Below, piece by piece: positions 1 through 64,000 of a stretch of 64,000 nt of DNA (within the stretch, counting starts at the first letter, position 1; each line of letters starts with the position of its first letter). The stretch comes from Candidatus Latescibacterota bacterium (GTDB taxonomy: Bacteria; Latescibacterota; UBA2968; UBA8231). Below the pieces are notes generated by a model. The model was not told the origin of the DNA, ran no database searches, and worked only from the letters and a program-made list of their open reading frames with translations. The stretch spans positions 192,001 to 256,000 of the forward strand of contig OZ220090.1 of the NCBI GenBank assembly GCA_964291625.2, in the 5' to 3' direction. A program made the position numbers and the translations under genes.

Positions 1-177
1 ACCGGCCGCGGCCAGGGAATCGGCGGCCCGGCCGGTGTGTCCGGCCGCCGCCACCCCGGGGTCCGAGACCAGCAGGACCGGTCCCGCCGTCAGCCGCGCG
101 GCCTCGGCGCCCAGCTCGGCGAGGCGGCCGGCCCCGAAGAGGACCCGGGGCCCGCCGTGGAGTTCGAAGGGCCGCAC
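1..177 (-). CDS. Iron-containing alcohol dehydrogenase, N-terminal part (runs off the window edge)
   Basis: Manual translation from GTG at 177: VRPFELHGGPRVLFGAGRLAELGAEAARLTAGPVLLVSDPGVAAAGH. This matches the Fe-ADH N-terminus (PxxxxFGxG...LLVSDxG). Not in the ORF track. Confidence 0.75.
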   Translation of the reverse strand, partial: MRPFELHGGPRVLFGAGRLAELGAEAARLTAGPVLLVSDPGVAAAGHTGRAADSLAAAG

Positions 178-182
178 GGAGG

Positions 183-1626
183 TCAGGCCCGCCGCCGGGC
201 GCGCCCCAGGGCCCGCCGCCGGTAGAGGTGCTCGAAGAGGTTCCCCTCGTGGGGCTGTTCCCAGGAGATCGCCGTCGTCGGCACCGGCCCGAGGTTCAGC
301 CGGTCGATGCCGGGGTGGTCCATGAGCCGGTCCTGCAGGGCGGCGTCCTCGGTCAGGGCGGTGGCCACGAGGGTGGGGCCGATCGCCCCGAGCATGGTCT
401 CCGCGGAGGTCTCCACGACGGCGGCGAAGGGGAAGAGGTACTCGGTGTTGGCCAGGGGGTGGGAGGGCTCCTCGCAGAGCACCACCGTGGGCCGCAGGAA
501 GGTGCAGCCGTCGACTTCGGCGAGGCGCTTGCCGCCGCGGACCTCGGCCGTCAGGTCACGGGCGCCGCCGCCGGCCAGGAGCCGGTCGATGAGGGCGGAG
601 ATCGCCCGGGCCGTCCGGGGTCTCGGGGAAGGCGGCCAGGGCGGCCTCGGGATCGTGCAGCGGCCGCGGCTCGACGCGCGCCAGGCGCTCGGCCAGGGCC
701 TGGCCGAGGTCGAGGCCGCCGGCGGTGGTCCAGACGCCCGAGGCGTTGAGGCAGGAACGGCCGCCGTTGTCGGCCACGGAGGCGGCCATCAGGTCGAGAT
801 GACCCCGCCAGTCGGTGACGTCCGGCCCGAGGAGGATCTTGCTGCGGCCGGCACCGTGGATCTCGACGCGGGGATCGCCGCGCCAGGGGTCGACGGTGTC
901 GTCGCCGCCGAAGAGCAGGGAGCGGCCGCACCTCACCAGGATCTCCACGGCGCCGTCGTGGTCCCCGGGGTAGAAGCCGAAGGCCTCGGGCGGACAGCCG
1001 GAGGCGGTGAAGGCGCGGGCCAGGCGCAGGGGCGTCCACGGCTCGCGGGCGCCGGGGCGCAGGGCCAAGGGGGTCTTCAGGGGGACGGCGGGCAGCCACA
1101 GGGTGTGGACCCCCGGCGAGTTGTTGGGCAGCACGGCGCCGAGGACGTCGGTCTGGCGCCGGTAGCTGATCGTGCGGCCCTTCTCCTCGCCCCAGCCGGC
1201 GTCGACGACGGCCAGGTCCAGGCCCCGGGTCAGGCCGTCGAGCACCTGTTCCATCGACTCCAGGACGCCGCAGATCTTGCCGGCGTTGCGGCGCCCGAGG
1301 CTCAGGGGCATGCCCGCCGTGGCCGCCAGGTGCGACAGGTAGTCCTCGAAGGACTGGTCCGTCCCGCCGTCCACCGGCAGCCGGTCCTGGCGGAAGCGCC
1401 GGGCCGCCTCCGCGCAGAGGGCCGCCAGCTCCCCGGCCGGCATCCGTTCCAGGGCCTCGCGGTGGGCCGCGGCCCCCGCCAGGTCGCGGGCGATGAGGCC
1501 GCCGTTGGCGAGGCTCACCTCGGCCACGGGATCGCCGGTCCGCACGTCGGTCAGGCGGCGCCGCCGGCGGCTGGCGTACTCCCGGCCGGCGCGCAGGACG
1601 GGGACGTGCACGAGGCCGCCGGCCAA
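183..1626 (-). pseudogene. Aldehyde dehydrogenase-fold protein (GriD/EhpG-like acyl reductase), split by one frameshift near 615
   Basis: ORF 556..1626 has ALDH motifs (VLPNNSP, LFGGDD, NGGRSCLNAS with the catalytic Cys). A frame change near 615 gives TARAISALIDRLL...TFLRPTVVLCEE, which joins ORF 183..485 (EYLFPF...WEQPHEGNLFEHLY). It may be a sequencing error. Confidence 0.75.
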
Positions 1627-1629
1627 GGG

Positions 1630-2715
1630 CTAGTAGACCCCCACGGTGACGCTCTCCTCCAGGGAGGCCAGCAGGCGCAGGTCCCGCACCCCGTCCCAGG
1701 GACAGCTCCCGGTCGGCGGGGCCCGCTCGGCCTCGTCCCGCTCGAGGAAGCGGGGCATGAAGAACTCGCGGGTCAGGGTGGTCAGCAGCACGCGCCCGGT
1801 CTCGCCGTAGTCGACGGGGCGCCCCGGGTCGGCGGGATCGACCAGCTCGATCACGGCCCGCGGCTGCGGCGCGTAGTAGGTGATGGCGTAGTCGTCGGCC
1901 GGGTCGAAGGGCTTGCACAGGGCCAGGCCCATCAGGGTGTTGCCGTAGGTCGGCACGAAGGCCGCCCCCGGCACCAGCTCCTCGCGGGCGAAGCGGTGGA
2001 ACTGGGCGTCCATCTCGGTGCCGCCGCAGAACACGCCCCGGATGCCCGCCTTCACCAGGTCGATCTTCTCGCACAGGGCCTCCAGCAGGCGCGGCGTGGC
2101 GAAGAGGCAGCGGATGGTGTCGTGGGCCCGCAGGATCTTCAGGGCCTGGTCGACGACATGGGCCTTGTACGCGGCCAGCTCCTGGTGGGCCTGCCGGCGG
2201 ATCAGGACGTTCACCCAGCGCGGGTCGAGGTCGACGAGGAAGCAGAGGCCGCCGCGCATCTGGGCCAGGTGCTCCACGGCCAGGCGCAGGCGCCGCGGCC
2301 CCGAGGGGCCCAGCATCAGCCAGTCCCCGCCCCGGGGGAATCCCTCCTCGGGCAGGCTCTCGGAGAAGGCGGCGTAGTCGACCTGGAAGTCGCGGATGTT
2401 GATGCGGCTCTTGGGCACGCCCGTGGAGCCGCCGGTCTCGAAGACGAAGACGGGCTCCTCGGCGAACGCCCGGGGGACCCAGCGGCGCACGGGGCCGCCG
2501 CGCAGCCACTCGTCCCGGAAGAGACCGAGGACCTCCAGGTCGCCGTAGCCGCCGATGCGGTCGCGGGGGTCGAAGCCCAGCTCCGCGGCGCGCTCGAGCC
2601 AGAAGGGGCAGCCCGTGGCCGGGTCGAAGTGCCAGGCCACGATCTCGCGCACGTGGGCGTCGAGGGCCTCGCGGGCGGCGCCCACGCGATCCGCCAGACC
2701 GCCGGACCAGGTCAC
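1630..2715 (-). CDS. EhpF/GriC-like truncated ANL-superfamily adenylating enzyme (PaaK/LuxE-like)
   Basis: 3' part of ORF 1630..4068. GTG at 2715 overlaps the upstream TGA. Motifs: WHFDPATGCPFWLER, FETGGSTGVPK (P-loop), PTYGNT, GRVLLTTL, FLERDE. Confidence 0.75.
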   Translation of the reverse strand: MTWSGGLADRVGAAREALDAHVREIVAWHFDPATGCPFWLERAAELGFDPRDRIGGYGDLEVLGLFRDEWLRGGPVRRWVPRAFAEEPVFVFETGGSTGVPKSRINIRDFQVDYAAFSESLPEEGFPRGGDWLMLGPSGPRRLRLAVEHLAQMRGGLCFLVDLDPRWVNVLIRRQAHQELAAYKAHVVDQALKILRAHDTIRCLFATPRLLEALCEKIDLVKAGIRGVFCGGTEMDAQFHRFAREELVPGAAFVPTYGNTLMGLALCKPFDPADDYAITYYAPQPRAVIELVDPADPGRPVDYGETGRVLLTTLTREFFMPRFLERDEAERAPPTGSCPWDGVRDLRLLASLEESVTVGVY

Positions 2716-4145
2716 GGCCGGGGCGAGCCCAGGGCGAAGAGGGTGTTGCGGGAGGCCACGTAGAGGATGCCGTCCTCGGCGGCCGGCGTGGTGTACACGG
2801 CGCTGCCCATGTTGATCTCGGCGAGCACCTCCAGCTCGGGACCGGCCCGGAAGATGGTCACGTCGCCGTCCTCGTCGCCGATATGGACCTTGCCGTCGGC
2901 CACGAAGGGGGAGCCCCAGATGGCGGCGAAGGTGTCGTAGGTCCACTTCTTCTCGCCGGTGCCGGCGTCGAGGCAGTAGACGAAGCCGCTGAGGTCGGCG
3001 ATGTAGAGCAGGCCGTCGTGGACGGCGGCGGTGGACATGGTGCGGTTGTACTCCTCGCCGCCCAGGTGCCAGACCGCGTGGGAGCCGGTCACGTCGCCGG
3101 TGCCGGTGCCGTCGATGCACCACAGGTTGCCCCGGCCCTCGCCGTGCTCCGGGTCCTGGCCGACGCCGAGGTAGACGCGGTCGCCGATGATGACCGGCGT
3201 CGAGATCAGGTTGTTGCGCGTGCCCCGGCCTCCCAGCTCCCAGACCGAGTCCTCGGGGTTGCAGTCGAACTTCCAGATCAACTCGCCGGTCTCCGGCTCG
3301 AAGGAGTAGAGCCAGCCGTCGCCGCCGGGAAACAGGACCTGCGGCCGGCCCCCCATGACGCCGATGGCCGGGTTCGACCACTGGCCGTGGAGGATCCCCA
3401 TGCCGGGGGAGGCGTCCTCCCAGACCAGCTCGCCGGTGGACTTGCGCAGGGCGATGAAGGAGGGGGCGAAGGGCGAGGGGATGTGCACGTGTCCCTCGTC
3501 GACGCCGTTGGAGGTGACCACGAAGAGCAGGTCGTCGAGGCCGACGGGGGAGCAGGTGGCCAGGTTGTGGGGGAAGACGTCGAGCTCCTCGATCATGTCG
3601 AAGGACCAGACGAGGTCGGCGTCGGCCAGGCCGGTGGAGGCCTCGCCGGTGAGGGGGCCGTCGTTCTCGCCGTCGGCGAAGCCCTCGGTGTCGACGCAGA
3701 CCACCTGGGCCTGGTTGGAGATGTAGTAGAGGCGGTCGCCGTCGACGTAGGGGGTGGAGCAGATGCCCTGCTGGGGCCAGTCGTTGACGCGGCCGGCGGG
3801 CAGCTTGGTGTGGGTCGACTGCCACAGGAAGGCGCCCCCGGGCCGGGCGAAGGCCATGAGCACGCCGCGGTCGCCGGTGAGCCGGGGGTCGCGCAGGCCC
3901 TGGTTGTTGGTGCCCACGAAGAGCTTGTCGCCCGCCAGCAGGGGCCCGGCGTAGGTCTGGGAGCCGAGGGGGGCGGACCAGAGCACGCCCTCGCCGGTGG
4001 CCACGTCCCACTCGACCGGCAGGTCGACCGCCTCGGAGACCATGTTGCGGGCCCGGGTGTGCCCCCACATCGCCTCCTGGGCGCCGGCGGGAAGGGCGGC
4101 GGCGAGGGCCGCCGCCAGAAGCAGGAGGAATTCTGGTCTATTCAT
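2712..4145 (-). CDS. Exported PQQ-like beta-propeller repeat protein
   Basis: Signal peptide (FLLLLAAALAAALPAGA). Repeated CLDAxTGxxxW and SP-xx-DGK motifs. Confidence 0.85.
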   Translation of the reverse strand: MNRPEFLLLLAAALAAALPAGAQEAMWGHTRARNMVSEAVDLPVEWDVATGEGVLWSAPLGSQTYAGPLLAGDKLFVGTNNQGLRDPRLTGDRGVLMAFARPGGAFLWQSTHTKLPAGRVNDWPQQGICSTPYVDGDRLYYISNQAQVVCVDTEGFADGENDGPLTGEASTGLADADLVWSFDMIEELDVFPHNLATCSPVGLDDLLFVVTSNGVDEGHVHIPSPFAPSFIALRKSTGELVWEDASPGMGILHGQWSNPAIGVMGGRPQVLFPGGDGWLYSFEPETGELIWKFDCNPEDSVWELGGRGTRNNLISTPVIIGDRVYLGVGQDPEHGEGRGNLWCIDGTGTGDVTGSHAVWHLGGEEYNRTMSTAAVHDGLLYIADLSGFVYCLDAGTGEKKWTYDTFAAIWGSPFVADGKVHIGDEDGDVTIFRAGPELEVLAEINMGSAVYTTPAAEDGILYVASRNTLFALGSPRP

Positions 4146-6342
4146 CGATCCTCAGCACCACGTCGTCGTAGTAGATCTCGGCGGCCGAGTGCCCGTAGAG
4201 CCCCGGGGCGCCCTGGCGGTTCGGCAGCGGGTCGGGGGCCTCGATCGTCCAGGCGGAGGGCTCCGGGTCCCCCCGGCGCCAGACCTTGCCCCGCACCACG
4301 GCCCCCTCCGGCTCCAGGTCGACCCGCATCTTCATGGTGTACCAGACGCCGCTCTCCCACTCGAAGGGGACGCTGGCGGCCATGCGCAGATCCGAGGCCC
4401 AGGAGCGGACCTGGAGCTGCTGGTGGTTGCCCATCAGGTCGAGGGTGTAGCGCTGGGCGATGAGGCCCATGTCCGGGAGGTTGCGCCGGTGCCGGTCGCC
4501 CATCATCGACGCCTGGATGGTGTAGCCGCTCAGGTCCGCCGGCCCGAGGTAGACGTTGGAGCGCTGCAGGCCGCGGCGGGCGAACGGCTTGTGGAGCAGG
4601 TCCTCGCCCTTCACCCGGCGCAGGAGGAACTTGCCGCCCGCCGAGCCGATCCAGTGCCCGGGGACCGGCCGGTCGTCCTCCTCGACGGCGCCGGCGGCCC
4701 CGAAGTCGAGGCTCCACGAGCCCCGCGTCAGCACGCGCACCCGGGCGCCGGCCGTGAAGCCGCCGGCGCGGAGGGTGACCGCGCCCCCGTGGTCGGGACC
4801 GGGATCCGCCGTGAACACGCCGTCCCGGAGGCGGCCGGCCAGACCCTCCGTCGACCAGTCTCCCGCCTCGACGGCGCCGGTGACCCGCCCCATGGCGTCG
4901 ACGAGGCGCGCCTCGAAGCGCACGGAGCCGCCCGGCTCGACGGTGGTCTCGGCGGGAACCAGCTGCAGGCCCACGGCCTCGCCGGGGGGGCCTTCCGCCG
5001 CCGGTGGCGCCGGCCGCGCCTTCTCCTCCCCGGCCGCGGGTCCGCCGCCGAGGCAGTACAGGCCCTCGTCGGTGGTGAAGTAGACGCGGCCGCCGGCCAC
5101 GGCGGGGGAGCCGAAGATCTCCGCCGGACCGCCGTCGGGCGCCAGGACCTGGTCGCTGTCGAGCAGCTCGCCGTCGGTCTGCCCCGGGCGAAGGATGTGG
5201 AAGCGCCCGTTGACGGTAGTTGCGTAGAGCTTGCCGTCGGCAACCACCGGGGAGCCCCGGCCCACGGTGCCGAGATTGCGGTGCCAGAGCCGCCGCCCGC
5301 TGCCGGCGTCGAGGGCGTGCAGGTTCCCGGAGTTGTCGATCGCGTAGAGGACGCCGCCGGACAGGGCCGGCGAGGCGTACCCGCACAGGGCGTCGTGGCG
5401 CCACAGCTCGTGGGTGGCGGTCACGTCCCCCCGGCCGCGCCCGTCGATGCAGACGACGCGCCCCATGGTGTTGCCGTCGACGTTCTCCTCGCCGTGGCTG
5501 GCGTAGACGCGGTCGCCGCCGACCACCACGGCGGCGTTGAGGCCGCGGCGGCTCAGCCGGAACCCCCAGAGCTTCTCGCCCGTGGCCAGGCGCATGGCGT
5601 AGACCGAGCCGTCGGCGTTGCCGGCGACGACCAGCCGCTCGCCGCCGATCTCGGCGACCACGGGGGTCGAGTAGGTCGTGTCGAGGGGCCGCCCGCCCGG
5701 GGCCGAGACCCACACGACCTCGCCCGTCTCCCCGTCGAAGGCGAAGTAGCGGTCGCGGGGCACGCCGTGGGCGCCCCAGCCGCTGCTGAGGAAGTTGACG
5801 ATCACCAGGCCGCCGGCGACGACGGGGGTCTGCACGCGGCCGCCGTACCCCGAGATGCGGCCGAACTCCTCGGTGAGGGAGCGCTCCCACAGCAGCTCGC
5901 CGCCGCGGCTGTAGCAGCGCAGCAGCCCCTGGACCCCGTGGACGTAGATGCGCCCCGTCCGCGGATCGGCCGCCGGGCTGGCCCAGCCGACGCGGTTGAA
6001 GGGGATCGTCGTGTGGAAGACGTTGAAGCGGTCCTCCCAGAGCAGCTCGCCGGTGGCCGCGTCGAAGGCGGCGACCCGCTCCTGCTCGGTGACGTCGAGG
6101 CCGGCGCGGCCCGTGACGAAGACGCGGCCGTCGAGCACGACGGGGGTGGAGCGGCCGGTGAAGTCCGCCTTCCAGGCCTGGCCGGGGCCGCCCGGCGTCC
6201 AGGACTCGACGAGGCCGGTCTCCGGGGCGCTGCCGTTCTGGAAGGGTCCCCGCCAGGCGGGCCAGTCGCTCCACCCGGGGGCGGCCGGCAGGAGGGGGCC
6301 GAGGGCGGCGAGGAGCAGGATATGCAGGAGGGCGGGTCTCAC
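4138..6342 (-). CDS. Exported PQQ-like beta-propeller protein with extra C-terminal beta-sandwich domain(s)
   Basis: Signal peptide, DWPAWRGP, many AFDAxTGELLW repeats. C-terminal lectin-like region (WYTMKMRV...VRGKVW). Confidence 0.85.
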   Translation of the reverse strand: MRPALLHILLLAALGPLLPAAPGWSDWPAWRGPFQNGSAPETGLVESWTPGGPGQAWKADFTGRSTPVVLDGRVFVTGRAGLDVTEQERVAAFDAATGELLWEDRFNVFHTTIPFNRVGWASPAADPRTGRIYVHGVQGLLRCYSRGGELLWERSLTEEFGRISGYGGRVQTPVVAGGLVIVNFLSSGWGAHGVPRDRYFAFDGETGEVVWVSAPGGRPLDTTYSTPVVAEIGGERLVVAGNADGSVYAMRLATGEKLWGFRLSRRGLNAAVVVGGDRVYASHGEENVDGNTMGRVVCIDGRGRGDVTATHELWRHDALCGYASPALSGGVLYAIDNSGNLHALDAGSGRRLWHRNLGTVGRGSPVVADGKLYATTVNGRFHILRPGQTDGELLDSDQVLAPDGGPAEIFGSPAVAGGRVYFTTDEGLYCLGGGPAAGEEKARPAPPAAEGPPGEAVGLQLVPAETTVEPGGSVRFEARLVDAMGRVTGAVEAGDWSTEGLAGRLRDGVFTADPGPDHGGAVTLRAGGFTAGARVRVLTRGSWSLDFGAAGAVEEDDRPVPGHWIGSAGGKFLLRRVKGEDLLHKPFARRGLQRSNVYLGPADLSGYTIQASMMGDRHRRNLPDMGLIAQRYTLDLMGNHQQLQVRSWASDLRMAASVPFEWESGVWYTMKMRVDLEPEGAVVRGKVWRRGDPEPSAWTIEAPDPLPNRQGAPGLYGHSAAEIYYDDVVLRIDE

Positions 6343-6489
6343 GGGGCGGGAAGGTACTCGTGGCGGCGGGTGATGTCAGGTTGCGGGGGTGGCGGTTCGC
6401 GGTGTCTCATGCCGCCAAAGCGTCATCCTGATCGCTCGATGGCACCACACGTTCGTTCGCCGACTCGGCAGCGTAGAGCAGGGCCGCCT

Positions 6490-6745
6490 GCACCGCCCCT
6501 CTCCACCTACCAGACCCGGGAGCAGCGCCATCCCGCTGGGCGGCAAGTGCGCGGGATTGGTGGATCGCTGCAAAGATTCTGCGAACCCATGGCTGAACCA
6601 GGAGAGTGTAGGCACCCGCCAATTCTCGACTGGGCAGGGGAATCTCGTATGAAGCCATATCCGCCCAATTGGTGCGCGGCATTTTCGTCCCGTAGATGCA
6701 GAGTCCGAGCAATCGACGAATTCTGAGCTGGAGAAATAGCCCATG
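6490..6745 (-). pseudogene. hsdS: C-terminal remnant of type I R-M specificity subunit HsdS
   Basis: Three frames join to GYFSSSEFVD..AST/GTKMPRTNWADMASYEIPLP...IHQSRALAAQRD/ALLPGLVGGE. This resembles the HsdS terminal helix (LAxLRDxLLPKLxSGE). Confidence 0.6.
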
Positions 6746-6747
6746 GG

Positions 6748-7097
6748 CTACACACCCTCGGGGGAGTTCTCAGTTTCCTCCGCGTCCTCAAAGGGATTGA
6801 GGACACGGACCCCCGTCGGCTCGAAGTGGCGCACGTTGCGTGTGACCACGCAAAGGCCGTGGACAAGGGCCGTGGCTGCGATGAGCAGGTCAACCCGGTC
6901 CGCGAAAGAGGCGGTCGTCTGTTCCATCCAGGCGGCGAGATGGCGCGCAAACTCAGGGTCATGCCGTCTCTGCTGCGACACACGACGCTGATGAAGACGT
7001 CGGCAGGCCGCTGAGTTTGAAGCCACTTGGTCGGAGCCGGATGGCGGTCGGGTCTGCGCAAGACAGACACCACATCGGTGTCGAGGAGGTACATCAC
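6748..7097 (-). pseudogene. vapC: VapC/FitB PIN-domain toxin, frameshifted and with internal deletions
   Basis: MYLLDTDVVS...VFISVV, then a frame change near 6985 to ...DLLIAATALVHGLCVVTRNVRHFEPTGVRVLNPF. The conserved TxxE helix is missing. Confidence 0.8.
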
Positions 7098-7354
7098 GAC
7101 TCCAGCGAACGCGGAGACAGCGGGATCCGCTCAAACTCGAAGTCATCGCCGCCGTCTGGGATGGCCAGCAGGTGTTCGATGAAGGACGGGACGTTCTCCG
7201 GCGGCTGTTTGCGCAGCCTCTCGTACTCCTTCACCGACAGCACAACGACGGCGGGTTTGCCGCGCCGGGTCACCTGTTGCGGTTCCCCCGCAAGGGCGGC
7301 GTCCACCACGGCGCTGAAGCGGTTCTTGGCGTCTTGGAGAGCCCATTGGGTCAT
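7094..7354 (-). CDS. Phd/YefM family antitoxin
   Basis: MTQWALQDAKNRFSAVVDAALAGEPQQVTRRGKPAVVVLS. GGAG RBS. Stop overlaps the vapC start. Confidence 0.9.
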   Translation of the reverse strand: MTQWALQDAKNRFSAVVDAALAGEPQQVTRRGKPAVVVLSVKEYERLRKQPPENVPSFIEHLLAIPDGGDDFEFERIPLSPRSLES

Positions 7355-7455
7355 TGATTCCACTCCTGGCTTGGATTGGCTGAATGTATTATCGATGCCA
7401 ACTGCCCGGCATGGAGCACTGGTTGGCCTCCACAAAGAGTACACCCGGTGCTTGG

Positions 7456-7749
7456 CTACACATCCGTGCCGGGGGCCCTGGCCTGGATCAGATTCATGCG
7501 GCACTGTTCCCAACGAGCCAATCCCCGTCCCCAGTACCGCCCGAGCTGGAGAAGTCGCTCGGCTTCCAGCTGCGCGTAGGCCTCCTTGAAGGCGTCGGAG
7601 ATGATCAGGCCGAGGACGACATGCTTGTACTCGGCTGCGTCCATGCTGCCCCGCAGGGCGTCGGCCATCCGCCACAGGTCGGACCTGTAGCCCGTGATGA
7701 CGTCCGAATCGGGCCCCTTGCCGGCCCTTCGCCGTCCTGCCGTCGTCAT
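7456..7749 (-). pseudogene. hsdM: N-terminal remnant of type I R-M methyltransferase HsdM
   Basis: LWRMADALRGSMDAAEYKHVVLGLI(del FLKY)ISDAF matches HsdM_N. Truncated after about 65 aa. Confidence 0.8.
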
Positions 7750-7878
7750 CGGGTTGTTGGAGAATACATGGGTTCAGGATGCTATGGTGCTATCTTTATG
7801 CAGGAATATGCTGCTGGAGATATGCCGACACCAACAGGGAATTCCGTGCCGCGCCGCGGAAAACCGGGAGAGTGACCC

Positions 7879-9201
7879 ATGCGAATCCTGATCCCCTCCA
7901 TCCTGCTGGCCGCCGCCGCCGCCGCGGACAACTGGCCCCAGTGGCGCGGCCCCCACCAGAACGGGGTCAGCGCCGCCACCGGTCTGCCCTCGCAGTGGAG
8001 CGCCTCCGAGGGCGTCCTGTGGAAGGCCCCGCTGCCCTCCTGGAGCGGCGGCACCCCCATCGTCTGGGGCGACCGCGTCTTCGTCACCTCGCCTTCGGCG
8101 CCGGAGGCCGGGGCCGCCGAAGGCCAGGGGGAGGGCCGCCGGCGCAAGCGCGATCCGGGCGGCGACGACCTGCTGCTGCTGTGCCTGTCGCGCACCGACG
8201 GCAAGGAGCTGTGGCGCGCCGTCCTCGCCGAGGGCAACCGGACCTGGAACAAGCACAACAACACCTCGCCGTCGCCGGTCACCGACGGGAATCACGTCTG
8301 GGCGGTGACCGGCACCGGCGTGGTCGCCGCCTTCACCATGGAGGGCGAGCCGGTCTGGCGGCGGGACCTGCAGGCGGAGTTCGGGGCGTTCGGCCTCATG
8401 TGGGGCTACGCCTCGTCGCCGGCCCTGCACGGCGGCCGCCTGATCGTGGAGGTCCTGCACGGGATGCACACCGACGATCCGTCGTACCTCGCCGCCTTCG
8501 ACGCCGCCTCCGGCGAGCTGGCCTGGCGGGTCGAGCGGCCCACGGACGCGCCTGACGAGTCGCCGGACGCGTACACGACCCCGGCCGTGCTGAGCACGGG
8601 GGCCGGCGAGCAGATCGTCGTCTCCGGGGGCGACTACCTCACCGGCCACGACCCGGCCTCGGGCCGGGAGCTGTGGCGCGTCGGCGGCCTCAACCCGGGC
8701 CGGGAGGGCAACTACCGCATCGTCGGGTCGCCGATCGCCGTGGGCGGCATGGTCTACGCCCAGAGCCGCCGCAAGCCGCTGCTCGCCTTCCGGATCGGCG
8801 AGGGGGGCCGCGTCGGCCAGGACGACCTGGCCTGGCGCTGGGAGGGGGCCGGAGCCCCCGACGTGCCCACCGCCGCCTGCGACGGCACCCATTTCTACAT
8901 GGTCGACGACCGCGGCCTGGCGACCGCCCTCGACGCGCGCACCGGCCGGGTCGTGTGGGGGCCGGAGCGCACCGCCCAGGGCCGCGTCAGCGCTTCGCCG
9001 GTGGTGGCCGACGGCAAGCTCTACGTGCTCAACGAGGACGGCGTCACCACGGTGCTGGCCGCCGGCGCCGAGTACGGACACCTGGCCACCAACCCCCTCG
9101 ACGGGTCCTTCACCCTGTCCTCGCCGGCGGTGGCGGGCTCGCAGCTGTTCATCCGCACCGCCGCGCACCTGTACTGTATCGACGGGTCCGGAGGGGGCTG
9201 A
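7879..9201 (+). CDS. Exported PQQ-like beta-propeller repeat protein
   Basis: Signal peptide, DNWPQWRGP, propeller repeats, terminal SSPAVAGSQLFIRT. Confidence 0.85.
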   Translation: MRILIPSILLAAAAAADNWPQWRGPHQNGVSAATGLPSQWSASEGVLWKAPLPSWSGGTPIVWGDRVFVTSPSAPEAGAAEGQGEGRRRKRDPGGDDLLLLCLSRTDGKELWRAVLAEGNRTWNKHNNTSPSPVTDGNHVWAVTGTGVVAAFTMEGEPVWRRDLQAEFGAFGLMWGYASSPALHGGRLIVEVLHGMHTDDPSYLAAFDAASGELAWRVERPTDAPDESPDAYTTPAVLSTGAGEQIVVSGGDYLTGHDPASGRELWRVGGLNPGREGNYRIVGSPIAVGGMVYAQSRRKPLLAFRIGEGGRVGQDDLAWRWEGAGAPDVPTAACDGTHFYMVDDRGLATALDARTGRVVWGPERTAQGRVSASPVVADGKLYVLNEDGVTTVLAAGAEYGHLATNPLDGSFTLSSPAVAGSQLFIRTAAHLYCIDGSGGG

Positions 9202-9343
9202 GGCGCCTCGGCACCTTGGTGAGACCGGCGCCGGCCCCTATATTCGAAGGCTCCGCGAGCCGCCGCGCTTCCAGGCGGCCGCCAGCCGCCGCCCTGCTTT
9301 TTCTGCCGTCCCGTCGGCTCCGCCGGGCGGCGGAAAGGACTCC

Positions 9344-9607
9344 ATGAGACTCGCCGTCGACAACCTGGCCAGCAACGCCACCGAGGACGACCTGCGCACG
9401 CTCTTCGAGATCTTCGGCAAGGTCTCCGCCGTGGAGATCCAGAGGGACCGGGGCCGGGGCCTCGTGGACATGCCGAGCAAGTCGGCCGCCAAGGAGGCGA
9501 TCACGAACCTCGACGGCCAGGAGCTTCTGGGGCATTCGCTCGGCATCAGCGAGTTTCAGCCGGGGAAGCGTCCCTTCCGTCCCAAGCGCCGTCGGCGGCG
9601 GCGCTAA
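9344..9607 (+). CDS. RRM (RNP-1) RNA-binding protein with basic tail
   Basis: RLAVDNL...TEDDLRTLFEIFGKVSAVEI...AKEAITNLDG. Arg-rich C-terminus. Confidence 0.8.
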   Translation: MRLAVDNLASNATEDDLRTLFEIFGKVSAVEIQRDRGRGLVDMPSKSAAKEAITNLDGQELLGHSLGISEFQPGKRPFRPKRRRRRR

Positions 9608-9694
9608 GACCGCCTCGACCCTCCCGCGCGGGCCTTCTCCCGGTCCGGCGCCGGGGCCGCCTTCCGGTCCGATCTTCCACCTCGAGGAGAGGGA

Positions 9695-10738
9695 ATGCCG
9701 TACTACGTATACGTATCGCTCAGCACCGAGGACCGCATCAACGTCTACGCCATGGACCCCGAGACCGGGGCCCTCGACTCGTACGCCATCGTCGCCGCCG
9801 GCGCCGGTCCCGGCCCCCTGTGCGTCGACCCGCAGCAGCGGTTCCTGTACGCCGGCCTGCGCGGCGGCCGCCAGGCGGCGGCCTTTCGCCTGGACAAGGG
9901 CAGCGGACGGCTCGCGCCCCTCGGCACGGCGCCGCTGGAGTCGGACCCGTGCTACCTCTCCACCGACGCCAGCGGCCGCTTCCTGTTCACCTCCTACTAC
10001 CGCGCCGGCATGGCCGCGGTGCATCCGATCCGCCGCGACGGCTCCGTCGGCACGCCGGCGGTGATGAACATCAAGACCGCCGAGCGCGCCCACTCGATCC
10101 AGATCGACGCCGGCAACCGCTTCGCCTTCGTGCCCCACACGGCCGGGCCGAACCTGATCTACCAGTTGCGCTTCGACGACAAGACCGGCCGCCTCTCCTC
10201 GAACCCGGCGGGCCAGCGGCTCGAGCCGCCCCCGGGAGAGGGGCCGCGTCACTTCTGCTTCCACCCGGCCATGGACGTGGTCTACTTCGTCAACGAGCAG
10301 AGCTCCTCGGTCTCGGCGTATGAGCTCGATACCCGCGAGGGGACGCTGACGCGGTTCCAGAACGTGCCGACCCTGCCCACGGGCTTCGAGGGCGAGAACA
10401 CCGGTGCGGAGATCCGCATCACTCCCACGGGGGAGTACCTCTACGCCTCCAACCGCGGGCACGATTCGATCGCCGCCTTCTCCGTCGACGGGTCGACGGG
10501 GGCGCTGGAGCCGATCAGCCACACGCCCACCGAGCCGACGCCGCGCTCCTTCACCCTCGATCCCGACGGCGCCTACCTGCTGGCTCTCGGCGAGGGCTCC
10601 GGCAAGCTGGCCACCTACCGCATCGACGACGAGACCGGACATCTCTCTCCGCTCGAGGTCCTCCAGGTGGGCAACAGTCCCATCGGGATCCTGGCCCTCG
10701 ACCTCGGGACAGCCGAGCCTGCCTCGCGGCTGAGCTAG
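9695..10738 (+). CDS. pgl: Lactonase family protein (6-phosphogluconolactonase-like, 7-bladed propeller)
   Basis: GPRHFCFHP, LYASNRGHDSI and PRSFTLDP motifs. Confidence 0.8.
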   Translation: MPYYVYVSLSTEDRINVYAMDPETGALDSYAIVAAGAGPGPLCVDPQQRFLYAGLRGGRQAAAFRLDKGSGRLAPLGTAPLESDPCYLSTDASGRFLFTSYYRAGMAAVHPIRRDGSVGTPAVMNIKTAERAHSIQIDAGNRFAFVPHTAGPNLIYQLRFDDKTGRLSSNPAGQRLEPPPGEGPRHFCFHPAMDVVYFVNEQSSSVSAYELDTREGTLTRFQNVPTLPTGFEGENTGAEIRITPTGEYLYASNRGHDSIAAFSVDGSTGALEPISHTPTEPTPRSFTLDPDGAYLLALGEGSGKLATYRIDDETGHLSPLEVLQVGNSPIGILALDLGTAEPASRLS

Positions 10739-10823
10739 CGGCCCGGCCCCGCCGGGCATCTCCGTTTCACCCTGCAGGATCTTTCTCCGCGGGCCGGTCC
10801 CCTCGAGGACCGCCGTTTTGCCC

Positions 10824-10860
10824 TTGACCCGGTTCCGCACGGCCGGTATACGTATGTGCA
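10824..10860 (+). promoter_or_regulatory. Sigma70-type promoter of dnaE2 with an overlapping candidate operator
   Basis: TTGACC (10824-29), 17 bp, TATACG (10847-52). TATACGTATGTGCA overlaps the -10. Confidence 0.55.
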
Positions 10861-10872
10861 GCTATCCGGGAG

Positions 10873-13800
10873 ATGGGGTTGAGCTTCGTCCACCTGCACT
10901 GCCACTCGTCGTTTTCGTTCCACGCCGGCGTCCCCGGTATTCCCGAAATCGTGGGGAGAGCGAGGGAGCTGGGGATGCCGGCCGTGGGACTCACCGACAC
11001 CGACCGCATGTCGGGGCTCGTCCTCCACTACGAGGAGTGCCGCCGTCAGGGCCTGCGGCCCGTCCTCGGGGTCGAGCTGACCGAGCCGCGGCGCGGAGAG
11101 GTCCTGGCCGCCCGCGCCCGGCGGGGCCTCCCGGCGGACGGGGACCTCCGCTCCGGTTCCGCCGCCGAGGGGATGTCGCCGCGGGCCGACGGCGCCGGCT
11201 CCCACGGGCGCGAGCGCCTCGTCGTGCTGGCCCGCAACGCCCGTGGCTACGCCGACCTGTGCGAGGTGGTCACCCGCCGCCACCTCGAGGCCGACCGCTT
11301 CCGCTTCGACGAGGTCTTCGCCCGCGAGTGGCCCGACTTCGTGCTCCTCACCCCCTCGCCCGGGCTCCTCGGCGCCCTGGCCGCCACCCCCAACCGGGAC
11401 CGCCTCTACGGCGAGCTGATCGCCAACTCGGCCGCCACCCGCCGCCGCAGCCGCGAGCTCGAGGCCGTCGCCGGGGCCCTGCGCCTGCCCCTGGTCGCCC
11501 AGAACGACTGCTACTTCCTCGACCCGGGGCAGTGGCCCACGCACCAGCTGCTCACGGCGATCGGCCTCAACTCCACCCTGTCGCGCCTGCGGCCCGGGGA
11601 GTGCGCCTCGCCCCAGGCCTGCCTGCACAACGCCAGGTGGATGGCGTCGGCCTTTCCGTCGCACCCCCGGGCCCTGGACAACGCCGGGCGCCTCGCCGAG
11701 GAGTGCGGCTCCATCGAGCTGCCCCTGGGCGAGTGGATCCTGCCGCGCGTCGACGTGCCCCGGGGTGAGACGCCGGCCAGCCACCTGGCGCGGCTGGCCT
11801 GGGCGGGGCTCGAGCGCAACTACGGCGGCCTCCGCACCTGCGACCGGGCCCGCCGCATCCAGCGCATGGAGCTGGAGACGATCGAGAAGCTCGGCTACCC
11901 GTCGTACTTCCTGATCGTCAAGGAGATCCGCGACTGGGCCAACAAGCGCTTCGCCTCCGGCTACCGGCGGCCGGCGGACTGCACGATCCTGCGCGGCAGC
12001 GCCGCCAACAGCATCACGTTCTACAACATCGGCGTCTCCGACCTCGATCCGATCCGCCACGACCTCTACTTCCAGCGCTTCCTCAACGAGGACCGCGCCT
12101 CGCCGCCCGACGCCGATCTCGACTTCGGCTGGGACGAGCGCGACGAGGTGCAGAAGTTCATCAGCCGGCGCTGGGGCGAGGAGCACGTGGCGGTCACCTG
12201 CACCACCCTCCACTTCCGCGAGCGCGCCGCCTTCCGCGAGACGGCCAAGGTCCACGGCTACACCGACGACGAGGTCACCCGCATCATCCGCGGCCGCGGG
12301 TCCCGCTCGGCGCGCATCGACGACGCCGGGATCCGCCGCCTGTGGCGGCTCGCCGCCACCATCCGGGGCAAGCCGCGGTTCCTGGGCCAGCACCCGGGGG
12401 GCGTGCTGATCACCGACCAGCCCATGCGCCGCCACGTCGCCTGCGAGCGCTCCGGCGGCGACAAGGACCGCGTCATCACCCAGATCGACATGCACAACGG
12501 CATCGACGAGCTCGGGCTGATCAAGTTCGACATCCTCGGCAACGGCTCGCTCTCGGTCCTGCGCGACGCCCTGGGGCAGCTGGCCGAGCAGGGCGAGGAG
12601 GACCCGGGGGTCTTCGACGTGGACAAGTGCTGCGACGACCCCGCCGTGCGGGACGTCATCCGCAAGGGCCGGACGAGGGGGATCTTCTACATCGAGAGTC
12701 CGGCCCAGACGCGGCTGAACAAGAAGGCCCGGGCCGGGACCTTCGAGGAGATCGCCATCACCTCCAGCCTCGTGCGCCCCGCCGGCTCCCGGTACGCCGC
12801 CACCTACGTCGAGCGCGAGCGCAAGTCCAAGGCCGGCATCCGGGACTGGGAGTTCGTGCACCCCGCCCTCGAGCCGATCCTGGGCCGGACCCACGACGTC
12901 TGCGTCTTCCAGGAGGACGTGACCAAGATCTGCCACCAGGTGGCGGGCCTGAGCTTCGCCCAGGCCGACCGCATCCGCAAGATGATGAACTCCCTCCACG
13001 AGGGCGCCCCGGCCGAGGAGCAGTGGCGGCGCACGGAGCGCGACTTCCTCGCCGGCTGCATGGGCCACAGCGGGCTCGACGCCGACCAGGCGCGGGAGCT
13101 CTGGGAGCGCGTCAGCTCCTTCACCGGCTTCAGCTTCTGCAAGAGCCACTCGGCCACCTATGCCCAGCTCTCCTTCCAGTGCACCTGGCTCAAGGCCCAC
13201 TACCCGGCCCAGTTCCTCGCCGCCGTGATCAGCAACGGCCACGGGTTCTACCGCCGCGACGTCTACCTCGACGAGGCCCGGCGCTGGGGCTGCCGCATCC
13301 TGCCCATGGACATCGGCGACTCGCGCCTGAAATACGTCGGCCGCGACGGCCGCATCCGCCCCGGGCTGATGCACGTGCGCGGCGTCCGCCGCGCCGCCCT
13401 CGAGGCGGTCGAGGCCGAGCGCCGCGATCACGGCGTCTTCCGCGACCTGGTCGACTTCGTCGAGCGCATGGCCGGCACCGGCGCGCCCGTCCGCCTCCAC
13501 AAGGGCGAGATCGAGCGGCTGATCCTCGTGGGCGCCTTCGACCGTTTCGGGCTCACCCAGCCCGAGAGCCTGTGGCTCCTCGACGACGCCTTCCACGCCG
13601 TCCGGGGGGCGCGGGAGGAGAGCGGCGGCCTGTTCGCGGCCACGGGTGCCGTGGAGCCCCTGGCGCGGCGGGTCCCGGCGGGCGTCCTCGGCGACTACAA
13701 CCTGGCCCAGCGGTGCCTGAACGAGCACGAGCTCCTCGGCTACATGCTCTCCGGCGACCTGCTCGAGATCCTCGACCTGCACCCGGCCTCGCGGGGCACC

Positions 13801-14178
13801 GTGCCCATGGGGGACCTGGAGCGCTGCGCGGGGCGGCGCGTCAAGGTCTTCGGCCGCCAGGTCACCGAGCGCATCCACGGCGTCGAGGGCACGAGCGAGC
13901 CGATGATGTTCCTCACCCTCGAGGACAGGAGCGGGACGGCCGACGTGATCCTGTGGCCGGACGTGTTCCAGCGCTGCGCCGACGCCGTCCTCGGCGGCGG
14001 GCCCTTCGAAGTCCGCGGCCGGGTCGAGGAGGACTGGGGCGCGATCTCCCTGGTGGCCGAGCGGGTGCGGGCGGTGGAGTGGTCGCCGGGGCTGGTGGAT
14101 TTGGAGCTCGCTTCCCGGAAGCTGGCCGACAGCTTCGGCCAGGAGTACCGGTACGCCGACGTGGGCGTGGCGGCGTGA
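10873..14178 (+). CDS. dnaE2: Error-prone DNA polymerase III alpha (DnaE2)
   Basis: PHP domain (HLHCHS), RGSAANS (DnaE2-type), catalytic PDADLD and KFDILG, GQHPGG, FCKSH, OB fold. Confidence 0.9.
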   Translation: MGLSFVHLHCHSSFSFHAGVPGIPEIVGRARELGMPAVGLTDTDRMSGLVLHYEECRRQGLRPVLGVELTEPRRGEVLAARARRGLPADGDLRSGSAAEGMSPRADGAGSHGRERLVVLARNARGYADLCEVVTRRHLEADRFRFDEVFAREWPDFVLLTPSPGLLGALAATPNRDRLYGELIANSAATRRRSRELEAVAGALRLPLVAQNDCYFLDPGQWPTHQLLTAIGLNSTLSRLRPGECASPQACLHNARWMASAFPSHPRALDNAGRLAEECGSIELPLGEWILPRVDVPRGETPASHLARLAWAGLERNYGGLRTCDRARRIQRMELETIEKLGYPSYFLIVKEIRDWANKRFASGYRRPADCTILRGSAANSITFYNIGVSDLDPIRHDLYFQRFLNEDRASPPDADLDFGWDERDEVQKFISRRWGEEHVAVTCTTLHFRERAAFRETAKVHGYTDDEVTRIIRGRGSRSARIDDAGIRRLWRLAATIRGKPRFLGQHPGGVLITDQPMRRHVACERSGGDKDRVITQIDMHNGIDELGLIKFDILGNGSLSVLRDALGQLAEQGEEDPGVFDVDKCCDDPAVRDVIRKGRTRGIFYIESPAQTRLNKKARAGTFEEIAITSSLVRPAGSRYAATYVERERKSKAGIRDWEFVHPALEPILGRTHDVCVFQEDVTKICHQVAGLSFAQADRIRKMMNSLHEGAPAEEQWRRTERDFLAGCMGHSGLDADQARELWERVSSFTGFSFCKSHSATYAQLSFQCTWLKAHYPAQFLAAVISNGHGFYRRDVYLDEARRWGCRILPMDIGDSRLKYVGRDGRIRPGLMHVRGVRRAALEAVEAERRDHGVFRDLVDFVERMAGTGAPVRLHKGEIERLILVGAFDRFGLTQPESLWLLDDAFHAVRGAREESGGLFAATGAVEPLARRVPAGVLGDYNLAQRCLNEHELLGYMLSGDLLEILDLHPASRGTVPMGDLERCAGRRVKVFGRQVTERIHGVEGTSEPMMFLTLEDRSGTADVILWPDVFQRCADAVLGGGPFEVRGRVEEDWGAISLVAERVRAVEWSPGLVDLELASRKLADSFGQEYRYADVGVAA

Positions 14179-15419
14179 GCGCCCGCCGGGGGGGGCGCAG
14201 GCCGCGGCCGCGGCCGCAACCGCTGTGGCTGTCCGTCGAGGTGGGGCAGTTCGCCGCCCAGGCCCTCGAGCGCGCCCGCCCCGGCCTGCGGGGCCGGGCC
14301 TTCGTCGTTCTCCGGCAGAGCCGGGACAGCCACCGGGCGGCGGTGCAGGCGGTCTCCGCGCGGGCCCGTGATCTCGGAGTCGAGCCGGGTACGCTCCTCT
14401 TCGCCATGCGCCGCGCCCACCGGGGCCGGGTCGCCGTCATCGACCGGGACGAGTCCGCCGAGGTCACCGCCGCGGAGTCCGTGACGGCCGTTCTCGAACG
14501 GTGGACCCCGTCGTTCCGGGTGCGCCGCGGGTGGGCCCGGCTGTCGGCGATCCTCGACCTCGGCGGCACGCCCGCGGCCCGGGCCGGCGGCTGGCGCGCG
14601 GCGGGGGCCGAGCTCCAGAGTCAGCTCGCCGGCGCCAGCGGCCTGGGCGAGATCGCCGTCGGCGTCTCCACGGCCCGCCTGGTGGCGCGCGTCCTGGGGC
14701 GCGAGGCCCTGCCCGGCGGCGTCGTCCTGTGCGCACCGGGCGACGAGGACCGCGTCCTGGCGCGCACCGAGCTGGCCGCTCTGCCCGGCCTCGGCCCGGT
14801 CTGCCGCGAGCGGGCCGCCCGTTACGGCATCCACACGGTGGGCCAGGTGCTGCCCCTCGACCGGCGGGCCCTGCGGCGGCGCTTCGGCCGCCGGACGGGG
14901 GAGCGGCTCTACGGGGTGGTCCGCGGCCTGGAGGTCGAGGCGCGTCCGGGCGCGCCCGGGGCGGTCGAGGCCGAGACCGTGCTCCGCGAGGACGCCAACG
15001 ACGACAGCCTGCTGCGCGCGGCCGTGGCCCTCACCGTCGACCGCGCCTGCCACGAGCTGCGGCTGCGCGGCCTGGCCGCAAAGGCCCTGACCCTGCGCAT
15101 CGCCTACACCGACGACCGCCGGGCTCAGAAAACGACGCGGCTTCCCGCCGCCACCGACGAATTTCCGGTCCTGGGCGCCGCTGCCGAAGAGCTGTTCCGG
15201 CAGATCCACGTGCGCCGCGCCGCGGTCCGGACGATCGCGGCCGTGCCGTCGCGCACCAGTCCGGCCAGCGGCCAGCAGGACCTGTTCGACGGCGAGGCCG
15301 GCCGCCGGCGCCGGTGTCTGGGAGCGGCGATCACCGACATCCGGTCGCGCATGGGGTTCGGCGCCGTCGTCGGCGCCGACGCGCTGGAGGTGGCGGCCTC
15401 GGGCCAAGACTTTCCTTGA
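14175..15419 (+). CDS. Y-family polymerase-like accessory protein (ImuB/DinB-like), catalytically degenerate
   Basis: GTG overlaps the dnaE2 TGA. DinB fold (SARARDLGVEPG, LPGLG, little-finger domain). The DMDAF and SIDE acidic motifs are absent. QQDLF clamp motif present. Confidence 0.8.
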   Translation: MSARRGGRRPRPRPQPLWLSVEVGQFAAQALERARPGLRGRAFVVLRQSRDSHRAAVQAVSARARDLGVEPGTLLFAMRRAHRGRVAVIDRDESAEVTAAESVTAVLERWTPSFRVRRGWARLSAILDLGGTPAARAGGWRAAGAELQSQLAGASGLGEIAVGVSTARLVARVLGREALPGGVVLCAPGDEDRVLARTELAALPGLGPVCRERAARYGIHTVGQVLPLDRRALRRRFGRRTGERLYGVVRGLEVEARPGAPGAVEAETVLREDANDDSLLRAAVALTVDRACHELRLRGLAAKALTLRIAYTDDRRAQKTTRLPAATDEFPVLGAAAEELFRQIHVRRAAVRTIAAVPSRTSPASGQQDLFDGEAGRRRRCLGAAITDIRSRMGFGAVVGADALEVAASGQDFP

Positions 15420-15445
15420 CGGAAGCTGATTCAACTTGGTAATTT
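15416..15445 (+). promoter_or_regulatory. Sigma70-type promoter
   Basis: TTGACG, 18 bp, TAATTT with a TGn extension, in an AT-rich gap. Confidence 0.45.
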
Positions 15446-15462
15446 GAAAGGCTTCGGCGCCT

Positions 15463-16749
15463 ATGGGCGTTGGCGCCCTGCGATCCGCCGCCGGGCGGTT
15501 TCCCCCCGCCTGCGGCCATCCCCTGGATATCGCGCCCCGGACCGACGTGGCACGACTCCCCCTCTCCAATTCCGGTACCCGCGTTCTTCGCTTCGCAGCG
15601 ATCGTCGCCATGCTGTGCCTCCCGGGCGCATACGGCGGCTCCACGGCTCCGGCCGACACCGAGACACTGGCACCCGGCGTCTGGCACCACTCCATCGACC
15701 TGGTCGACGGCCCGTGGGCCATCCACGTCGTCGAGATCGACCTGCTGGAGGCGCGCAAGGCCGGCATCCGGCTGCGCACCGTGGGATCGCCGGCCGAGGG
15801 CCTCGGGCTGGTGAAGACGAGCGATCTCGCCGCCGACGCCCTGGCCGCCATCAACGGCGACTTCTTCCAGGCCGGCACCCCCGGCCGCGCCCTCGGGGTG
15901 CAGATCTCCGAAGGCGAGCTGATCGGCGAGCCCCGCTCGCGCTCCGCCTTCGCCCTGGCCGCCGACGGCCGCCCGCAGACGGCGGTCTTCGAGCTCGACG
16001 CCGGCCTCATCACCCGGTCGGGCCAGGTGCTGCCCCTCTCCCGTCTCAACCGGGCGCCGCGCTCCGACGCCGAGCTCACCCTCTACAACCGCCACGCCGC
16101 GAGCCGCGAGGACTCGGTGCGGGCGCCGGTGGGATTCTTCCTGCAGAGCCTCGACGGCACGACCTCCCTGGTCAACGACACGGCCGCGGTGCGGGTCGTG
16201 CAGATGCGCCGCCAGGCGTGGCCCCTGCTCCTGCAGCGGGGCCAGTGGCTGGTGGCCGGCGGCGCCGATTTCGCCCGCCAGGCGGCGATCAGCCCCGGGG
16301 ATACGGTCCATCTCTACTGCGCCCTGCCCCCCTCCAAGGGGAGCCTCGACGTGGCCATCGGCGGTGGACCGCGCATCATCCGGGACGGCCGCGTCTCCAT
16401 CGAGCACGAGCGCGAGCATCTGGGCGAGTCCTTTGCCAACGACCGGCATCCGCGCTCGGCCATCGGACTGTCCCGGGGCGGGCGCCACGTGTTCCTGGTC
16501 ACCGTCGACGGCCGGCAGCCCGGCCACAGCGTCGGCATGACCTTGCCCGAACTGGCCGAGTTGATGTCCGCCGACCTGGCCGGCTTCACGAAGAGCCGCC
16601 GCAACGCCTGGCAGGCGATCAACCTCGACGGAGGCGGATCGACGACCATGGTGGTGCGCGAGCACGTCGTGAACCGGCCGTCCGATCAGACCGGCGAACG
16701 GCCGGTGGCCAACGCGCTGGTGGTCATGCCGCCGGCGGCCGCCGGCTGA
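15463..16749 (+). CDS. Phosphodiester glycosidase (NAGPA/DUF2233) family exported protein; start uncertain
   Basis: AAINGDFF, HPRSAIG, VTVDGRQ, AINLDGGGST, NRPSD..GERPVAN. Confidence 0.85.
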   Translation: MGVGALRSAAGRFPPACGHPLDIAPRTDVARLPLSNSGTRVLRFAAIVAMLCLPGAYGGSTAPADTETLAPGVWHHSIDLVDGPWAIHVVEIDLLEARKAGIRLRTVGSPAEGLGLVKTSDLAADALAAINGDFFQAGTPGRALGVQISEGELIGEPRSRSAFALAADGRPQTAVFELDAGLITRSGQVLPLSRLNRAPRSDAELTLYNRHAASREDSVRAPVGFFLQSLDGTTSLVNDTAAVRVVQMRRQAWPLLLQRGQWLVAGGADFARQAAISPGDTVHLYCALPPSKGSLDVAIGGGPRIIRDGRVSIEHEREHLGESFANDRHPRSAIGLSRGGRHVFLVTVDGRQPGHSVGMTLPELAELMSADLAGFTKSRRNAWQAINLDGGGSTTMVVREHVVNRPSDQTGERPVANALVVMPPAAAG

Positions 16750-16802
16750 CGGCTCTTCCCAACCGCCTTTCACAAAGGTTCCACCAGGAAACAGGAGGGA
16801 GT

Positions 16803-17873
16803 GTGCCCCGGTTCCGCGCCCAGGATCTCGAGCGACTCGGCCGCGACCTGTTCGCCACGGTCGGTGTGCCCCCTTCGGAGGCCGACCTGGTCTCCGGCCA
16901 CATGGTCGACTCCGGCCTGCTGGGCCACGACTCCCACTCGGTGCTGCGTTTCCCCCAGTACACGGAGATGGTCCGCAAGGGGCAGGTGAAGCCCGGGGCC
17001 GAGCTCGAGATCCTGCACGACCGGGGCGGCGTGGTGCAGGTCAGCGGCGGCTGGAACTTCGGCCCCGTCACCGCCACCCGCGCTGCCGAGCTGGCCATCG
17101 AGCGCGCCCGGTCCCACGCCATCGTGGCGGTGACCGTCAAGGACTGCAACCACGTGGCGCGGCTGGGGCGTTTCGTCGACCTCATCGCGCGCCAGGGGAA
17201 CCTGATCGGCGTGCTGTGCGCCAACGGCCACGGCTCCGACCTGGCCGTGGCCCCGTACGGGGGCCGCGAGCGGCGCCTGCCGACGAACCCCCTGGCCGTG
17301 GGCATCCCGACGCGCAGGAGCTGGCCCATCGTCCTCGACATGACGACGAGCATGACCTCCGGCGGCGCCCTGCGCGACTACCGCAACCGCGGCAGCGCCG
17401 TCCCCGAGGGCTGCATCATCGACGGGCACGGCCGGTTGACGACGGACGTGGAGGACTACTACGGAGAGCCGCCGGGGGCCATGCTTCCCCTGGGCTTTCC
17501 CACGGTGGGCCACAAGGGGTTCGGCCTCGCCCTGGTCGTCGACATCCTGGCGGGGGCCCTGTCGGGCGGCGGCTGCAGCCAGGCGGACCCGCCGCAGACG
17601 GGGAACGCCCTGTTCTTCACGGTCTACGACATCGCCGCCTTCCGCGGCCTGGACGGGTTCCTCGACGAGGTCGACGACTTCATCGACTGGCTCAAGTCCT
17701 GCCCGCCCATGGAGGGCTTCGCAGAGGTCATGCTCCCGGGCGAGAACTCGCACCGCATCCACGAGGCCAGACGGAGGGAGGGGATGGAGGTGGACGACAC
17801 CGCCTGGGGCCAGATCGCGGCCCTGGCCGGGGAGCTGGGGGTGAACCTCCCCGACCCCGTCGAGAGTTCCTGA
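16803..17873 (+). CDS. Ldh_2 family (malate/L-lactate/sulfolactate) dehydrogenase
   Basis: GTG after GGAGG. GHDSH, NHVARLG, TNPLAVGIP, LDMTTS, HKGFGL, LPGE. Confidence 0.85.
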   Translation: MPRFRAQDLERLGRDLFATVGVPPSEADLVSGHMVDSGLLGHDSHSVLRFPQYTEMVRKGQVKPGAELEILHDRGGVVQVSGGWNFGPVTATRAAELAIERARSHAIVAVTVKDCNHVARLGRFVDLIARQGNLIGVLCANGHGSDLAVAPYGGRERRLPTNPLAVGIPTRRSWPIVLDMTTSMTSGGALRDYRNRGSAVPEGCIIDGHGRLTTDVEDYYGEPPGAMLPLGFPTVGHKGFGLALVVDILAGALSGGGCSQADPPQTGNALFFTVYDIAAFRGLDGFLDEVDDFIDWLKSCPPMEGFAEVMLPGENSHRIHEARRREGMEVDDTAWGQIAALAGELGVNLPDPVESS

Positions 17874-17902
17874 CCCGCGGTCCCGGCAAGAGGAGGAAGA
17901 GG

Positions 17903-18907
17903 ATGGGCAAGCAGCTTCGGATCGCCGTCGTGGGGATGGGCGGCATCGGCAACAACCACGCCAGGTGCTACCAGGCCAGCCCCCACGCCGAGGTGGTGGC
18001 CGTGTGCGATGTCAGCCGGGAGCGGGCCGACGCTGCGGCCACGGCCCACGGGGCGCAGGCCTTCTACAGCGTCCGCCGAATGCTCAACAGCGGCGTCGCC
18101 ATCGACGCCGCCAGCGTCGCCACGGCGGGCGTGGAGAACGGCGGCGACCACTACACCCCGACGATGCAGCTGTTGAAGGCGGGGATCCCGGTGCTGGGGG
18201 AGAAGCCGATCTCCAACGAGATCCCCAAGGCCCGCCGCCTGGTGCGGCTGGCCCGCGAGATGGGCCTGCCCTACGGCATCAACCTCAACCACCGGTTCAC
18301 GCCGGCGGCGGTGAAGGCCCGGGACTGGCTCGAGCAGGGCCGGCTGGGGGAGCTGCACATGGTCAACATGACGATGTGGATCAACAACCCCAACGAGTCC
18401 TCGCCGTGGTTCCACATCCGCGCCCTGCACCCCCATTCCCTCGACGTGATGCGCTACTTCGCCGGCGACCTGGAGCGGGTGCAGGCGTTCTTCAAGAAAG
18501 GGAAAGGCCGCCGGATCTGGTCCAACGTGCAGGCCAACCTGCTCTTCGCCAACGGCGTCATCGGCCATCTCACGGGATCGTACGACGCCGGCGGCAGCTA
18601 CGGTCTGGAGACCCTCGAGCTGGTCGGCTCCGAGGGCCGCGTGGTCATAAACGAGGCCTGCGAGCGGCTGACCTTCTACCCCCGGTTCTCGAAGGAGGTG
18701 GAGAGCTACGACCACCCCGGCGGGATGATGGGCTTCGGCGATACCTTCCCGTCGCGCATCGGCGCCTGGATCGACGATCTGCGCAAGGGCACGCCTCCGG
18801 ACCAGGTCGACGCCAAGGCCGAGGACGCCCTCAAGGTGCAGCTCGCCATCGAGAGCATCATCCAGAGCTGGCAGAAGGGGCGCGTCGTCAAGGTGCCGCA
18901 GCGGTGA
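17903..18907 (+). CDS. Gfo/Idh/MocA oxidoreductase
   Basis: VVGMGGIG, EKP, NHRF. Strong RBS. Confidence 0.88.
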   Translation: MGKQLRIAVVGMGGIGNNHARCYQASPHAEVVAVCDVSRERADAAATAHGAQAFYSVRRMLNSGVAIDAASVATAGVENGGDHYTPTMQLLKAGIPVLGEKPISNEIPKARRLVRLAREMGLPYGINLNHRFTPAAVKARDWLEQGRLGELHMVNMTMWINNPNESSPWFHIRALHPHSLDVMRYFAGDLERVQAFFKKGKGRRIWSNVQANLLFANGVIGHLTGSYDAGGSYGLETLELVGSEGRVVINEACERLTFYPRFSKEVESYDHPGGMMGFGDTFPSRIGAWIDDLRKGTPPDQVDAKAEDALKVQLAIESIIQSWQKGRVVKVPQR

Positions 18908-18923
18908 GCGGAGCCCCGCCAGC

Positions 18924-20664
18924 TCAGCCGGGGGCCAGCGGCCCCTTCGGCGTCTCGGCGTTGTAGAGACCGCCTCTGCGCTCGTAGTCGACACCGACGC
19001 ACCCGTCCTCCACCACCAGCCGCGGCACGTTGCCGTTGTGGTTGTCCCGGTCGGGGCCGCGCATGACGGCCAGCTGGGCGTCGGTCATCCCCTCCACAAG
19101 ATCACCCCAGCGCGCTGACGGGTGCACCATCTCTCCCCCGGAGCGGTTGAAGTTCCGGGAGGAGTACTTCACGAGGATCCCCCGGCGAGGGACCTCGCTC
19201 CGCCAGGCCAGGGTGCCGTGGGTCTGGGCGCCGTCCATGAACAGCAGCACGTCCCCTGCCCGGAAGGTCGGGTGGGCCACCAGTCCCATGTGGTCGTCGC
19301 AGGTGCGCACCCCGTCCGGCATGGGGTACTGCGCCTTGTGGCTGCCGGGCACGCAGGCGAAGCCGCCGTCCTCCTCGCCCAGGTCGCGCAGCTGCCAGGT
19401 GACGGTGACCGCCTCGCAGTAGCTGCGCCCGTTCCTGAAGACGTACGAGCGGCTGGGGTTCAGGGGCTCGTTGGCGTCGTGCAGGGCGTGGCCGGAGGTG
19501 CCCTTGACGGCGCAGAAGGCCGTGGGCTGGTCGCAGCGGAAGCCGCTGCCGCCCATCCAGGTGAGGCGGTGGACGACGGCGGGATGGGCGACCATGCGGC
19601 GGAAGGGGCCGCACCAGGGCTCCGGCAGCTGCAGCAGGCCGCCCAGGGTGGGACGGCCGGTGCCGGCCAGGGACCTGGAGCCGCGGGCCAGCTCCTGCCC
19701 GACGACGATGCGGTCCTCGAAGCGGTCGATCGCCTCGTTGGCCAGGGCCAGGTCGTCCGCGTCCATCACCTGGCGCAGGACGAGGTGGCCGCACAGGTCC
19801 CAGAAGAACAGCTCCTCGTGGTCGATGCCGCTGGCCGGATCGGGGGCGAGGAAGGACGGGTGCACCGGTTCCGGCGACTCCGAGACCGTGCTGCGGCCAC
19901 CGTCGGCGGCCAGGACCGGCGGCGGCGTGTCGGCGCGGCGGCCGGGCCGGTAGAGCACGGCCCGCTGCTCCGGGGTCAGCTCGTCGTGCCACTCCGGGCG
20001 GCCCGGCTCCCCGGCCTGCGGTCCGGTGCCGGTCTCGAGGCAGACGCCGCGGGCGGCAAAGCCGTAGTCGAGCAGGCGAAGGGGGCCGCGTCCCTTCCAC
20101 GGGCGCAGGCCGTGCATGACCGTGTCGGCCAAGCAGCAGCAGATCTCCGGCCCGCAGCCGGACCCCGCGCACCAGGCCCAGGTCGCGCTCGCCCTCCAGG
20201 AAGCCGGGGGGCGGAGGCACGTTGGTCTTGTGGCTGGCCTGCACGAAGACCAGGCCGCCGTCGCCCTCCTCGACGTCGGAGAGGGCCCAGACGGCGCGCA
20301 CCAGTTGGCACTGGCGGCGGTGGTTCTGGTGGTAGTAGGCCCGCGCCGGATGGCGGGGCTCGTCGCCGCCGTCGAGGGTGCCGTCGAGGGCGGCGCCGCC
20401 CGCCGGGTCGTCGGAGATCAGCCGCGGCAGCTGCTCCAGGCGGAAGCCGGTGCCGCAGATCTCGTTCAGGTAATCCACCAGGACCGGGTGCACGAGCAGG
20501 TCGCGGAAGGGCTCGCGCTCCTTCCCCGGCCAGCCGAGCATCCCTTCCGGCCGGCCGGCGCGATCGAGAGCGGCGTTGAGGGCCAGGACCTCACCCGGCT
20601 GCAGGGCCTCCCGCACGACCAGGTAGCCGCCCACGTCGAAGCAGTAACTCTCCTCGCTGGTCAT
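18924..20664 (-). pseudogene. Tandem double-domain phytanoyl-CoA dioxygenase (PhyH) family protein with a frameshift near 20133
   Basis: MTSEESYCFDVGGYLVV...QASHK...AGDLLL changes frame to LADTVMHG... A second PhyH domain follows (LHD, PGSHK, THG). Confidence 0.75.
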
Positions 20665-21512
20665 CGGGTCGCCGCCATCGCTCGGGTGATCACATCGATG
20701 GCCGTCCTCGCGTCGCCCACGCGGTTGTCGCCCCACTCGCGCTCCACGTGCAGGTCGCCGGCGTAGCCGCCTTCGGCCAGGATGCCCATGAAGGCGGTCC
20801 AGTCCACCCGGCCCTCGCCGACGACGGCCTCGGCGCCCCACTCTCCCGGCGTCGTGGTGCCGACGGCGTCCTTGATGTGGATCGAGCGGACCCTGGGCAG
20901 GAGCCTGCGCAGCGCCTCCAGGGGGTCGCCCTTGTCGTAGAGGATCATGTTGGCGGGGTCGAAGTTGACGCCCACGTTGGTCACGCCTCGAGCCTCCAGG
21001 TGGTCGAAGAAGGCCCACAGGTCGTCGGCCGTCTCCTGGCCCGTCTCGAAGAGCAGGTCGATGCCCTGGTCGGCGAAGATCCCGGCCACGACCTCGATGC
21101 GGTCGGCGAGCTTGCGGAACCCGGCGCTCTCCATGTCGTGGGGCAGGAAGCCGGCGTGGAACATCACCATGGGCAGGCCGAGTTGGCGGGCCCTGGCCGC
21201 GGCCCTGCGGGCCACCTGCTGGTTCGCCTCCCAGTGCTCGTCGGGGACGATGCCCCCCGTGCGCTGGATCGTCTCCAGCGTCGTGTAGTCCTCGCCCACG
21301 GTGCCGAACATGCCCGAGACCACGCGGGCGCCGATGCGGGCCAGGGCCTCGGGGACGCCGTCGACGAGGCCGGCGTCGTCGCGGTGGGGGACCAGGCCGA
21401 GCTGCAGCTTGTCCACGCCCAGCTCCTCCATGATGGCGGCCATGTGGCCGGCGTCGCGGGGGAGCATCGACCAGCTGCAGAGGCCGATCTGCTCCGGGGT
21501 CTGCGGTCTCAT
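20661..21512 (-). CDS. Sugar phosphate isomerase/epimerase (xylose isomerase-like TIM barrel)
   Basis: FETGQE, NFDPAN, HIKDA, VERE. Confidence 0.85.
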   Translation of the reverse strand: MRPQTPEQIGLCSWSMLPRDAGHMAAIMEELGVDKLQLGLVPHRDDAGLVDGVPEALARIGARVVSGMFGTVGEDYTTLETIQRTGGIVPDEHWEANQQVARRAAARARQLGLPMVMFHAGFLPHDMESAGFRKLADRIEVVAGIFADQGIDLLFETGQETADDLWAFFDHLEARGVTNVGVNFDPANMILYDKGDPLEALRRLLPRVRSIHIKDAVGTTTPGEWGAEAVVGEGRVDWTAFMGILAEGGYAGDLHVEREWGDNRVGDARTAIDVITRAMAATR

Positions 21513-22276
21513 GGCTGCCTCGTCGGTTGTGGTTCCAGCTGTCCGGAGAGGATGTCGTCGACGATGCCGCAGAGGCTGTCGACGATCGCCGCGAGCATGC
21601 GCTCGCCCTTCTCGGCGCTGGCCGCCGTGGGGTCTCCGAAGTGGCCCCGGGGGCTGACCTCCTCGAGCATGTGGAAGCGCTGCACCCGGCTCTCGTGGGC
21701 CGAGGCGGCCCTGACGCCGCCGCGGGCCGGACGGGCGGGGCGCACCAGGTCCGGATGAAGGTGCAGCATCAGCGAGGTCTCGGTCTCGCCGGCGTGACCG
21801 GAGCCGTCGGGTCCGGCGGTGCGTACCTCGTCGAGCCCGGGCTGCGCCACCTCCCACCAGGAGGCGCCGTAGACGCGGGCCTCCAGGTGGCGCTCGCGCA
21901 GGTCCTGCAGGGCGACCCGCATGTCGGCCTGGTTGCCGCCGTGGCCGTTGAGGATCAGGACCTTGTCGAAGCCGGCCCTCACCAGGCCGTCCACCGTCTC
22001 CACGATCATGCTCACGTGGGTCCCGGAGGTGGCCGTCAGGCTGCCGCCGAAGTGGATGTGGTGGAAGGAGTAGCCCAGCCACTGGGTGGGCAGGACGACG
22101 ATGCGGTCGCCGGCGCGCTCCTCCATGGCGGCGGTGATGCCTTCGCACTCCAGGGTGTCGGTGAGCAGGGGCAGGTGGTCGCCGTGCTGCTCGAAGGATG
22201 CGATGGGGTAGACGGCGACGAAGCGCTCGCGGTCGAGGTCGCCGATCTCGGGCCAGGTCATCTCGCCAAGCTTCAT
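21509..22276 (-). CDS. Creatininase family amidohydrolase
   Basis: EQHGDHLPLLTD, NGHGGN, HAGETETS. Confidence 0.9.
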   Translation of the reverse strand: MKLGEMTWPEIGDLDRERFVAVYPIASFEQHGDHLPLLTDTLECEGITAAMEERAGDRIVVLPTQWLGYSFHHIHFGGSLTATSGTHVSMIVETVDGLVRAGFDKVLILNGHGGNQADMRVALQDLRERHLEARVYGASWWEVAQPGLDEVRTAGPDGSGHAGETETSLMLHLHPDLVRPARPARGGVRAASAHESRVQRFHMLEEVSPRGHFGDPTAASAEKGERMLAAIVDSLCGIVDDILSGQLEPQPTRQP

Positions 22277-22362
22277 CTTCCTCGTCCTTCGGCTGAGTCG
22301 TGATGGAGGGGCGGCAAGGATATGGAATCAAGGATTGCGGAGCACGCCGCGGCCCGGCCGGG

Positions 22363-22390
22363 TTGACGGCACGTCGATGGCGGCTAGACT
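22363..22390 (+). promoter_or_regulatory. Sigma70-type promoter
   Basis: TTGACG, 16 bp, TAGACT upstream of the 22426 operon. Confidence 0.5.
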
Positions 22391-22425
22391 CGCTCGCTTC
22401 CTCACGACGAGCAGGGAGGCGGACG

Positions 22426-24060
22426 ATGACGGACCACGCGCAGTTGGATCCCCGGCCGGGGCCGGATGGCGAGATCGCGGTGGAGGCCTGGGTGCGGACC
22501 TCGGCCGACCGGACCGAGGCGATGCAGCCCCTGGTCTCGCAGTGGAGGCCCGCGGAGACCCCCGTGTTCTCGGCGTACGACGCGACCCACACCGGCGGCC
22601 TCCTGTGCGCCGGCCACTACGGGGCCGTCTTCGACGGCCGCCACGTCTACTACTGTCCGATCCGCCCCTTCCGGCGCCGCGACAGCGTTCACGGCCACGT
22701 GCTCCGCTGCGACACCCACGCCGACTTCCACGATCCGGCGGCCTGGGAGGCCTTCGACGCGGGAAACACGGACGGCCTGACGACCGTGAGCTACTACGGG
22801 GCCTCCTTCGACGGGCGCCACGTGATCTTCACCCCGCGCGAGGATCTGCAGGGCTACCACAGCCGCGTCCTGCGCTTCGAGGTGGGCCGCCCCTTCGGCG
22901 AGCCCGCCTCGTGGAGCGCCCACGACGCCGGCCTGCCCGTCTCGGGGCAGGGGGCGGCCACCGACGGCCGCTACGTCTACTTCCCGCCGGGGTACGAGAG
23001 CGTCCCCGGCCGGCCCTTCGACGAGAGCGTGCTCAGCGGCCGGGTGCTGCGCATGGACACGCAGGGCGGCTTCCGCGATCCCGGGAGCTACCAGGTCTTC
23101 GACACCTCCCGCCTGTCGCCGGAGGCGGTCTGCTTCGACGGCGGCGCCTTCGACGGGCGCTACATCTACCTCGTTCCCCTCATCCACGGAGTCGTCGCCC
23201 GCCACGACACCCGGGGCCCCTTCGACGACCCCGCCTCCTGGGAGGTCCACGACGCCCGCCCCCACGGCCTGGGGATGAACGTGGGCGCCGTCTTCGACGG
23301 CCGCTGGCTCTACTTCTGCGCCTACGGCCACAGCCGCATGGTGCGCTACGACACGACCCGTCCCTTCGCCGACGCCGACGCCTGGGAGAGCCGGGATGCC
23401 GGCGGCACCGACGGCCTCGACACGGGCGGCTTCGACGGCGGCTTCTTCGACGGCCGCTACGTCTACTACTGCCCCTGGACGCGGCAGGCCGCCGCCGGCG
23501 AGATCCCCTTCCACTGCAACTTCCTGCGCTACGACACGACCCGTCCCTTCGCCGAGGCCGGCAGCTGGTCGGCGTACGACGCGTCGCGCACGGACGGCCT
23601 CCATACCCTCGGCTACAACGCCGGCGCCTTCGACGGCCGCTACTTCTACGGAGCCCCGCTCTTCGACGGGCGGGGGGAGGCCTACCACGGCCGGGTGCTG
23701 CGCTGCGACACCCTCGGCGGCGGCGGCGCCTTCAGCCTGCGCTACGGGGACTACGGGCACAACGGCGGACTGTGCGCCGCCGTCCCGGGGCCGAGCTTCC
23801 TGATCAACACCGAGAAAGGCGTGCGCAGTGTCGCCGCGTACCGCAGGCTGGAGCCGGGGGAGCACCACCTCGCCGGGGTCTACGACGGCCGCAGCCTGAG
23901 CCTGTATGTCGACGGCGAGCTGGCCGCCCGGCGCCCGGCCACGGGCCGGCTGGTCGAGTGCGACGCCGAGGTGACCGTGGGGGAGCTGAGCGGCGGCTCG
24001 GCCCGTTTCGAGGGCACGGTGGAACGGGCGCGCATCACCCCGGCGGCGGTGGCCCCGTGA
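22426..24060 (+). CDS. Hypothetical protein: seven GxxFDGRY repeats (beta-propeller) plus LamG-like domain
   Basis: ATG after GGAGG. Seven FDGR/TDGR repeats. C-terminal HHLAGVYDG..LYVDG. Confidence 0.75.
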   Translation: MTDHAQLDPRPGPDGEIAVEAWVRTSADRTEAMQPLVSQWRPAETPVFSAYDATHTGGLLCAGHYGAVFDGRHVYYCPIRPFRRRDSVHGHVLRCDTHADFHDPAAWEAFDAGNTDGLTTVSYYGASFDGRHVIFTPREDLQGYHSRVLRFEVGRPFGEPASWSAHDAGLPVSGQGAATDGRYVYFPPGYESVPGRPFDESVLSGRVLRMDTQGGFRDPGSYQVFDTSRLSPEAVCFDGGAFDGRYIYLVPLIHGVVARHDTRGPFDDPASWEVHDARPHGLGMNVGAVFDGRWLYFCAYGHSRMVRYDTTRPFADADAWESRDAGGTDGLDTGGFDGGFFDGRYVYYCPWTRQAAAGEIPFHCNFLRYDTTRPFAEAGSWSAYDASRTDGLHTLGYNAGAFDGRYFYGAPLFDGRGEAYHGRVLRCDTLGGGGAFSLRYGDYGHNGGLCAAVPGPSFLINTEKGVRSVAAYRRLEPGEHHLAGVYDGRSLSLYVDGELAARRPATGRLVECDAEVTVGELSGGSARFEGTVERARITPAAVAP

Positions 24061-25181
24061 GGATCACCTCCCTGGAGCCGATCCCGGTCCTGGTGCCCCT
24101 GAAGAAGGGGATGACGACGAAGACCGCCCACGGCGAGCACATCGACTCGCCGTACGTGCTGGTGAAGGTCCACACCGACGAGGGCCTCGTCGGGCTGGGG
24201 GAGGCGACTCTGTCGCCGCGGTGGAGCGGCGAGACCAGCCCCGGGTGCGCCGCCGCCGTCTCGCAGGTCCTCGAACCGGCCGTGAAGGGCGCCGACCCCC
24301 GGGACGTGCGCGCCGTCGCGCGGCGGATGGAGCAGGCCCTCAGCCTCAACCCCTTCACCCGGGCGGCGGTGGAGATGGCCTGCTGGGACATCGCCGGCAA
24401 GGCCGCGGGTCTCCCGGTCTACCGCCTGCTGGGCGGCAAGGTGCGGGACTCGGCGCCGATGAAGATGGTGGTGGGCGCCTTCGAGCCGCCGAGGGCCGCC
24501 GCCCTGGCGCAGCGCTTTCTCGACCGGGGGGTGCGTCACCTCAAGGTGAAGGTCGGCCTCGACGCGGCGCAGGACATCGAGCGCGTGCGCGTCGTGCGCG
24601 AGCTGGCCGGGGCGGACGTCTCCATCGGCGTCGACGCCAACTGCGGCTGGGACCTGGGCACGGCGCGCCGGACCCTGGCGGCCCTGGAGGCCTTCGACGT
24701 CACCTTCGCCGAGCAGCCCGTGGGCACCGACGACCCGCGGGCCCTGGCCGCGGTGCGCCGCTCGACGTCGATCCCGGTGATGGCCGACGAGAGCGTCTTC
24801 ACCCCGCGGGATGCGCTCGACCTGGTGCACGCCGACGCCGCCGACATCCTCGCCGTCTATCCCGGCAAGAACGCGGGCCTCCTCGGCTCCCTGGCCGTGG
24901 CCGGGATCGCCGCCGCCGCCGGGCTGGTCTGCAGCATGGGCAGCAACCTCGAGCTGGGGGTGGCCACGGCGGCCATGCTGCACCTGGCCGTGGCCGGTCC
25001 CGCCATCGACAGCGAGCGCTACCCGGGGGACCTGCTCGGCCCCCTGTACCACGACGCCGACATGATCACCGAGCCCCTGGAGCTGGGGCCCGTGGTGGCC
25101 GCGGTGCCGGAGGGCCCCGGCCTCGGGGTGGAGCTCGACGAGGAGCAGGTCGCCCGCTACCGCGACCCCGCCGCAACGTGA
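24057..25181 (+). CDS. Mandelate racemase/muconate cycloisomerase (enolase superfamily)
   Basis: GLGEA, WDIAGK, KVKVG, VDAN, EQP, ADES, GPGLG. Confidence 0.88.
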   Translation: MRITSLEPIPVLVPLKKGMTTKTAHGEHIDSPYVLVKVHTDEGLVGLGEATLSPRWSGETSPGCAAAVSQVLEPAVKGADPRDVRAVARRMEQALSLNPFTRAAVEMACWDIAGKAAGLPVYRLLGGKVRDSAPMKMVVGAFEPPRAAALAQRFLDRGVRHLKVKVGLDAAQDIERVRVVRELAGADVSIGVDANCGWDLGTARRTLAALEAFDVTFAEQPVGTDDPRALAAVRRSTSIPVMADESVFTPRDALDLVHADAADILAVYPGKNAGLLGSLAVAGIAAAAGLVCSMGSNLELGVATAAMLHLAVAGPAIDSERYPGDLLGPLYHDADMITEPLELGPVVAAVPEGPGLGVELDEEQVARYRDPAAT

Positions 25182-26422
25182 GCCGCCTCTACCACACGGA
25201 GGAGGGCCGCGTGATCCCCTCCCTCTGCGAGGAGCTGACGCGGTTCCGGTGGGCCCGAAAGGCCCTCGACCTGCCGGCGACCTCCGCGCCGGCCGAGGTC
25301 TTCGTGCTGGCGCGGGCCTATCCCGGCCACACCGGGCCCCTGCGGCTGGCCGTGAACGGCGGGGAAGCGCTGGCCGTGCAGCCGTCGGGGCCGGGCGTCT
25401 ACCAGTGGTACCGGGTGCAGGTGGAGGCGGGGGCCCTGCGCGAGGGACCCAACCACTTCGAGCTGTGGACCGATACCAGGGCCATGGACGGCTGGTCCCT
25501 GGCCCTGGAGGCCGGTCACCCTTCACCGGGATCGGAGCTCAGCGACGACGGCGGCATCACCTGGCGCCGGGAGCGCATGGGCTACCTGAACGCGGTGCTT
25601 GCCGAGTACGTCGTCCGCGTGCGCCTGGAAGAGGGCGAGGATCCGCCGCCGCCGGCGATGGTCTGGGAGGATCCCGGGTCGCAGCGGGTGCAGTCGCTTC
25701 GCGAGCGCCTGCCCGCGGGGGCGCGGGAGGGGGGCGATACCCTGGCCCGGGCGCGGGTCCTGTCCTCGTGGCTGGCGGCTGGTTGGGAGCACACCAGTTC
25801 CGCCAGGGGTCACCTCTACGGCCCCTGGGACGCCGAGACCGCCCTCTCCTGGGGGCCGGCGCGACAGGGGCACAACGGCCAGCGGCCGATCCTGATGTGC
25901 GTGCACTATGCCGCCAGCCTGGCCAGCGCCTGCCAGAGCGTGGGCATCCCGTCCCGCTGCGCCGCCCTGACCGAGGCGGTGAACGGATCCAACGGCCACT
26001 TCGTCGCCGAGGTCTGGGCCCCCGAGTGGGAGAAGTGGGTCGTCGTCGATCCCAACCTCGACGCCCTCTTCGTCGAGGACGGAGCCCCCATGTCGATGGC
26101 CGAGATCCAGTCCGCGGGCCCGGCCATCGGAACCCGCATCGAATTCGGCGCCGGCACCTCCTTCCAGCGCGCCTTCCCGCACATGATCGAGTTCCTGGAG
26201 CAGAACCTCTCGAGGGGGTTGTGCTTCCGCCACCGCAGTCTCTGGCACCGCGCCGACCTGCTCTCCCGCCCCAGGTTCTCACCCCCCGGACACGGGTCGC
26301 TGAGCTACTGCGAGACCGGCCTGGTATGGGAACGGCGGGACCTGGAGAGGGGCTTCGGCATGTTCCCGAGCTTCGCAGACTCCGGCTGGTTCGACGCTCC
26401 TCCAGCCGGGTTCCCGGACTGA
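25178..26422 (+). CDS. Transglutaminase-like (Cys-His-Asp) domain protein
   Basis: MCVHYA...GIPSR, GHFVAEVW, WVVVDP. GTGA coupling to the upstream gene. Confidence 0.75.
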   Translation: MSRLYHTEEGRVIPSLCEELTRFRWARKALDLPATSAPAEVFVLARAYPGHTGPLRLAVNGGEALAVQPSGPGVYQWYRVQVEAGALREGPNHFELWTDTRAMDGWSLALEAGHPSPGSELSDDGGITWRRERMGYLNAVLAEYVVRVRLEEGEDPPPPAMVWEDPGSQRVQSLRERLPAGAREGGDTLARARVLSSWLAAGWEHTSSARGHLYGPWDAETALSWGPARQGHNGQRPILMCVHYAASLASACQSVGIPSRCAALTEAVNGSNGHFVAEVWAPEWEKWVVVDPNLDALFVEDGAPMSMAEIQSAGPAIGTRIEFGAGTSFQRAFPHMIEFLEQNLSRGLCFRHRSLWHRADLLSRPRFSPPGHGSLSYCETGLVWERRDLERGFGMFPSFADSGWFDAPPAGFPD

Positions 26423-26443
26423 TGGAGCGGGGCCGGACCCGCG

Positions 26444-26472
26444 TTTACAGGGAGAAGGCCCTTTGCTATACT
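26444..26472 (+). promoter_or_regulatory. Sigma70 promoter of lepB and the UBact operon (predicted leaderless mRNA)
   Basis: TTTACA, 17 bp, TATACT with a TGn extension. ATG lies 7 nt after the -10. Confidence 0.65.
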
Positions 26473-26479
26473 CCGAAAC

Positions 26480-27202
26480 ATGCCGAGCATGACCTCTTCG
26501 CGCCCCCGGGGCGGCGGCGCCCGCCAGTACGGATCCTCCATCATCGTCGCCGTCGGTCTCGCCCTGCTCATCCGCAGCTCGGTGGTGCAGGCCTTCTACA
26601 TCCCCTCCGCCTCCATGGAGGACACCCTCCTCAAGGGCGACTACCTGCTGGCCAACAAGTTCATCTACGGCGCCCCCCTCGAGCTGCCGGGCATGGACGG
26701 ACCCCTCTTCCGGCTCCCCGCCCTGCGCGATCCGCAGCCGGGGGACATCGTCATCTTCCGCTCCCTCACCGAGCCGGGGCGCGATCTCATCAAGCGCTGC
26801 GTCGCCGTGGGGGGGCAGGTGGTGGAGATCCGTGACAAGGCGCTCATCGTCGACGGGAAGCCCTCCCGGATGCCGACTCTGGGGAAGTACACGGAGACGG
26901 CCTTCATACCGGGGTCGATGAGCTCGCGAGACAACCTGGGACCCCTGCGCGTCCCCGGCGGCCATTTCTTCATGATGGGAGACAACCGCGACAACAGCAA
27001 GGACAGCCGCATCTTCGGGCCCGTCCCCAAGGAGCGCATCAAGGGGAAGGCGATGATCATCTACTGGTCCTCGACCCTGGTCCACGGCCCCCTGATTCAC
27101 GGCCTGCCGCAGATGGTGCTCGACGCGGGGAACTTCCTCCTGAACCTCCCGACCCTGCCCTTCCGGTCCCGCTACACCCGACTGGGCACGGTCATCCACT
27201 AG
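26480..27202 (+). CDS. lepB: Signal peptidase I
   Basis: TM helix, IPSASM (Ser), LIKRC (Lys), MGDNRDNSKDSR. Confidence 0.93.
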   Translation: MPSMTSSRPRGGGARQYGSSIIVAVGLALLIRSSVVQAFYIPSASMEDTLLKGDYLLANKFIYGAPLELPGMDGPLFRLPALRDPQPGDIVIFRSLTEPGRDLIKRCVAVGGQVVEIRDKALIVDGKPSRMPTLGKYTETAFIPGSMSSRDNLGPLRVPGGHFFMMGDNRDNSKDSRIFGPVPKERIKGKAMIIYWSSTLVHGPLIHGLPQMVLDAGNFLLNLPTLPFRSRYTRLGTVIH

Positions 27203-27214
27203 GAGCCCCTTCCC

Positions 27215-28963
27215 ATCGCCGAGGACGGAGAACGCCCCGGCCGCCGCCCCCGCGGCGACGAGGTCGACCCCTTCGAAGACGAGCGCTTCCGAGGCGGCGA
27301 GCCGGAGGAGGAGCACGACGACGAGCCGCTGCGGCTCGTCGACCAGGTTCTGCTGAGCCTGTCCGAGCGCGACCCGGCGCGGCCGCTGCTCTACCACCTG
27401 CGGCGGCAGCTGATGGAGCGCGAGATCACCTTCCAGGAGGCGCGGCGGACCCTCGTCGAGCTGGAGACGGCGCTGGAGAAGGTCACGGCCCCCGCCAACC
27501 GCGTGGGCATCTTCCTCGGGTCGCCGAAGGAAGGGGTGGCCACCGTCTTCGTCAGCGGTTCCGAGTACTACGCCAACATCGACCCGCGCGTGAATCCCGC
27601 CGATCTCACCGTGGGCGCCCGGGTGCTGATCAACGAGGCCTACGCCATCGTCGGGCTCCTGGGTTCCGCCCCGGCGGGCCCCGTGGCCCGCATATCCGAC
27701 CTGCTGGAGGACGGCCGGCTGCGCCTCGGCAACGAGCACGGCACCACCGACCTGGTCATCGAGCGCTCCGAGGCTCTCGCCGGCGTCGACCTGAAGGTGG
27801 GCGACGAGGTGCGCACCGACCCGTCGATGAAGGTCGCCCTGGAACGGCTGGCCTCGAAGGAGAGCCGCGAGTACTTCCTCGAGGACATCCCGCACGTGCC
27901 GTGGAGCCGCATCGGCGGCCAGGAGGAGGCGATCCGGGCGATCCGGGACACGATCGAGCTGCCCGCCCTGCACCCGGAGCTGTTCGAGAGGTTCGAGTAC
28001 TCCACGCCCAAGGGATTCCTGCTCTACGGCCCCCCGGGGTGCGGCAAGACCCTGATCGGCAAGGCCACCGCCTACAGCCTCGTGCAGCACCTGCGCGAGG
28101 AGGAGGGCCTGCAGGTGGAGGAGTACTTCATGCACATCAAGGGGCCGGAGATCCTCAACATGTGGCTCGGGGAGACCGAGCGCATGGTGCGCGAGGTCTT
28201 CGCCCAGGCCCGGCAGAAGCGCAAGGAGGGCTTCCTGCCCTTCATCTTCATCGACGAGGCCGAGTCGATCCTGGGAACGCGCCGGTCGATGCGCAGCCAC
28301 CACATCGCCAACACCGTGGTCCCCATGTTCTGCACCGAGATGGACGGCATCGAGTCGCTGCAGGAGGTGGTCATCATCCTCGCCTCCAACCGCCACGACC
28401 TGATCGACCCGGCGATCCTGCGCCCGGGGCGGATCGACCGCAAGATCAAGGTCGACCGGCCCGGCCGCGAGGCGGCGGAGGAGATCTTCGGCCTCTACCT
28501 CGGGCCGGGGCTGCCCCTCGACCCGGCCGCGGTGAGCGGGCACGGCAGCGCCGAGGCGGCGCGCCAGGGCCTGATCGCGGCGGCGGCGGCGGCCCTCTTC
28601 GCGCGCACCGAGGAGACCCGGGTCCTGGAGGTGGCGCTGCGCAGCGGCCGCACCGAGAGCCTCCACTTCGGAGACCTGGCCTCGGGGGCTCTCATCGACA
28701 ACATCGTGCAGCGCGCCAAGGAGACGGCGATCAAGCGGGCCATCGCCGCCGAGGACGGGGAGGCCGCCGGCGTGAGCGAGCAGGACCTGCTCGGGGCGGT
28801 GCGCGCCGAGTTCCGCGAGAGCGAGGTCTTCCCGCCCACCGACAGCGTCGAGGACTGGCTCAAGCTCCTCGACTACGACCCCGACAACGTGGTGCGCGTC
28901 AACCCCCGCTCCGCCGCCGCCGACCGCCCCGCCCCCGCGGGCGCCTCCGGAAGCGTCATCTGA
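27215..28963 (+). CDS. arc: Proteasome-associated AAA ATPase (Arc/Mpa); start probably ATC 27215, first ATG 27413
   Basis: Coiled coil, OB domains, GPPGCGKT, IKGPEILNMWLGETER, FIDEAES, RPGRID. The frame is open back to 27203, with AGGAG before the ATC. Confidence 0.9.
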   Translation: MAEDGERPGRRPRGDEVDPFEDERFRGGEPEEEHDDEPLRLVDQVLLSLSERDPARPLLYHLRRQLMEREITFQEARRTLVELETALEKVTAPANRVGIFLGSPKEGVATVFVSGSEYYANIDPRVNPADLTVGARVLINEAYAIVGLLGSAPAGPVARISDLLEDGRLRLGNEHGTTDLVIERSEALAGVDLKVGDEVRTDPSMKVALERLASKESREYFLEDIPHVPWSRIGGQEEAIRAIRDTIELPALHPELFERFEYSTPKGFLLYGPPGCGKTLIGKATAYSLVQHLREEEGLQVEEYFMHIKGPEILNMWLGETERMVREVFAQARQKRKEGFLPFIFIDEAESILGTRRSMRSHHIANTVVPMFCTEMDGIESLQEVVIILASNRHDLIDPAILRPGRIDRKIKVDRPGREAAEEIFGLYLGPGLPLDPAAVSGHGSAEAARQGLIAAAAAALFARTEETRVLEVALRSGRTESLHFGDLASGALIDNIVQRAKETAIKRAIAAEDGEAAGVSEQDLLGAVRAEFRESEVFPPTDSVEDWLKLLDYDPDNVVRVNPRSAAADRPAPAGASGSVI

Positions 28964-28967
28964 ACGG

Positions 28968-30500
28968 ATGTTCGGCCTGGAGACCGAGTACGGGATCCAG
29001 GTCGACGGCGTCGACGATCTCGACGTCGTCGTCGAGTCGATGGAGCTGATCCGCTGCTACCTGCGGGAGGACTTCGTCGCCCGCTGGGACTACGGCCTCG
29101 AGAACCCGCGCCGCGACATGCGCGGCTTCGAGGTCGACGGGCTGCTGAACGACCGCGACGAGACCGAGCACCTGCAGAAGGACCGGGCCCGCAAGATCCC
29201 CCTGAAGGACCTCAAGTCCGACCTCATCCTCGGCAACGGCGCCCGCCTCTACAACGACCACACCCACCCCGAGTACAGCACCGCCGAGTGCCTGACCCTG
29301 GCCGACCTGGTGGCCCAGGACCGCGCCGGCGAGGCCATCCTCCGGCACTGCGCCCGCCGGCGCAGCGCCCTCCGCGGCCGGGGGGTGGTGCGCCTCTACA
29401 AGAACAACACCGACTTCGACGGCCACAGCTACGGCTGCCACGAGAACTACCTGCTGCCCCGGGCGATCCCCTTCGACGACGTCATCGCCGCCCTGCTGCC
29501 CTTCCTGGTGACGCGCCAGATCTACGCCGGCGCCGGCAAGGTCGGGGTGGAGACCGGCTCGCGGACCGACCCCGGCCTCTACCAGCTGGCCCAGAGGTCC
29601 GACTTCTTCGAGGTCATCGCCAGCGTCGACACCATGACCCGCCGGCCCCTGGTCAACACCCGCGACGAGCCCCACGCCGACGCCGACCGCTACCGGCGCC
29701 TGCACATCATCATCGGCGACGCCAACCTCTGCGAGTGGGCCACGGCGCTGAAGGTGGGGGCCCTGCGCCTCGTTCTGGACCTGCTGATGGCCGGGAAGGC
29801 CCCGCGGCTGGTCCTCGCCGACCCGGTGGGTGCCGTGAAGGCGATCAGCCGCGACCCCCGCCGCCGCTGGGAGGTGGAGCTGGAGGACCGCCGCCCGACC
29901 ACGGCGATCGAGATCCAGCGCGCCTACCTCGAGGGCGCCCGGGAGCTGGCCGCCGGCCGCGACGCCGAGACCGACTGGGTCCTGGGGGAGTGGGGGTTCG
30001 CCCTCGACGCCCTCGGGGGCGACCCGGCGCAACTGACCGGCCGCTGCGACTGGGTGACCAAGAAGTGGCTCCTCGACGCCTTCGCCGAGGCCGAGGGGCT
30101 CGACTGGGGCGACCCCGGCCACCGCGCCTGGCTGCAGAGCCAGGATCTGGAGTACCACAACGTCGATCCCGGGGAGGGGCTGTACCTGCTCCTGGAGCGC
30201 TCGGAAGGGGGCCCCGTCTTCCGCTTGAGCGACGCCGCCGCCATCGACCGCGCCCTCGTGGAGCCGCCGGAGCGCACGCGGGCGCGCTTCCGGGGCCGGG
30301 CGGTGGAGAAGTTCGGCGCCGCCGTGCGTTCGCTGAACTGGGACAGCATCGAATTCCAGGTCGACGGGAGGCTCGCCACGGTCGATCTGAAGTGTTGTGT
30401 CGACGCCGATTCGGCGGCTATCTTCAACGACAAGCTCGACCGGGCGGGGTCGGTGGCCGAGTTGCTGGAGGCCCTGTCCGAAGCGGTGCCGGAGCGGTGA
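28968..30500 (+). CDS. dop: Dop-type deamidase/depupylase
   Basis: GLETEYG, Dop loop WDYGLENPRRDMRGF, NGARLYNDHTHPEYST, GCHENY, NTRDEPHAD. Confidence 0.9.
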   Translation: MFGLETEYGIQVDGVDDLDVVVESMELIRCYLREDFVARWDYGLENPRRDMRGFEVDGLLNDRDETEHLQKDRARKIPLKDLKSDLILGNGARLYNDHTHPEYSTAECLTLADLVAQDRAGEAILRHCARRRSALRGRGVVRLYKNNTDFDGHSYGCHENYLLPRAIPFDDVIAALLPFLVTRQIYAGAGKVGVETGSRTDPGLYQLAQRSDFFEVIASVDTMTRRPLVNTRDEPHADADRYRRLHIIIGDANLCEWATALKVGALRLVLDLLMAGKAPRLVLADPVGAVKAISRDPRRRWEVELEDRRPTTAIEIQRAYLEGARELAAGRDAETDWVLGEWGFALDALGGDPAQLTGRCDWVTKKWLLDAFAEAEGLDWGDPGHRAWLQSQDLEYHNVDPGEGLYLLLERSEGGPVFRLSDAAAIDRALVEPPERTRARFRGRAVEKFGAAVRSLNWDSIEFQVDGRLATVDLKCCVDADSAAIFNDKLDRAGSVAELLEALSEAVPER

Positions 30501-30516
30501 GACGAGGGAGCTTCCG

Positions 30517-30708
30517 ATGACCCGAGGATTCGAACTGGGCGAGCGAACCACCCGTCCGAGGCCGATGGACGGCGGCGACGAAGGCGGCGACGACCAGGGA
30601 CCGCGGCGCCCCAAGGTGGAGCGCCCCGACACCGACGACCTGCTGCGCCGCATGCGCCGGGTCGATCCGAACCAGGCGCGCCGATACCGCCAGCGCACGG
30701 GCCAGTAG
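30517..30708 (+). CDS. ubact: Ubiquitin-like modifier UBact (Pup analogue), 63 aa
   Basis: MTRGFELGERTTRPRPMDGGDEGGDDQGPRRPKVERPDTDDLLRRMRRVDPNQARRYRQRTGQ. C-terminal R-T-G-Q. Position between dop and prcB. RBS present. Confidence 0.92.
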   Translation: MTRGFELGERTTRPRPMDGGDEGGDDQGPRRPKVERPDTDDLLRRMRRVDPNQARRYRQRTGQ

Positions 30709-30736
30709 CGCCGGCCGACGGTGCATCCGCGGCGCC

Positions 30737-31528
30737 ATGGAGAGCGCCGACTTCCTCAACATCCTCAAGGAGCGCGGGCAGTTGCCGCCCGCGCCCGACG
30801 TCCCGGCTCCCGCGGCCTCCGCAGCCTCTGCGGCCTCCGCAGGAGAGGTGGCGGAGGGCACGACGATCCTCGCGGTGCGCTGTGCCGAGGGGGTCCTGGT
30901 CGCCGGCGACCGCCGCGCCACGGCGGGCCACACCGTCATCCACGACCGCGCCGACAAGGTGCTCTCCGTGGACGACCGCTCGGTGCTCGCCCTCTCCGGA
31001 TCCCCGGCGAGCGCCTACGAGATCGCCCGCATGCTGGAGATCTCCTTCCAGCACTACCGCCGCACCCAGCTGCAGGAGCTGAGCCTCGACGGACGGTTGC
31101 GCACCCTGTCGCGGCTGCTGCGCGAGAACCTGCCCCTGGCGCTGCAGGGGATCGGCGCCGTGGTCCCCATCTACGCCACCTGCGAGGACGCCGGCTCCGG
31201 CCCCGAGGGCAAGATCTTCTTCTACGACGTCCTCGGCGCCACCTTCGAGTCCGTCGACTTCTGCACCACCGGCTCCGGATCGCCGATCATCCGCGGCGCC
31301 CTCTACTACCTCAACCGCTGGGAGCGGCCCTTCGCCGAGCGCAGCGGCGGCGAGGCCCTGGAGCTGGTGGTGAAGATGCTGGAGACGGCGGCCGAGTACG
31401 ACACCGCCACGGGCGGCTTCAAGGCGACGGCCGCCATCTATCCCCAGGTGATGCGGGTCACCGGCGAGGGCATCTTCACGGTCCCCGAAGGGGAGCTGGC
31501 ACAGGTCTACGCCGGGTTGAGCGGCTGA
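30737..31528 (+). CDS. prcB: 20S proteasome beta subunit
   Basis: Propeptide ending EG|TTILA (Thr1), AGDRRAT, DKV, GSGS. Confidence 0.92.
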   Translation: MESADFLNILKERGQLPPAPDVPAPAASAASAASAGEVAEGTTILAVRCAEGVLVAGDRRATAGHTVIHDRADKVLSVDDRSVLALSGSPASAYEIARMLEISFQHYRRTQLQELSLDGRLRTLSRLLRENLPLALQGIGAVVPIYATCEDAGSGPEGKIFFYDVLGATFESVDFCTTGSGSPIIRGALYYLNRWERPFAERSGGEALELVVKMLETAAEYDTATGGFKATAAIYPQVMRVTGEGIFTVPEGELAQVYAGLSG

Positions 31529-32310
31529 TGCTGGACGAGCCCTACCGCTGGGTCGAGGCGATCCGCAACCGGCGCGAGTACACCGAGGACCAGCTCGCGG
31601 GGGCCAGCCCCGTGGTCGCCCTGGCCTACGACGACGGCCTGCTGCTGCTCACCTCGACGCCGGGGCCGCGCAAGCTCTTCGAGGTCTACAACCAGGTGGG
31701 CTTCGCCGGCATCGGCCATCCCGCCGACATCGAGAAGCTGCGCAAGGCGGTCATCGACATCGCCCACGTGGAGGTCTTCAACCTGTCGGCCAGCGACGTC
31801 TCCCTGCAGCGGCTGGTCAACCTCGGCGTGGGGCCCCTGATGAAGTCCGCCTTCGACGAGATCTTCCGCTCGCCCTACATCGCCCGCGTCCTGGTGGCCG
31901 AGCTCGACCCGCCGGCGGCGGCGGAGACGTTCTACACCATCGATCCCGACGGCTCCTTCAACAGCGCCGCCGAGGCCGCCGCCATCGCCGGCTCCTCCGA
32001 GGCGGCCGAGGCGATCCTGGCGAGGCTGCGCGGCGGCGAGGGCGGCGAGCCCCTCGACCGGGCCCTGGCCCGGGCCCTTCGCGCCTGGGGCGCCGGGCGC
32101 GTCCTGGCCGGCCGCGATCCCGGGGAGCCGGGGGACGGGGAGGAGGGCGAGGCGGAGGTCGGCGAGGAGGAGGTGCGGGAGGCGGTGCGCGCCGCCCTCG
32201 ACGGGGGCCGCTTCGAGGCCGCCGTCCTCGAGCGCAGCCGGCCCACGAAGACCAAGTTCCGACTGCTGAGCCCCGGGGAGCTGGCCTCCTCCCTGGCCGC
32301 CTTCGAGTAG
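31528..32310 (+). CDS. prcA: 20S proteasome alpha subunit
   Basis: MLDEPYRWVEAIRNRREY...SPVVAL...RKLFEVYN..AGIG; EAAVLER. TGATG coupling. Confidence 0.88.
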   Translation: MLDEPYRWVEAIRNRREYTEDQLAGASPVVALAYDDGLLLLTSTPGPRKLFEVYNQVGFAGIGHPADIEKLRKAVIDIAHVEVFNLSASDVSLQRLVNLGVGPLMKSAFDEIFRSPYIARVLVAELDPPAAAETFYTIDPDGSFNSAAEAAAIAGSSEAAEAILARLRGGEGGEPLDRALARALRAWGAGRVLAGRDPGEPGDGEEGEAEVGEEEVREAVRAALDGGRFEAAVLERSRPTKTKFRLLSPGELASSLAAFE

Positions 32311-32315
32311 GTCCC

Positions 32316-33743
32316 GTGCGCAACCGCCTCTACGGCCTGGAGATCGAGTACGGCTGCATGCCGCCCGACTCCGATCCCTTCCTCAGCCCCGACTACATAT
32401 CGGTGAAGACCAAGGACTGCGTCTTCTACCGCGAGGGGCTGGGCATCGTCGACATCCACTACCGCGGGCGCGACGAGCCGCCGGGCAACGGCGGCTTCCT
32501 GTTCAACGGCGGCCGCATCTACATCGACATGGGGCACGTGGAGTACGCCACGCCCGAGTGCCGCGGCCTCTTCGACCTGGTCGCCTCGGACCGCGCCGGC
32601 GAGGTGATCCTGCAGCGCGCCCTCGACCAGCTCGGACTGGCCGACGAGGCGGGGTTCTTCAAGAACAACATCGACCACTACACGGGCGCCACCTTCGGCT
32701 GCCACGAGAACTACCTGGTGCGCCGCGACGTGCCGTTCTCGCAGGTCCTGCTGCCGGCGATCCTGCCGTTCTTCGTGAGCCGGCAGATCTACGCCGGCGC
32801 CGGCCGGGTCGGCTGCCACACCGACATCTTCGAGTACGGAACCGGCGAGGAGGGCGACGTCCCCTACCAGATCTCCCAGCGCGCCGACCACATCGTCACC
32901 GAGATCTACCAGTGGATCCAGTTCAGCCGCGCCATCATCAACACCCGCGACGAGCCGCTGGCCGACTGGGGGCTCTACCGCAGGCTGCACCTGCTTGTGG
33001 GCGACTCCAACATGTCCGAGTACGCCACGGCGCTGAAGGTGGGCACCACGGCCCTCATGCTGGAGCTCCTCGAGGAGCGCATCGTGCCCGAGGTGAAGAT
33101 GCTCGACCCGGTGCAGGCGATCCGCGACATCTCGCGGGACCTGACCTTCAAGTGGGAGGTGCAGCTCGAGGACGGAAGCTACACCACCGCCCTGGAGGTG
33201 CAGCGCCAGTACCTGCGGCTGGCCGAGACCTACCTGCGCGGCAAGGACCCCGAGGGCGACTGGGTCCTCGACGAGTGGCGCCTCGTCCTCGACGCCCTGG
33301 CCTGCGACCCCATGGCCCTGATGGACCGCCTCGACTGGGTGACCAAGAAGTGGCTCCTGGAGACCTTCATGGCGGCGGAGGGCAAGGACTGGGACGACCC
33401 GTGGATCCAGTCGCTGGACCTGGAGTACCACAACCTGAATCCCTCCCGCGGCCTCTACCACGACCTGCGCCAGCGGGGACTGCTGCGCAAGGTGGTCGAC
33501 GACGAGCGCGTGAACCAGGCCATCGTCCGGCCTCCCGAGGACACGCGGGCCCGTGCCCGGTCGAAGGTGATGCGCGCCCTCACCGGCCAGAAGGCGCGCT
33601 ACGTCATCGACTGGGACTCGATCTACGTGGAGGACGAGAAGTATCTCAATCTCGACGATCCCTTCCTCTCGTACGAGGCGGAGACCGACGCCTTCATCAA
33701 GGAATGCGGCCGGGCGCCGGACGTGAGCGGCGCCGGGGCGTGA
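32316..33743 (+). CDS. pafA: PafA-type ligase
   Basis: GLEIEYG, FLFNGGRIYIDMGHVEYATPEC, GCHENY, INTRDEPLAD, DLEYH. No Dop loop. Confidence 0.9.
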   Translation: MRNRLYGLEIEYGCMPPDSDPFLSPDYISVKTKDCVFYREGLGIVDIHYRGRDEPPGNGGFLFNGGRIYIDMGHVEYATPECRGLFDLVASDRAGEVILQRALDQLGLADEAGFFKNNIDHYTGATFGCHENYLVRRDVPFSQVLLPAILPFFVSRQIYAGAGRVGCHTDIFEYGTGEEGDVPYQISQRADHIVTEIYQWIQFSRAIINTRDEPLADWGLYRRLHLLVGDSNMSEYATALKVGTTALMLELLEERIVPEVKMLDPVQAIRDISRDLTFKWEVQLEDGSYTTALEVQRQYLRLAETYLRGKDPEGDWVLDEWRLVLDALACDPMALMDRLDWVTKKWLLETFMAAEGKDWDDPWIQSLDLEYHNLNPSRGLYHDLRQRGLLRKVVDDERVNQAIVRPPEDTRARARSKVMRALTGQKARYVIDWDSIYVEDEKYLNLDDPFLSYEAETDAFIKECGRAPDVSGAGA

Positions 33744-36700
33744 GCGTCCGCGGCCCGGCGGCGGTCTGGCCGGTCCTGCTCGGTCTGCTCGCCGCCCCCG
33801 CCGACGCCTGGCAGGCCGCCGACCCCTCCGCCCGCCCGGCGGGCCCGCCTTCGCCCGAGGCCGCCCGCGGCACCTACAACGCCCTGGTGATATTCGCCAA
33901 GTTCGCCGGCGAGGCCCCCGGGAGCGACCGCAAGCCCTCGTGGGCCGACGACCTCTTCGACGACAGCCGGCCGGGCAGCCTCACCCACTTCTACGACGAG
34001 ATGTCCGGCGGCGAGTTGCGGGTATCCGGGCAGGTCCTGCCGCGGCGCTACGAGTCCCTCGAACCGGCCTCCGCCTACCTGGCCGACAGCTCCGGCACCC
34101 TCGGTGACTTCGGCCGCTTCAACCGGGAGGTCCTGCAGAAGGCCGACGCCGACGTCGACATGGGCGCCTTCGACAACGACGGCCCCGACGGCGTGCCCAA
34201 CTCCGGCGACGACGACGGCTACGTGGACATCCTCTTCATCAACCTGCACACGGCGCCCGAGAACTTCTTCATCACCCGGGCCACGGGCATCGCCAGCCTG
34301 GGGCTGAACACCGAGTTCCTCTCCGACGACGAGGCCGCCGGCGGCGGGGTCATCCGGGTCCGCGACCGGTTCTCCGGGTTCGCCGGCACCACCCAGCGGG
34401 GCCACGTCTTCGGGGTGACGGCCGGGACCATGTGCCACGAGTTCGCCCACCTCCTCGGCCTGCCCGACCTCTTCGACCAGTCCTCGATCTCGGCCACCGG
34501 CGAGCTCGACCCGGCGGAGGAGTCGGCGGGCATCGGCAAGTGGGGCCTCATGGGGCTGGGGATCCTCGGCTGGGGAGAGGGGGACGGCCCCAACGCCTTC
34601 TCCGCCTGGTCCCTGGCGAAGCTGGGCTGGCTCGGGCCGGGCAACGAGCGCCTGGTGGAAGTGACCGAGTCGATGCGGGAGGTGGAGCTGGAGTCGATCG
34701 ACCGCGGCGGCCGCGTGCTCAAGGTGAGCCTGACGCCGGACGAGTACTTCCTCATCGAGAACCGCCAGGCCCACGGATTCTACAACCGCAACATCCCGGG
34801 GGGAGGGCTCCTGGTCTGGCACGTGGACGAGCGCGCCGACAACGACGAGGAGCGGCACAAGCAGGTCGACCTGGTCTGCGCCGACGGGCTCTACGCCGAC
34901 CGCGGCTACCCGGGCGGCGACCCCGACCCGGTCTCGGGGCGCGACAACCTCGACTTCCATTCCCGGGACCCAGCCTACGACGGCGAGCACAACGGCAACG
35001 AGGGCGACGCCACCGACCCCTTCGACGGGGTGAGGTTCCAGCGCCTCGCCTTCGACACCAACCCCGGCCTGCGCGGTCACGCCGGCTCCCGCCGCGGCGT
35101 TCCCCTCGGCTTCGTCCTCGACCGCATAACCCCCCTCGAGAACGGCCGCATGGGCCTGGACGTGCTGTTGCGCCAGCCGGCGGAGGGCCAGGTCACGGGA
35201 TCGGAGAGATGGTCGGGGGAGGTGGCCGTGGAGGGCGACATCGTCGTCGAGGCGGGGGCCTCCCTGACCCTGGCTCCCGGCACGAGAGTGAGCTTCGCCG
35301 CCGCCGACAGCCGCGGCACCGGCTTCGACCCGGGCCGCTGCGAGCTCATCGTCTACGGGGAGCTCGTCGTCGAGGGCGACAGCGCCGCGCCGGTGCGTCT
35401 GACCCACGCGGAGGGCAGCGGCTGGCTGGGGGTGCTGGTCTTCGGCGGCGGCAGCCCGGGGCTGGAGCCCGCGCGGGACGCCGGAGGACTGATTCTGGAA
35501 GGGGCGCGCCTCGGCATCGCGCGGGACCGCCTGCCGCCGGGGACGACCCGGTGGGGAGGGAAGCGGTCCATCCCCTGGGACCTGCTGGTGCCCGCCGGCG
35601 CGGTCCTGGACATCGCCCCCGGATCGGAGACCCGGTTCGCGCCCGGGGACCTGGCCCTTCGCGGCACCCTGCCGGAGCACGTGGAGCTGACCGTCGAGGG
35701 CCGCCTGACGGTGGCCGCCACCGCCGCCGACCCGGCGGTCTTCACCGTCGATTCGATCCTGCCCGAGGAGCTGTGGGCCGGCCTGCGGCTGGCCGCCGGA
35801 GGCGCCGTCGACGCCACCGGCCTTCGCCTCGATCAGGCGATCATCGGGATCGGCGGGGAGATGACGGCGGAGGGGGGGTTCCACCTGGCCGACGCCAGTC
35901 TGGAGCGGCTGGCGCGGGGCGTCGATGTCGGCCTCTTCGGCATGGCGACCATCGACCGCGCCACCTTCCGCTCCATCGCCGACCGGGCCGTCTGGGTTCG
36001 GGGGGCGGGCCACCTGCGGATGCGCAGCAGCGTGGTGGAGGAGAACGGCCGCGAGGGCGTCGTCACCAGCGGCGCCGGCCTCGTGCTGATCGACACGAGA
36101 GTGAGCGGCAACGGAGTCCTCGACAGCGGCGATCCGCGCTCGGGGCTGCTGGCCGAGGGCGGCGTGGGCCGGCGTCTCGAGCTGTGGCGGAGCACGGTGG
36201 AGGGGAACGAGCTCCACGGACTGGAGCTGGACGGCTGGAGAGGGGTGATCGAGCTCCACGGCACCCACATCACCGCCAACCGCCGCGACGGCCTGCGCGT
36301 CGACGGCGCCGAGAGGATGGTCTTCGAGGAGGTGGAGGTCCACCGCAACCGCGGCACCGGCGCCCATCTGGCGTCGACCGCCTCCGAGGTGTGGACCACC
36401 GACTTCGACACCAACCTCGGCGGCGGCCTGCGCGTGGAGGGGGGCACGGTGGCGGTGGAGATGAGCCATTTCACCGCCAACGGGGCCGTCCTCACCGGGA
36501 CCGCCGCCGCCGCGGTCCGCACCAGCGAGTTCGTCAACGCCGCGGTGGGCCTGCACTCCGTCGACTCGGCCCCCGCCATCGTCGGCAACCTCTTCACCGG
36601 CAACGTCACGGCCCTGCGCATCGACGGTCCGGCGGTGCCCGACCCGATCCGGGACAACCACTTCGAAGGCAACAGCCTGGCCTTGGAGAACCGCAGCGAC

Positions 36701-37129
36701 GAGGAGGTCGACGCGCGCGGCAACTACTGGGGCACCAACGATCCGGAGAAGATCGCCGGGCAGCTTTCCGGGGCCGCGCTCTGGACCCCCTTCCTCTCCG
36801 GGGAGCCGCCGGAGACCTCGGTCGCCGAGGGGGCCGGGGAGACGCCCCTGGAGTTCGTCCTGCGCGACCCCTGGCCCAACCCCTTCAACGCGGCCACCGC
36901 CATCGCCTTCGACCTGCCCCGGGCGGCGCCGCTGCGGCTGGCGGTGCACGATGTCCTCGGCCGCCGGGTCCGCACCCTGAGGGACGAGGCCCGGGCCGGG
37001 CCGGGCCGGTTCCGGGTGGTCTGGGACGGCGCCGACGACCGGGGACGGCCGGCGGCCAGCGGCGTCTACCTCGTGCGCCTGACCGCCGGTGCGGACCGGA
37101 CCTCGGGGCGGGTGGTGCTGGTGCGGTAG
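33740..37129 (+). CDS. Secreted M6 (immune inhibitor A-like) zinc metalloprotease with beta-helix and C-terminal FlgD-Ig-like domain
   Basis: Signal peptide, CHEFAHLLGLPDL, EYFLIENRQ, GLLVWHVDE, beta-helix repeats, PNPFN...WDGADDRG..ASGVYLVRL. Confidence 0.85.
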   Translation: MSVRGPAAVWPVLLGLLAAPADAWQAADPSARPAGPPSPEAARGTYNALVIFAKFAGEAPGSDRKPSWADDLFDDSRPGSLTHFYDEMSGGELRVSGQVLPRRYESLEPASAYLADSSGTLGDFGRFNREVLQKADADVDMGAFDNDGPDGVPNSGDDDGYVDILFINLHTAPENFFITRATGIASLGLNTEFLSDDEAAGGGVIRVRDRFSGFAGTTQRGHVFGVTAGTMCHEFAHLLGLPDLFDQSSISATGELDPAEESAGIGKWGLMGLGILGWGEGDGPNAFSAWSLAKLGWLGPGNERLVEVTESMREVELESIDRGGRVLKVSLTPDEYFLIENRQAHGFYNRNIPGGGLLVWHVDERADNDEERHKQVDLVCADGLYADRGYPGGDPDPVSGRDNLDFHSRDPAYDGEHNGNEGDATDPFDGVRFQRLAFDTNPGLRGHAGSRRGVPLGFVLDRITPLENGRMGLDVLLRQPAEGQVTGSERWSGEVAVEGDIVVEAGASLTLAPGTRVSFAAADSRGTGFDPGRCELIVYGELVVEGDSAAPVRLTHAEGSGWLGVLVFGGGSPGLEPARDAGGLILEGARLGIARDRLPPGTTRWGGKRSIPWDLLVPAGAVLDIAPGSETRFAPGDLALRGTLPEHVELTVEGRLTVAATAADPAVFTVDSILPEELWAGLRLAAGGAVDATGLRLDQAIIGIGGEMTAEGGFHLADASLERLARGVDVGLFGMATIDRATFRSIADRAVWVRGAGHLRMRSSVVEENGREGVVTSGAGLVLIDTRVSGNGVLDSGDPRSGLLAEGGVGRRLELWRSTVEGNELHGLELDGWRGVIELHGTHITANRRDGLRVDGAERMVFEEVEVHRNRGTGAHLASTASEVWTTDFDTNLGGGLRVEGGTVAVEMSHFTANGAVLTGTAAAAVRTSEFVNAAVGLHSVDSAPAIVGNLFTGNVTALRIDGPAVPDPIRDNHFEGNSLALENRSDEEVDARGNYWGTNDPEKIAGQLSGAALWTPFLSGEPPETSVAEGAGETPLEFVLRDPWPNPFNAATAIAFDLPRAAPLRLAVHDVLGRRVRTLRDEARAGPGRFRVVWDGADDRGRPAASGVYLVRLTAGADRTSGRVVLVR

Positions 37130-37136
37130 GGCAGGC

Positions 37137-38561
37137 TCAGGACAGCAGGCGCTCGCGCAGCAGCTCCTGGACCCGCTGCGGGTTCGCCCGGCCCCGGGTG
37201 GCGCGCATGACCTGGCCCACGAGGAAGCCGATCGGCTTCGGGTCGCCGGCCCGCACCTTGTCGGCGGCGTCGGGCTGCGCGGCGATCACGGCGTCGACCT
37301 GCGACTCCAGCTCGCCGGTGTCCGAGACCTGCTGCAGGCCCCGCTCCTCGACGATGCCCCCCGGGGAGCCGCCGCTGCCGGCCATGACGCCGAAGACCTC
37401 CTTGGCGGCGGGGCCGCTCACCGTGCCGGCCGCGGCCAGGGCGATCAGCTCGGCCAGTTGCGGCGGCTTCACCTTCAGCGCCTCGATGTCGCCGCCGCTC
37501 TCGTTGAGGAGGCGGAAGATCTCGCCCGTGACCCAGTTGGCCGCGGTTCTCGGCTCGGCGCCGGCGGCCACGACCTGCTCGAAGTAGTCGGCCACGGCGC
37601 CGTCCTCGGCCAGCTGCGCCGCTTCGCCCGGGGCCAGGCCGAGGGCGGTGAAGGCCGCCGCCCTGGCGTCGGGCAGCTCCGGCAGCCGCCCCCGGACCTC
37701 CTCGATCCAGGCCTCGGCCAGATCGACCTCGAGCAGGTCGGGCTCGGGGAAGTAGCGGTAGTCGTCGGCCTCCTCCTTGGAGCGCTGTTCCCGCGTCACC
37801 TCGGCCGACTCGTCCCAGCCCATGGTCACCTGGCGCACCCGCCCGCCCGCCTCCAGCACCTCCACCTGGCGCCCGACCTCGTAGTCGATGGCGTTCCGCA
37901 CCGAGCGGAAGCTGTTCAGGTTCTTCACCTCCACCTTGGTGCCGAGGGCCTCCGAGCCGGCCGGGCGCACCGAGATGTTGGCCTCGCAGCGAAGGGCCCC
38001 CTTCTCCATGTCGCCGCTGGAGGCGCCGAGGTAGCGGACGATCTGGCGGATCTTCTGCACGTAGGCGCCGGCCTCGGCGGCGGAGCGGATCGAGGCGTCG
38101 GTGACGATCTCCATGAGGGGCACGCCGGCGCGGTTGAGGTCGACGTGGCTGGCGCCGCCCTCGTGGAGGAGCTTGCCCGTGTCCTCCTCGAGGTGGACGC
38201 GGACGATGCCGACCCGGCGGCTGCCGCCGTCGGCGGAGATCTCGACCTGGCCCTCCTCGCACAGGGGGCGCTCGTACTGGGAGATCTGGTAGCCCTTGGG
38301 CAGGTCGGGGTAGGTGTAGTTCTTGCGGGCGAAGACCGAGCGCGGGCGGATGCGGCAGTTCAGGGCCAGGCCGGTCATGACGGTGAGCTCCACGGCGCGG
38401 CCGTTGATCACGGGGAGGGCCCCCGGCTGGGCGGTGCAGACGGGGCAGACGTGGCGGTTGGGGGGCACCTGGAAGTGCTCGGCGGGGCAGGAGCAGAACA
38501 TCTTCGACGCCGTGCCCAGCTCGACGTGGACCTCCATGCCGATGATCGTCTCCCAGCTCAC
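37137..38561 (-). CDS. gatB: Asp-tRNA(Asn)/Glu-tRNA(Gln) amidotransferase subunit B
   Basis: [44 protein letters not shown]. Confidence 0.95.
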
Positions 38562-40471
38562 GCTCCGTCTCCGCGATAGAGGACGTGGCGCCGCAGGAAG
38601 GCCTCGGTGGCGCGCAGGCAGTGGCGCCGGCTCTCCGGCCGGCGGAAGCCGTGGCCCTCGCCCTCGTAGACGTGGTACTCGTGGGGCACGCCCCGCCGCC
38701 GCAGGGAGTCGACGATGGCGTCGGACTGGCTGCGGGGCACGACCCGGTCCTCGTCGCCCTGGAAGAGGATCACGGGGTCGCGGATCGCCTCGGCGGCGAA
38801 CAGGGGGGAGCGCTCGCGGTAGAGGCCGGCCGCCTCCGGCAGGGGGCCGACGAGGGAGTCGGTGTAGCGGGACTCGAACTTGTGGGTCTCGTCGGCGAGG
38901 GCCAGCAGGTCGGAGATGCCGTAGCGGCAGACGCCGGCGGCGAAGAGCCCGGGGTGCAGGGTGAGGGCGCGCAGCACCGTGTAGCCCCCGGCGCTGCCCC
39001 CGGAGACGGCGAGTCTCCTCGGGTCGGCCAGCCCTTCGTCGGCCAGGTGCCGGGCGCCGGCGGCAACGTCCTCCACGTCGAGGACGCCCCACCGCCCCCG
39101 GAGGGCGGTCATGTAGGCCCGGCCGTACCCGGTGCTGCCCCGGTAGTTGACCAGCAGGACCGCCCAGCCCCGGGTGGCGAAGTACTGGGCCTCGGGATCG
39201 TACCGGAGGTCGGCCTGGCTGGTGGGGCCGCCGTGGACGTCGACGATCAGCGGCGGCGGGCCGTTCGCCCCGAAGCGGCGGCTCGCCGGAGGGTAGTAGA
39301 GGCCGTGGACCACCGTGCCGTCGGGGGCCGTCCAGCGCGGCCGCAGGGGGGTGGAGAGGTCGGCCGCCTCCAGGCGCTCGGCCGATGACCGCGCCTGCAC
39401 GGTGATCTCCCAACCGCCTCTCCGGCGGCGGGCGCTGCAGATGCGCTGCGGCTGCCGCGGAGAGGAGGCCGCCACGGCGATCCGGTCGCCCCGGGGGGCG
39501 GCGGCCAGGTGGGTGACGCTGGACCAGCCGGCCAGGGGCTCGAAGGGGCGCGGCCGGCCGTCGGGCAGGCCGCAGACGAACAGGCTCCGACGGCCGAGGT
39601 GGGAGCGCGTGAACCAGAGCTGGCGGCCGTCGCCCGAGAAGGCGAGGACCCGCACCCCCTGCACCCACGCCGGCAGGGCCACGTCGCCGTCCTCGTCGGG
39701 CGTCAGGCAGGTGGTCGAGCCGGAGTCCAGGTCGTGGAGCCAGAGCTGGCTGAAGCCGGCCTCGTCGCCGGCCCAGGCGAGCCAGCGGCCGTCGGGGGAG
39801 AACTCGGGCTGGCAGACCGCCCGGCCCTCGCCTCCGGCGACCAGCCGGCGCTCCGCCAGGACCGGCGCCGCTCCCGCGGGGAAGCGCAACCGGCCGACGA
39901 CGAGGCGGCTCGAGTCCCAGGGCATGTCGGGCAGGTCGTGCTCGACCCAGGCCAGCTGCCGCCCCCGGGGGTGCCAGGCCGGCTGCATGTAGAAGTCGGC
40001 CCCGTCCACCAGGGACCGGGGCCAGTTGCGCCCCCCGGCGTCGACCACGGCCAGGCGGTCGGTGGTCCCGTCGGTGTGGACGTAGACGATCCAGCGGCCG
40101 TCGGGGGAGGGGGCGGGGGCCGCGGGGTGGCCGAAGGAGGGGGTCAGCCGCCGGACAGGGCCCCCGGCCAGGGGGACCGCGCTCAGGTGGTCGCCGTCCT
40201 CGACGAAGACCACCCGTCCGCGGGCGACGGCGAACTCGCCGCCGCCGTAGAACACCCGGGTCCGCACGGTGTGGCCGCGGGTCAGCTCGACGGGCGCGGC
40301 CTCCCCCTGGCGGCGGCACACGACCACGGACTCGTCCCCGCGCCGCTCGAGCCACGCCAGGGTGCGGCCGTCGCTGTCGAAGGCGGGCGAGCCCAGGCCC
40401 ACGGCGCCGGCGGCGTCGTCCGCCGAGAGCGGGCTGTCCCACAGCCCGAAGGGGTGGAACTCCCGGCTCAC
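38558..40471 (-). CDS. S9 family peptidase (dipeptidyl aminopeptidase/acylaminoacyl peptidase)
   Basis: [29 protein letters not shown]. Confidence 0.9.
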
Positions 40472-40845
40472 ACCTGCTCCATCAGCTCGATCTTCACGTG
40501 GTCGGGCCCGTCGATGAAGACGATGCGCTGCGTCGTCCCGGGCACCTCGACGGGGCCGAACCAGAGGTGGACGCCCTCCTTCTCGCAGTGGGCCAGGGTG
40601 GCGTCGAAGTCGTCGGTGGTGAAGGCGAAGTGGTCGACGCCCTGGTAGCGCCCCAGCTCCATCTTCGCGAACTCGCGGTCGGTGACCGTGATCTGGGTCT
40701 CGCCGACGTGGACCTCGACCCAGGTGGCGCCGGCGCGCTCGAAGGGCTCGCCCGCGGTGGCGCCGAAGACGCGCTTGTACCAGTCGACGGCCACGGCCAC
40801 GTCCTCGGCCTCGTGATGGATGTGCTGGAAGGTGTAGTTGGGCAC
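40468..40845 (-). CDS. VOC/glyoxalase family protein
   Basis: HIH...WYKRVFG...DHFAF...[14 protein letters not shown]. Confidence 0.85.
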
Positions 40846-40958
40846 GGTCCGCTCCTTTTGCTGGAGGTGTGGATTCGAGAATCCGGCCGGTCCGCCGGTT
40901 CCGGGGCGACAACTAGAGTCATGGCCCGATCGACGGCAACCGCTATCTTTGCGGAGAG

Positions 40959-41516
40959 ATGAGCCCCTCCGCCAGGTCCCGCCACCTGTCCCCCGACCCG
41001 GAATGGGAGAACTACTTCTCTCCCGAAGCGGAGCGCGCCGAGTCCCTCGAAGCGCTCCTGGGCCGGGTCCCCGCCTTCGCCGGGCTGGAGCCAGGGGAGC
41101 TGGCCACCCTCGTACGGCAGGTCCACGTGCGCACCTTCGCCCACGGCGAGGTGGTGCTGCGCCAGGGGGCCCCCCGGTCCGGCTTCTACGTGATCCGCAG
41201 CGGCTCCGTCCACCTCGTCGGCGAGGACCCGGGGGGCGTGGAGATCACCGACACCCTCGTTCCTCCCGCCATCATCGGCCGCTTCGCCCTCCTCGACGAG
41301 TCCCCGGCGCCCGCCACCTTCATCGCTGCCGAGAGGAGCGAGCTCGTCGGTTTCTTCCGCCCCGACCTGATGGACATCGCCGCCACCAACCCCGGCCTCG
41401 GATGCCGGATCCTGCTGCGGCTGGGGGAGGCGATGACGGCGGCCCTCAACAGGGACTACGCGAGCCTCGAGGCCCTGGGATGGCCCTTCGAGGACGGCGA
41501 GGGATCCCGCCCCTAG
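40959..41516 (+). CDS. Stand-alone cyclic nucleotide-binding domain protein
   Basis: PAFAGL...GEVVLRQG...FYVIRSGSV...GRFALL. The usual GE and PR motifs are altered. Confidence 0.75.
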   Translation: MSPSARSRHLSPDPEWENYFSPEAERAESLEALLGRVPAFAGLEPGELATLVRQVHVRTFAHGEVVLRQGAPRSGFYVIRSGSVHLVGEDPGGVEITDTLVPPAIIGRFALLDESPAPATFIAAERSELVGFFRPDLMDIAATNPGLGCRILLRLGEAMTAALNRDYASLEALGWPFEDGEGSRP

Positions 41517-42340
41517 GATCTGCCCGCAGCGTCCAGGATCCCCTTCAGGTACTTCAGGCTGCCCGCCGCGATCGTCCTCGGGTCGGGCGCGAAGTCGAAG
41601 ACCTCCACCGACACGTAGCGCTGGTAGCCGGTCTCCTGGAGGGCGGCGAGGACGGAGGCGAAGTCGGTCTCGCCGAAGCCGGGGCCGCGCTTGTTGGCGT
41701 CGTTCACGTGCACGTGGTATAGATGCTCGCCCGAGTCGCGCACCTGCTGCGCCACGGGGACCGAGTCGGTGGAACCGGAGCAGACGTCCACCATGGTCCG
41801 GAAGTTGGGATGGCCGATCTCGGTCACCATGCGCCGCGCCTCCTCGGCGGTGGTGATGAAGTTGGTCAGCTCGGGGCTGAGGGGCTCGATGCACAGGTAG
41901 ACGCCCTGCTCCTCGGCCAGGGGCAGACAGTCCTCGAAGACCGCTTTCGTGCGCTCCCAGGTCTCGTCGAAGTCCCATCCCTCCTGCACGTTGCGCTGCT
42001 TCGGCGAGCCGATGATCATCACCTCGCCCCCGATGTCGCCGCAGAACCGGATGAGGGACTTGAAGTAGTCGCGGGTGCGGTTGCGGATGGCGTCGTCGGC
42101 GTGGTTGGTGTACAGCCCCTCGGGGCGGATCAGCAGCCAGTGGAGGCCGACGATCTCGACACCGGCGCTCAGGGCGGCGGCGCGGATCTCGTGGCGGCGT
42201 CGCTCGGGGATGTCGTCCACCGAGTCGGCGAGGGTGAAGGGGGAGATCTCGACGCCGTCGTAGCCCACCTCGGCGGCGTAGTCGAAGACCTCTTCGAGGG
42301 CCCATCCCTCGAAGTACTCGTTGCAGGTGCCGAACTTCAT
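41513..42340 (-). CDS. Sugar phosphate isomerase/epimerase (ketose 3-epimerase-like)
   Basis: IEPL, MVD, HVHVNDANKRGPG, SVEVF. Confidence 0.85.
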   Translation of the reverse strand: MKFGTCNEYFEGWALEEVFDYAAEVGYDGVEISPFTLADSVDDIPERRRHEIRAAALSAGVEIVGLHWLLIRPEGLYTNHADDAIRNRTRDYFKSLIRFCGDIGGEVMIIGSPKQRNVQEGWDFDETWERTKAVFEDCLPLAEEQGVYLCIEPLSPELTNFITTAEEARRMVTEIGHPNFRTMVDVCSGSTDSVPVAQQVRDSGEHLYHVHVNDANKRGPGFGETDFASVLAALQETGYQRYVSVEVFDFAPDPRTIAAGSLKYLKGILDAAGRS

Positions 42341-42405
42341 TCGATCCTCTCCTCTGATGGTCGGGGCGCTCGGGGCGCGGAAGATAGGCGCCCCCGCCAC
42401 CGGCG

Positions 42406-43224
42406 TCAGCGCCGGCCCAGGTCGTCGCCGAGGTCCGTGTAGTCGAAGCGGCCCTTCTCGGCGCAGACGGCGACCACCAGCAGCTCCAGGTCCTCCCGGG
42501 TGTGGTTGTAGAGGCCGTGGCGGCCCCCGAGCCGGCTGGGGATCGCGTCCCACCGCCCGACCTCCCGGGTCTCGTCGTCCACCGTCATGCGGCCGCCGCC
42601 CTCGACGAGGATGTAGACCTCCTCGACGCCCTCGTGGCGATGGTAGCCGATGGAGGTCTCCGGCGGCATCAGGCAGTGGGCCAGAAAGTGAAAGTTGCTG
42701 CGGAAGTCCTCCGGCCCCCAGAGGGTGCGGACGCCGACCTCGCCCCGGCCGCCGTGGCAGCGGACGTACTCCAGGCCCGCCCGGTCCAGCCGCCCCACGG
42801 GCAGACGGTCGGTCGACTCCAGCTCCGCACCCGCGCGGTCGTCGCCCAGGTCCGTCGACTTGGGCTCGCCCCCGGGCACGACGCAGTGGACGTTGAACCA
42901 GCGCGTCTCGCGGTCGGTGTGGTTGTAGATGGCGTGGTTCTCGCCCGAGCGCAGGGGTACGGCGGCGCCGCCCTCGACCGCGGCGGTGCGGCCGTTGTGG
43001 GTGAACTGCGAGGCGTTGTCGACGGTGATGAAGATCTCCTCGCTGTCGTCGTGGCGGTGCAGTCCGATGCCGCCGCCCGGCAGGAGGACCGCGCTGTGGA
43101 CGAAGGTGAAGGGTGTCTCGAAGTCGTCCCGCTCCCACAGTCTGCCGAAGAGGATGGGGCCGGCGCCGCCGTGGACGTCGCTCAGCTCCTCCATGCTTTC
43201 CCGGTCGGCCCTCGCTACGCGCAT
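42406..43224 (-). CDS. Bicupin protein
   Basis: Two cupin motifs: GIGLHRH..EE and SIGYHRH..EE. Confidence 0.8.
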   Translation of the reverse strand: MRVARADRESMEELSDVHGGAGPILFGRLWERDDFETPFTFVHSAVLLPGGGIGLHRHDDSEEIFITVDNASQFTHNGRTAAVEGGAAVPLRSGENHAIYNHTDRETRWFNVHCVVPGGEPKSTDLGDDRAGAELESTDRLPVGRLDRAGLEYVRCHGGRGEVGVRTLWGPEDFRSNFHFLAHCLMPPETSIGYHRHEGVEEVYILVEGGGRMTVDDETREVGRWDAIPSRLGGRHGLYNHTREDLELLVVAVCAEKGRFDYTDLGDDLGRR

Positions 43225-43227
43225 GCC

Positions 43228-43599
43228 TCACCTCTCCCGGTGGAAGAGCTGCAGGTTCAGCTGGTTCGGCCCCTCGAAGAAGCCCAGGGTGATGCCGGTC
43301 CCGCCGCCGACGTCGAAGGGTTCCTTGGTGATGGCCACCCCCTTCTCCTTCAGCTGCCGAGCGCTCTCCTCGACGCTGTCGACCTCGAAGGAGATGTGGT
43401 GGAAGCCGGGGTCGAGCCCCATGGTCTTCCGCGGCATGAGCTCCAGGGTGATCCCGCCGGCATCGAGGAAGACGTAGTCCTCGTCGTCCTCGGTGGGGAA
43501 GCGTTCCACCACGGTGAGTCCGAGCTTCTCCGTGTAGAAGGCCACGGCGCCTTCGATGTCGTCGGTGACGACGGCGATCTTGTGGATCTTGCGTACCAT
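43228..43599 (-). CDS. VOC/glyoxalase family protein
   Basis: MVRKIHKIAVVTDD...FYTEKLGL...HHISFEV. Confidence 0.85.
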   Translation of the reverse strand: MVRKIHKIAVVTDDIEGAVAFYTEKLGLTVVERFPTEDDEDYVFLDAGGITLELMPRKTMGLDPGFHHISFEVDSVEESARQLKEKGVAITKEPFDVGGGTGITLGFFEGPNQLNLQLFHRER

Positions 43600-43654
43600 C
43601 GGATTCCCTCCTGGTCTGAACTGCTCTGGAAAGTGCCCCTGCGGCATGGGCCTG

Positions 43655-44642
43655 TCAGTTGCCGGCCGCTTCCTCCTTCAACCCGTGCTTGTGGATCGCC
43701 TGCGCCACGGACTCGCACCAGGCCACGAGGGCGTCCATCTCGTCGACGGCCAGCGGGCGATCGACGCGGCACTTGAGGTCCCGCCCCGCGGGTACGAAGA
43801 GTCCCGTCGCTTCCGCCTTCTTCTGCAGAGAGTCGATCTCCTCTGCCGGCACCGCGGTCTTCTTGTCGATGCCTCCCCGGCCGCGCAGGGCCGTGTAGAA
43901 GGTCTGCTTGAAGACCGATCCCGGTGGGTAAACGTAGCCGACGACGACCCGGTTTTCGTCGATGTTGACTCCGAAGGAGAAGCCCCTGCTTCCCCAGTGG
44001 ATGGACAGCGACTTGCCTCTCGCCCAGTCGAGGAGTCTCGAGAAGATCGCTCTCCCATGCTCATCGCAGGAATCCAGGAACCCGGTCTCCGAGATGACGG
44101 GTAGAGATCCGGACTCCAGGCTGGCCACCTTCGCTTCCTGCGTGCCCACAACGACCTCCTGAGACAACAGGCGCCCGCCCTCCTGGGCTTCGAAGAAGGT
44201 GAACTCGATGCAGATGACGCCGATCCCCTTCGATCCCAGGAACGATGCGGTCTGCCTGATCTCGGGCGAGATGCGCTGGCCGATGATGACGATGCGCTGG
44301 TCCTTGTTGAAGGCCACGGCCTCGCCTTCGTCGAGCTCGAAGCACTCCCGGTGACGCTCGACGAGGCCGAGGGACTCGTCGCGTTCGTACAGCCGGAGGA
44401 TCCCCTCGAGCGCGTCGACGTCGAGCCGCTCGGCAAAGGCGGCGTACTCGAGGGCTTGGGCGACCACGTCCCGGGGTGTGCGGTCCCGTTTCAGCTCGAC
44501 TACGACCACGCGTCCCGTGCGGTCCACCCCGAGGAGGTCGATGAATCCTCCGAGGTCGGTGGTCCACCTCGAAGGGCAGCCGCTGGTACTCGGTGAACTC
44601 CTGGTTCGACTCGGACCCTGATCCAATACGGAAGATTCTCAT
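43655..44642 (-). pseudogene. NucS/DUF91-like PD-(D/E)XK endonuclease with an N-terminal deletion/frameshift near 44560
   Basis: MRIFRI...FTEYQRLPFEVDH jumps frame into TDLGGFIDLLGVD..VVVELKR...VVAQALEYA. Lower GC than the flanks. Confidence 0.7.
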
Positions 44643-44826
44643 GGCATGCCGGTAGCGTCAGCGGCAGGGGAGGGGGGACCATTATCGTCTGCCGGTCTCC
44701 CAGGGAGCAACCCCGGAGGGGGCCGGCTGCCGGCGGGCGGTCTCCGCGGCCCCTGTGCGCGCCAGGCTACACACGGCTGTCACCGCCGGACATCACTGCA
44801 GGGCGTCGGCACAGAGGGACTGGCAT

Positions 44827-44842
44827 GGGCATGGACCTTGCA
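44827..44842 (+). promoter_or_regulatory. Candidate sigma54 (-24/-12) promoter
   Basis: GGGCATGGACCTTGCA has GG-N10-GC spacing, 13 nt before ATG 44855. Confidence 0.4.
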
Positions 44843-44854
44843 GAAGGTCCGGCC

Positions 44855-46444
44855 ATGGTCCCGCGCCTCCCCGCCGGGGCGCTGCTCTGCGGCTGCCTCC
44901 TGGCTCCCTGCCTGGCCTCGGAAGATCCCGAAACGGCGCTGCCGGAGGAGGGAGACCAGGCGGCGGCCCAGGCGCGGGCCGATGCCCTGCCGATCGCGGA
45001 CGGGTCCCTGCGCCTGCGTCTGCAGGCGGACTCGGTCTCGCTCGGCGGCGCCCGGATGTACCAGCGCGCCACCTGCCGCGTCGGCCGGTGGGAGGTGGCC
45101 GCCGTTGGCGAGCGCGACCCCGGGGAGCGGCGCTGGTTCGACCACGCCGTGGGCTATGCCCACCGGCGCCCGGAGACGGGCGGTCTGGAGGTGGCCCTGG
45201 GCAGCTTGCGGCCGGCCTTCGGCCAGGGGCTGCTCTTCGGCCGCGGCCGGTCGATGGGCGTTCCCGGGCCGCGGCCCCGGCGCGACGGCGAGGCCGTGGG
45301 CTACCGCTCCGCCGCCGAGAACCGGGACCTGTGCGGGCTCTTCCTGCGCTGGCGCCGCCGGGCCGTCCGCTTCAGCCTCGTGGCCGGCGGCTTCCGCCGG
45401 GACGCCCGCGTCGACAGCAGCGGCGTCGCTCTCTCCCTGCCGGAGGACGGGGTCCACACCGGGTCCCGCCGCGACCAGCGCGACCGCCTGGCGGGGGCGG
45501 TCCTGGGCGCCCGCGCCACCGCCGGGGATGAGGGGGCGCGGGTGGGGGTCACCGTGCAGCAGCTGGCCTTCAACCGGCCCCTTGACCTGCGGCGGCCCGG
45601 CAAGGTCCCCGAAGCCTTCGCCGGCCGCGGGCAGACGGCGGTCGCCGCCGACGGCGTGGCCGGCGTCGGACGGGGGCGCCTGTTCCTGTCGGCGGCCGTC
45701 GCCGGCGGACGGCCGGCCCTGGTGGCCGGGATCACCGGGGTCCACGCGGCCCGGGGCCGCTTCGACCTGCTGGCCCGCGCCTCGGCGGCGGGATTCTTCA
45801 GCCCCTTCGGCGCCTCCGTCCTCGGCGACAGCCCCGAGCTGCGGGGGATCACCGCGCGCGTCCGGGGCCGCGGATGGCAGCTGTGGCTCGACGAGACCCT
45901 TCGGCCCGGGGCCCGCTGGACGGAGCCGGTGCCCGGCGGCAGCAGCGGACTCGGCCTCAGGTGGCGGCGGCGGCCGCTGCGGCGCCTGGAGGTGACCGTC
46001 GACGCGCAGCGCCGCCGGCGCAGCGACTGGTCCGGGGGGTCGCAGAGCTTCCCGGCCACCGAGCGGGCCCGGCTCCGGGGGCGCTGGACACCGGGGACCC
46101 TGCGGCTCGAGGCGCGCCTCGAAGGCGTGCGCAGCGGCGTCCAGCGGGGGGTGGCCCTGGGCCTGGGGAGCCGCCGCCGGACCCCCGGGGGGGAGTGGTC
46201 GGCGCAGGTCACCCGCTACCGGACCGGCGGCTGGGAGACCCGGATCTACGAGTACGAGCAGGACCTGCCGGGAGCGGTCAGCATCCGCCCCCTGTACGGG
46301 GACGGCTGGCGGGTCTGCGCCCTGGCCGGGCGGCGCCTGGACACCCCTCTCGGCCAGGTGGAGCTCTGGCTGCGGGGCCGCCTCCAGGCGCCGCCGCTGC
46401 GGCGGCAGGCGGGCCTCCAGATCGAGCTGGCCGAGCCGCGTTGA
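44855..46444 (+). CDS. Putative outer-membrane beta-barrel protein (similar to FCB-group proteins usually annotated ComEA/HhH)
   Basis: Signal peptide, ERDPGE, FGQGL and RIYEYEQDL...LYGDG motifs, amphipathic strands. Confidence 0.55.
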   Translation: MVPRLPAGALLCGCLLAPCLASEDPETALPEEGDQAAAQARADALPIADGSLRLRLQADSVSLGGARMYQRATCRVGRWEVAAVGERDPGERRWFDHAVGYAHRRPETGGLEVALGSLRPAFGQGLLFGRGRSMGVPGPRPRRDGEAVGYRSAAENRDLCGLFLRWRRRAVRFSLVAGGFRRDARVDSSGVALSLPEDGVHTGSRRDQRDRLAGAVLGARATAGDEGARVGVTVQQLAFNRPLDLRRPGKVPEAFAGRGQTAVAADGVAGVGRGRLFLSAAVAGGRPALVAGITGVHAARGRFDLLARASAAGFFSPFGASVLGDSPELRGITARVRGRGWQLWLDETLRPGARWTEPVPGGSSGLGLRWRRRPLRRLEVTVDAQRRRRSDWSGGSQSFPATERARLRGRWTPGTLRLEARLEGVRSGVQRGVALGLGSRRRTPGGEWSAQVTRYRTGGWETRIYEYEQDLPGAVSIRPLYGDGWRVCALAGRRLDTPLGQVELWLRGRLQAPPLRRQAGLQIELAEPR

Positions 46445-46478
46445 CAACCTCGGGGCCGCCCCTTGAGTTTCGGTGGCC

Positions 46479-48026
46479 ATGCGTCTCTCCAGCGACTACC
46501 TGGTCGTCGGCAGCGGCATCGCCGGCCTCTACTTCTCCATCCTGGCGGCGAGGTCCGGGGCCCGGGTGGCGATGGTCACCAAGCAGGAGGCGGCCGACTC
46601 CAACACCAGGTGGGCCCAGGGCGGCATCGCCGCGGCTCTCGGCCCCGGGGACTCGCCCGGGACCCACGTCCGGGACACCCTGGAGGCCGGCGCCGGGCTG
46701 TGCGACCCCGGGGTGGTGGAGACCGTCGTCCGGGAAGGCCCCGGGCGGGTGGAGGACCTCGTCGCCCTGGGGGTGCGGTTCTCCAGGGACGACGGCCGCC
46801 TCAGCCTCGGCCGGGAGGGAGGCCATTCGGCCCACCGGGTGGTCCACGCCGACGACTGGACCGGCCGCGAGCTGGTGCGGGCCCTGCTGGCGGCGGCCCG
46901 GGCCGAGGAGCGAATCACCACCTTCCCCGGCCATCTCGCCCTCGACCTGATCGTCGACGGCCAGGGCCGCTGCCGCGGCGTCTGGGCGAGCCCCCGGGAC
47001 CGCCCCGGCGGCGAGGTCGTCGCCTTCACGGCGCCGGCCACGGTCCTGGCCACGGGCGGCGCCGGCCGCATCTACGCCTCCACCACCAACCCGGCCGTGG
47101 CCACCGGCGACGGCATCGCCATGGCCTGGCGCGCCGGGGCGACGGTGGCCAACCTGGAGTTCTTCCAGTTCCACCCCACGGCCCTGGCCCACCCGGAGGG
47201 ACGGACCTTCCTGATCTCGGAGGCGTTGCGCGGGTACGGCGCCATCGTCGTCAACCACGAGGGCGAGCCTTTCGTGGAGCGGCAGCTCGCCGGCGGCTCG
47301 CTCGCGACCCGGGATGTGGTCGCCCGCGCCATCGTCGCCGAGATGCGGCGCAGCGGCCGGGACTGCGTCTTCCTCGACGCGACGGCCAGGGACCCGGAGG
47401 AGACGCGCCGCCGTTTCCCCAACATCGGCCGCTACTGCGCCGGCCTGGGCATCGACATCACCCGCCAGCCCATCCCCGTGGCCCCCGCCGCCCACTACCT
47501 GTGCGGCGGCGTGCACACCGACATCGACGGTCGAACCGACCTGTCGGGACTTTACGCAGTTGGTGAAGTCGGGCACACAGGGTTCCACGGCGCCAACAGG
47601 TTGGCCAGCAACTCCCTCCTCGAGGCCGTGGTCCTCGCCGGCCGCGCTTTCGAGTCGGCCGATGGTGAGGCGCCCGTGTCCGCCACGTCGATTGCGGGGT
47701 GTCGCGACCGGTCCGGCAGCAGTGTCCCCCGCGCCCCGGCGGCCGACCGCCTGGGGCGGATCATGCTGGAGGAGGTCGGGATCACCCGCACCGACGCGGG
47801 CCTGCGCCGGGCCTGCGATCTCCTGGACGAACTGGACCGCGAGATCCCGGAGGGCGGCCTCGATCCCGCCTCCGTGGCCCTGCGCAACCGCATCGACGTG
47901 GCCCGGCTGGTGGCGCACTCGGCGCGCCGGCGCCGGGAGAGCCGGGGCGTCCACTACAACGAGGACCACCCCGGGCGGGACGACGAGGCCTGGGGCCGCG
48001 TCAGCCTGCGGCGCCGGCAGCCCTGA
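46479..48026 (+). CDS. nadB: L-aspartate oxidase
   Basis: GSGIAGL, AQGGIA, REGGHS, QFHPT, LISEALRG, HGANRLASNSLLE. Confidence 0.92.
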   Translation: MRLSSDYLVVGSGIAGLYFSILAARSGARVAMVTKQEAADSNTRWAQGGIAAALGPGDSPGTHVRDTLEAGAGLCDPGVVETVVREGPGRVEDLVALGVRFSRDDGRLSLGREGGHSAHRVVHADDWTGRELVRALLAAARAEERITTFPGHLALDLIVDGQGRCRGVWASPRDRPGGEVVAFTAPATVLATGGAGRIYASTTNPAVATGDGIAMAWRAGATVANLEFFQFHPTALAHPEGRTFLISEALRGYGAIVVNHEGEPFVERQLAGGSLATRDVVARAIVAEMRRSGRDCVFLDATARDPEETRRRFPNIGRYCAGLGIDITRQPIPVAPAAHYLCGGVHTDIDGRTDLSGLYAVGEVGHTGFHGANRLASNSLLEAVVLAGRAFESADGEAPVSATSIAGCRDRSGSSVPRAPAADRLGRIMLEEVGITRTDAGLRRACDLLDELDREIPEGGLDPASVALRNRIDVARLVAHSARRRRESRGVHYNEDHPGRDDEAWGRVSLRRRQP

Positions 48027-48111
48027 GCGGACCCCCGCTGATTGTCCCTCCCGGGCCGGCCGTTATATTCCCCTCTCTCCCCGCCCTCCTCCCCGCAGGG
48101 AGTCCGCCTCC

Positions 48112-49923
48112 TTGGGCATCGTCGTCCTCGACTTCGGCGGCCAGTACGCGCACCTCATCGCCAACCGGGTCCGGCGCCACCACGTCTGGGCCGAGATCCG
48201 CCCCCCCGACACCCCCGCCGAAGAGCTGGCCCGGGCCGACGGCCTGATCCTCTCCGGCGGGCCCTCCAGCGTCTACGCCGACGACCGCCCGCCCTTCGAG
48301 GAGACGGTCCTGGCCACCGGCAAGCCGATCCTCGGGCTGTGCTACGGACATCAGTTGCTGTGCCACACCCTCGGGGGCCGCGTCGAGCGGGGCGAGCGCA
48401 TGGAGTACGGCGCCGCCTCGCTGGAGGTGACCGCGGCCACGGGGGTGCTGGCCGGCCTGGGTTCGCGCGAGCCGATCTGGATGAGCCACCGCGACCGGGT
48501 GGAGGAGATCCCCCCGGGGTTCCGGGTCCTCGGCCGCACCGAGGACTGCCCGGTGGCCGCCATGGGCGACGACGGGCGCCGGATCTACGGCCTCCAGTTC
48601 CACCCCGAGGTGACCCACACCGACTCGGGGATGCGCATCCTCGACAACTTCCTCGACCTGTGCGGCTGCGAGCGCGACTGGACGATGGAGGGCTTCATCG
48701 ACCGCTCCATGGAGCAACTGAGGGACCAGACCCGGGGCCGGAAGGTCTTCCTCCTCGTCTCCGGGGGCGTCGACTCCACCGTCTGCTTCCTGCTGCTCAA
48801 CCGCGCCCTCGGCACCGACCGCGCCCTCGGCCTGCACATCGACAACGGCTTCATGCGCAAGGGCGAGACCGCCGCCGTGGAGAGCCTGCTCAAAGAGTCG
48901 GGGTTCTCGAACCTCAAGGTGGTCGACGCCGGCGCCGCCTTCCTCGCCCGCGTCGCCGGGGTCGCCGACCCGGAGGCCAAGCGCCTGGCCATCGGCGAGG
49001 AGTTCATCGAGGTCCGCGACCGGGTGCTGGCCGACCTCGACCTCGACCCGGACCAGTGGCTCCTCGGGCAGGGCACCCTGTACACCGACACGATCGAGTC
49101 GGGGGGCACCGACCACGCCGAGGTCATCAAGACCCACCACAACCGCGTCGGCGTGATCGAGCGCCTCCTGGCCGAGGGCAAGGTGGTGGAGCCCCTGAGC
49201 CAGCTCTACAAGGACGAGGTGCGCGAGCTGGGCGAGAAGCTGGGCGTGCCCCACCACCTCGTCTGGCGCCACCCCTTTCCCGGCCCCGGCCTGGCGGTGC
49301 GGTGCCTGTGCGCGGGTCCCGGCGCCGGCCAGGAGGCCGCGGAGCCCATGGGCAGGCTGGACGGTTCCGGCCTGGACGCCGAGTTGCTGCCCCTGCGCAG
49401 CGTCGGCGTGCAGGGGGACGGGCGCACCTATGCCCATCCCGCCCTGCTCACCGCCGCCGGGGCCGCGATCCTGCCCGGGGAGGAGGGCGGGCCCTCCTGG
49501 GACGACCTGGAGCGCGCCTCCACCGAGCTGACCAACTCCACCGACCGCGTAAACCGCGTCCTCTTCCAGCTGGGACCGGAGCGGCGCCTGTCGCAGAGCC
49601 CGCGGGAGGCCTACCTCACGACGGAGCGCCTGGACCTGCTGCGCGAGGCCGACGCCATCGTCATGGAGGCCCTGGACCGCCACGGCCTCATGCCCCGGCT
49701 GACGCAGATGCCCACGGTCCTGGTCCCCCTCTCCTGGGACGGGATCAGCGAGAGCATCGTCCTGCGGCCGGTGACCACCGAGGACTTCATGACCGCCCGC
49801 TTCGGCCGCCTGCCGGCGGACTTCCTGCGCGAGGTCACCGCGCGGCTGCTGGAGCTTCAGGGGGTGGAGGCGGTCTACTACGACGTGACCCACAAGCCGC
49901 CGGGCACGGTGGAGTGGGAGTGA
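48112..49923 (+). CDS. guaA: GMP synthase (glutamine-hydrolysing)
   Basis: TTG start. LDFGGQY, GLCYGHQ, QFHPEV, SGGVDS, RHPFPGPGL, KPPGTVEWE. Confidence 0.95.
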   Translation: MGIVVLDFGGQYAHLIANRVRRHHVWAEIRPPDTPAEELARADGLILSGGPSSVYADDRPPFEETVLATGKPILGLCYGHQLLCHTLGGRVERGERMEYGAASLEVTAATGVLAGLGSREPIWMSHRDRVEEIPPGFRVLGRTEDCPVAAMGDDGRRIYGLQFHPEVTHTDSGMRILDNFLDLCGCERDWTMEGFIDRSMEQLRDQTRGRKVFLLVSGGVDSTVCFLLLNRALGTDRALGLHIDNGFMRKGETAAVESLLKESGFSNLKVVDAGAAFLARVAGVADPEAKRLAIGEEFIEVRDRVLADLDLDPDQWLLGQGTLYTDTIESGGTDHAEVIKTHHNRVGVIERLLAEGKVVEPLSQLYKDEVRELGEKLGVPHHLVWRHPFPGPGLAVRCLCAGPGAGQEAAEPMGRLDGSGLDAELLPLRSVGVQGDGRTYAHPALLTAAGAAILPGEEGGPSWDDLERASTELTNSTDRVNRVLFQLGPERRLSQSPREAYLTTERLDLLREADAIVMEALDRHGLMPRLTQMPTVLVPLSWDGISESIVLRPVTTEDFMTARFGRLPADFLREVTARLLELQGVEAVYYDVTHKPPGTVEWE

Positions 49924-49994
49924 TGGCGATCCCCCGGCGCGCCACAAGCCGACCCTGCTGCACTGAGGGACGGGCCACCCGGCGCCCGTCCCGC

Positions 49995-51245
49995 CTACCG
50001 GACCAGGTAGTACCGGCTCTTCCCGCGGCGGATCACCACGCAACGGCCGTGGAGGCGGTCGTCCCGGCCGACGCGGCGGGACTCCTCGGTGCAGCGCTCG
50101 CCGTTGAGGTAGATGGCGCCGGCGCCGATCTCCTGGCGGGCCTGCCGCCGGGAGCTGGAGACCCCGGCGTCGACGAGCAGCTCCACGAGGCCCTGCTCGT
50201 CGCCCTCCATGTCGTGGGAGGGCACGCCGTCGAAGGCCAGCTCCAGGTCCTCCTCCCGCAGGTCCCGCACCCGGCCCTGGAACAGGGCCCGCGAGATGCG
50301 CTCGGCCTGGCTGGCGGCCCCGGGGCCGTGGACGACGGCCGTGGCCTCCCGGGCCAGGGTGCGCTGCGCCTCCCGGGCGCCGGGATCGGCGGCCACCGAC
50401 TCCTCGAGCTGGCGGATCTCGTCGGGGTCGAGGAAGGTGAAGATCCGCAGGTAGCTGCCCACCGTGCGGTCGTCGGTGTTGATCCAGTACTGGTAGAATT
50501 CGTAGGGCGAGGTCCGCTCCGCCGAGAGCCACAGGGCCCCGGCCTCGGTCTTGCCGAACTTGGCGCCGCCGGCGCTGGTCACCAGCGGGCAGGTGAGGCC
50601 GAAGGCCTTGGCGCCGTCGGCCCGGCGGATCAGGTCGGAGCCGGCGGTGATGTTGCCCCACTGGTCGCTGCCGCCGGTCTGCAGCTGGCACCCGAGGCGC
50701 CGGTGCAGCTCCAGGAAGTCGAAGGCCTGCAGCACCATGTAGCTGAACTCGGTGTACGAGATGCCGGTCTTCAGGCGTGAGGCGACCGACTCCTTGGCGA
50801 GCATGTAGGGGACGGGGAAGTGCTTGCCCACGTCGCGCATCAGCTCGATGGCGGTGACCCCGGAGAGCCAGTCGAGGTTGTTCACCAGCCGCGCCGGGTT
50901 GGTCCTCACCTCGAAGTCGAGGAAGGGCTCCACCTGGGTCCGGATCCGCTCGGTGAAGGTCTCCACCACCTCCACCGGGTTCAGGGCCCGCTCGCTCTCC
51001 TTGCCGCCGGGGTCGCCGATCAGGCCGGTGCCGCCGCCCACGAGGCAGATCGGGTGGTGCCCGGCCAGCTGGAAGCGGCGCAGCATCAGCAGCGGCACGA
51101 GGTTGCCGATGGTGAGGCTGTCGGCGGTGGGGTCGAAGCCGTTGTAGAGGGTGATCGGCCCTTGGTCCAGCCGCTCCGTGAGGCCGTCGAGGTCGGTGAC
51201 CTGGTGCAGCAGGCCCCGGTACATGAGATCTTCGAGGACGTTCAT
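49995..51245 (-). CDS. tyrS: Tyrosine--tRNA ligase
   Basis: GFDPTADSLTIGN (HIGH-like), QTGGSDQWGN, KFGKT, C-terminal S4 domain. Confidence 0.96.
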   Translation of the reverse strand: MNVLEDLMYRGLLHQVTDLDGLTERLDQGPITLYNGFDPTADSLTIGNLVPLLMLRRFQLAGHHPICLVGGGTGLIGDPGGKESERALNPVEVVETFTERIRTQVEPFLDFEVRTNPARLVNNLDWLSGVTAIELMRDVGKHFPVPYMLAKESVASRLKTGISYTEFSYMVLQAFDFLELHRRLGCQLQTGGSDQWGNITAGSDLIRRADGAKAFGLTCPLVTSAGGAKFGKTEAGALWLSAERTSPYEFYQYWINTDDRTVGSYLRIFTFLDPDEIRQLEESVAADPGAREAQRTLAREATAVVHGPGAASQAERISRALFQGRVRDLREEDLELAFDGVPSHDMEGDEQGLVELLVDAGVSSSRRQARQEIGAGAIYLNGERCTEESRRVGRDDRLHGRCVVIRRGKSRYYLVR

Positions 51246-51261
51246 CTCTTTCGCTTCCCGT

Positions 51262-51302
51262 AAAGAAAAACCCCCGATGACGGGATCTCCGTCACCGGGG
51301 GT
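51262..51302 (-). terminator. Intrinsic (attenuator) terminator in the tyrS leader
   Basis: mRNA ACCCCCGGUGACGG-AGAUC-CCGUCAUCGGGGGU then UUUUCUUU, 16 nt before the tyrS ATG. Confidence 0.85.
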
Positions 51303-51324
51303 GTGAGGTCGAAGGGACCGGCGT

Positions 51325-51405
51325 CTAGCGCTCTGTTCCCCCGGTGCGGATGGTCTCGGCCCGGCGGTATCGGCGGTCGCTGACGATCGTTGCATCCGGT
51401 CTCAT
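51325..51405 (-). CDS. Putative tyrS leader peptide (26 aa)
   Basis: MRPDATIVSDRRYRRAETIRTGGTER*. Starts 7 nt after the -10. One Tyr codon (51367-69). Contains the antiterminator strand. Confidence 0.6.
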   Translation of the reverse strand: MRPDATIVSDRRYRRAETIRTGGTER

Positions 51406-51412
51406 GTCGGCC

Positions 51413-51442
51413 AATGTACAAGTCCCCGGCCGAAAACGTCAA
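51413..51442 (-). promoter_or_regulatory. Sigma70 promoter of the tyrS leader
   Basis: TTGACG, 18 bp, TACATT on the minus strand. Confidence 0.65.
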
Positions 51443-51525
51443 TCTCGCACTCGGCCCCGCGCGGGGCGTCAGGAGCTCTCCGGCGCTATCTTCCCGTCCA
51501 TCCACCGAATCCAAGGAGATCCCCC

Positions 51526-52374
51526 GTGACCCTTCCCACCCGCACCCTCGGCCGCACCGGCGAGACGGTCACCGCCCTCGGCCTGGGCGGCGTCTGCTGG
51601 AACCTCGCCGACGAGGACGCCGAGGCCGTGGCCGTCGTCCACCGCGCCATCGATCTCGGCGTCACCTACCTCGACACCGCCTCCAAGTACAAGGAGAGCG
51701 AGCGCCGCCTCGGGCTGGCCCTGAGGGACCGCGACCGCGACGGGCTGTTCCTGGCCACCAAGTGCCTGGAGCGCTCCGGGGAGGCGGTGCGGCAGGAGAT
51801 CGCCGCCAGCTTCGAGCACCTCGGGGTGGAGCAGATCGACCTGATGCAGCTCCACGCCATCGACGAGGCCGGGACCCTCGAGGAGGTGCTGCGCCCCGAC
51901 GGCGCCCTGGGCGTGATCGAGGAGTACCGCCGGCAGGGCAGGATCCGCTTCGTCGGCCTCACCGGCCACACCCATCCGGCCCACTTCGTGCGCATGATCG
52001 GCGAGTACGACTTCGACACCGTCCTCAACCCCCTGGGCGCCGCCAACCGCGTCTGGAACGACTTCTCCTCCACCACCATCCCCGCCGCCCGCGCCCGCGG
52101 CATGGGGATCATGGCCATGAAGGTGATGGCCTACGGCCAGGTGCCGGCCGAGGACCGGGGGCTGTTCCTGCGCTACGCCATGGGTCTCGACCTCGACGTG
52201 GCCGTCGTCGGCATGGACACGGTGGAGCAGGTGGAGGAGAACGTGGCCCTGGCCGAGGCTTTCCCGCCGCTCACCAGTGCCGAGGAGGCACGGCTCTTCG
52301 ACGTCGCCGGACAGGTGGCGGCGGGGGACAAGAGCAAGCTGTTCTGGCTGCCCGAGACACGGGCCGCGGGCTGA
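51526..52374 (+). CDS. Aldo/keto reductase
   Basis: RTLGRTG, LDTASKY, LATK, IDLMQLH. Confidence 0.9.
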   Translation: MTLPTRTLGRTGETVTALGLGGVCWNLADEDAEAVAVVHRAIDLGVTYLDTASKYKESERRLGLALRDRDRDGLFLATKCLERSGEAVRQEIAASFEHLGVEQIDLMQLHAIDEAGTLEEVLRPDGALGVIEEYRRQGRIRFVGLTGHTHPAHFVRMIGEYDFDTVLNPLGAANRVWNDFSSTTIPAARARGMGIMAMKVMAYGQVPAEDRGLFLRYAMGLDLDVAVVGMDTVEQVEENVALAEAFPPLTSAEEARLFDVAGQVAAGDKSKLFWLPETRAAG

Positions 52375-52386
52375 GGAGGAGGAGAG

Positions 52387-53238
52387 ATGGAGAAGCGCGA
52401 GTACGGCCGGACGGGCGAGAAGCTGTCCATCGTCGGCCTGGGCGGCATCCTGGTGAGCGGGGTCGATGCGGACGAGGCGAGGGGCCTGGTGGCCGAGGCG
52501 GTCGACCGCGGCGTCGACTACTTCGACGTGGCCCCCACCTACGGCAACGCCCAGGAGATGCTGGGCCCGGCCCTGGAGCCCTACCGCAAGGATGTCTTCC
52601 TGGCCTGCAAGACCACCGAGCGCACGGCGGACGGAGCGCGGCGCGAGCTGGAGGAGTCCCTGCGGCTGCTGCGCACCGACCACGTCGACCTCTACCAGCT
52701 GCACGCTGTCAACACCGACGAGGACTTCGATCAGGTCACAGGTCCGGGCGGCGCCCTGGAGCTGTTCCGCGAGGCCAGGGAGCACGGGATGACCCGCTAC
52801 CTCGGTTTCTCCTCCCATTCCTCGGAGACGGCCCTGCGCCTGATCGAGGCCGTGGACTTCGACTCGGTGCTCTTCCCCGTGAACTGGTGCACCTGGCTCG
52901 GGGCGGACTTCGGGCCCGCGGTGGTGGCCGCGGCCGAGGCCCGGGGGACGGCCCGGCTGGCGCTGAAGGCGCTGGCCCGCGGCAAGATGGCCGCCGGCGC
53001 CGAGCGCAGGTGGGCCAAGTGCTGGTACGAGCCGCTGGAGGACCGGGAGCTGGCCGACCTGGCCCTGCGCTTCGCCCTGTCGCAGCCGGTCACCGCGGCG
53101 ATCCCGCCGGGGGAGCCGGCCCTGTTCCGCATGGCCCTGGAGATCGCCGAGAGCTTCAGGCCGGTCACGGAGGAGGAGGTGGACCGGCTGAGGCGTGAGG
53201 CGGCTTCCGGCCGGCCGATCTTCGAGCTGGCCGCGTGA
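52387..53238 (+). CDS. Aldo/keto reductase
   Basis: YGRTG, FDVAPTYG, LACK, DLYQLH. Confidence 0.9.
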   Translation: MEKREYGRTGEKLSIVGLGGILVSGVDADEARGLVAEAVDRGVDYFDVAPTYGNAQEMLGPALEPYRKDVFLACKTTERTADGARRELEESLRLLRTDHVDLYQLHAVNTDEDFDQVTGPGGALELFREAREHGMTRYLGFSSHSSETALRLIEAVDFDSVLFPVNWCTWLGADFGPAVVAAAEARGTARLALKALARGKMAAGAERRWAKCWYEPLEDRELADLALRFALSQPVTAAIPPGEPALFRMALEIAESFRPVTEEEVDRLRREAASGRPIFELAA

Positions 53239-53280
53239 GTTGGCGGCCGCTGGTAGGCATGCGGGTCCGGGGTTACATTC
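53164..53280 (+). repeat. Imperfect direct repeat, copy 1 (AKR 3' end plus tRNA promoter region)
   Basis: gtcacggaggaggaggtggaccggctgaggcg...ccgatcttcgagctggccgc...ggggttacattc recurs at 53932. Confidence 0.85.
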
Positions 53281-53287
53281 GGCGCCA

Positions 53288-53364
53288 GGGCGATTAGCTC
53301 AGCTGGTCAGAGCGCCTGCCTTACAAGCAGGAGGTCCCCCGTTCGAGCCGGGGATCGCCCACCA
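53288..53364 (+). tRNA. tRNA-Val (anticodon TAC)
   Basis: Acceptor stem GGGCGAT/ATCGCCC, D-arm, anticodon arm CCTGC-CTTACAA-GCAGG, TTCGA T-loop, encoded CCA. Confidence 0.96.
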
Positions 53365-53428
53365 GACTTCCCGCTGCAAACCCACCACATCCTGCGCCGC
53401 CGCTCCGGCGGCATGGCGCTCCGACGCG

Positions 53429-53467
53429 AGCCCCCGGGGACGGCCTTCCCGGGGGCTTGTTCGTTTC
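53429..53467 (+). terminator. Probable terminator after tRNA-Val
   Basis: AGCCCCCGGGGA-CGGCC-TTCCCGGGGGCT followed by TGTTCGTTT. Confidence 0.55.
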
Positions 53468-53527
53468 CGTCGAGGAGGGCCATCCCGGGCGTCCGGTGGC
53501 GTGGAGGGCGCCACCTCTAGCCGGGGG

Positions 53528-53556
53528 TTGCATTGGAAATTAGTCAGGGCTAATTT
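53528..53556 (+). promoter_or_regulatory. Sigma70 promoter with overlapping inverted-repeat operator
   Basis: TTGCAT, 17 bp, TAATTT. AAATTAG-N6-CTAATTT inverted repeat at 53537-53556. Confidence 0.55.
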
Positions 53557-53632
53557 ACAGTTTCACCCATGGCTAATATTCTGCGGCCCCCTGACCGGCC
53601 TCGGAGCGACCTTCAACCTCGGTGACAAGCGG

Positions 53633-53842
53633 ATGGTTGCGATTCCCAAAGATTGGATCGAGCGGGCGGCTCGAGTCTACAAGAGCAACTCGGAAGCCAG
53701 CAAAGCCCTAGGGATCGCGTCGGGCAGCTTCGCCCGCCTGTGCCGCAAGTACGGCATCGAGACTCCCTACGCCCGCCAGGAAAAGGCGCGCCAGGAGGCC
53801 AGGTCCCGGCGGAAGTCCAAGGGGCGGGACCGCGGCCGGTGA
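53633..53842 (+). CDS. Small basic helix-turn-helix protein (69 aa)
   Basis: MVAIPKDWIERAARVYKSNSEASKALGIASGSFARLCRKYGIETP... shows a Fis-like HTH pattern (N.S.AA..LGI....L...KYGI). Confidence 0.7.
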   Translation: MVAIPKDWIERAARVYKSNSEASKALGIASGSFARLCRKYGIETPYARQEKARQEARSRRKSKGRDRGR

Positions 53843-53931
53843 CACCTCCGGGAGGGATGCCCTGGGAAGGGATTCACGTCCGGCGCTGCACCTGCGGCAG
53901 TAAGGAGGACCTCCCCCGGGGGAACCACGTC

Positions 53932-54041
53932 GTCACGGAGGAGGAGGTGGACCGGCTGAGGCGGGAGGCAGTTGCCGGCAGACCGATCTTCGAGCTGGCC
54001 GCCTGAGCGCTGGTCGAGGCGCAGACCCGGGGGTTACATTC
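53932..54041 (+). repeat. Imperfect direct repeat, copy 2
   Basis: Encodes VTEEEVDRLRREAVAGRPIFELAA* versus VTEEEVDRLRREAASGRPIFELAA* in copy 1. Ends in ggggttacattc. Confidence 0.85.
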
Positions 54042-54282
54042 GCCGAGAAGGCGAGTAGATTCATGAAATACGTGCCATTCTGGGCCTGACCACCCGCGTC
54101 CAGAGTCCAAACCTGATCGACGGGTAGTTGACGGAGCACGGGCGGTCGGCCCGTGCAGATTCCGTAACCCACTGATTTTTCTGTACTTGTCAAATTGACG
54201 GCCAATTGACTGGCGCAGCGACACCGCGTCCATCGAAGGACGGCGCACCGACCGGGGACCGGCCGTCCCCGGGCTCCGGGCC

Positions 54283-55092
54283 ATGAAGGAATTCCGCCTC
54301 GGGCGCCGGCGGCTCCTCTACTCCGACGAGGGTTCCGGCCAGACGCTGCTGCTGCTTCACGGCGCGGCGGCGGAGCATGACGAAGAGGAGTGGGACCATC
54401 AGTGGCCGGTCCTGGCCCCGGCCGGGTACCGGGTGGTGTTCCCGCTGCGCGCCGGACGCGGGGGCAGCGATCCCGACGGCCCGGTGACCCTGGCCAAGGA
54501 CGCCCGCGACGCCTGGGCCCTGCTCGACCACCTGGGACTCGAGGCAGCGGTGCTGATCGGGCACAGCGCCGGCGCCGCCGTGGCGCGGCAGATGTACCTC
54601 ACCCGGCCGGAAGGGGTGCGGGCGATTGTCAGCGTCGACAGTGCCGCCTTCGGCAAGTTCGACCTCCAGTCCGGGGCACCCGGCCCCGAGCGCTATGACG
54701 AGGCCACCCGCGCCCTGCACGCCAGGCACCGCCAGGCCCTGGCCGCCATGGGCCGCGAGTGGGACTATCCGAGCGATTTCAACGTCGACCGCCTGACCCG
54801 CCTCATGCGCTGGCGGCGGGCCTGTCCCGGCCGCTGGGGGGCGTCCCGGGGCCGACCCGATCCGGACGACCTCCCGGTCCCGGAGGGCCGCTGGTGCCGG
54901 GTGCCTCTGCTCGTCTTCGCCGCGGGGCGGGGCCGCGTGCGCCCCGGGGATCCCGAGGCCGCGGACCTGGCGCGGCGGCTGCCCGGCGGGAACGCCCACC
55001 TGGAGGTGGTCACCGCCAGCGGACACTACATCCATCAGGAGCAGCCCGAGGTGTTCAACGCGAGGCTGATCGATTTCCTGGCCGGCCTCTGA
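54283..55092 (+). CDS. Alpha/beta hydrolase
   Basis: LLLHG, GHSAG, SGHYIHQEQPE. Confidence 0.85.
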   Translation: MKEFRLGRRRLLYSDEGSGQTLLLLHGAAAEHDEEEWDHQWPVLAPAGYRVVFPLRAGRGGSDPDGPVTLAKDARDAWALLDHLGLEAAVLIGHSAGAAVARQMYLTRPEGVRAIVSVDSAAFGKFDLQSGAPGPERYDEATRALHARHRQALAAMGREWDYPSDFNVDRLTRLMRWRRACPGRWGASRGRPDPDDLPVPEGRWCRVPLLVFAAGRGRVRPGDPEAADLARRLPGGNAHLEVVTASGHYIHQEQPEVFNARLIDFLAGL

Positions 55093-55228
55093 GACTCTGC
55101 GGGACCCCGGCCTCGGATGACGGCCGAGGAAGCCCTTCACGCTGGCGGTCTGGTCGAGGTAGCCGGCCCGGAGCGGATCCCCCTCGACCTGCCGCCGGCG
55201 GCAAGGTCCCGCGGGGGACGCGCCAGGC

Positions 55229-56293
55229 TCACTCCTCCGCCAGCCCGAGCTCGTCCATCAGTCTGCGCACCGGCGCCCAGATCCCGGGATCGATCCGCAA
55301 GCCCTCGGCCAGGGCCCGCTCCCGCTCCCGGTGGGCTCGCTCTCCCGGCACCAGGACCTCCTCGACCCCCGGCGCCGTCGGCAGCCCCTTGAGCCGCTTC
55401 ACGTACTCCTCCACCCGGTCGAGGAACCCCTCCCGCGACAGGAAGTGCCCGGGGTCGACGGCGAGGACGAAGAGCCCGTTGCGGTCGCTCGACTCCAGGT
55501 CGCCGGCGCTGCAGCCGGCCCCGCTCAGGGCGCCGGCGAGCACGTCCACGAGCAGGCTCAGGGCGAATCCCTTGTGTCCGGCGAGGAGCCCGCCCAGGGG
55601 CAGCAGGGCCGCCCTCGGCGGCACGTCCAGGGCGGCGGCGGGGTCGCTGCAGGGCTGTCCGGCCCCGTCGATGAGCCAGCCCTCCGGCGCCTCCCGCCCC
55701 TCGGCGGCCAGCATCTTCAGCCGGCCCGCGGCGGCGACGCTGGTGGACATGTCGATGACGATCGGCGCCGCGCCCCGCCGCGGGATTCCGGCGGCGAGGG
55801 GGTTGGTGCTGAGGAAGGGCTCGGTCGAGCCCCAGGGGGCCACGTTCGGGTTGCCGCCGGCGTCGTTGACCAGCAGCAGGCAGACGAACCCCTCCCGCGC
55901 CGGCTCGATGACGTAGCTGCCGAGGCGGGCCACGTCGGCGGCGCGGACGACGCTGACGCACCCGACGCCGCTGCCCGCGGCCATCTCGGTGGCGCGGCCC
56001 ACGGCCTCGGCGGCGCTCACCGGCCCCAGGCCGTGGCCGGCGTCGAGGTGCAGGGCCGAGGGGCTGCGGCGCAGGATCCGCGGCCGGACCCCCGGGTGGA
56101 TGCGTCCCTTGCGGATCGCCTCGACGTAGAGGGGCACCCGCATGACGCCGTGGGAGAGGTAGCCGGCCATCGTCGCCTCGAGAAGCACCTCGACGACGGT
56201 TTCGCGCTCTTCCCCGGATACGCCGGCGCGGGCGAAGATCCCGCCCATCAGCCGCGCGAGGGCGTCGCAGGTCAGGTGGACGGGCCCGGTCAC
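55229..56293 (-). CDS. Ldh_2 family dehydrogenase
   Basis: SHGVMR, TNPLAAGIP, DMSTS, HKGFAL, VPGE. Confidence 0.85.
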   Translation of the reverse strand: MTGPVHLTCDALARLMGGIFARAGVSGEERETVVEVLLEATMAGYLSHGVMRVPLYVEAIRKGRIHPGVRPRILRRSPSALHLDAGHGLGPVSAAEAVGRATEMAAGSGVGCVSVVRAADVARLGSYVIEPAREGFVCLLLVNDAGGNPNVAPWGSTEPFLSTNPLAAGIPRRGAAPIVIDMSTSVAAAGRLKMLAAEGREAPEGWLIDGAGQPCSDPAAALDVPPRAALLPLGGLLAGHKGFALSLLVDVLAGALSGAGCSAGDLESSDRNGLFVLAVDPGHFLSREGFLDRVEEYVKRLKGLPTAPGVEEVLVPGERAHRERERALAEGLRIDPGIWAPVRRLMDELGLAEE

Positions 56294-57597
56294 GAGGTCG
56301 TCTCCCCCTCCATCGCCGACAGTTCCACGCCGACCTGCCGCTGGATGGCGAGGACGTACTCGTCCGTGGTGTGGCCCTCGACCCGGGTCTCGAAGCCGTA
56401 GTCGCCCCAGCCGCCGACGATCCGCGCCGCCACCCGCTTCTCCGGGTCGTTGAAGTGGTAGGGGTGGGTGCGGCGCAGGAAGTCGGGCAGGTCCTCCCCC
56501 TCGGTGCGGTAGAAGCCCGGGTTGGTCACCACCACCTGGGGCTCCTCGGTGGGCCGGGCCGGGCGCGCCGGGACCACGAGGTCGCCCATGAGCACCTCAG
56601 CCATCAGCTCCGGCGCCCAGTGGGTGACGGCGTAGGGCTCGCCCGGCTCGACCCAGGGCTCGATCTGGCGGGCCACGACCTCGAACTCGTGCCAGAGCCG
56701 CAGCTCGTCGAGCTGGTGGGGAGGCAGGGAGCTGACCGCCTCGTAGCGGGACCGGTCGCCGCCGGTGCGCAGGTGGTTGAAGACCATGAACCAGTTCACC
56801 AGGTCGCGCAGCCCCCGGGGGATCTTGGTGTACTCCTCGGCGGCGCGGGGGCTGCAGACGTCGACGAGCACGAGGTGGGGGGTCTCGGCGCTGAGGCGGC
56901 GGACGAAGTCGGGGGCGAAGCCGTTGCGCCAGAACCGGTCGACGTGGTAGGGGACGGTGAGCCGCATCGACCCGTGGGAGGGGACGCGCTCGTAGTGGAT
57001 GTCGAAGCCGTCGAGGTAGCGCTCGAGGGGCTCGACCACGAAGATGCGGCCGTAGCGGTCGTTGCCGAAGACGACCACGGGCCGCCGGGTGCCGGCGCGG
57101 AAGTCTCGCAGGAAGCGCAGCAGGCCGTGGGCCTCGTAGGCGGTGCGCTTCGCCTCGAGGCGGTCCGTCTCGTCCAGCTCGAAGGGTCCGGGCCGCACCG
57201 GCGGCGGGAGTGGAGTGAGGGCATCGAAAGCCCGACGGACCTCCACCGGCTCCTCGGGCCAGTCCCGCTGCCGCCGCGACTCGGCCGCGAAGCGGCGGAA
57301 CTCCAGCTCCCGCTGCAGCTCGCAGCCGGCGTCGAAGCGGCCCCGCCGGGTCTCCTTCCGGAGCCGGTCCAGCTCGCCGGTGAGGACCGCCACGTCGCCG
57401 CCGCCGGCGAGGTGGCGCACCAGGGCCGGCGTCAGGGTGACGCCGTCGTGGTTCTGTGTGGTCACCGAGGCCACCCAGGCGGCCACCTGCGACAGGCGGT
57501 CCCGGGCCTCGGCGGGGCTGCAGCCCTCGTCGAAGGGGGTGAGCTCCTCGGCGCTCATGCGGAGAGTGGTCAGAATCGGGTCGTCAGCGTCGAGCAT
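56290..57597 (-). CDS. Hypothetical protein
   Basis: 435-aa ORF with coding-like codon usage, overlapping both neighbours. No family recognised. Confidence 0.65.
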   Translation of the reverse strand: MLDADDPILTTLRMSAEELTPFDEGCSPAEARDRLSQVAAWVASVTTQNHDGVTLTPALVRHLAGGGDVAVLTGELDRLRKETRRGRFDAGCELQRELEFRRFAAESRRQRDWPEEPVEVRRAFDALTPLPPPVRPGPFELDETDRLEAKRTAYEAHGLLRFLRDFRAGTRRPVVVFGNDRYGRIFVVEPLERYLDGFDIHYERVPSHGSMRLTVPYHVDRFWRNGFAPDFVRRLSAETPHLVLVDVCSPRAAEEYTKIPRGLRDLVNWFMVFNHLRTGGDRSRYEAVSSLPPHQLDELRLWHEFEVVARQIEPWVEPGEPYAVTHWAPELMAEVLMGDLVVPARPARPTEEPQVVVTNPGFYRTEGEDLPDFLRRTHPYHFNDPEKRVAARIVGGWGDYGFETRVEGHTTDEYVLAIQRQVGVELSAMEGETTS

Positions 57598-58879
57598 CGT
57601 TCTCTCTCCAGCCGCCGACGAGTTCGTCGATGCCGAACCCGGCGGGCATGTGGCAGTGGAACTGGCGCAGTGGGCGGGACTCGAAGTCGGGCGGGCCGTC
57701 GGCCTCCGGGTTCAGCCCGGCGTGGACGGCGGCATGGCGAGCGTGCACCAGGGCGGCGTCGGCCGCCAGCCGCCGCTCCAGGGGCGCGAAGCGCTGGCCC
57801 AGGGCCTCGGCCTCCGACGCGTTGAACCGGCGGCCCATGGTCTCGAAGTACTCCCCCTTCTGGGGCCCGGCAAGCGCCGCGTGCCGCGCCGCAGTCTCCA
57901 TGGCCTGAACCTCCGGCGTGTGCAGGAGGCGGACCTTGGCGGCGATCCGGGCGAGGAGCACCACCGCGGTCATGCGCTCCTCGGGGCCAGGGTGCAGGCG
58001 GGCAACCTGCTCGCGGAACGCCGTGCCGTCTCCCTCGACGGCGGCGCGCAGGGCGGCCTCGATGTCGTCGAGCTCATGTTGGAGCAGCTCCACGGCGCGC
58101 TCGAAGTGGGCCCGCGCCCCCTCCGACAGGTGGCGGGTGAAGCCCAGGCCCACGTCCCACTCGGGGTAGTGGGCGTAGGGGAAGGTGCGGCCTCCGTGGG
58201 AGCGGAAGCCGAGGTGCAGGGTCCGCCGCAGCCGGCTCGAGTAGAAGCTGCCCCAGTGCATGACCAGGTTCGGGTAGACGACGCCGTCGCCGGCGGCCAG
58301 CTCCACCGGGACGCCGCCCTTCAGCCGGGATGTGGGGTCGAGCAGGAGTTGCCGCCGCTGCTCCTCGTCCGTGGGCCGGTCGTGGCTGCGCGGCAGCACC
58401 CAGAGCACGTCGTCGTCGTAGAGGGCGATGTTCCACTGCACGTACCCGGGCCGGTTGGCCATCAGGTCCCGCTGCAGGCCGCACAGCGGCGCCTGCTCGC
58501 TGGCGCTGGAGTCCCGGTGCCAGTCGGTGGGCCCGTGGTCGACGAGGCCGCTGCAGAGGATCTGCATGCTCGTGATGCAGCACTCCGGCGCCCCCAGGAG
58601 GCGGTCGCTGACGCCGTGGACCGCGGGGCCCAGCAGGAAGTCCACCAGGCCCGCCGTCTCCCCGTCCACCACGTCGTCGACGCTGACCCGCGGCTGGATC
58701 CCGGCGTACCAGTCGCCGCCCAGGGGCCCGCCGTCCCCGCGTCCGGCCTCGGAGCGTGCCTTGCAGCGGTCCACCAGGATCTCGGCCATGAGGCGCAGCT
58801 CCCCGAGCCGGCCGGGCGGGACCGCCTGCCGCACGATGAGATAGCCCTCCTCGAAGAGCTCGCCCTCGTCGATTTCCAC
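57584..58879 (-). CDS. Phytanoyl-CoA dioxygenase (PhyH)-like protein with C-terminal extension
   Basis: EEGYLIVR, WHRD, PRSH, LAAGD, MHWG, RRTLH. Confidence 0.75.
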   Translation of the reverse strand: MEIDEGELFEEGYLIVRQAVPPGRLGELRLMAEILVDRCKARSEAGRGDGGPLGGDWYAGIQPRVSVDDVVDGETAGLVDFLLGPAVHGVSDRLLGAPECCITSMQILCSGLVDHGPTDWHRDSSASEQAPLCGLQRDLMANRPGYVQWNIALYDDDVLWVLPRSHDRPTDEEQRRQLLLDPTSRLKGGVPVELAAGDGVVYPNLVMHWGSFYSSRLRRTLHLGFRSHGGRTFPYAHYPEWDVGLGFTRHLSEGARAHFERAVELLQHELDDIEAALRAAVEGDGTAFREQVARLHPGPEERMTAVVLLARIAAKVRLLHTPEVQAMETAARHAALAGPQKGEYFETMGRRFNASEAEALGQRFAPLERRLAADAALVHARHAAVHAGLNPEADGPPDFESRPLRQFHCHMPAGFGIDELVGGWRENDARR

Positions 58880-58941
58880 CCTTTCCCTTGTCCTTATCTT
58901 GTCGCGGCCCGGTCCCGCCGCCTCGAAGCCCGGAGACGCCC

Positions 58942-59988
58942 ATGCCCCTCGAGCTGATCGCCGACCGCCCCGGACACGCCCTCCTGCGAACCTACGAGGA
59001 GCCGCCCCTGGAGCCCGGCCAGGTGCGCGTGCGCAGCCTCTTCAGCGCCGTCAAGCACGGCACCGAGCTGCGCGGCTTCCGCGCCGACACGCCCGACGCC
59101 ACCGACCGCTGGGACGGCCGCCTGCGCCTGCACCGGCGGGGCGAGCCCGAAGCCTCCAGGTTCCCCCGGGCCCTGGGCAACATGTGCCTCGGCGAGGTCG
59201 TCGAGGCCGGCCCGGCCGTGGACCGCCTGAAGGTAGGCGACCGCGTCTTCGAGCACCTGCCCGTGCGCGAGACCCACACCGTCGAGGCCGGCCGCCTGCG
59301 CATCGCCCCCGGCGGCGTCTCCCCCCAGGCGCTGATGTACTGGGACCCGGCCGACGTCGCCCTCGGCGCCGTCCGCGACGGCCCGGTGCGGCTGGGCGAC
59401 CGCGTGGCCGTCTTCGGCCTCGGGGCGATCGGCCTCATGGCCGCTCAGTGCGCCCGGTTGTGCGGCGCCCGCTGGGTCGCCGCCGTCGACCCCATCGAGC
59501 GGCGGCGGCAGGCGGCCCGGCGCCACGGCGCCGACCTGGTGGTCGACCCGGCGGCCGCCGACGCCGGCGTGGAGATCAAGGAGCGGACGGAGGGCGCCGG
59601 CGCCGAAGTCGTCCTCGAGACCAGCGGCGCCTACGCCGCCTTCGAGGACGCCCTGCGCGCCTGCTGCTATGCCGGCTCGGTGGTCTCGTCCGCCTACTAC
59701 CACGGGGAGCAGAGCCTGAAGCTGGCCGGCGAGTGGCACCGCAACCGCATCCGGGTGGTCTCCAGCCGCGCCAACAGCGAGCCCCTGCCCCAGCCGGGAT
59801 GGACCTTCTCCCGCATCCAGTCCGAGTCCCTGGCCCTGCTGGTGGAGGGGCGTCTGCGGGCCGACGACCTCATCGACCCGGTGGTCGCCATGGAACAGGC
59901 GGCCGCGGCCTACCACGACATCGAGGCCCACCCCGAGCGCTCCATCAAGCTCGGCGTCGACCACACCGCGGGGGATTCCGCCGGGTGA
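58942..59988 (+). CDS. Zinc-binding (MDR) dehydrogenase family protein
   Basis: KHGTE, GEVVEAG, FGLGAIG. Confidence 0.85.
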   Translation: MPLELIADRPGHALLRTYEEPPLEPGQVRVRSLFSAVKHGTELRGFRADTPDATDRWDGRLRLHRRGEPEASRFPRALGNMCLGEVVEAGPAVDRLKVGDRVFEHLPVRETHTVEAGRLRIAPGGVSPQALMYWDPADVALGAVRDGPVRLGDRVAVFGLGAIGLMAAQCARLCGARWVAAVDPIERRRQAARRHGADLVVDPAAADAGVEIKERTEGAGAEVVLETSGAYAAFEDALRACCYAGSVVSSAYYHGEQSLKLAGEWHRNRIRVVSSRANSEPLPQPGWTFSRIQSESLALLVEGRLRADDLIDPVVAMEQAAAAYHDIEAHPERSIKLGVDHTAGDSAG

Positions 59989-60710
59989 GGGTCGCCGCCT
60001 GGCAGGCCCCGCTGCTGTCCTCCGGGTCGATGGAGGCCCTGCCCCTGATCCGGGAGCGGGTCGCCGAGTGCGAGCGGCGGGGGGTGGAGATCCTCTGCTG
60101 TCCGGAGGCGATCCTCGGGGGGCTGGCGGACTTCGCCCCGGAGCCGGGGGCCCTGGCCATCGACGCCGAGGGGGGAGAGCTGGAGCGCGTCCTGCAGCCC
60201 CTGGCCAGCGACCGGGTGAGCACCATCGTCGGCTTCACCGAGGCCGGCCCCCGGGGGCGCCTCTACTGCTCGGCGGCGGTCTTCCGGAGGGGCGCGGTGA
60301 CCGGCGTCTACCGCAAGACCCACCCCGCAATCCGCCGGTCCGTGTACAGCGCCGGCGACCGGACCCCCGTCTTCGATATCAACGGCCTGAGCTTCGGCAT
60401 CGTCGTGTGCTACGACACCAACTTCCGCGAGCCGGCGCGCACCCTCTGCGCCCGGGGGGCCTCCGTCCTCTTCGTCCCCACCAACAACGGCCTTCGCCCC
60501 GAAAAGGCGGACGTGGTGCCCCTGGCGCGCAGGGCCCAGGCGGAGCGGGCCGTGGAGAACAGGGTCCACGTCGTCGCCGCCGACGTGGCCGGCCGATGCG
60601 GGGATCATCTCTCGTGGGGGTCTTCGGGCGTCACCGCGCCCGACGGGACCCTGCTGGCCGCCGCCGAACCCCTGGCCGAGGAGCTGCTCGTGGTCGAGCT
60701 GGACCACTGA
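59985..60710 (+). CDS. Carbon-nitrogen hydrolase (nitrilase superfamily)
   Basis: Triad motifs PEA, YRKTH and VCYD. GTGA overlap. Confidence 0.85.
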   Translation: MRVAAWQAPLLSSGSMEALPLIRERVAECERRGVEILCCPEAILGGLADFAPEPGALAIDAEGGELERVLQPLASDRVSTIVGFTEAGPRGRLYCSAAVFRRGAVTGVYRKTHPAIRRSVYSAGDRTPVFDINGLSFGIVVCYDTNFREPARTLCARGASVLFVPTNNGLRPEKADVVPLARRAQAERAVENRVHVVAADVAGRCGDHLSWGSSGVTAPDGTLLAAAEPLAEELLVVELDH

Positions 60711-60776
60711 GGCTGTCCTAGGTCCGAGCTCTACGGTTGCGGGGCAGCGCTGGCCGGCCTGGCGAGAGCCCGGCGG

Positions 60777-61454
60777 TCAGATCCGCTCCAGGGCCCAGCC
60801 CTTCAGCACCCGCGCCATCTCGTCGTACACGTCCTCGTCGGACTCGCGCGACCGCTTCAGCACCTTGAAGCCGTGGTCGGCCGTGTCCAGCAGGTGCAGG
60901 GTGGCCCGCTCCAGGCCCTCGACGACCGGCTCGAGCAGCTCCCGCTCGGCCAGCTTGTCCCGCGTCCCGGAGAGGAAGAGCATGGGCACGGTCACCTCCG
61001 GCAGGTGGGCGGCCCGGTCCACCGAGGGCCGGCCCGGCGGGTGCAGGGGGAAGGCGAAGAACACCAGTCCCCGCACCTCGGGGATCGGCGCCTCGGCGGC
61101 GGCGTGGGAGGCCATGCGGCCGCCGAAGGAGTGGCCGCCGACGAACAGGGGCAGGTCGGGCGCGGCCTCATGGGCGGCGGCCGCCGCGGAGCGCACCGTC
61201 GCGAAGGCGACCGGCTTCGACTCGGTGCCGCCTCCGCCCCGCTCCATGTAGGGGAAGTTGTAGCGGAAGGTGGCCGCGCCGGCGTCGGCGCAGCGGCCGG
61301 CGATGGTGCGCAGGTTGCGGTGCCGGCAATCGGTGCCGGCCCCGTGGCCGAGGACCAGCATCAGGCGCGCCTCCGGCGGACGCATGGTGACGGAGGAGAC
61401 CTCCCCCTTCTCCGGCGTGGCCGTGAACCGGCCCTCGGTCTCCTCGTGAGCCAT
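60777..61454 (-). CDS. Alpha/beta hydrolase (KANL3/Tex30-like)
   Basis: LGHGAG, FRYNFPY, GGHSFGGR, FPLHPPG, GTRD, ADHGF. Confidence 0.85.
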   Translation of the reverse strand: MAHEETEGRFTATPEKGEVSSVTMRPPEARLMLVLGHGAGTDCRHRNLRTIAGRCADAGAATFRYNFPYMERGGGGTESKPVAFATVRSAAAAAHEAAPDLPLFVGGHSFGGRMASHAAAEAPIPEVRGLVFFAFPLHPPGRPSVDRAAHLPEVTVPMLFLSGTRDKLAERELLEPVVEGLERATLHLLDTADHGFKVLKRSRESDEDVYDEMARVLKGWALERI

Positions 61455-61459
61455 GGGGG

Positions 61460-62305
61460 TCACGAGGAGCGCGCCCGGTTGAGCCAGGTCTTCTTCGTGC
61501 GCCTCTCGAACCAGAGGGGCATCTCCTTGCGGCGCCAGCGCAGGAAGGCGCCCTCGTGGAGGTCGCGGTTCCGGCGGGAAGGCTCGGCGGGGATCTCGAT
61601 GGTGGCGTGCAGGATCTTCTCCTCCCGGCGCGACAGGGCGACGATCTCGCCCTGGCTGATGATCAGGGTGACGCCCACGTTGGCCTCGACGATGGGGACG
61701 CCGTTCTCCCGCGCCCGCGCCAGGACCGCCCGGTCCTGCCTCTTGGAGCGGCTGCCGAAGGACGGGATCAGCAGGTAGCGGGCCCCGTCGAGGACGGGGA
61801 TGCGGGCGATGTCGGCGTTCCAGCGGTCGGCGCAGATCATGAAGCCGCAGCGTCCGTGGGGGGTGGGGAAGGCCCGGGACTGCCGGCCCAGGCGGTTGAA
61901 CCACCAGGCCGGGTGGGTGCCCTCGGCCAGCTGCATCTTGTGGTACTTGCCGCAGACCTTGCCCGCCGGATCGATGAAGACGGCGCAGTTGTGGACGTTG
62001 CGGCCCACCTTCTCGGCGCAGCCGAAGGCGAGGCTCATGCCCAGCTCGCGGGCCAGGGCGCGGAAGCGGGAGATCACGGCGCCCTGCATGGTCACCGCCA
62101 CCTCGCGGATGCGCGCCGCCGGCGCCTCTCCGGCGATGATCTCGTTGGTCACGTAGCCCTCGATGACGCCCTCGGGGGCCACGGCCAGCTCGGCCCCGTC
62201 CCGCGCCGCCCGGCGGAAGCTCTCCGCGAGGCGGTCGCAGTTGTCGGCCAGCTCGAACTTCCGCGGCACGAAGGAGATCGCGGCCACACGCAAGGGACGG
62301 AACAT
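61460..62305 (-). CDS. Carbon-nitrogen hydrolase (nitrilase superfamily)
   Basis: APEG, YHKMQL, ICAD. Confidence 0.85.
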   Translation of the reverse strand: MFRPLRVAAISFVPRKFELADNCDRLAESFRRAARDGAELAVAPEGVIEGYVTNEIIAGEAPAARIREVAVTMQGAVISRFRALARELGMSLAFGCAEKVGRNVHNCAVFIDPAGKVCGKYHKMQLAEGTHPAWWFNRLGRQSRAFPTPHGRCGFMICADRWNADIARIPVLDGARYLLIPSFGSRSKRQDRAVLARARENGVPIVEANVGVTLIISQGEIVALSRREEKILHATIEIPAEPSRRNRDLHEGAFLRWRRKEMPLWFERRTKKTWLNRARSS

Positions 62306-62461
62306 CACAGCCTCCTTCCGGCTCTTCGGGCCGCCGCGCCCGAGGCGTTTGGCGGATCCTGGTCCACGCGCCCGGGGCAGGGAGGCCTCGTCTTTACTTC
62401 CTTCCACTGCGAGAAAGAGCCGCCTTCGGCTCCACCCGGCAAGCCCTCGACGGGAGCCGCC

Positions 62462-63913
62462 ATGAACAAGCCGAACATCGTCTTCATCCTCGCCGACGAC
62501 CTCGGCTACGGGGATGTGGGCTGCTACAACCCCGAGTCGAAGATCCCCACGCCGAACCTCGACCGTCTCGCCGCCCGGGGGGTGCGCTTCACCGACGCCC
62601 ACGCCCCCTCCAGCGTGTGTACCCCCAGCCGCTACGCCGTGCTCACGGGGCGCTACTGCTGGCGGTCGCGGCTCAAGGGGGGCGTCCTCTGGCAGTGGGA
62701 GAGCGCCCTCGTCGAGCCCGACCGCCTCACCGTGGCCGAGCTGCTGCGGCGGCAGGGATACAGGACTCACTGCGTCGGCAAGTGGCACCTCGGCTGGAAC
62801 TGGACCCTCGACGACGGCTCCCCGGCGGCGGACCACGTCGAGTTCGGGAGCCGCGGCACCGACCCGGCGCGTCTGGCCCTCGACGAGCGCATCGACTACG
62901 GCCGGCCGATCACGGGCGGTCCCGTGGACTGCGGCTTCGACACCTACTTCGGCGACGACGTGCCCAACTTCCCGCCCTACACCTGGTTCGAGGACGAGCG
63001 CGTCGTCGAGGCGCCGTCCGTGCCCAAACCGGAGGTGATGTTCGGCACCCCGGGGCCGATGGTCCCCGGCTGGTCGCTGGAGCGGGTCATGCCCACCCTC
63101 ACCCGGCGCGCCGAGCGCGTCATCGAGGAGGCCGGGGAGGAGCCCTTCTTCCTCTACATGCCGCTGACGGCGCCCCACACCCCCATCGTCCCGCTGGACG
63201 AGTTCCGAGGCGTGAGCCGGGCCGGCGAGTACGGCGACTACGTCTGCGAGGTCGACTGGTGCGTGGGCCGCGTCATGGAAGCCCTGGAGCGGCGCGGCAT
63301 CGCCGGCGACACGCTGCTGATCTTCACCAGCGACAACGGCCCGGAGAGGCCGGCCTACGACCGCATCCGCCAGTTCGGCCATGCCTCCTCGGCCTGCCTG
63401 CGCGGCATCAAGCGCGATGTCTGGGAGGGCGGCCACCGGGTGCCCTTCCTGGCCCGCTGGCCCGGAGTGGCCCCGGCCGGCGCCGAGTGCTCCCACACCA
63501 TCATGCTCGGCGATCTCATGGCCACCTGCGCCGAGATGACGGGGACCCGCCTGGCCACGGGGGAGGGCGAGGACAGCGTCAGCATGCTGCCCCTGCTGCG
63601 CCGGCCGGACCGGGACCGGGGGGTGCGCGCCTTCACCGTCCACCACAGCATGAACGGCCGCTTCGCCATCCGCCGGGGGGACTGGGTCTTCATCGACGAC
63701 GCCACCGGCGGCGACGTCCGCGAGCCGGAGTGGTACAGGGAGGAGCGGGGGTACGCGCCGCACCAACAGCCGGGGGAGCTCTTCCACCTGGCCAGCGACC
63801 TCGAGGAGCGGACCAACCTCCACGGCGAGCGTCCGGAGGTGGTGGCCGAGCTGTCGGGCCTGCTGGAGCAGGTCAAGGCCGGGGGTGTCGACGCCCGAGC
63901 CGCCGCAGGCTGA
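62462..63913 (+). CDS. Arylsulfatase (Cys-type formylglycine sulfatase)
   Basis: KPNIVFILADDLG, CTPSR..LTGR, GKWHLG, SDNG, WEGGHRVP. Confidence 0.93.
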   Translation: MNKPNIVFILADDLGYGDVGCYNPESKIPTPNLDRLAARGVRFTDAHAPSSVCTPSRYAVLTGRYCWRSRLKGGVLWQWESALVEPDRLTVAELLRRQGYRTHCVGKWHLGWNWTLDDGSPAADHVEFGSRGTDPARLALDERIDYGRPITGGPVDCGFDTYFGDDVPNFPPYTWFEDERVVEAPSVPKPEVMFGTPGPMVPGWSLERVMPTLTRRAERVIEEAGEEPFFLYMPLTAPHTPIVPLDEFRGVSRAGEYGDYVCEVDWCVGRVMEALERRGIAGDTLLIFTSDNGPERPAYDRIRQFGHASSACLRGIKRDVWEGGHRVPFLARWPGVAPAGAECSHTIMLGDLMATCAEMTGTRLATGEGEDSVSMLPLLRRPDRDRGVRAFTVHHSMNGRFAIRRGDWVFIDDATGGDVREPEWYREERGYAPHQQPGELFHLASDLEERTNLHGERPEVVAELSGLLEQVKAGGVDARAAAG

Positions 63914-64000
63914 GTGGGGGTGAGGCCGCCTGCCGGATCAGCCGCGGCGCCGCAGGATGGAGAACAGCTGCGGCTGGGCCACACTCCACATCCCCTTGCG

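Follow-up and report, generated by a model that had tools for sequence, protein, structure and literature searches.

A complete UBact-proteasome operon in a Candidatus Latescibacterota genome, with an ATC codon at the head of arc and a Val-Ile ending of its ATPase

The window analyzed here is a stretch of 64,000 nucleotides of a Candidatus Latescibacterota genome (contig OZ220090.1). On its + strand, from position 27215 to 33743, it harbours six genes in the order arc, dop, ubact, prcB, prcA and pafA, assigned to a Mpa/ARC-type proteasomal AAA ATPase, a Dop-type deamidase/de-conjugase, a small modifier, the beta and alpha subunits of a 20S core, and a PafA-type ligase. An earlier sequence-only reading of the locus had listed these six components, and all of them were indeed found, separated by 4, 16, 28, -1 and 5 nt, respectively. 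The same reading held that every motif was intact. This applies to the catalytic motifs, which are kept in all six products, with the caveat that the codon at 27215, where arc is taken to begin, is ATC. In genome-wide searches, the UBact family was represented by exactly one gene and the Pup-ligase and proteasome families by two genes each, every one of them within the 27215-33743 operon. The host genome has a G+C content of 72%. Its assignment to a diderm bacterium was corroborated by a BamA match in the same genome (478.6 bits, cut-off 297); neither of two LpxC models gave a match in this genome, which is 95% complete.

An identical six-gene order was observed in 32 of 80 fetched loci, which carry several phylum labels. 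In 21 of these 32 loci lepB is located directly 5' of arc, as it is in the window, where a lepB-like signal peptidase I gene (26480..27202, + strand; PF10502, 161 bits) ends in a TAG stop 12 nt before the arc start. At the other end of the operon, the GTG of a gene for a secreted M6-like metallopeptidase (33740..37129, + strand) overlaps the pafA stop codon (GTGA). The predicted protein has beta-helix repeats and a FlgD Ig-like C-terminal domain, and homologues are found 3' of the operon in 14 of the 32 six-gene loci; it probably stands outside the UBact system. A promoter-like site, TTTACA-17-TATACT with a TG element (26444..26472, + strand), is present ahead of lepB. It is a consensus match only, and the scan returned this one site while 0.5 were expected from shuffled sequences. 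Transcription of the unit may start here, and the operon is possibly co-transcribed with lepB. The terminator scan yielded two sites, both within genes, with 2.0 expected, and no Rfam family reached its gathering score between 26000 and 34600.

The ubact gene (30517..30708, + strand) is positioned in this proteasome locus between the Dop-type gene and prcB, and a GAGGGAG sequence precedes its ATG by 6 nt. It encodes a protein of 63 amino acids with CAG as final codon, followed by a TAG stop. The translation ends in RYRQRTGQ and thereby differs from the GG[EQ] of Pup, exactly as read earlier from the sequence. This ending conforms to R-[ST]-G-[EQ], the C-terminus that is reported for UBact by Lehmann 2017 and is also found in the homologues. 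Identification of the modifier as UBact and not Pup was likewise upheld. The protein passes both curated UBact family models, NCBIfam NF033388 (79.9 bits, cut-off 35) and Pfam PF20513 (78.6 bits, cut-off 27.8), no match to Pfam Pup (PF05639) appeared at E <= 10 nor any Pup match in NCBIfam at E <= 0.01, and the order of the surrounding genes is that of the 32 related loci. At E <= 0.001, 230 UBact homologues were retrieved. The best 120 of these matches end in RTGE (62), RTGQ (57) or RSGE (1), thus in Glu 63 times and in Gln 57 times. The invariant columns of an alignment of 31 sequences take in 21 of the 63 residues of the window protein, which is probably disordered.

The C-terminal half of UBact is unusually basic and is conserved far beyond what would be expected of a mere tag. 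These properties would suit a protein that is not conjugated at all, for instance a small basic proteasome regulator or assembly factor that ends in Gly-Gln by chance, and conjugation is demonstrated in no paper that was found. However, the terminal residue is Glu or Gln in all 120 best matches, exactly as the PafA/Dop chemistry requires, ubact always adjoins Dop-/PafA-family or proteasome genes in the fetched loci, and both ligase-family paralogues retain their catalytic motifs. A role other than that of a tag is considered extremely improbable, and UBact is regarded here as a probable conjugated modifier. The statement that the system is poorly characterised agrees with the searchable literature, in which no experimental UBact study was found among the papers examined and no biochemical step is demonstrated; the name is absent from the titles and abstracts of the papers that were found to use it.

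The rarity implied by the sequence-only reading, on the other hand, was not borne out, as UBact is a curated family, which NCBI already annotates in the lineage of the window and which is near-universal in the class. Of 168 genomes that belong to the phylum, 128 gave a match to the UBact model; the counts for the four families of the class are 69 of 75, 31 of 31, 3 of 3 and 22 of 22 genomes. Proteins with 66-73% identity to the window modifier, from metagenome-assembled genomes of Latescibacterota and Gemmatimonadota, carry the NCBI name "ubiquitin-like protein UBact". A collection of species-representative genomes contained approximately 960 stretches that fit UBact peptide patterns.

Both products of the Pup-ligase family were assigned on the basis of HMM scores, alignments with PDB structures and published discriminating positions, which support the upstream paralogue as Dop-type and the downstream paralogue as PafA-type. 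The dop gene (28968..30500, + strand) encodes 510 amino acids, including a Dop-loop insertion that lies between GhExE and the strand bearing the catalytic Asp. The protein matches Pfam Pup_ligase with 499 bits and scores 426 bits with the Dop model TIGR03688, which is 81 bits above the PafA model (345 bits) and the best score of any model, albeit below the equivalog cut-off of 492.3. It aligns over its full length with the solved Dop of A. cellulolyticus (388.6 bits), through the Dop-loop, and with 238.9 bits to PafA. Within the clade the spacing between the GhExE and NGxRxYxD motifs is 80-88 residues in 37 Dop-type proteins and 57 residues in 26 PafA-type proteins. At the positions of Table 1 of PMC7947786, the window protein is Dop-type at S27, I84, H95, S101, T102, F208, E210 and V211 and in having no insertion after Asp; it is PafA-type at A81S, P103A and G214S, and the remaining positions are of neither type.

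The pafA gene (32316..33743, + strand) starts with GTG and encodes 475 amino acids without a Dop-loop. Its product matches Pfam Pup_ligase with 462 bits and TIGR03686 with 369 bits, which lies below the cut-off of 551.3 and 10 bits above the Dop model, and it scores about equally with solved Dop (283 bits) and PafA (265 bits). PafA-type residues (PMC7947786) are present at F54, G66, A72, T73, H188, S200 and D439, while the equivalent of S67 is missing. Furthermore, the segment at 165-180 has PafA length and the C-terminal DPF tail aligns only to PafA. The alpha-helix segment, which contains VTEIYQWIQF, is divergent, with the PafA residue at 2 of 9 tabulated alpha-loop positions, and the two threonines that both enzymes share according to PMC7947786 are lacking. 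Dop adjoins UBact irrespective of the ending of the modifier, which is Gln in 21 and Glu in 11 of the 32 six-gene loci; Dop is likewise retained by actinobacteria with a Glu-ending Pup, as described in PMC3511204. The proposal that the terminal Gln would need deamidation by Dop ahead of ligation by PafA, which was drawn from the mycobacterial Pup pathway as outlined in the same source, fits the sequence.

The 20S core is encoded by prcB (30737..31528, + strand) and prcA (31528..32310, + strand), and the ATG of prcA overlaps the prcB stop (TGATG). PrcB matches TIGR03690 with 156.7 bits (cut-off 191.9) and PF00227 with 85.6 bits, and it aligns with PDB beta subunits at E 1.6e-28. It has a 41-residue propeptide with the cleavage site at G41|T42, which places Thr1 at residue 42, where mature beta chains in the PDB begin; Asp17 and Lys33 are present. 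PrcA, of 260 amino acids, scores 71.8 bits with TIGR03691 (cut-off 139.05), with the PrcA proteins of Rhodococcus and M. tuberculosis as best PDB matches (E 1.9e-11). An acidic insertion is located close to its C-terminus. All five enzyme and subunit products of the operon thus score under the NCBIfam equivalog cut-offs.

The arc gene (27215..28963, + strand) encodes 582 amino acids when read from the ATC codon; the first ATG is at 27413. The protein scores 460.6 bits with TIGR03689 (equivalog cut-off 504.75) and 334-336 bits with solved Mpa, and it matches Pfam AAA and both proteasomal-ATPase OB domains (OB_N and OB_C). Walker A (GPPGCGKT), Walker B (IFIDEAE) and the pore loop (MWLG) can be read in the translation. 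The layout comprises a conserved stretch predicted to form an N-terminal helix and a coil, followed by two OB domains, the AAA module and a C-terminal GSVI. The conserved extra N-terminal element (EPLRLVDQ...RDPARP) lies outside the actinobacterial model, because the score is 460.6 bits with or without it.

The C-terminal GSVI takes the place of the QYL motif that Mpa and Bpa use for gate opening (as described in PMC5515868). The 36 ARCs of the lineage that were compared, those of the window and of 35 loci, terminate in VI (28), IV (3), II (3), SV (1) or TV (1) and never in YL; in Verrucomicrobia, five of five ARCs end in VI and none in YL. These counts, set beside the use of QYL by Mpa and Bpa, would fit an ARC that is uncoupled from docking of its tail in the pockets of the 20S core and whose chief role is to unfold proteins or to assist in tag removal, the core being fed otherwise. 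Several observations speak against such an uncoupling. The arc gene shares an operon with prcB and prcA in 32 of the 80 loci, the final two residues are strongly conserved after a variable linker, as in a docking tail, and PAC2, the sole alternative activator that was sought, has no homologue in the genome by this search. We consider it very unlikely that ARC is uncoupled, and a docking ARC with a different tail is the reading followed below.

The start of arc deserves separate treatment. From 27215 the frame contains no ATG, GTG or TTG before 27413, and none occurs in the 62 codons ahead of the LYxLRR anchor, while in all 34 related loci with this anchor a canonical start precedes it by 41 codons or more. 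The ATC is kept in five same-genus genomes, which differ at the species level, and the reading as a sequencing error was dropped because these share the identical codon. In the alignment, the window ATC stands where relatives have their ATG (IAED versus MAQD). A Shine-Dalgarno-like AGGAG motif (27201..27205, + strand) precedes it by 9 nt and is kept in six of six aligned same-genus sequences at a distance of 9-10 nt. Between 27215 and 27412 the five ATC genomes display 6, 2 and 20 variable columns at the first, second and third codon position, respectively, and the single indel is in frame. In the part from 27215 to the first CTG these numbers are 2, 2 and 11.

Together, these alignments suggest that arc is most likely translated from the conserved ATC at 27215. 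Initiation at CTG codon 39 is less likely, as the third-position bias is already found upstream of it and the closest purine-rich run on its 5' side is 15 nt away. Read-through from lepB was also considered, since lepB and arc of the window are in the same reading frame, with the TAG and four codons between them. A LepB-ARC fusion was rejected because a 1-nt insertion in the lepB-arc spacer is found in four same-genus genomes and in one RNA-library contig; LepB topology would make such a fusion implausible as well.

Initiation at AUC in E. coli is reported at approximately 1-2% of that at AUG, with a range of 0.02-3% across constructs (bioRxiv 10.1101/063800). This low figure and the lack of the canonical start found in all 34 anchored relatives raise the question whether tagging works in this sub-clade with an ARC that is crippled or greatly attenuated. 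In one version, translation would begin solely at ATG 27413 and yield 516 amino acids that lack the N-terminal element together with one third of the coil; in the other, the ATC would initiate very weakly. Degradation of tagged proteins would then be reduced or conditional. However, the region that would then be untranslated is under coding constraint, the AGGAG is retained at its distance from an ATC that aligns with the ATG of relatives, and one of the five ATC genomes has CTG in place of the internal ATG. Moreover, as lepB terminates 12 nt before the ATC, re-initiation at arc could be favoured. A crippled ARC is considered unlikely, and full-length translation from the ATC remains the preferred reading.

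Sequence of the window genome appears in RNA libraries labelled sponge metagenome. When the operon is divided into 30 bins, contigs from one RNA library are found over 29 of them, although carried-over DNA may contribute to this coverage. One such contig corresponds to 30009-30713, the end of dop and the whole of ubact, with two differences. RNA runs X2-X4 contain small shares only, and most of their contigs continue into unlike sequence, which makes them uninformative for the host organism.

Taken together, the window locus is very probably a working example of the known UBact-proteasome system, encoded in one compact operon, the counterpart in Gram-negative bacteria and candidate phyla of the Pup-proteasome. 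By analogy with the Pup pathway, UBact would be made as a 63-residue, probably disordered, Gln-ending protein, of which Gln63 would be converted to Glu by the Dop-type enzyme. The PafA-type ligase would then use ATP to activate the side-chain carboxylate of this Glu and link it with the side chains of lysines in target proteins. A hexamer of ARC is expected to bind the tag via its N-terminal coil and to unfold and thread the substrate into the PrcA/PrcB 20S core, with a beta subunit that would mature at G41|T42. Removal of the tag may also be performed by Dop.

Tentatively, and with a likelihood well short of even, it may be speculated that the UBact-linked ARCs, which carry several phylum labels, have swapped the QYL/HbYX tail for a conserved x-Val-Ile and gained an N-terminal helix before a shortened coil, and that in the genus sub-clade a fixed AUC start, which is coupled with the termination of lepB, additionally throttles the unfoldase. 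Docking and tag recognition in UBact proteasomes may, therefore, follow a chemistry unlike that of the Pup system. The main question is biochemical (deamidation, conjugation and degradation with UBact) and concerns the whole family, not this locus in particular. The operon could be used for reconstitution or for a metaproteomic search, in which a lysine increment of 287.11 Da is predicted, calculated for the Thr-Gly-Glu remnant after cleavage by trypsin at Arg60. The ATC start of arc and the -VI tail of ARC instead of QYL are small, concrete leads for specialists in bacterial proteasomes.

In the actinobacterial Pup system, exemplified by mpa, dop, pup, prcB, prcA and pafA of M. tuberculosis, the enzymes and subunits belong to the same five families as those of the window, and the genes around the tag follow the same order, as far as they are described in PMC3511204 and PMC5515868. 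The C-terminal Gln/Glu chemistry, the Dop-loop in the deamidase paralogue, maturation of the beta subunit at Thr1 and the coil/OB/AAA build of the ATPase are further likenesses. The window tag, however, is unmatched by Pfam Pup and ends in RTGQ instead of GGQ, ARC ends in -VI instead of QYL and has an extra N-terminal element, the products score under cut-offs trained on actinobacteria, the PafA alpha-helix segment is divergent, and PAC2 was not found in the window genome. Small tags ending in G[EQ] were described in Nitrospirae, Verrucomicrobia and Planctomycetes by Iyer, Burroughs and Aravind 2008 (PMC2588565), where they adjoin two PafA paralogues and, mostly, three proteasome genes. In the parts of that paper on these tags they are called Pup, and Latescibacterota are not among the lineages named.

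Pup-like tags outside actinobacteria have thus been known since 2008 and the name UBact since 2017, and the UBact system itself is already known. New in the present analysis are the ATC start of arc, the -VI ending of ARC and the RNA-library contigs over the operon, which include all of ubact. UBact was reportedly named by Lehmann, Udasin, Livneh and Ciechanover in 2017 (BBRC 483:946) for proteasome loci of Gram-negative bacteria and candidate phyla. With UBact loci the window shares a modifier of approximately 60 amino acids that ends in R-T-G-[EQ], the order arc-dop-ubact-prcB-prcA-pafA and a diderm host, and nothing essential sets it apart; it has the ATC start of arc, common to a sub-clade of five species, and the lepB and M6-like peptidase flanks. 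The operon is a complete, ordinary copy of the known UBact-proteasome cluster and adds no new type of system, its only unusual features being the ATC start of arc and the non-standard tail of ARC.

Six plus-strand genes lie within 27215-33743, with intergenic gaps of 4, 16, 28, -1 and 5 nt, and the base composition of the window (72% G+C) is unbroken at the operon. The ARC ATPase, whose gene starts at 27215, scores 460.6 bits with TIGR03689 and carries the Pfam AAA domain and both proteasomal-ATPase OB domains. It is followed by dop (28968-30500; Pfam Pup-ligase family, 499 bits), the 63-codon ubact, prcB encoding a 20S beta subunit with a 41-residue propeptide, prcA (TIGR03691, 71.8 bits), which starts at ATG 31528 and overlaps the prcB stop, and pafA (32316-33743; Pup-ligase family, 462 bits). 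The six-component UBact operon proposed in the sequence-only reading was thus recovered in full by family models at its proposed place. The only UBact gene of the host genome (5.9 Mb, 2 contigs, 95% complete) lies in this operon, as do both of its Pup-ligase-family genes and both of its proteasome-family genes. Since the only two PF00227 matches are those of the operon, no HslV was detected, nor was a PAC2 proteasome chaperone homologue found in this genome. The genome encodes a BamA match over the cut-off, so that the earlier description of the host as diderm is reasonable; two LpxC models gave no match in the same genome.

The ubact product exceeds the cut-offs of both curated UBact models (NF033388, 79.9 bits, cut-off 35; PF20513, 78.6 bits, cut-off 27.8) and is unmatched by Pfam Pup even at E <= 10. 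This bears out its earlier assignment to UBact rather than Pup, with the tail RYRQRTGQ. GAGGGAG is located 6 nt upstream of its ATG and the final sense codon is CAG. At E <= 0.001 the query retrieved 230 homologues. RYRQRTG[EQ] is nearly invariant in the best 120 of these, the terminal residue being Glu in 63 and Gln in 57. Of 32 loci with the same six genes, 21 have a tag with terminal Q and 11 one with terminal E, and Dop is therefore kept in both cases. Actinobacteria whose Pup ends in Glu likewise keep Dop, which there also acts as de-conjugase (PMC3511204, in part). A few members of the phylum have two UBact matches per genome, which may represent tag duplications: the two are adjacent on one contig in G022 (C69:7143-7576) and on separate contigs in G093 and in G122.

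The two Pup-ligase paralogues were assigned with solved structures and with the discriminating positions in Table 1 of Hecht et al. (PMC7947786). The alignment of the first paralogue to Acidothermus Dop runs over its full length, Dop-loop segment included (388.6 bits, versus 238.9 for PafA). At S27, I84, H95, S101, T102, F208, E210 and V211 it carries the residue typical of Dop and, as in Dop, nothing is inserted behind the catalytic Asp; at three of the tabulated positions it is of the PafA type. The second paralogue is barely separated by score, with 283 bits for Dop and 265 for PafA. Despite these near-equal scores several features mark it as PafA-type: it lacks the Dop-loop, has the PafA residue at F54, G66, A72, T73, H188, S200 and D439, a segment 165-180 of PafA length, and a C-terminal DPF tail alignable to PafA alone. 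The alpha-helix segment that separates PafA from Dop in actinobacteria (text of PMC7947786) is strongly divergent at its centre (VTEIYQWIQF, residues about 179-192, window 32850-32890). It is PafA-type at just two of nine tabulated positions, and neither of the two threonines that actinobacterial PafA and Dop both conserve is present. The Dop-type/PafA-type differences hold clade-wide. In Dop-type members D-H-T-H follows the catalytic Asp (19 of 19 matched), the two motifs are 80-88 residues apart (n=37) and the WD motif is preceded by Asn (34/34); in PafA-type members the corresponding features are D-M-G-H (22/22), 57 residues (n=26) and Asp (29/29).

By analogy with the Pup pathway, as described in parts of PMC3511204 and PMC5515868, Dop would deamidate Gln63 of UBact and PafA would ligate the deamidated tag in an ATP-dependent reaction. 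The ARC coil would then recognise the tag, the substrate would be unfolded into the 20S core, and Dop could take the tag off again. The operon sequence fits every one of these steps and is at odds with none.

One genome per species was scanned for the UBact pattern, and stored stretches with a match were estimated at ~960; a relative was encoded in 544 of 600 stretches among the matches listed. Gene order was compared in 80 loci. The exact arc-dop-ubact-prcB-prcA-pafA order occurs in 32, labelled Latescibacterota, Gemmatimonadetes, Planctomycetota, Poribacteria or just 'bacterium', and ubact-prcB-prcA alone in 37, mostly labelled Verrucomicrobia or Chthoniobacterales; the remaining 11 were ended by contig edges or oddly ordered by ORF calling. 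Five Verrucomicrobia genomes have Pup-ligase-family genes elsewhere, with two intact genes in four. In the fifth (G168, the genome of locus L022) both genes lie in two adjacent pieces each, which may reflect frameshifts or assembly errors. The UBact model matched 128 of 168 genomes of the window's phylum; for its class, the counts by family are 69/75, 31/31, 3/3 and 22/22 across four families. Several homologues in Latescibacterota and Gemmatimonadota MAGs already bear the NCBI name 'ubiquitin-like protein UBact'. In this lineage the UBact-proteasome system is the norm, and it is already known and curated.

UBact was reportedly named by Lehmann et al. in 2017, a study listed among the references of PMC12751074. 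As a whole word it was absent from the titles and abstracts of the papers found, many of which use the letters in another sense; one review mentions it in passing, and term searches of PMC7947786 returned no mention. Pup-like tags with C-terminal G[EQ] adjoining two PafA paralogues and proteasome genes outside actinobacteria were described by Iyer et al. 2008 (PMC2588565, in part). In agreement with the view of UBact as poorly characterised, no experimental PafA or Dop study in non-actinobacteria was found in the literature searched. The interest of the locus lies only in this family-wide lack of UBact biochemistry and in two side observations, the ATC start of arc and the -VI tail of ARC.

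The arc frame is open from 27203, and its first ATG, GTG or TTG occurs only at 27413. The intervening stretch encodes the element EPLRLVDQVLLSLSERDPARPLLYHLRRQL, conserved in all relatives, and in all 34 related loci having the LYxLRR anchor motif a canonical start codon precedes that motif by 41 codons or more. ATC 27215 is preceded at 9 nt by a conserved AGGAG (window 27201-27217; related loci L083-L086) and aligns to the ATG of relatives (IAED versus MAQD/MAQN). Within the genus, five genomes have ATC (the window's own G000, G002, G004, G006, G007) and five others ATG (G001, G003, G005, G008, G009). Variable columns among the ATC genomes number 6/2/20 at codon positions 1/2/3, and 2/2/11 ahead of the first CTG; the sole indel inside their start region spans 3 nt. 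Just upstream of the ATC, relatives and one contig of RNA library X1 show a 1-nt indel. Because of the AGGAG, the ATG alignment, the ATC in five genomes, the codon-position bias and the lone 3-nt indel, AUC at 27215 is the most likely start of arc translation. AUC initiation in E. coli reaches ~1-2% of AUG (bioRxiv 10.1101/063800, in part). The end of lepB translation 12 nt upstream may favour arc initiation. Automatic gene callers would probably begin arc at ATG 27413, losing 66 conserved residues.

This lepB-like signal peptidase I gene and the promoter-like site ahead of it, the sole one in the region, occupy 26444-27202 (+). A lepB-like gene precedes arc in 21 of the 32 six-gene loci and may be co-transcribed with the operon, or may reflect inherited synteny only. 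Upstream of lepB a protein with a transglutaminase-like core domain is encoded (25181-26419; PF01841, 33 bits). Downstream, 33740-37129 encodes a large, secreted, M6-like metallopeptidase that has beta-helix repeats and a C-terminal FlgD Ig-like domain. Its GTG start overlaps the stop of pafA, and homologues follow pafA in 14 of the 32 loci. In X1, labelled sponge metagenome, 52% of sampled words were present and contigs covered 29 of 30 bins, without strand or level information and with DNA carry-over possible. One X1 contig (30009-30713) spans the end of dop and the entire ubact with two differences, and may itself be carried-over DNA. Runs X2-X4 gave small shares only, mostly chimeric.

The PrcB propeptide ends in Gly before Thr1, which corresponds exactly to the first residue of solved mature beta chains; Asp17 and Lys33 are present. 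PrcA is divergent, its best solved relatives being the alpha subunits of Rhodococcus and M. tuberculosis. ARC carries a conserved clade-specific N-terminal element, EPLRLVDQ...RDPARP (window 27323-27412), ahead of the coil. The TIGR03689 score is 460.6 bits with or without it, showing that the actinobacterial model ignores this element. The ARC C-terminus is GSVI (28955-28963), and 35 related ARCs end in VI (27), IV (3), II (3), SV (1) or TV (1); a further set of Verrucomicrobia ARCs has VI in 5/5. A YL end occurs in none of 41 ARC tails (window; loci L003-L080 and L094-L098). In mycobacteria, gate opening of the 20S core by Mpa and Bpa relies on a C-terminal QYL (PMC5515868, Figure 5 legend). 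Compared with mycobacterial Mpa, the coil of the window-clade ARC looks shorter, and UBact-linked ARCs carry a conserved Val-Ile (or IV/II) tail where Mpa carries QYL.

Follow-up and report, generated by a model that had tools for sequence, protein, structure and literature searches.

Does the ribosome that translates a short leader peptide set the level of tyrosine-tRNA ligase, and could a single tyrosine codon be enough for it to do so? This question is raised by the region ahead of tyrS in a Candidatus Latescibacterota bacterium, which we analysed within a 64,000-nucleotide stretch of its genome (the window; contig OZ220090.1, positions 192,001 to 256,000). A preliminary description of this region had read it as a ribosome-dependent attenuator and, as far as sequence comparison can carry the matter, this reading is supported by the conservation of the upstream reading frame and its Tyr codon, by the absence of a T-box and by covarying pairing between the leader and the terminator.

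The tyrS leader in the window

The presumed regulated gene is the open reading frame at 51245–49995 (minus strand, as are all parts of the element), which encodes a protein of 416 residues that matched TIGR00234 with 374 bits (cut-off 113.8) and also PF00579, in agreement with the earlier call of tyrS; it is the only TyrS match in the genome beside TrpS. Upstream, a promoter scan identified the -35 hexamer TTGACG (51437–51442) and, after an 18-nt spacer, the -10 hexamer TACATT (51413–51418), which form the sole promoter-like site in 50900–51900 (shuffle mean 0.0); -35 boxes of the TTGAC or TTGCC type are found in most relatives. This is the promoter as first described, with an ATG (51405) that follows the -10 box at a distance of 7 nt, and transcription is predicted to start at or adjoining this ATG. 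The leader frame that it opens, also as described, is leaderless and has 26 codons followed by TAG (51325–51405; stop at 51327–51325), with one Tyr codon, Tyr13 (51369–51367), which together with the rare Arg12 codon before it makes up a CGA-TAC pair (51367–51372) that is conserved in relatives. The leader frame had no match in Pfam, and when the window leader was dinucleotide-shuffled 300 times, a Tyr-bearing frame in a comparable place came up in 1% of the shuffles.

Between this frame and tyrS, the terminator scan and folding agree on the strong intrinsic terminator reported before (51262–51302). It has a 14-pair stem at 51302–51270 with a 5-nt loop, followed by TTTTTCTTT (shuffle mean 0.2 sites), its fold had a z-score of -3.1 that none of 200 shuffles equalled, and the hairpin with its U-tract lies 25 nt ahead of the TyrS start. 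The 5' arm of this terminator lies within segment 3 (51288–51301), which by folding and pairing analysis would double as the 3' strand of an antiterminator, the 5' strand of which (segment 2, 51338–51350) lies in leader codons 19–23. The perfect and extendable complementarity that had been claimed for these strands is indeed present: 51346–51338 matches 51301–51293 in 9 uninterrupted Watson-Crick pairs, and four more pairs (51350–51347 with 51291–51288, A51292 being bulged) extend the duplex to 13 bp, at -28.2 kcal/mol. To these elements the minimum-energy folds add one that was absent from the preliminary description, a predicted protector (1:2) hairpin (51339–51367) in which codons 14–16 pair with the 5' part of segment 2.

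An assembly artefact was ruled out, as a contig from a public run (which may be the source sample itself) is identical over 51009–52400, with 0 differences, and relatives share the element. Two RNA runs were available as contigs only, from which no starts, ends, strand or levels are readable: in X1 a 931-nt contig extends from 51296 past the promoter and on into the divergently transcribed gene, with a flat depth like that of DNA, and in X4 a 173-nt contig from a related strain spans the terminator. In the minimum-energy fold the U-tract region (51269–51246, minus strand) pairs weakly with a purine-rich stretch before the tyrS start, and this pairing may possibly add a translational layer. Divergent from the tyrS promoter region are two tandem aldo/keto-reductase-like genes (51526–53238, plus strand), and further along, beside a tRNA-Val at 53288, is a small protein of 69 residues (53633–53842, plus strand) with weak helix-turn-helix matches below cut-off; by eye, a C-terminal stretch resembling that of this protein ends just upstream of the tyrS promoter at L006, L009 and L010.

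The leader among relatives

We sought tyrS in 60 related genomes, obtained a match in 59 and inspected the DNA upstream. The upstream frame and its Tyr codons proved to be conserved, a point that the preliminary description had put forward as a check: a Tyr-containing leader and a terminator precede tyrS in 30 of the 37 genomes of the window's Latescibacterota family (with leader starts chosen by promoter distance or a Shine-Dalgarno rule, not by Tyr content, the rule having been fixed only after the frames had been viewed), and a C-run/G-run hairpin with a U-tract does so in 32 of the 37. The seven genomes without the full layout comprise four with no leader, one with no U-tract, one with no standard start codon and one in which the region is cut by a contig end. 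In genus g3 (L015 and L020) no promoter, leader or terminator stands between tyrS and the gene immediately before it, an apparent loss of the attenuator. L021/L094 has a Tyr-bearing frame homologous to the leaders of L019 and L096, with no ATG, GTG or TTG and with a short repeat at the expected start position; it is possibly a leader with a non-standard start or a decayed one. At L033 (332–273, minus strand) a leader with two Tyr codons and CGA-TAC is followed by a GC-rich hairpin lacking a U-tract, and its output is possibly a different one, Rho-dependent or translational.

Tyr is present in all 30 leaders, in one to six copies (at least two in 23 leaders and a single one in seven), and accounts for 13.6% of their 616 residues, encoded by a mixture of TAT (45) and TAC (39). 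The TAY triplets fall overwhelmingly in the leader frame (84, 2 and 11 in frames 0, 1 and 2, i.e., 84 of 97 in frame), and the Tyr count stood out from dinucleotide shuffles (P ≤ 0.05) in 28 of the 29 leaders tested, although these P values overstate the case because the related genomes are not independent. Named Latescibacterota records supplied 21 further distinct leaders, most of them from one close group, all with 2–4 Tyr codons.

Of the 30 leaders, 13 from three genera (13 of 13 leaderless ones) have their start codon exactly 7 nt past the -10 box, and 16 have it 15–47 nt away, five of these with a clear Shine-Dalgarno sequence; the promoter of the one other leader was unmatched by the pattern used. 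Within the leaderless group the distance from the start to the first Tyr codon is 7, 8, 12 or 13 codons, with the frame kept. Genome-wide, there is a small peak of TAnnnT 6–8 nt before ATG starts (19, 24 and 22 vs. mostly 2–14), and leaderless genes therefore exist in this genome. In a TyrS tree of 37 rows, of which those of the window's subclade have the highest third-position GC (96–98%), the leaderless forms are nested among leadered multi-Tyr lineages, with two changes; a single origin was not rejected (p-AU 0.196). Because of this nesting, both the 13 leaderless leaders of the 30 and the seven with a single Tyr appear to be derived forms.

The codon that precedes Tyr is itself distinctive. 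CGA stands directly before a Tyr codon in 20 of the 30 leaders and in 9 of 15 genera, whereas it makes up 3.6% of the Arg codons of this genome, 2.1% of those before Tyr, and 4.7% in the tyrS genes of 30 relatives. Among leader Arg codons, 20 of the 29 before Tyr are CGA vs. 10 of the 89 elsewhere (9 of 15 vs. 2 of 32 when each genus is represented by a single genome, Fisher P = 1.5e-4, related genomes not being independent). The RRYRR context pointed out in the preliminary description thus holds for the window, in which Arg flanks the Tyr codon, but what is conserved is the CGA-TAY codon pair and not an RRYRR peptide. Reading of CGA by inosine wobble is established knowledge, and CGA is probably read in this manner here, as no tRNA-Arg with a UCG anticodon was among the tRNAs found in the genome. 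RNA pairing as the cause of the CGA preference was unsupported (the A of CGA was paired at 0.36 vs. 0.55 ORF-wide). According to the available text of PMC4046918, CGA in the leader of the Salmonella his operon is a slow codon that relieves attenuation, and we infer that a slow CGA codon likely tunes the race between ribosome and polymerase; its conservation may alternatively reflect shared ancestry together with an RNA- or DNA-level constraint.

Leader-terminator units are also found before trpE, one aspS and thrS in this genome. The genome-wide terminator scan was incomplete, having missed the thrS leader, and of 15 matches inspected from searches with five synthetase families besides tyrS, in which starts were often misplaced, leaders were seen only for thrS and the one aspS. 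A Thr-rich ORF of 40 codons and a terminator lie upstream of 4539527 (plus strand of G000:C1) before the thrS-type gene, and near 3779008 (plus strand) an Asn/Asp-rich short ORF and a terminator precede the second aspS-type gene, and a few bases ahead of this leader is a promoter-like site. The trpE leader (near 1706098, minus strand; L140/L146) has three Trp codons, a further Trp, a Tyr and a terminator, and homologous leaders occur at most of 30 trpE loci; in this genome trpE is followed, 2.4 kb downstream, by a trpS match. The same CGC-CGA stands ahead of the Trp run of this trpE leader, and over the 30 trpE loci CGA accounts for 14 of the 26 Arg codons that precede Trp or Tyr vs. 13 of 94 elsewhere, counts that include three probably wrong ORFs of the 30 (L153, L155 and L165); other members of the window's genus have CGT or CGG, not CGA, at this position of the trpE leader.

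In two sister families, f2 and f4, tyrS lacks its own leader and comes after a trpF-like frame; at all five loci fetched it is the terminal gene of a trpE-to-trpF operon, the leader of which combines Trp and Tyr codons with a U-tract terminator. These leaders (L141:4981, L142:4705, L143:6912, L144:7012 and L145:7043) contain Trp, Tyr and Phe codons, and most end in Cys-x-Pro or Cys-Pro, a motif that they share with trpE leaders in the window's genus. Within the class, tyrS appears from these layouts to be placed under Tyr-codon control in two ways, by its own leader or at the end of a trp operon. We further speculate, tentatively and with more doubt than conviction, that one Tyr codon may suffice as the rare, wobble-read CGA before it primes stalling, and that this module of CGA plus control codon recurs class-wide in tyrS and trp leaders, with tyrS governed through Tyr codons by either of the two routes.

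Predicted switch and rival explanations

We folded the leaders up to just before the 3' G-run of the terminator with an assumed ribosome footprint of 18 nt upstream and 9 nt downstream of the A-site codon. With a ribosome at a Tyr codon the predicted antiterminator probability was above 0.5 in 33 of 35 leaders (mean 0.88), and with a ribosome at the stop it was below 0.5 in 30 of 35 (mean 0.28); in these predicted folds antiterminator and terminator are mutually exclusive, the antiterminator strand being free when control codons are occupied and masked when the stop is. For the window, the predicted advantage of the antiterminator is 6.3 kcal/mol when Tyr13 occupies the A site and 1.6 kcal/mol in the ribosome-free leader (energies of a forced antiterminator at Thr18, Arg20 and the stop were left out, since they override the footprint). 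The ribosome-free energy of the protector hairpin nearly equals that of the antiterminator, from which it is predicted to differ by 1.6 kcal/mol as the weaker of the two. The model also forms the window's antiterminator with a ribosome at nearly any position between codon 2 and about codon 19, and with a probability of 0.92 in the ribosome-free leader; ribosome-free probabilities were below 0.5 in only 15 of the 35 leaders. Since Tyr13 is not distinguished by the fold model alone, it is conservation that speaks for Tyr specificity, and because the terminator wins at equilibrium (in the full transcript with Tyr13 occupied, its state is still predicted to be better by 4.7 kcal/mol), the switch must be kinetic.

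The compensatory pairing that the preliminary description had suggested looking for was evaluated by permutation among 18 representatives, and the two strands do covary: over 13 window settings a leader paired better with its own terminator than with permuted ones (P 0.0002–0.047), the 12-nt arm being marginal (P 0.047) and the longer arms (P 0.0002–0.017) having been chosen after the first result. This signal comes mainly from the leaderless clade with its long distal helix, in which two-sided changes are found at L006, L008, L010 and L011, and elsewhere largely from G-run with C-run pairing. At the best settings the own partner ranked first or second in only 5–6 of the 18, and the MAFFT alignment shifts the register of segment 2.

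A conserved short ORF, cognate control codons and an intrinsic terminator are thus all found ahead of the structural gene, and we consider it highly probable that the tyrS element functions as a classical ribosome-mediated transcription attenuator, which would raise tyrS expression when charged tRNA-Tyr is scarce. From the parts, their order and their conserved layout, which can be read directly, we infer ribosome loading, stalling, antitermination and masking as follows. A ribosome would load at the leaderless 5' end and trail RNA polymerase; were it to linger at or before Tyr13, it would open the protector hairpin, and segment 2 could then pair with segment 3 before the 3' arm of the terminator is synthesised, letting the polymerase read into tyrS. 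A ribosome that moves past about codon 19 in time would instead cover segment 2, the terminator would fold and the terminated transcripts would end 25 nt before tyrS. In the attenuation model, as given in the available portion of PMC1183508, a control region with few regulatory codons leads to low sensitivity. A single control codon would therefore give a shallow response over a high basal level, which would fit an essential synthetase.

The subclade's leader might instead mainly sense Arg-tRNA, or a general slowing of ribosomes, and not Tyr. The window's single Tyr stands among four Arg codons, including the slow CGA, with Arg on both sides of it, Arg is likewise enriched over all leaders (19.2% of residues), [RK]Y[RK] occurs in 15 of the 30, and the antitermination that the fold model predicts for a stall almost anywhere in codons 2–19 would be in keeping with such a sensor. 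Arg starvation likewise relieves trp attenuation in E. coli. R-Y-R is also an Arg/Lys-X-Arg/Lys motif, of the type that arrests ribosomes with macrolides in the accessible text of PMC12583479. However, [RK]Y[RK] is missing from half of the leaders, and Tyr, which no leader lacks and which reaches six copies, is alone among the enriched residues in matching the gene; as Arg also flanks the Trp codons of the trpE leaders, it looks like context and not signal, and we regard an Arg or general-slowing sensor as quite unlikely. We give still less credence to the single-Tyr version being a degenerate relic, a constitutive damper acting by fixed partial termination with no amino-acid response. That it has only one Tyr codon, that the tree sets it inside multi-Tyr lineages and that the leader or the U-tract has been lost in some relatives would suit a relic, whereas across the 10 genomes of the window's genus the N-terminal codons vary and the length changes in frame while CGA-TAC and the antiterminator pairing are kept.

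It could also be that the antiterminator is set by a protein (e.g., TyrRS) or an uncharged tRNA bound to the leader RNA; UAC would then serve as specifier or recognition site, with the ORF playing no role. In the window, folding predicts an unpaired A in the CGA codon, and the T-box, which controls tyrS in 25 of 32 attenuated cases of one survey, is the only known system given in the first two of 36 tyrS rows of its supplement (PMC2965389). The T-box was excluded by our searches: with Rfam we identified only a tRNA in the window and no T-box, five matches around the leader had E-values of 1.7–5.2, far under cut-offs, and RF00230 had no match in the genome (95% complete) or in 18 related tyrS loci while matching both Bacillota-type tyrS loci used as controls (128 and 132 bits), which settles the Rfam check that had been proposed at the outset. 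In addition, only about 105 nt separate the start from the terminator, no T-box bulge sequence was seen on reading, and, as there are one to six in-frame TAY codons of both kinds with a start and a stop, the ORF looks translated and not like a single specifier. Binding of the leader RNA by a protein or tRNA is thus very unlikely in our judgement, and we prefer the ribosome-mediated attenuator.

Comparison with known systems

Leader-peptide attenuation of synthetase genes is known from E. coli pheM-pheST. Like that system, the element precedes and would control an aminoacyl-tRNA synthetase gene, and, like it and the trp/his/pheA class (as described in the available text of PMC1183508), it has a short ORF with cognate codons; protector, antiterminator and intrinsic terminator likewise share strands. 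It is unlike them in its gene and amino acid (tyrS and Tyr), in its leaderless start, in having the antiterminator strand inside the last codons of the ORF and in the CGA kept before the control codon; it also has one control codon, where the same portion of PMC1183508 states two or more for attenuators. In the full-text literature we found no leader-peptide attenuator for tyrS, in line with what the preliminary description had said, and supplement rows and surveys that were only partly covered may list one; the mechanism is a textbook one, on a gene for which no published example was found.

Published leader peptides, in the portions of the sources consulted, precede trpS, thrS, leuS, alaS and hisS-type genes. 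Those of Streptomyces lividans (TrpL2-trpS, ThrL-thrS, LeuL2-leuS and AlaL-alaS; available text of PMC8079986) resemble ours in preceding synthetase genes, and TrpL2 is, like the window's leader, leaderless with a single cognate (Trp) codon, while ThrL is leaderless with two Thr codons; both lack the U-tract terminator that the window element has, and the same text contains 0 matches for tyrS or tyrosine. A leaderless leader with one control codon, which had been called unusual, is thus a subclade trait among relatives that are mostly leadered with 2–6 Tyr codons, but such a synthetase leader was already known for trpS. Bacillus His leader peptides before hisS paralogues (partial text of PMC2965389) similarly occur where other lineages have a T-box, with His and not Tyr.

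If our reading is true, tyrS and tyrosine would join the synthetase genes under ribosome-read leaders, in a phylum that lacks a cultured model. The relatives offer a natural series from six Tyr codons and a leadered start to one Tyr codon and a leaderless start, which together with the conserved CGA would make testable the minimum number of control codons and whether the P-site codon context is selected for sensitivity. With the T-box leader of tyrS (RF00230) the element shares the gene, uncharged tRNA-Tyr as the inferred signal and antitermination as the output; unlike that leader, it has no Rfam match, and its proposed sensor is a translating ribosome and not the binding of tRNA.
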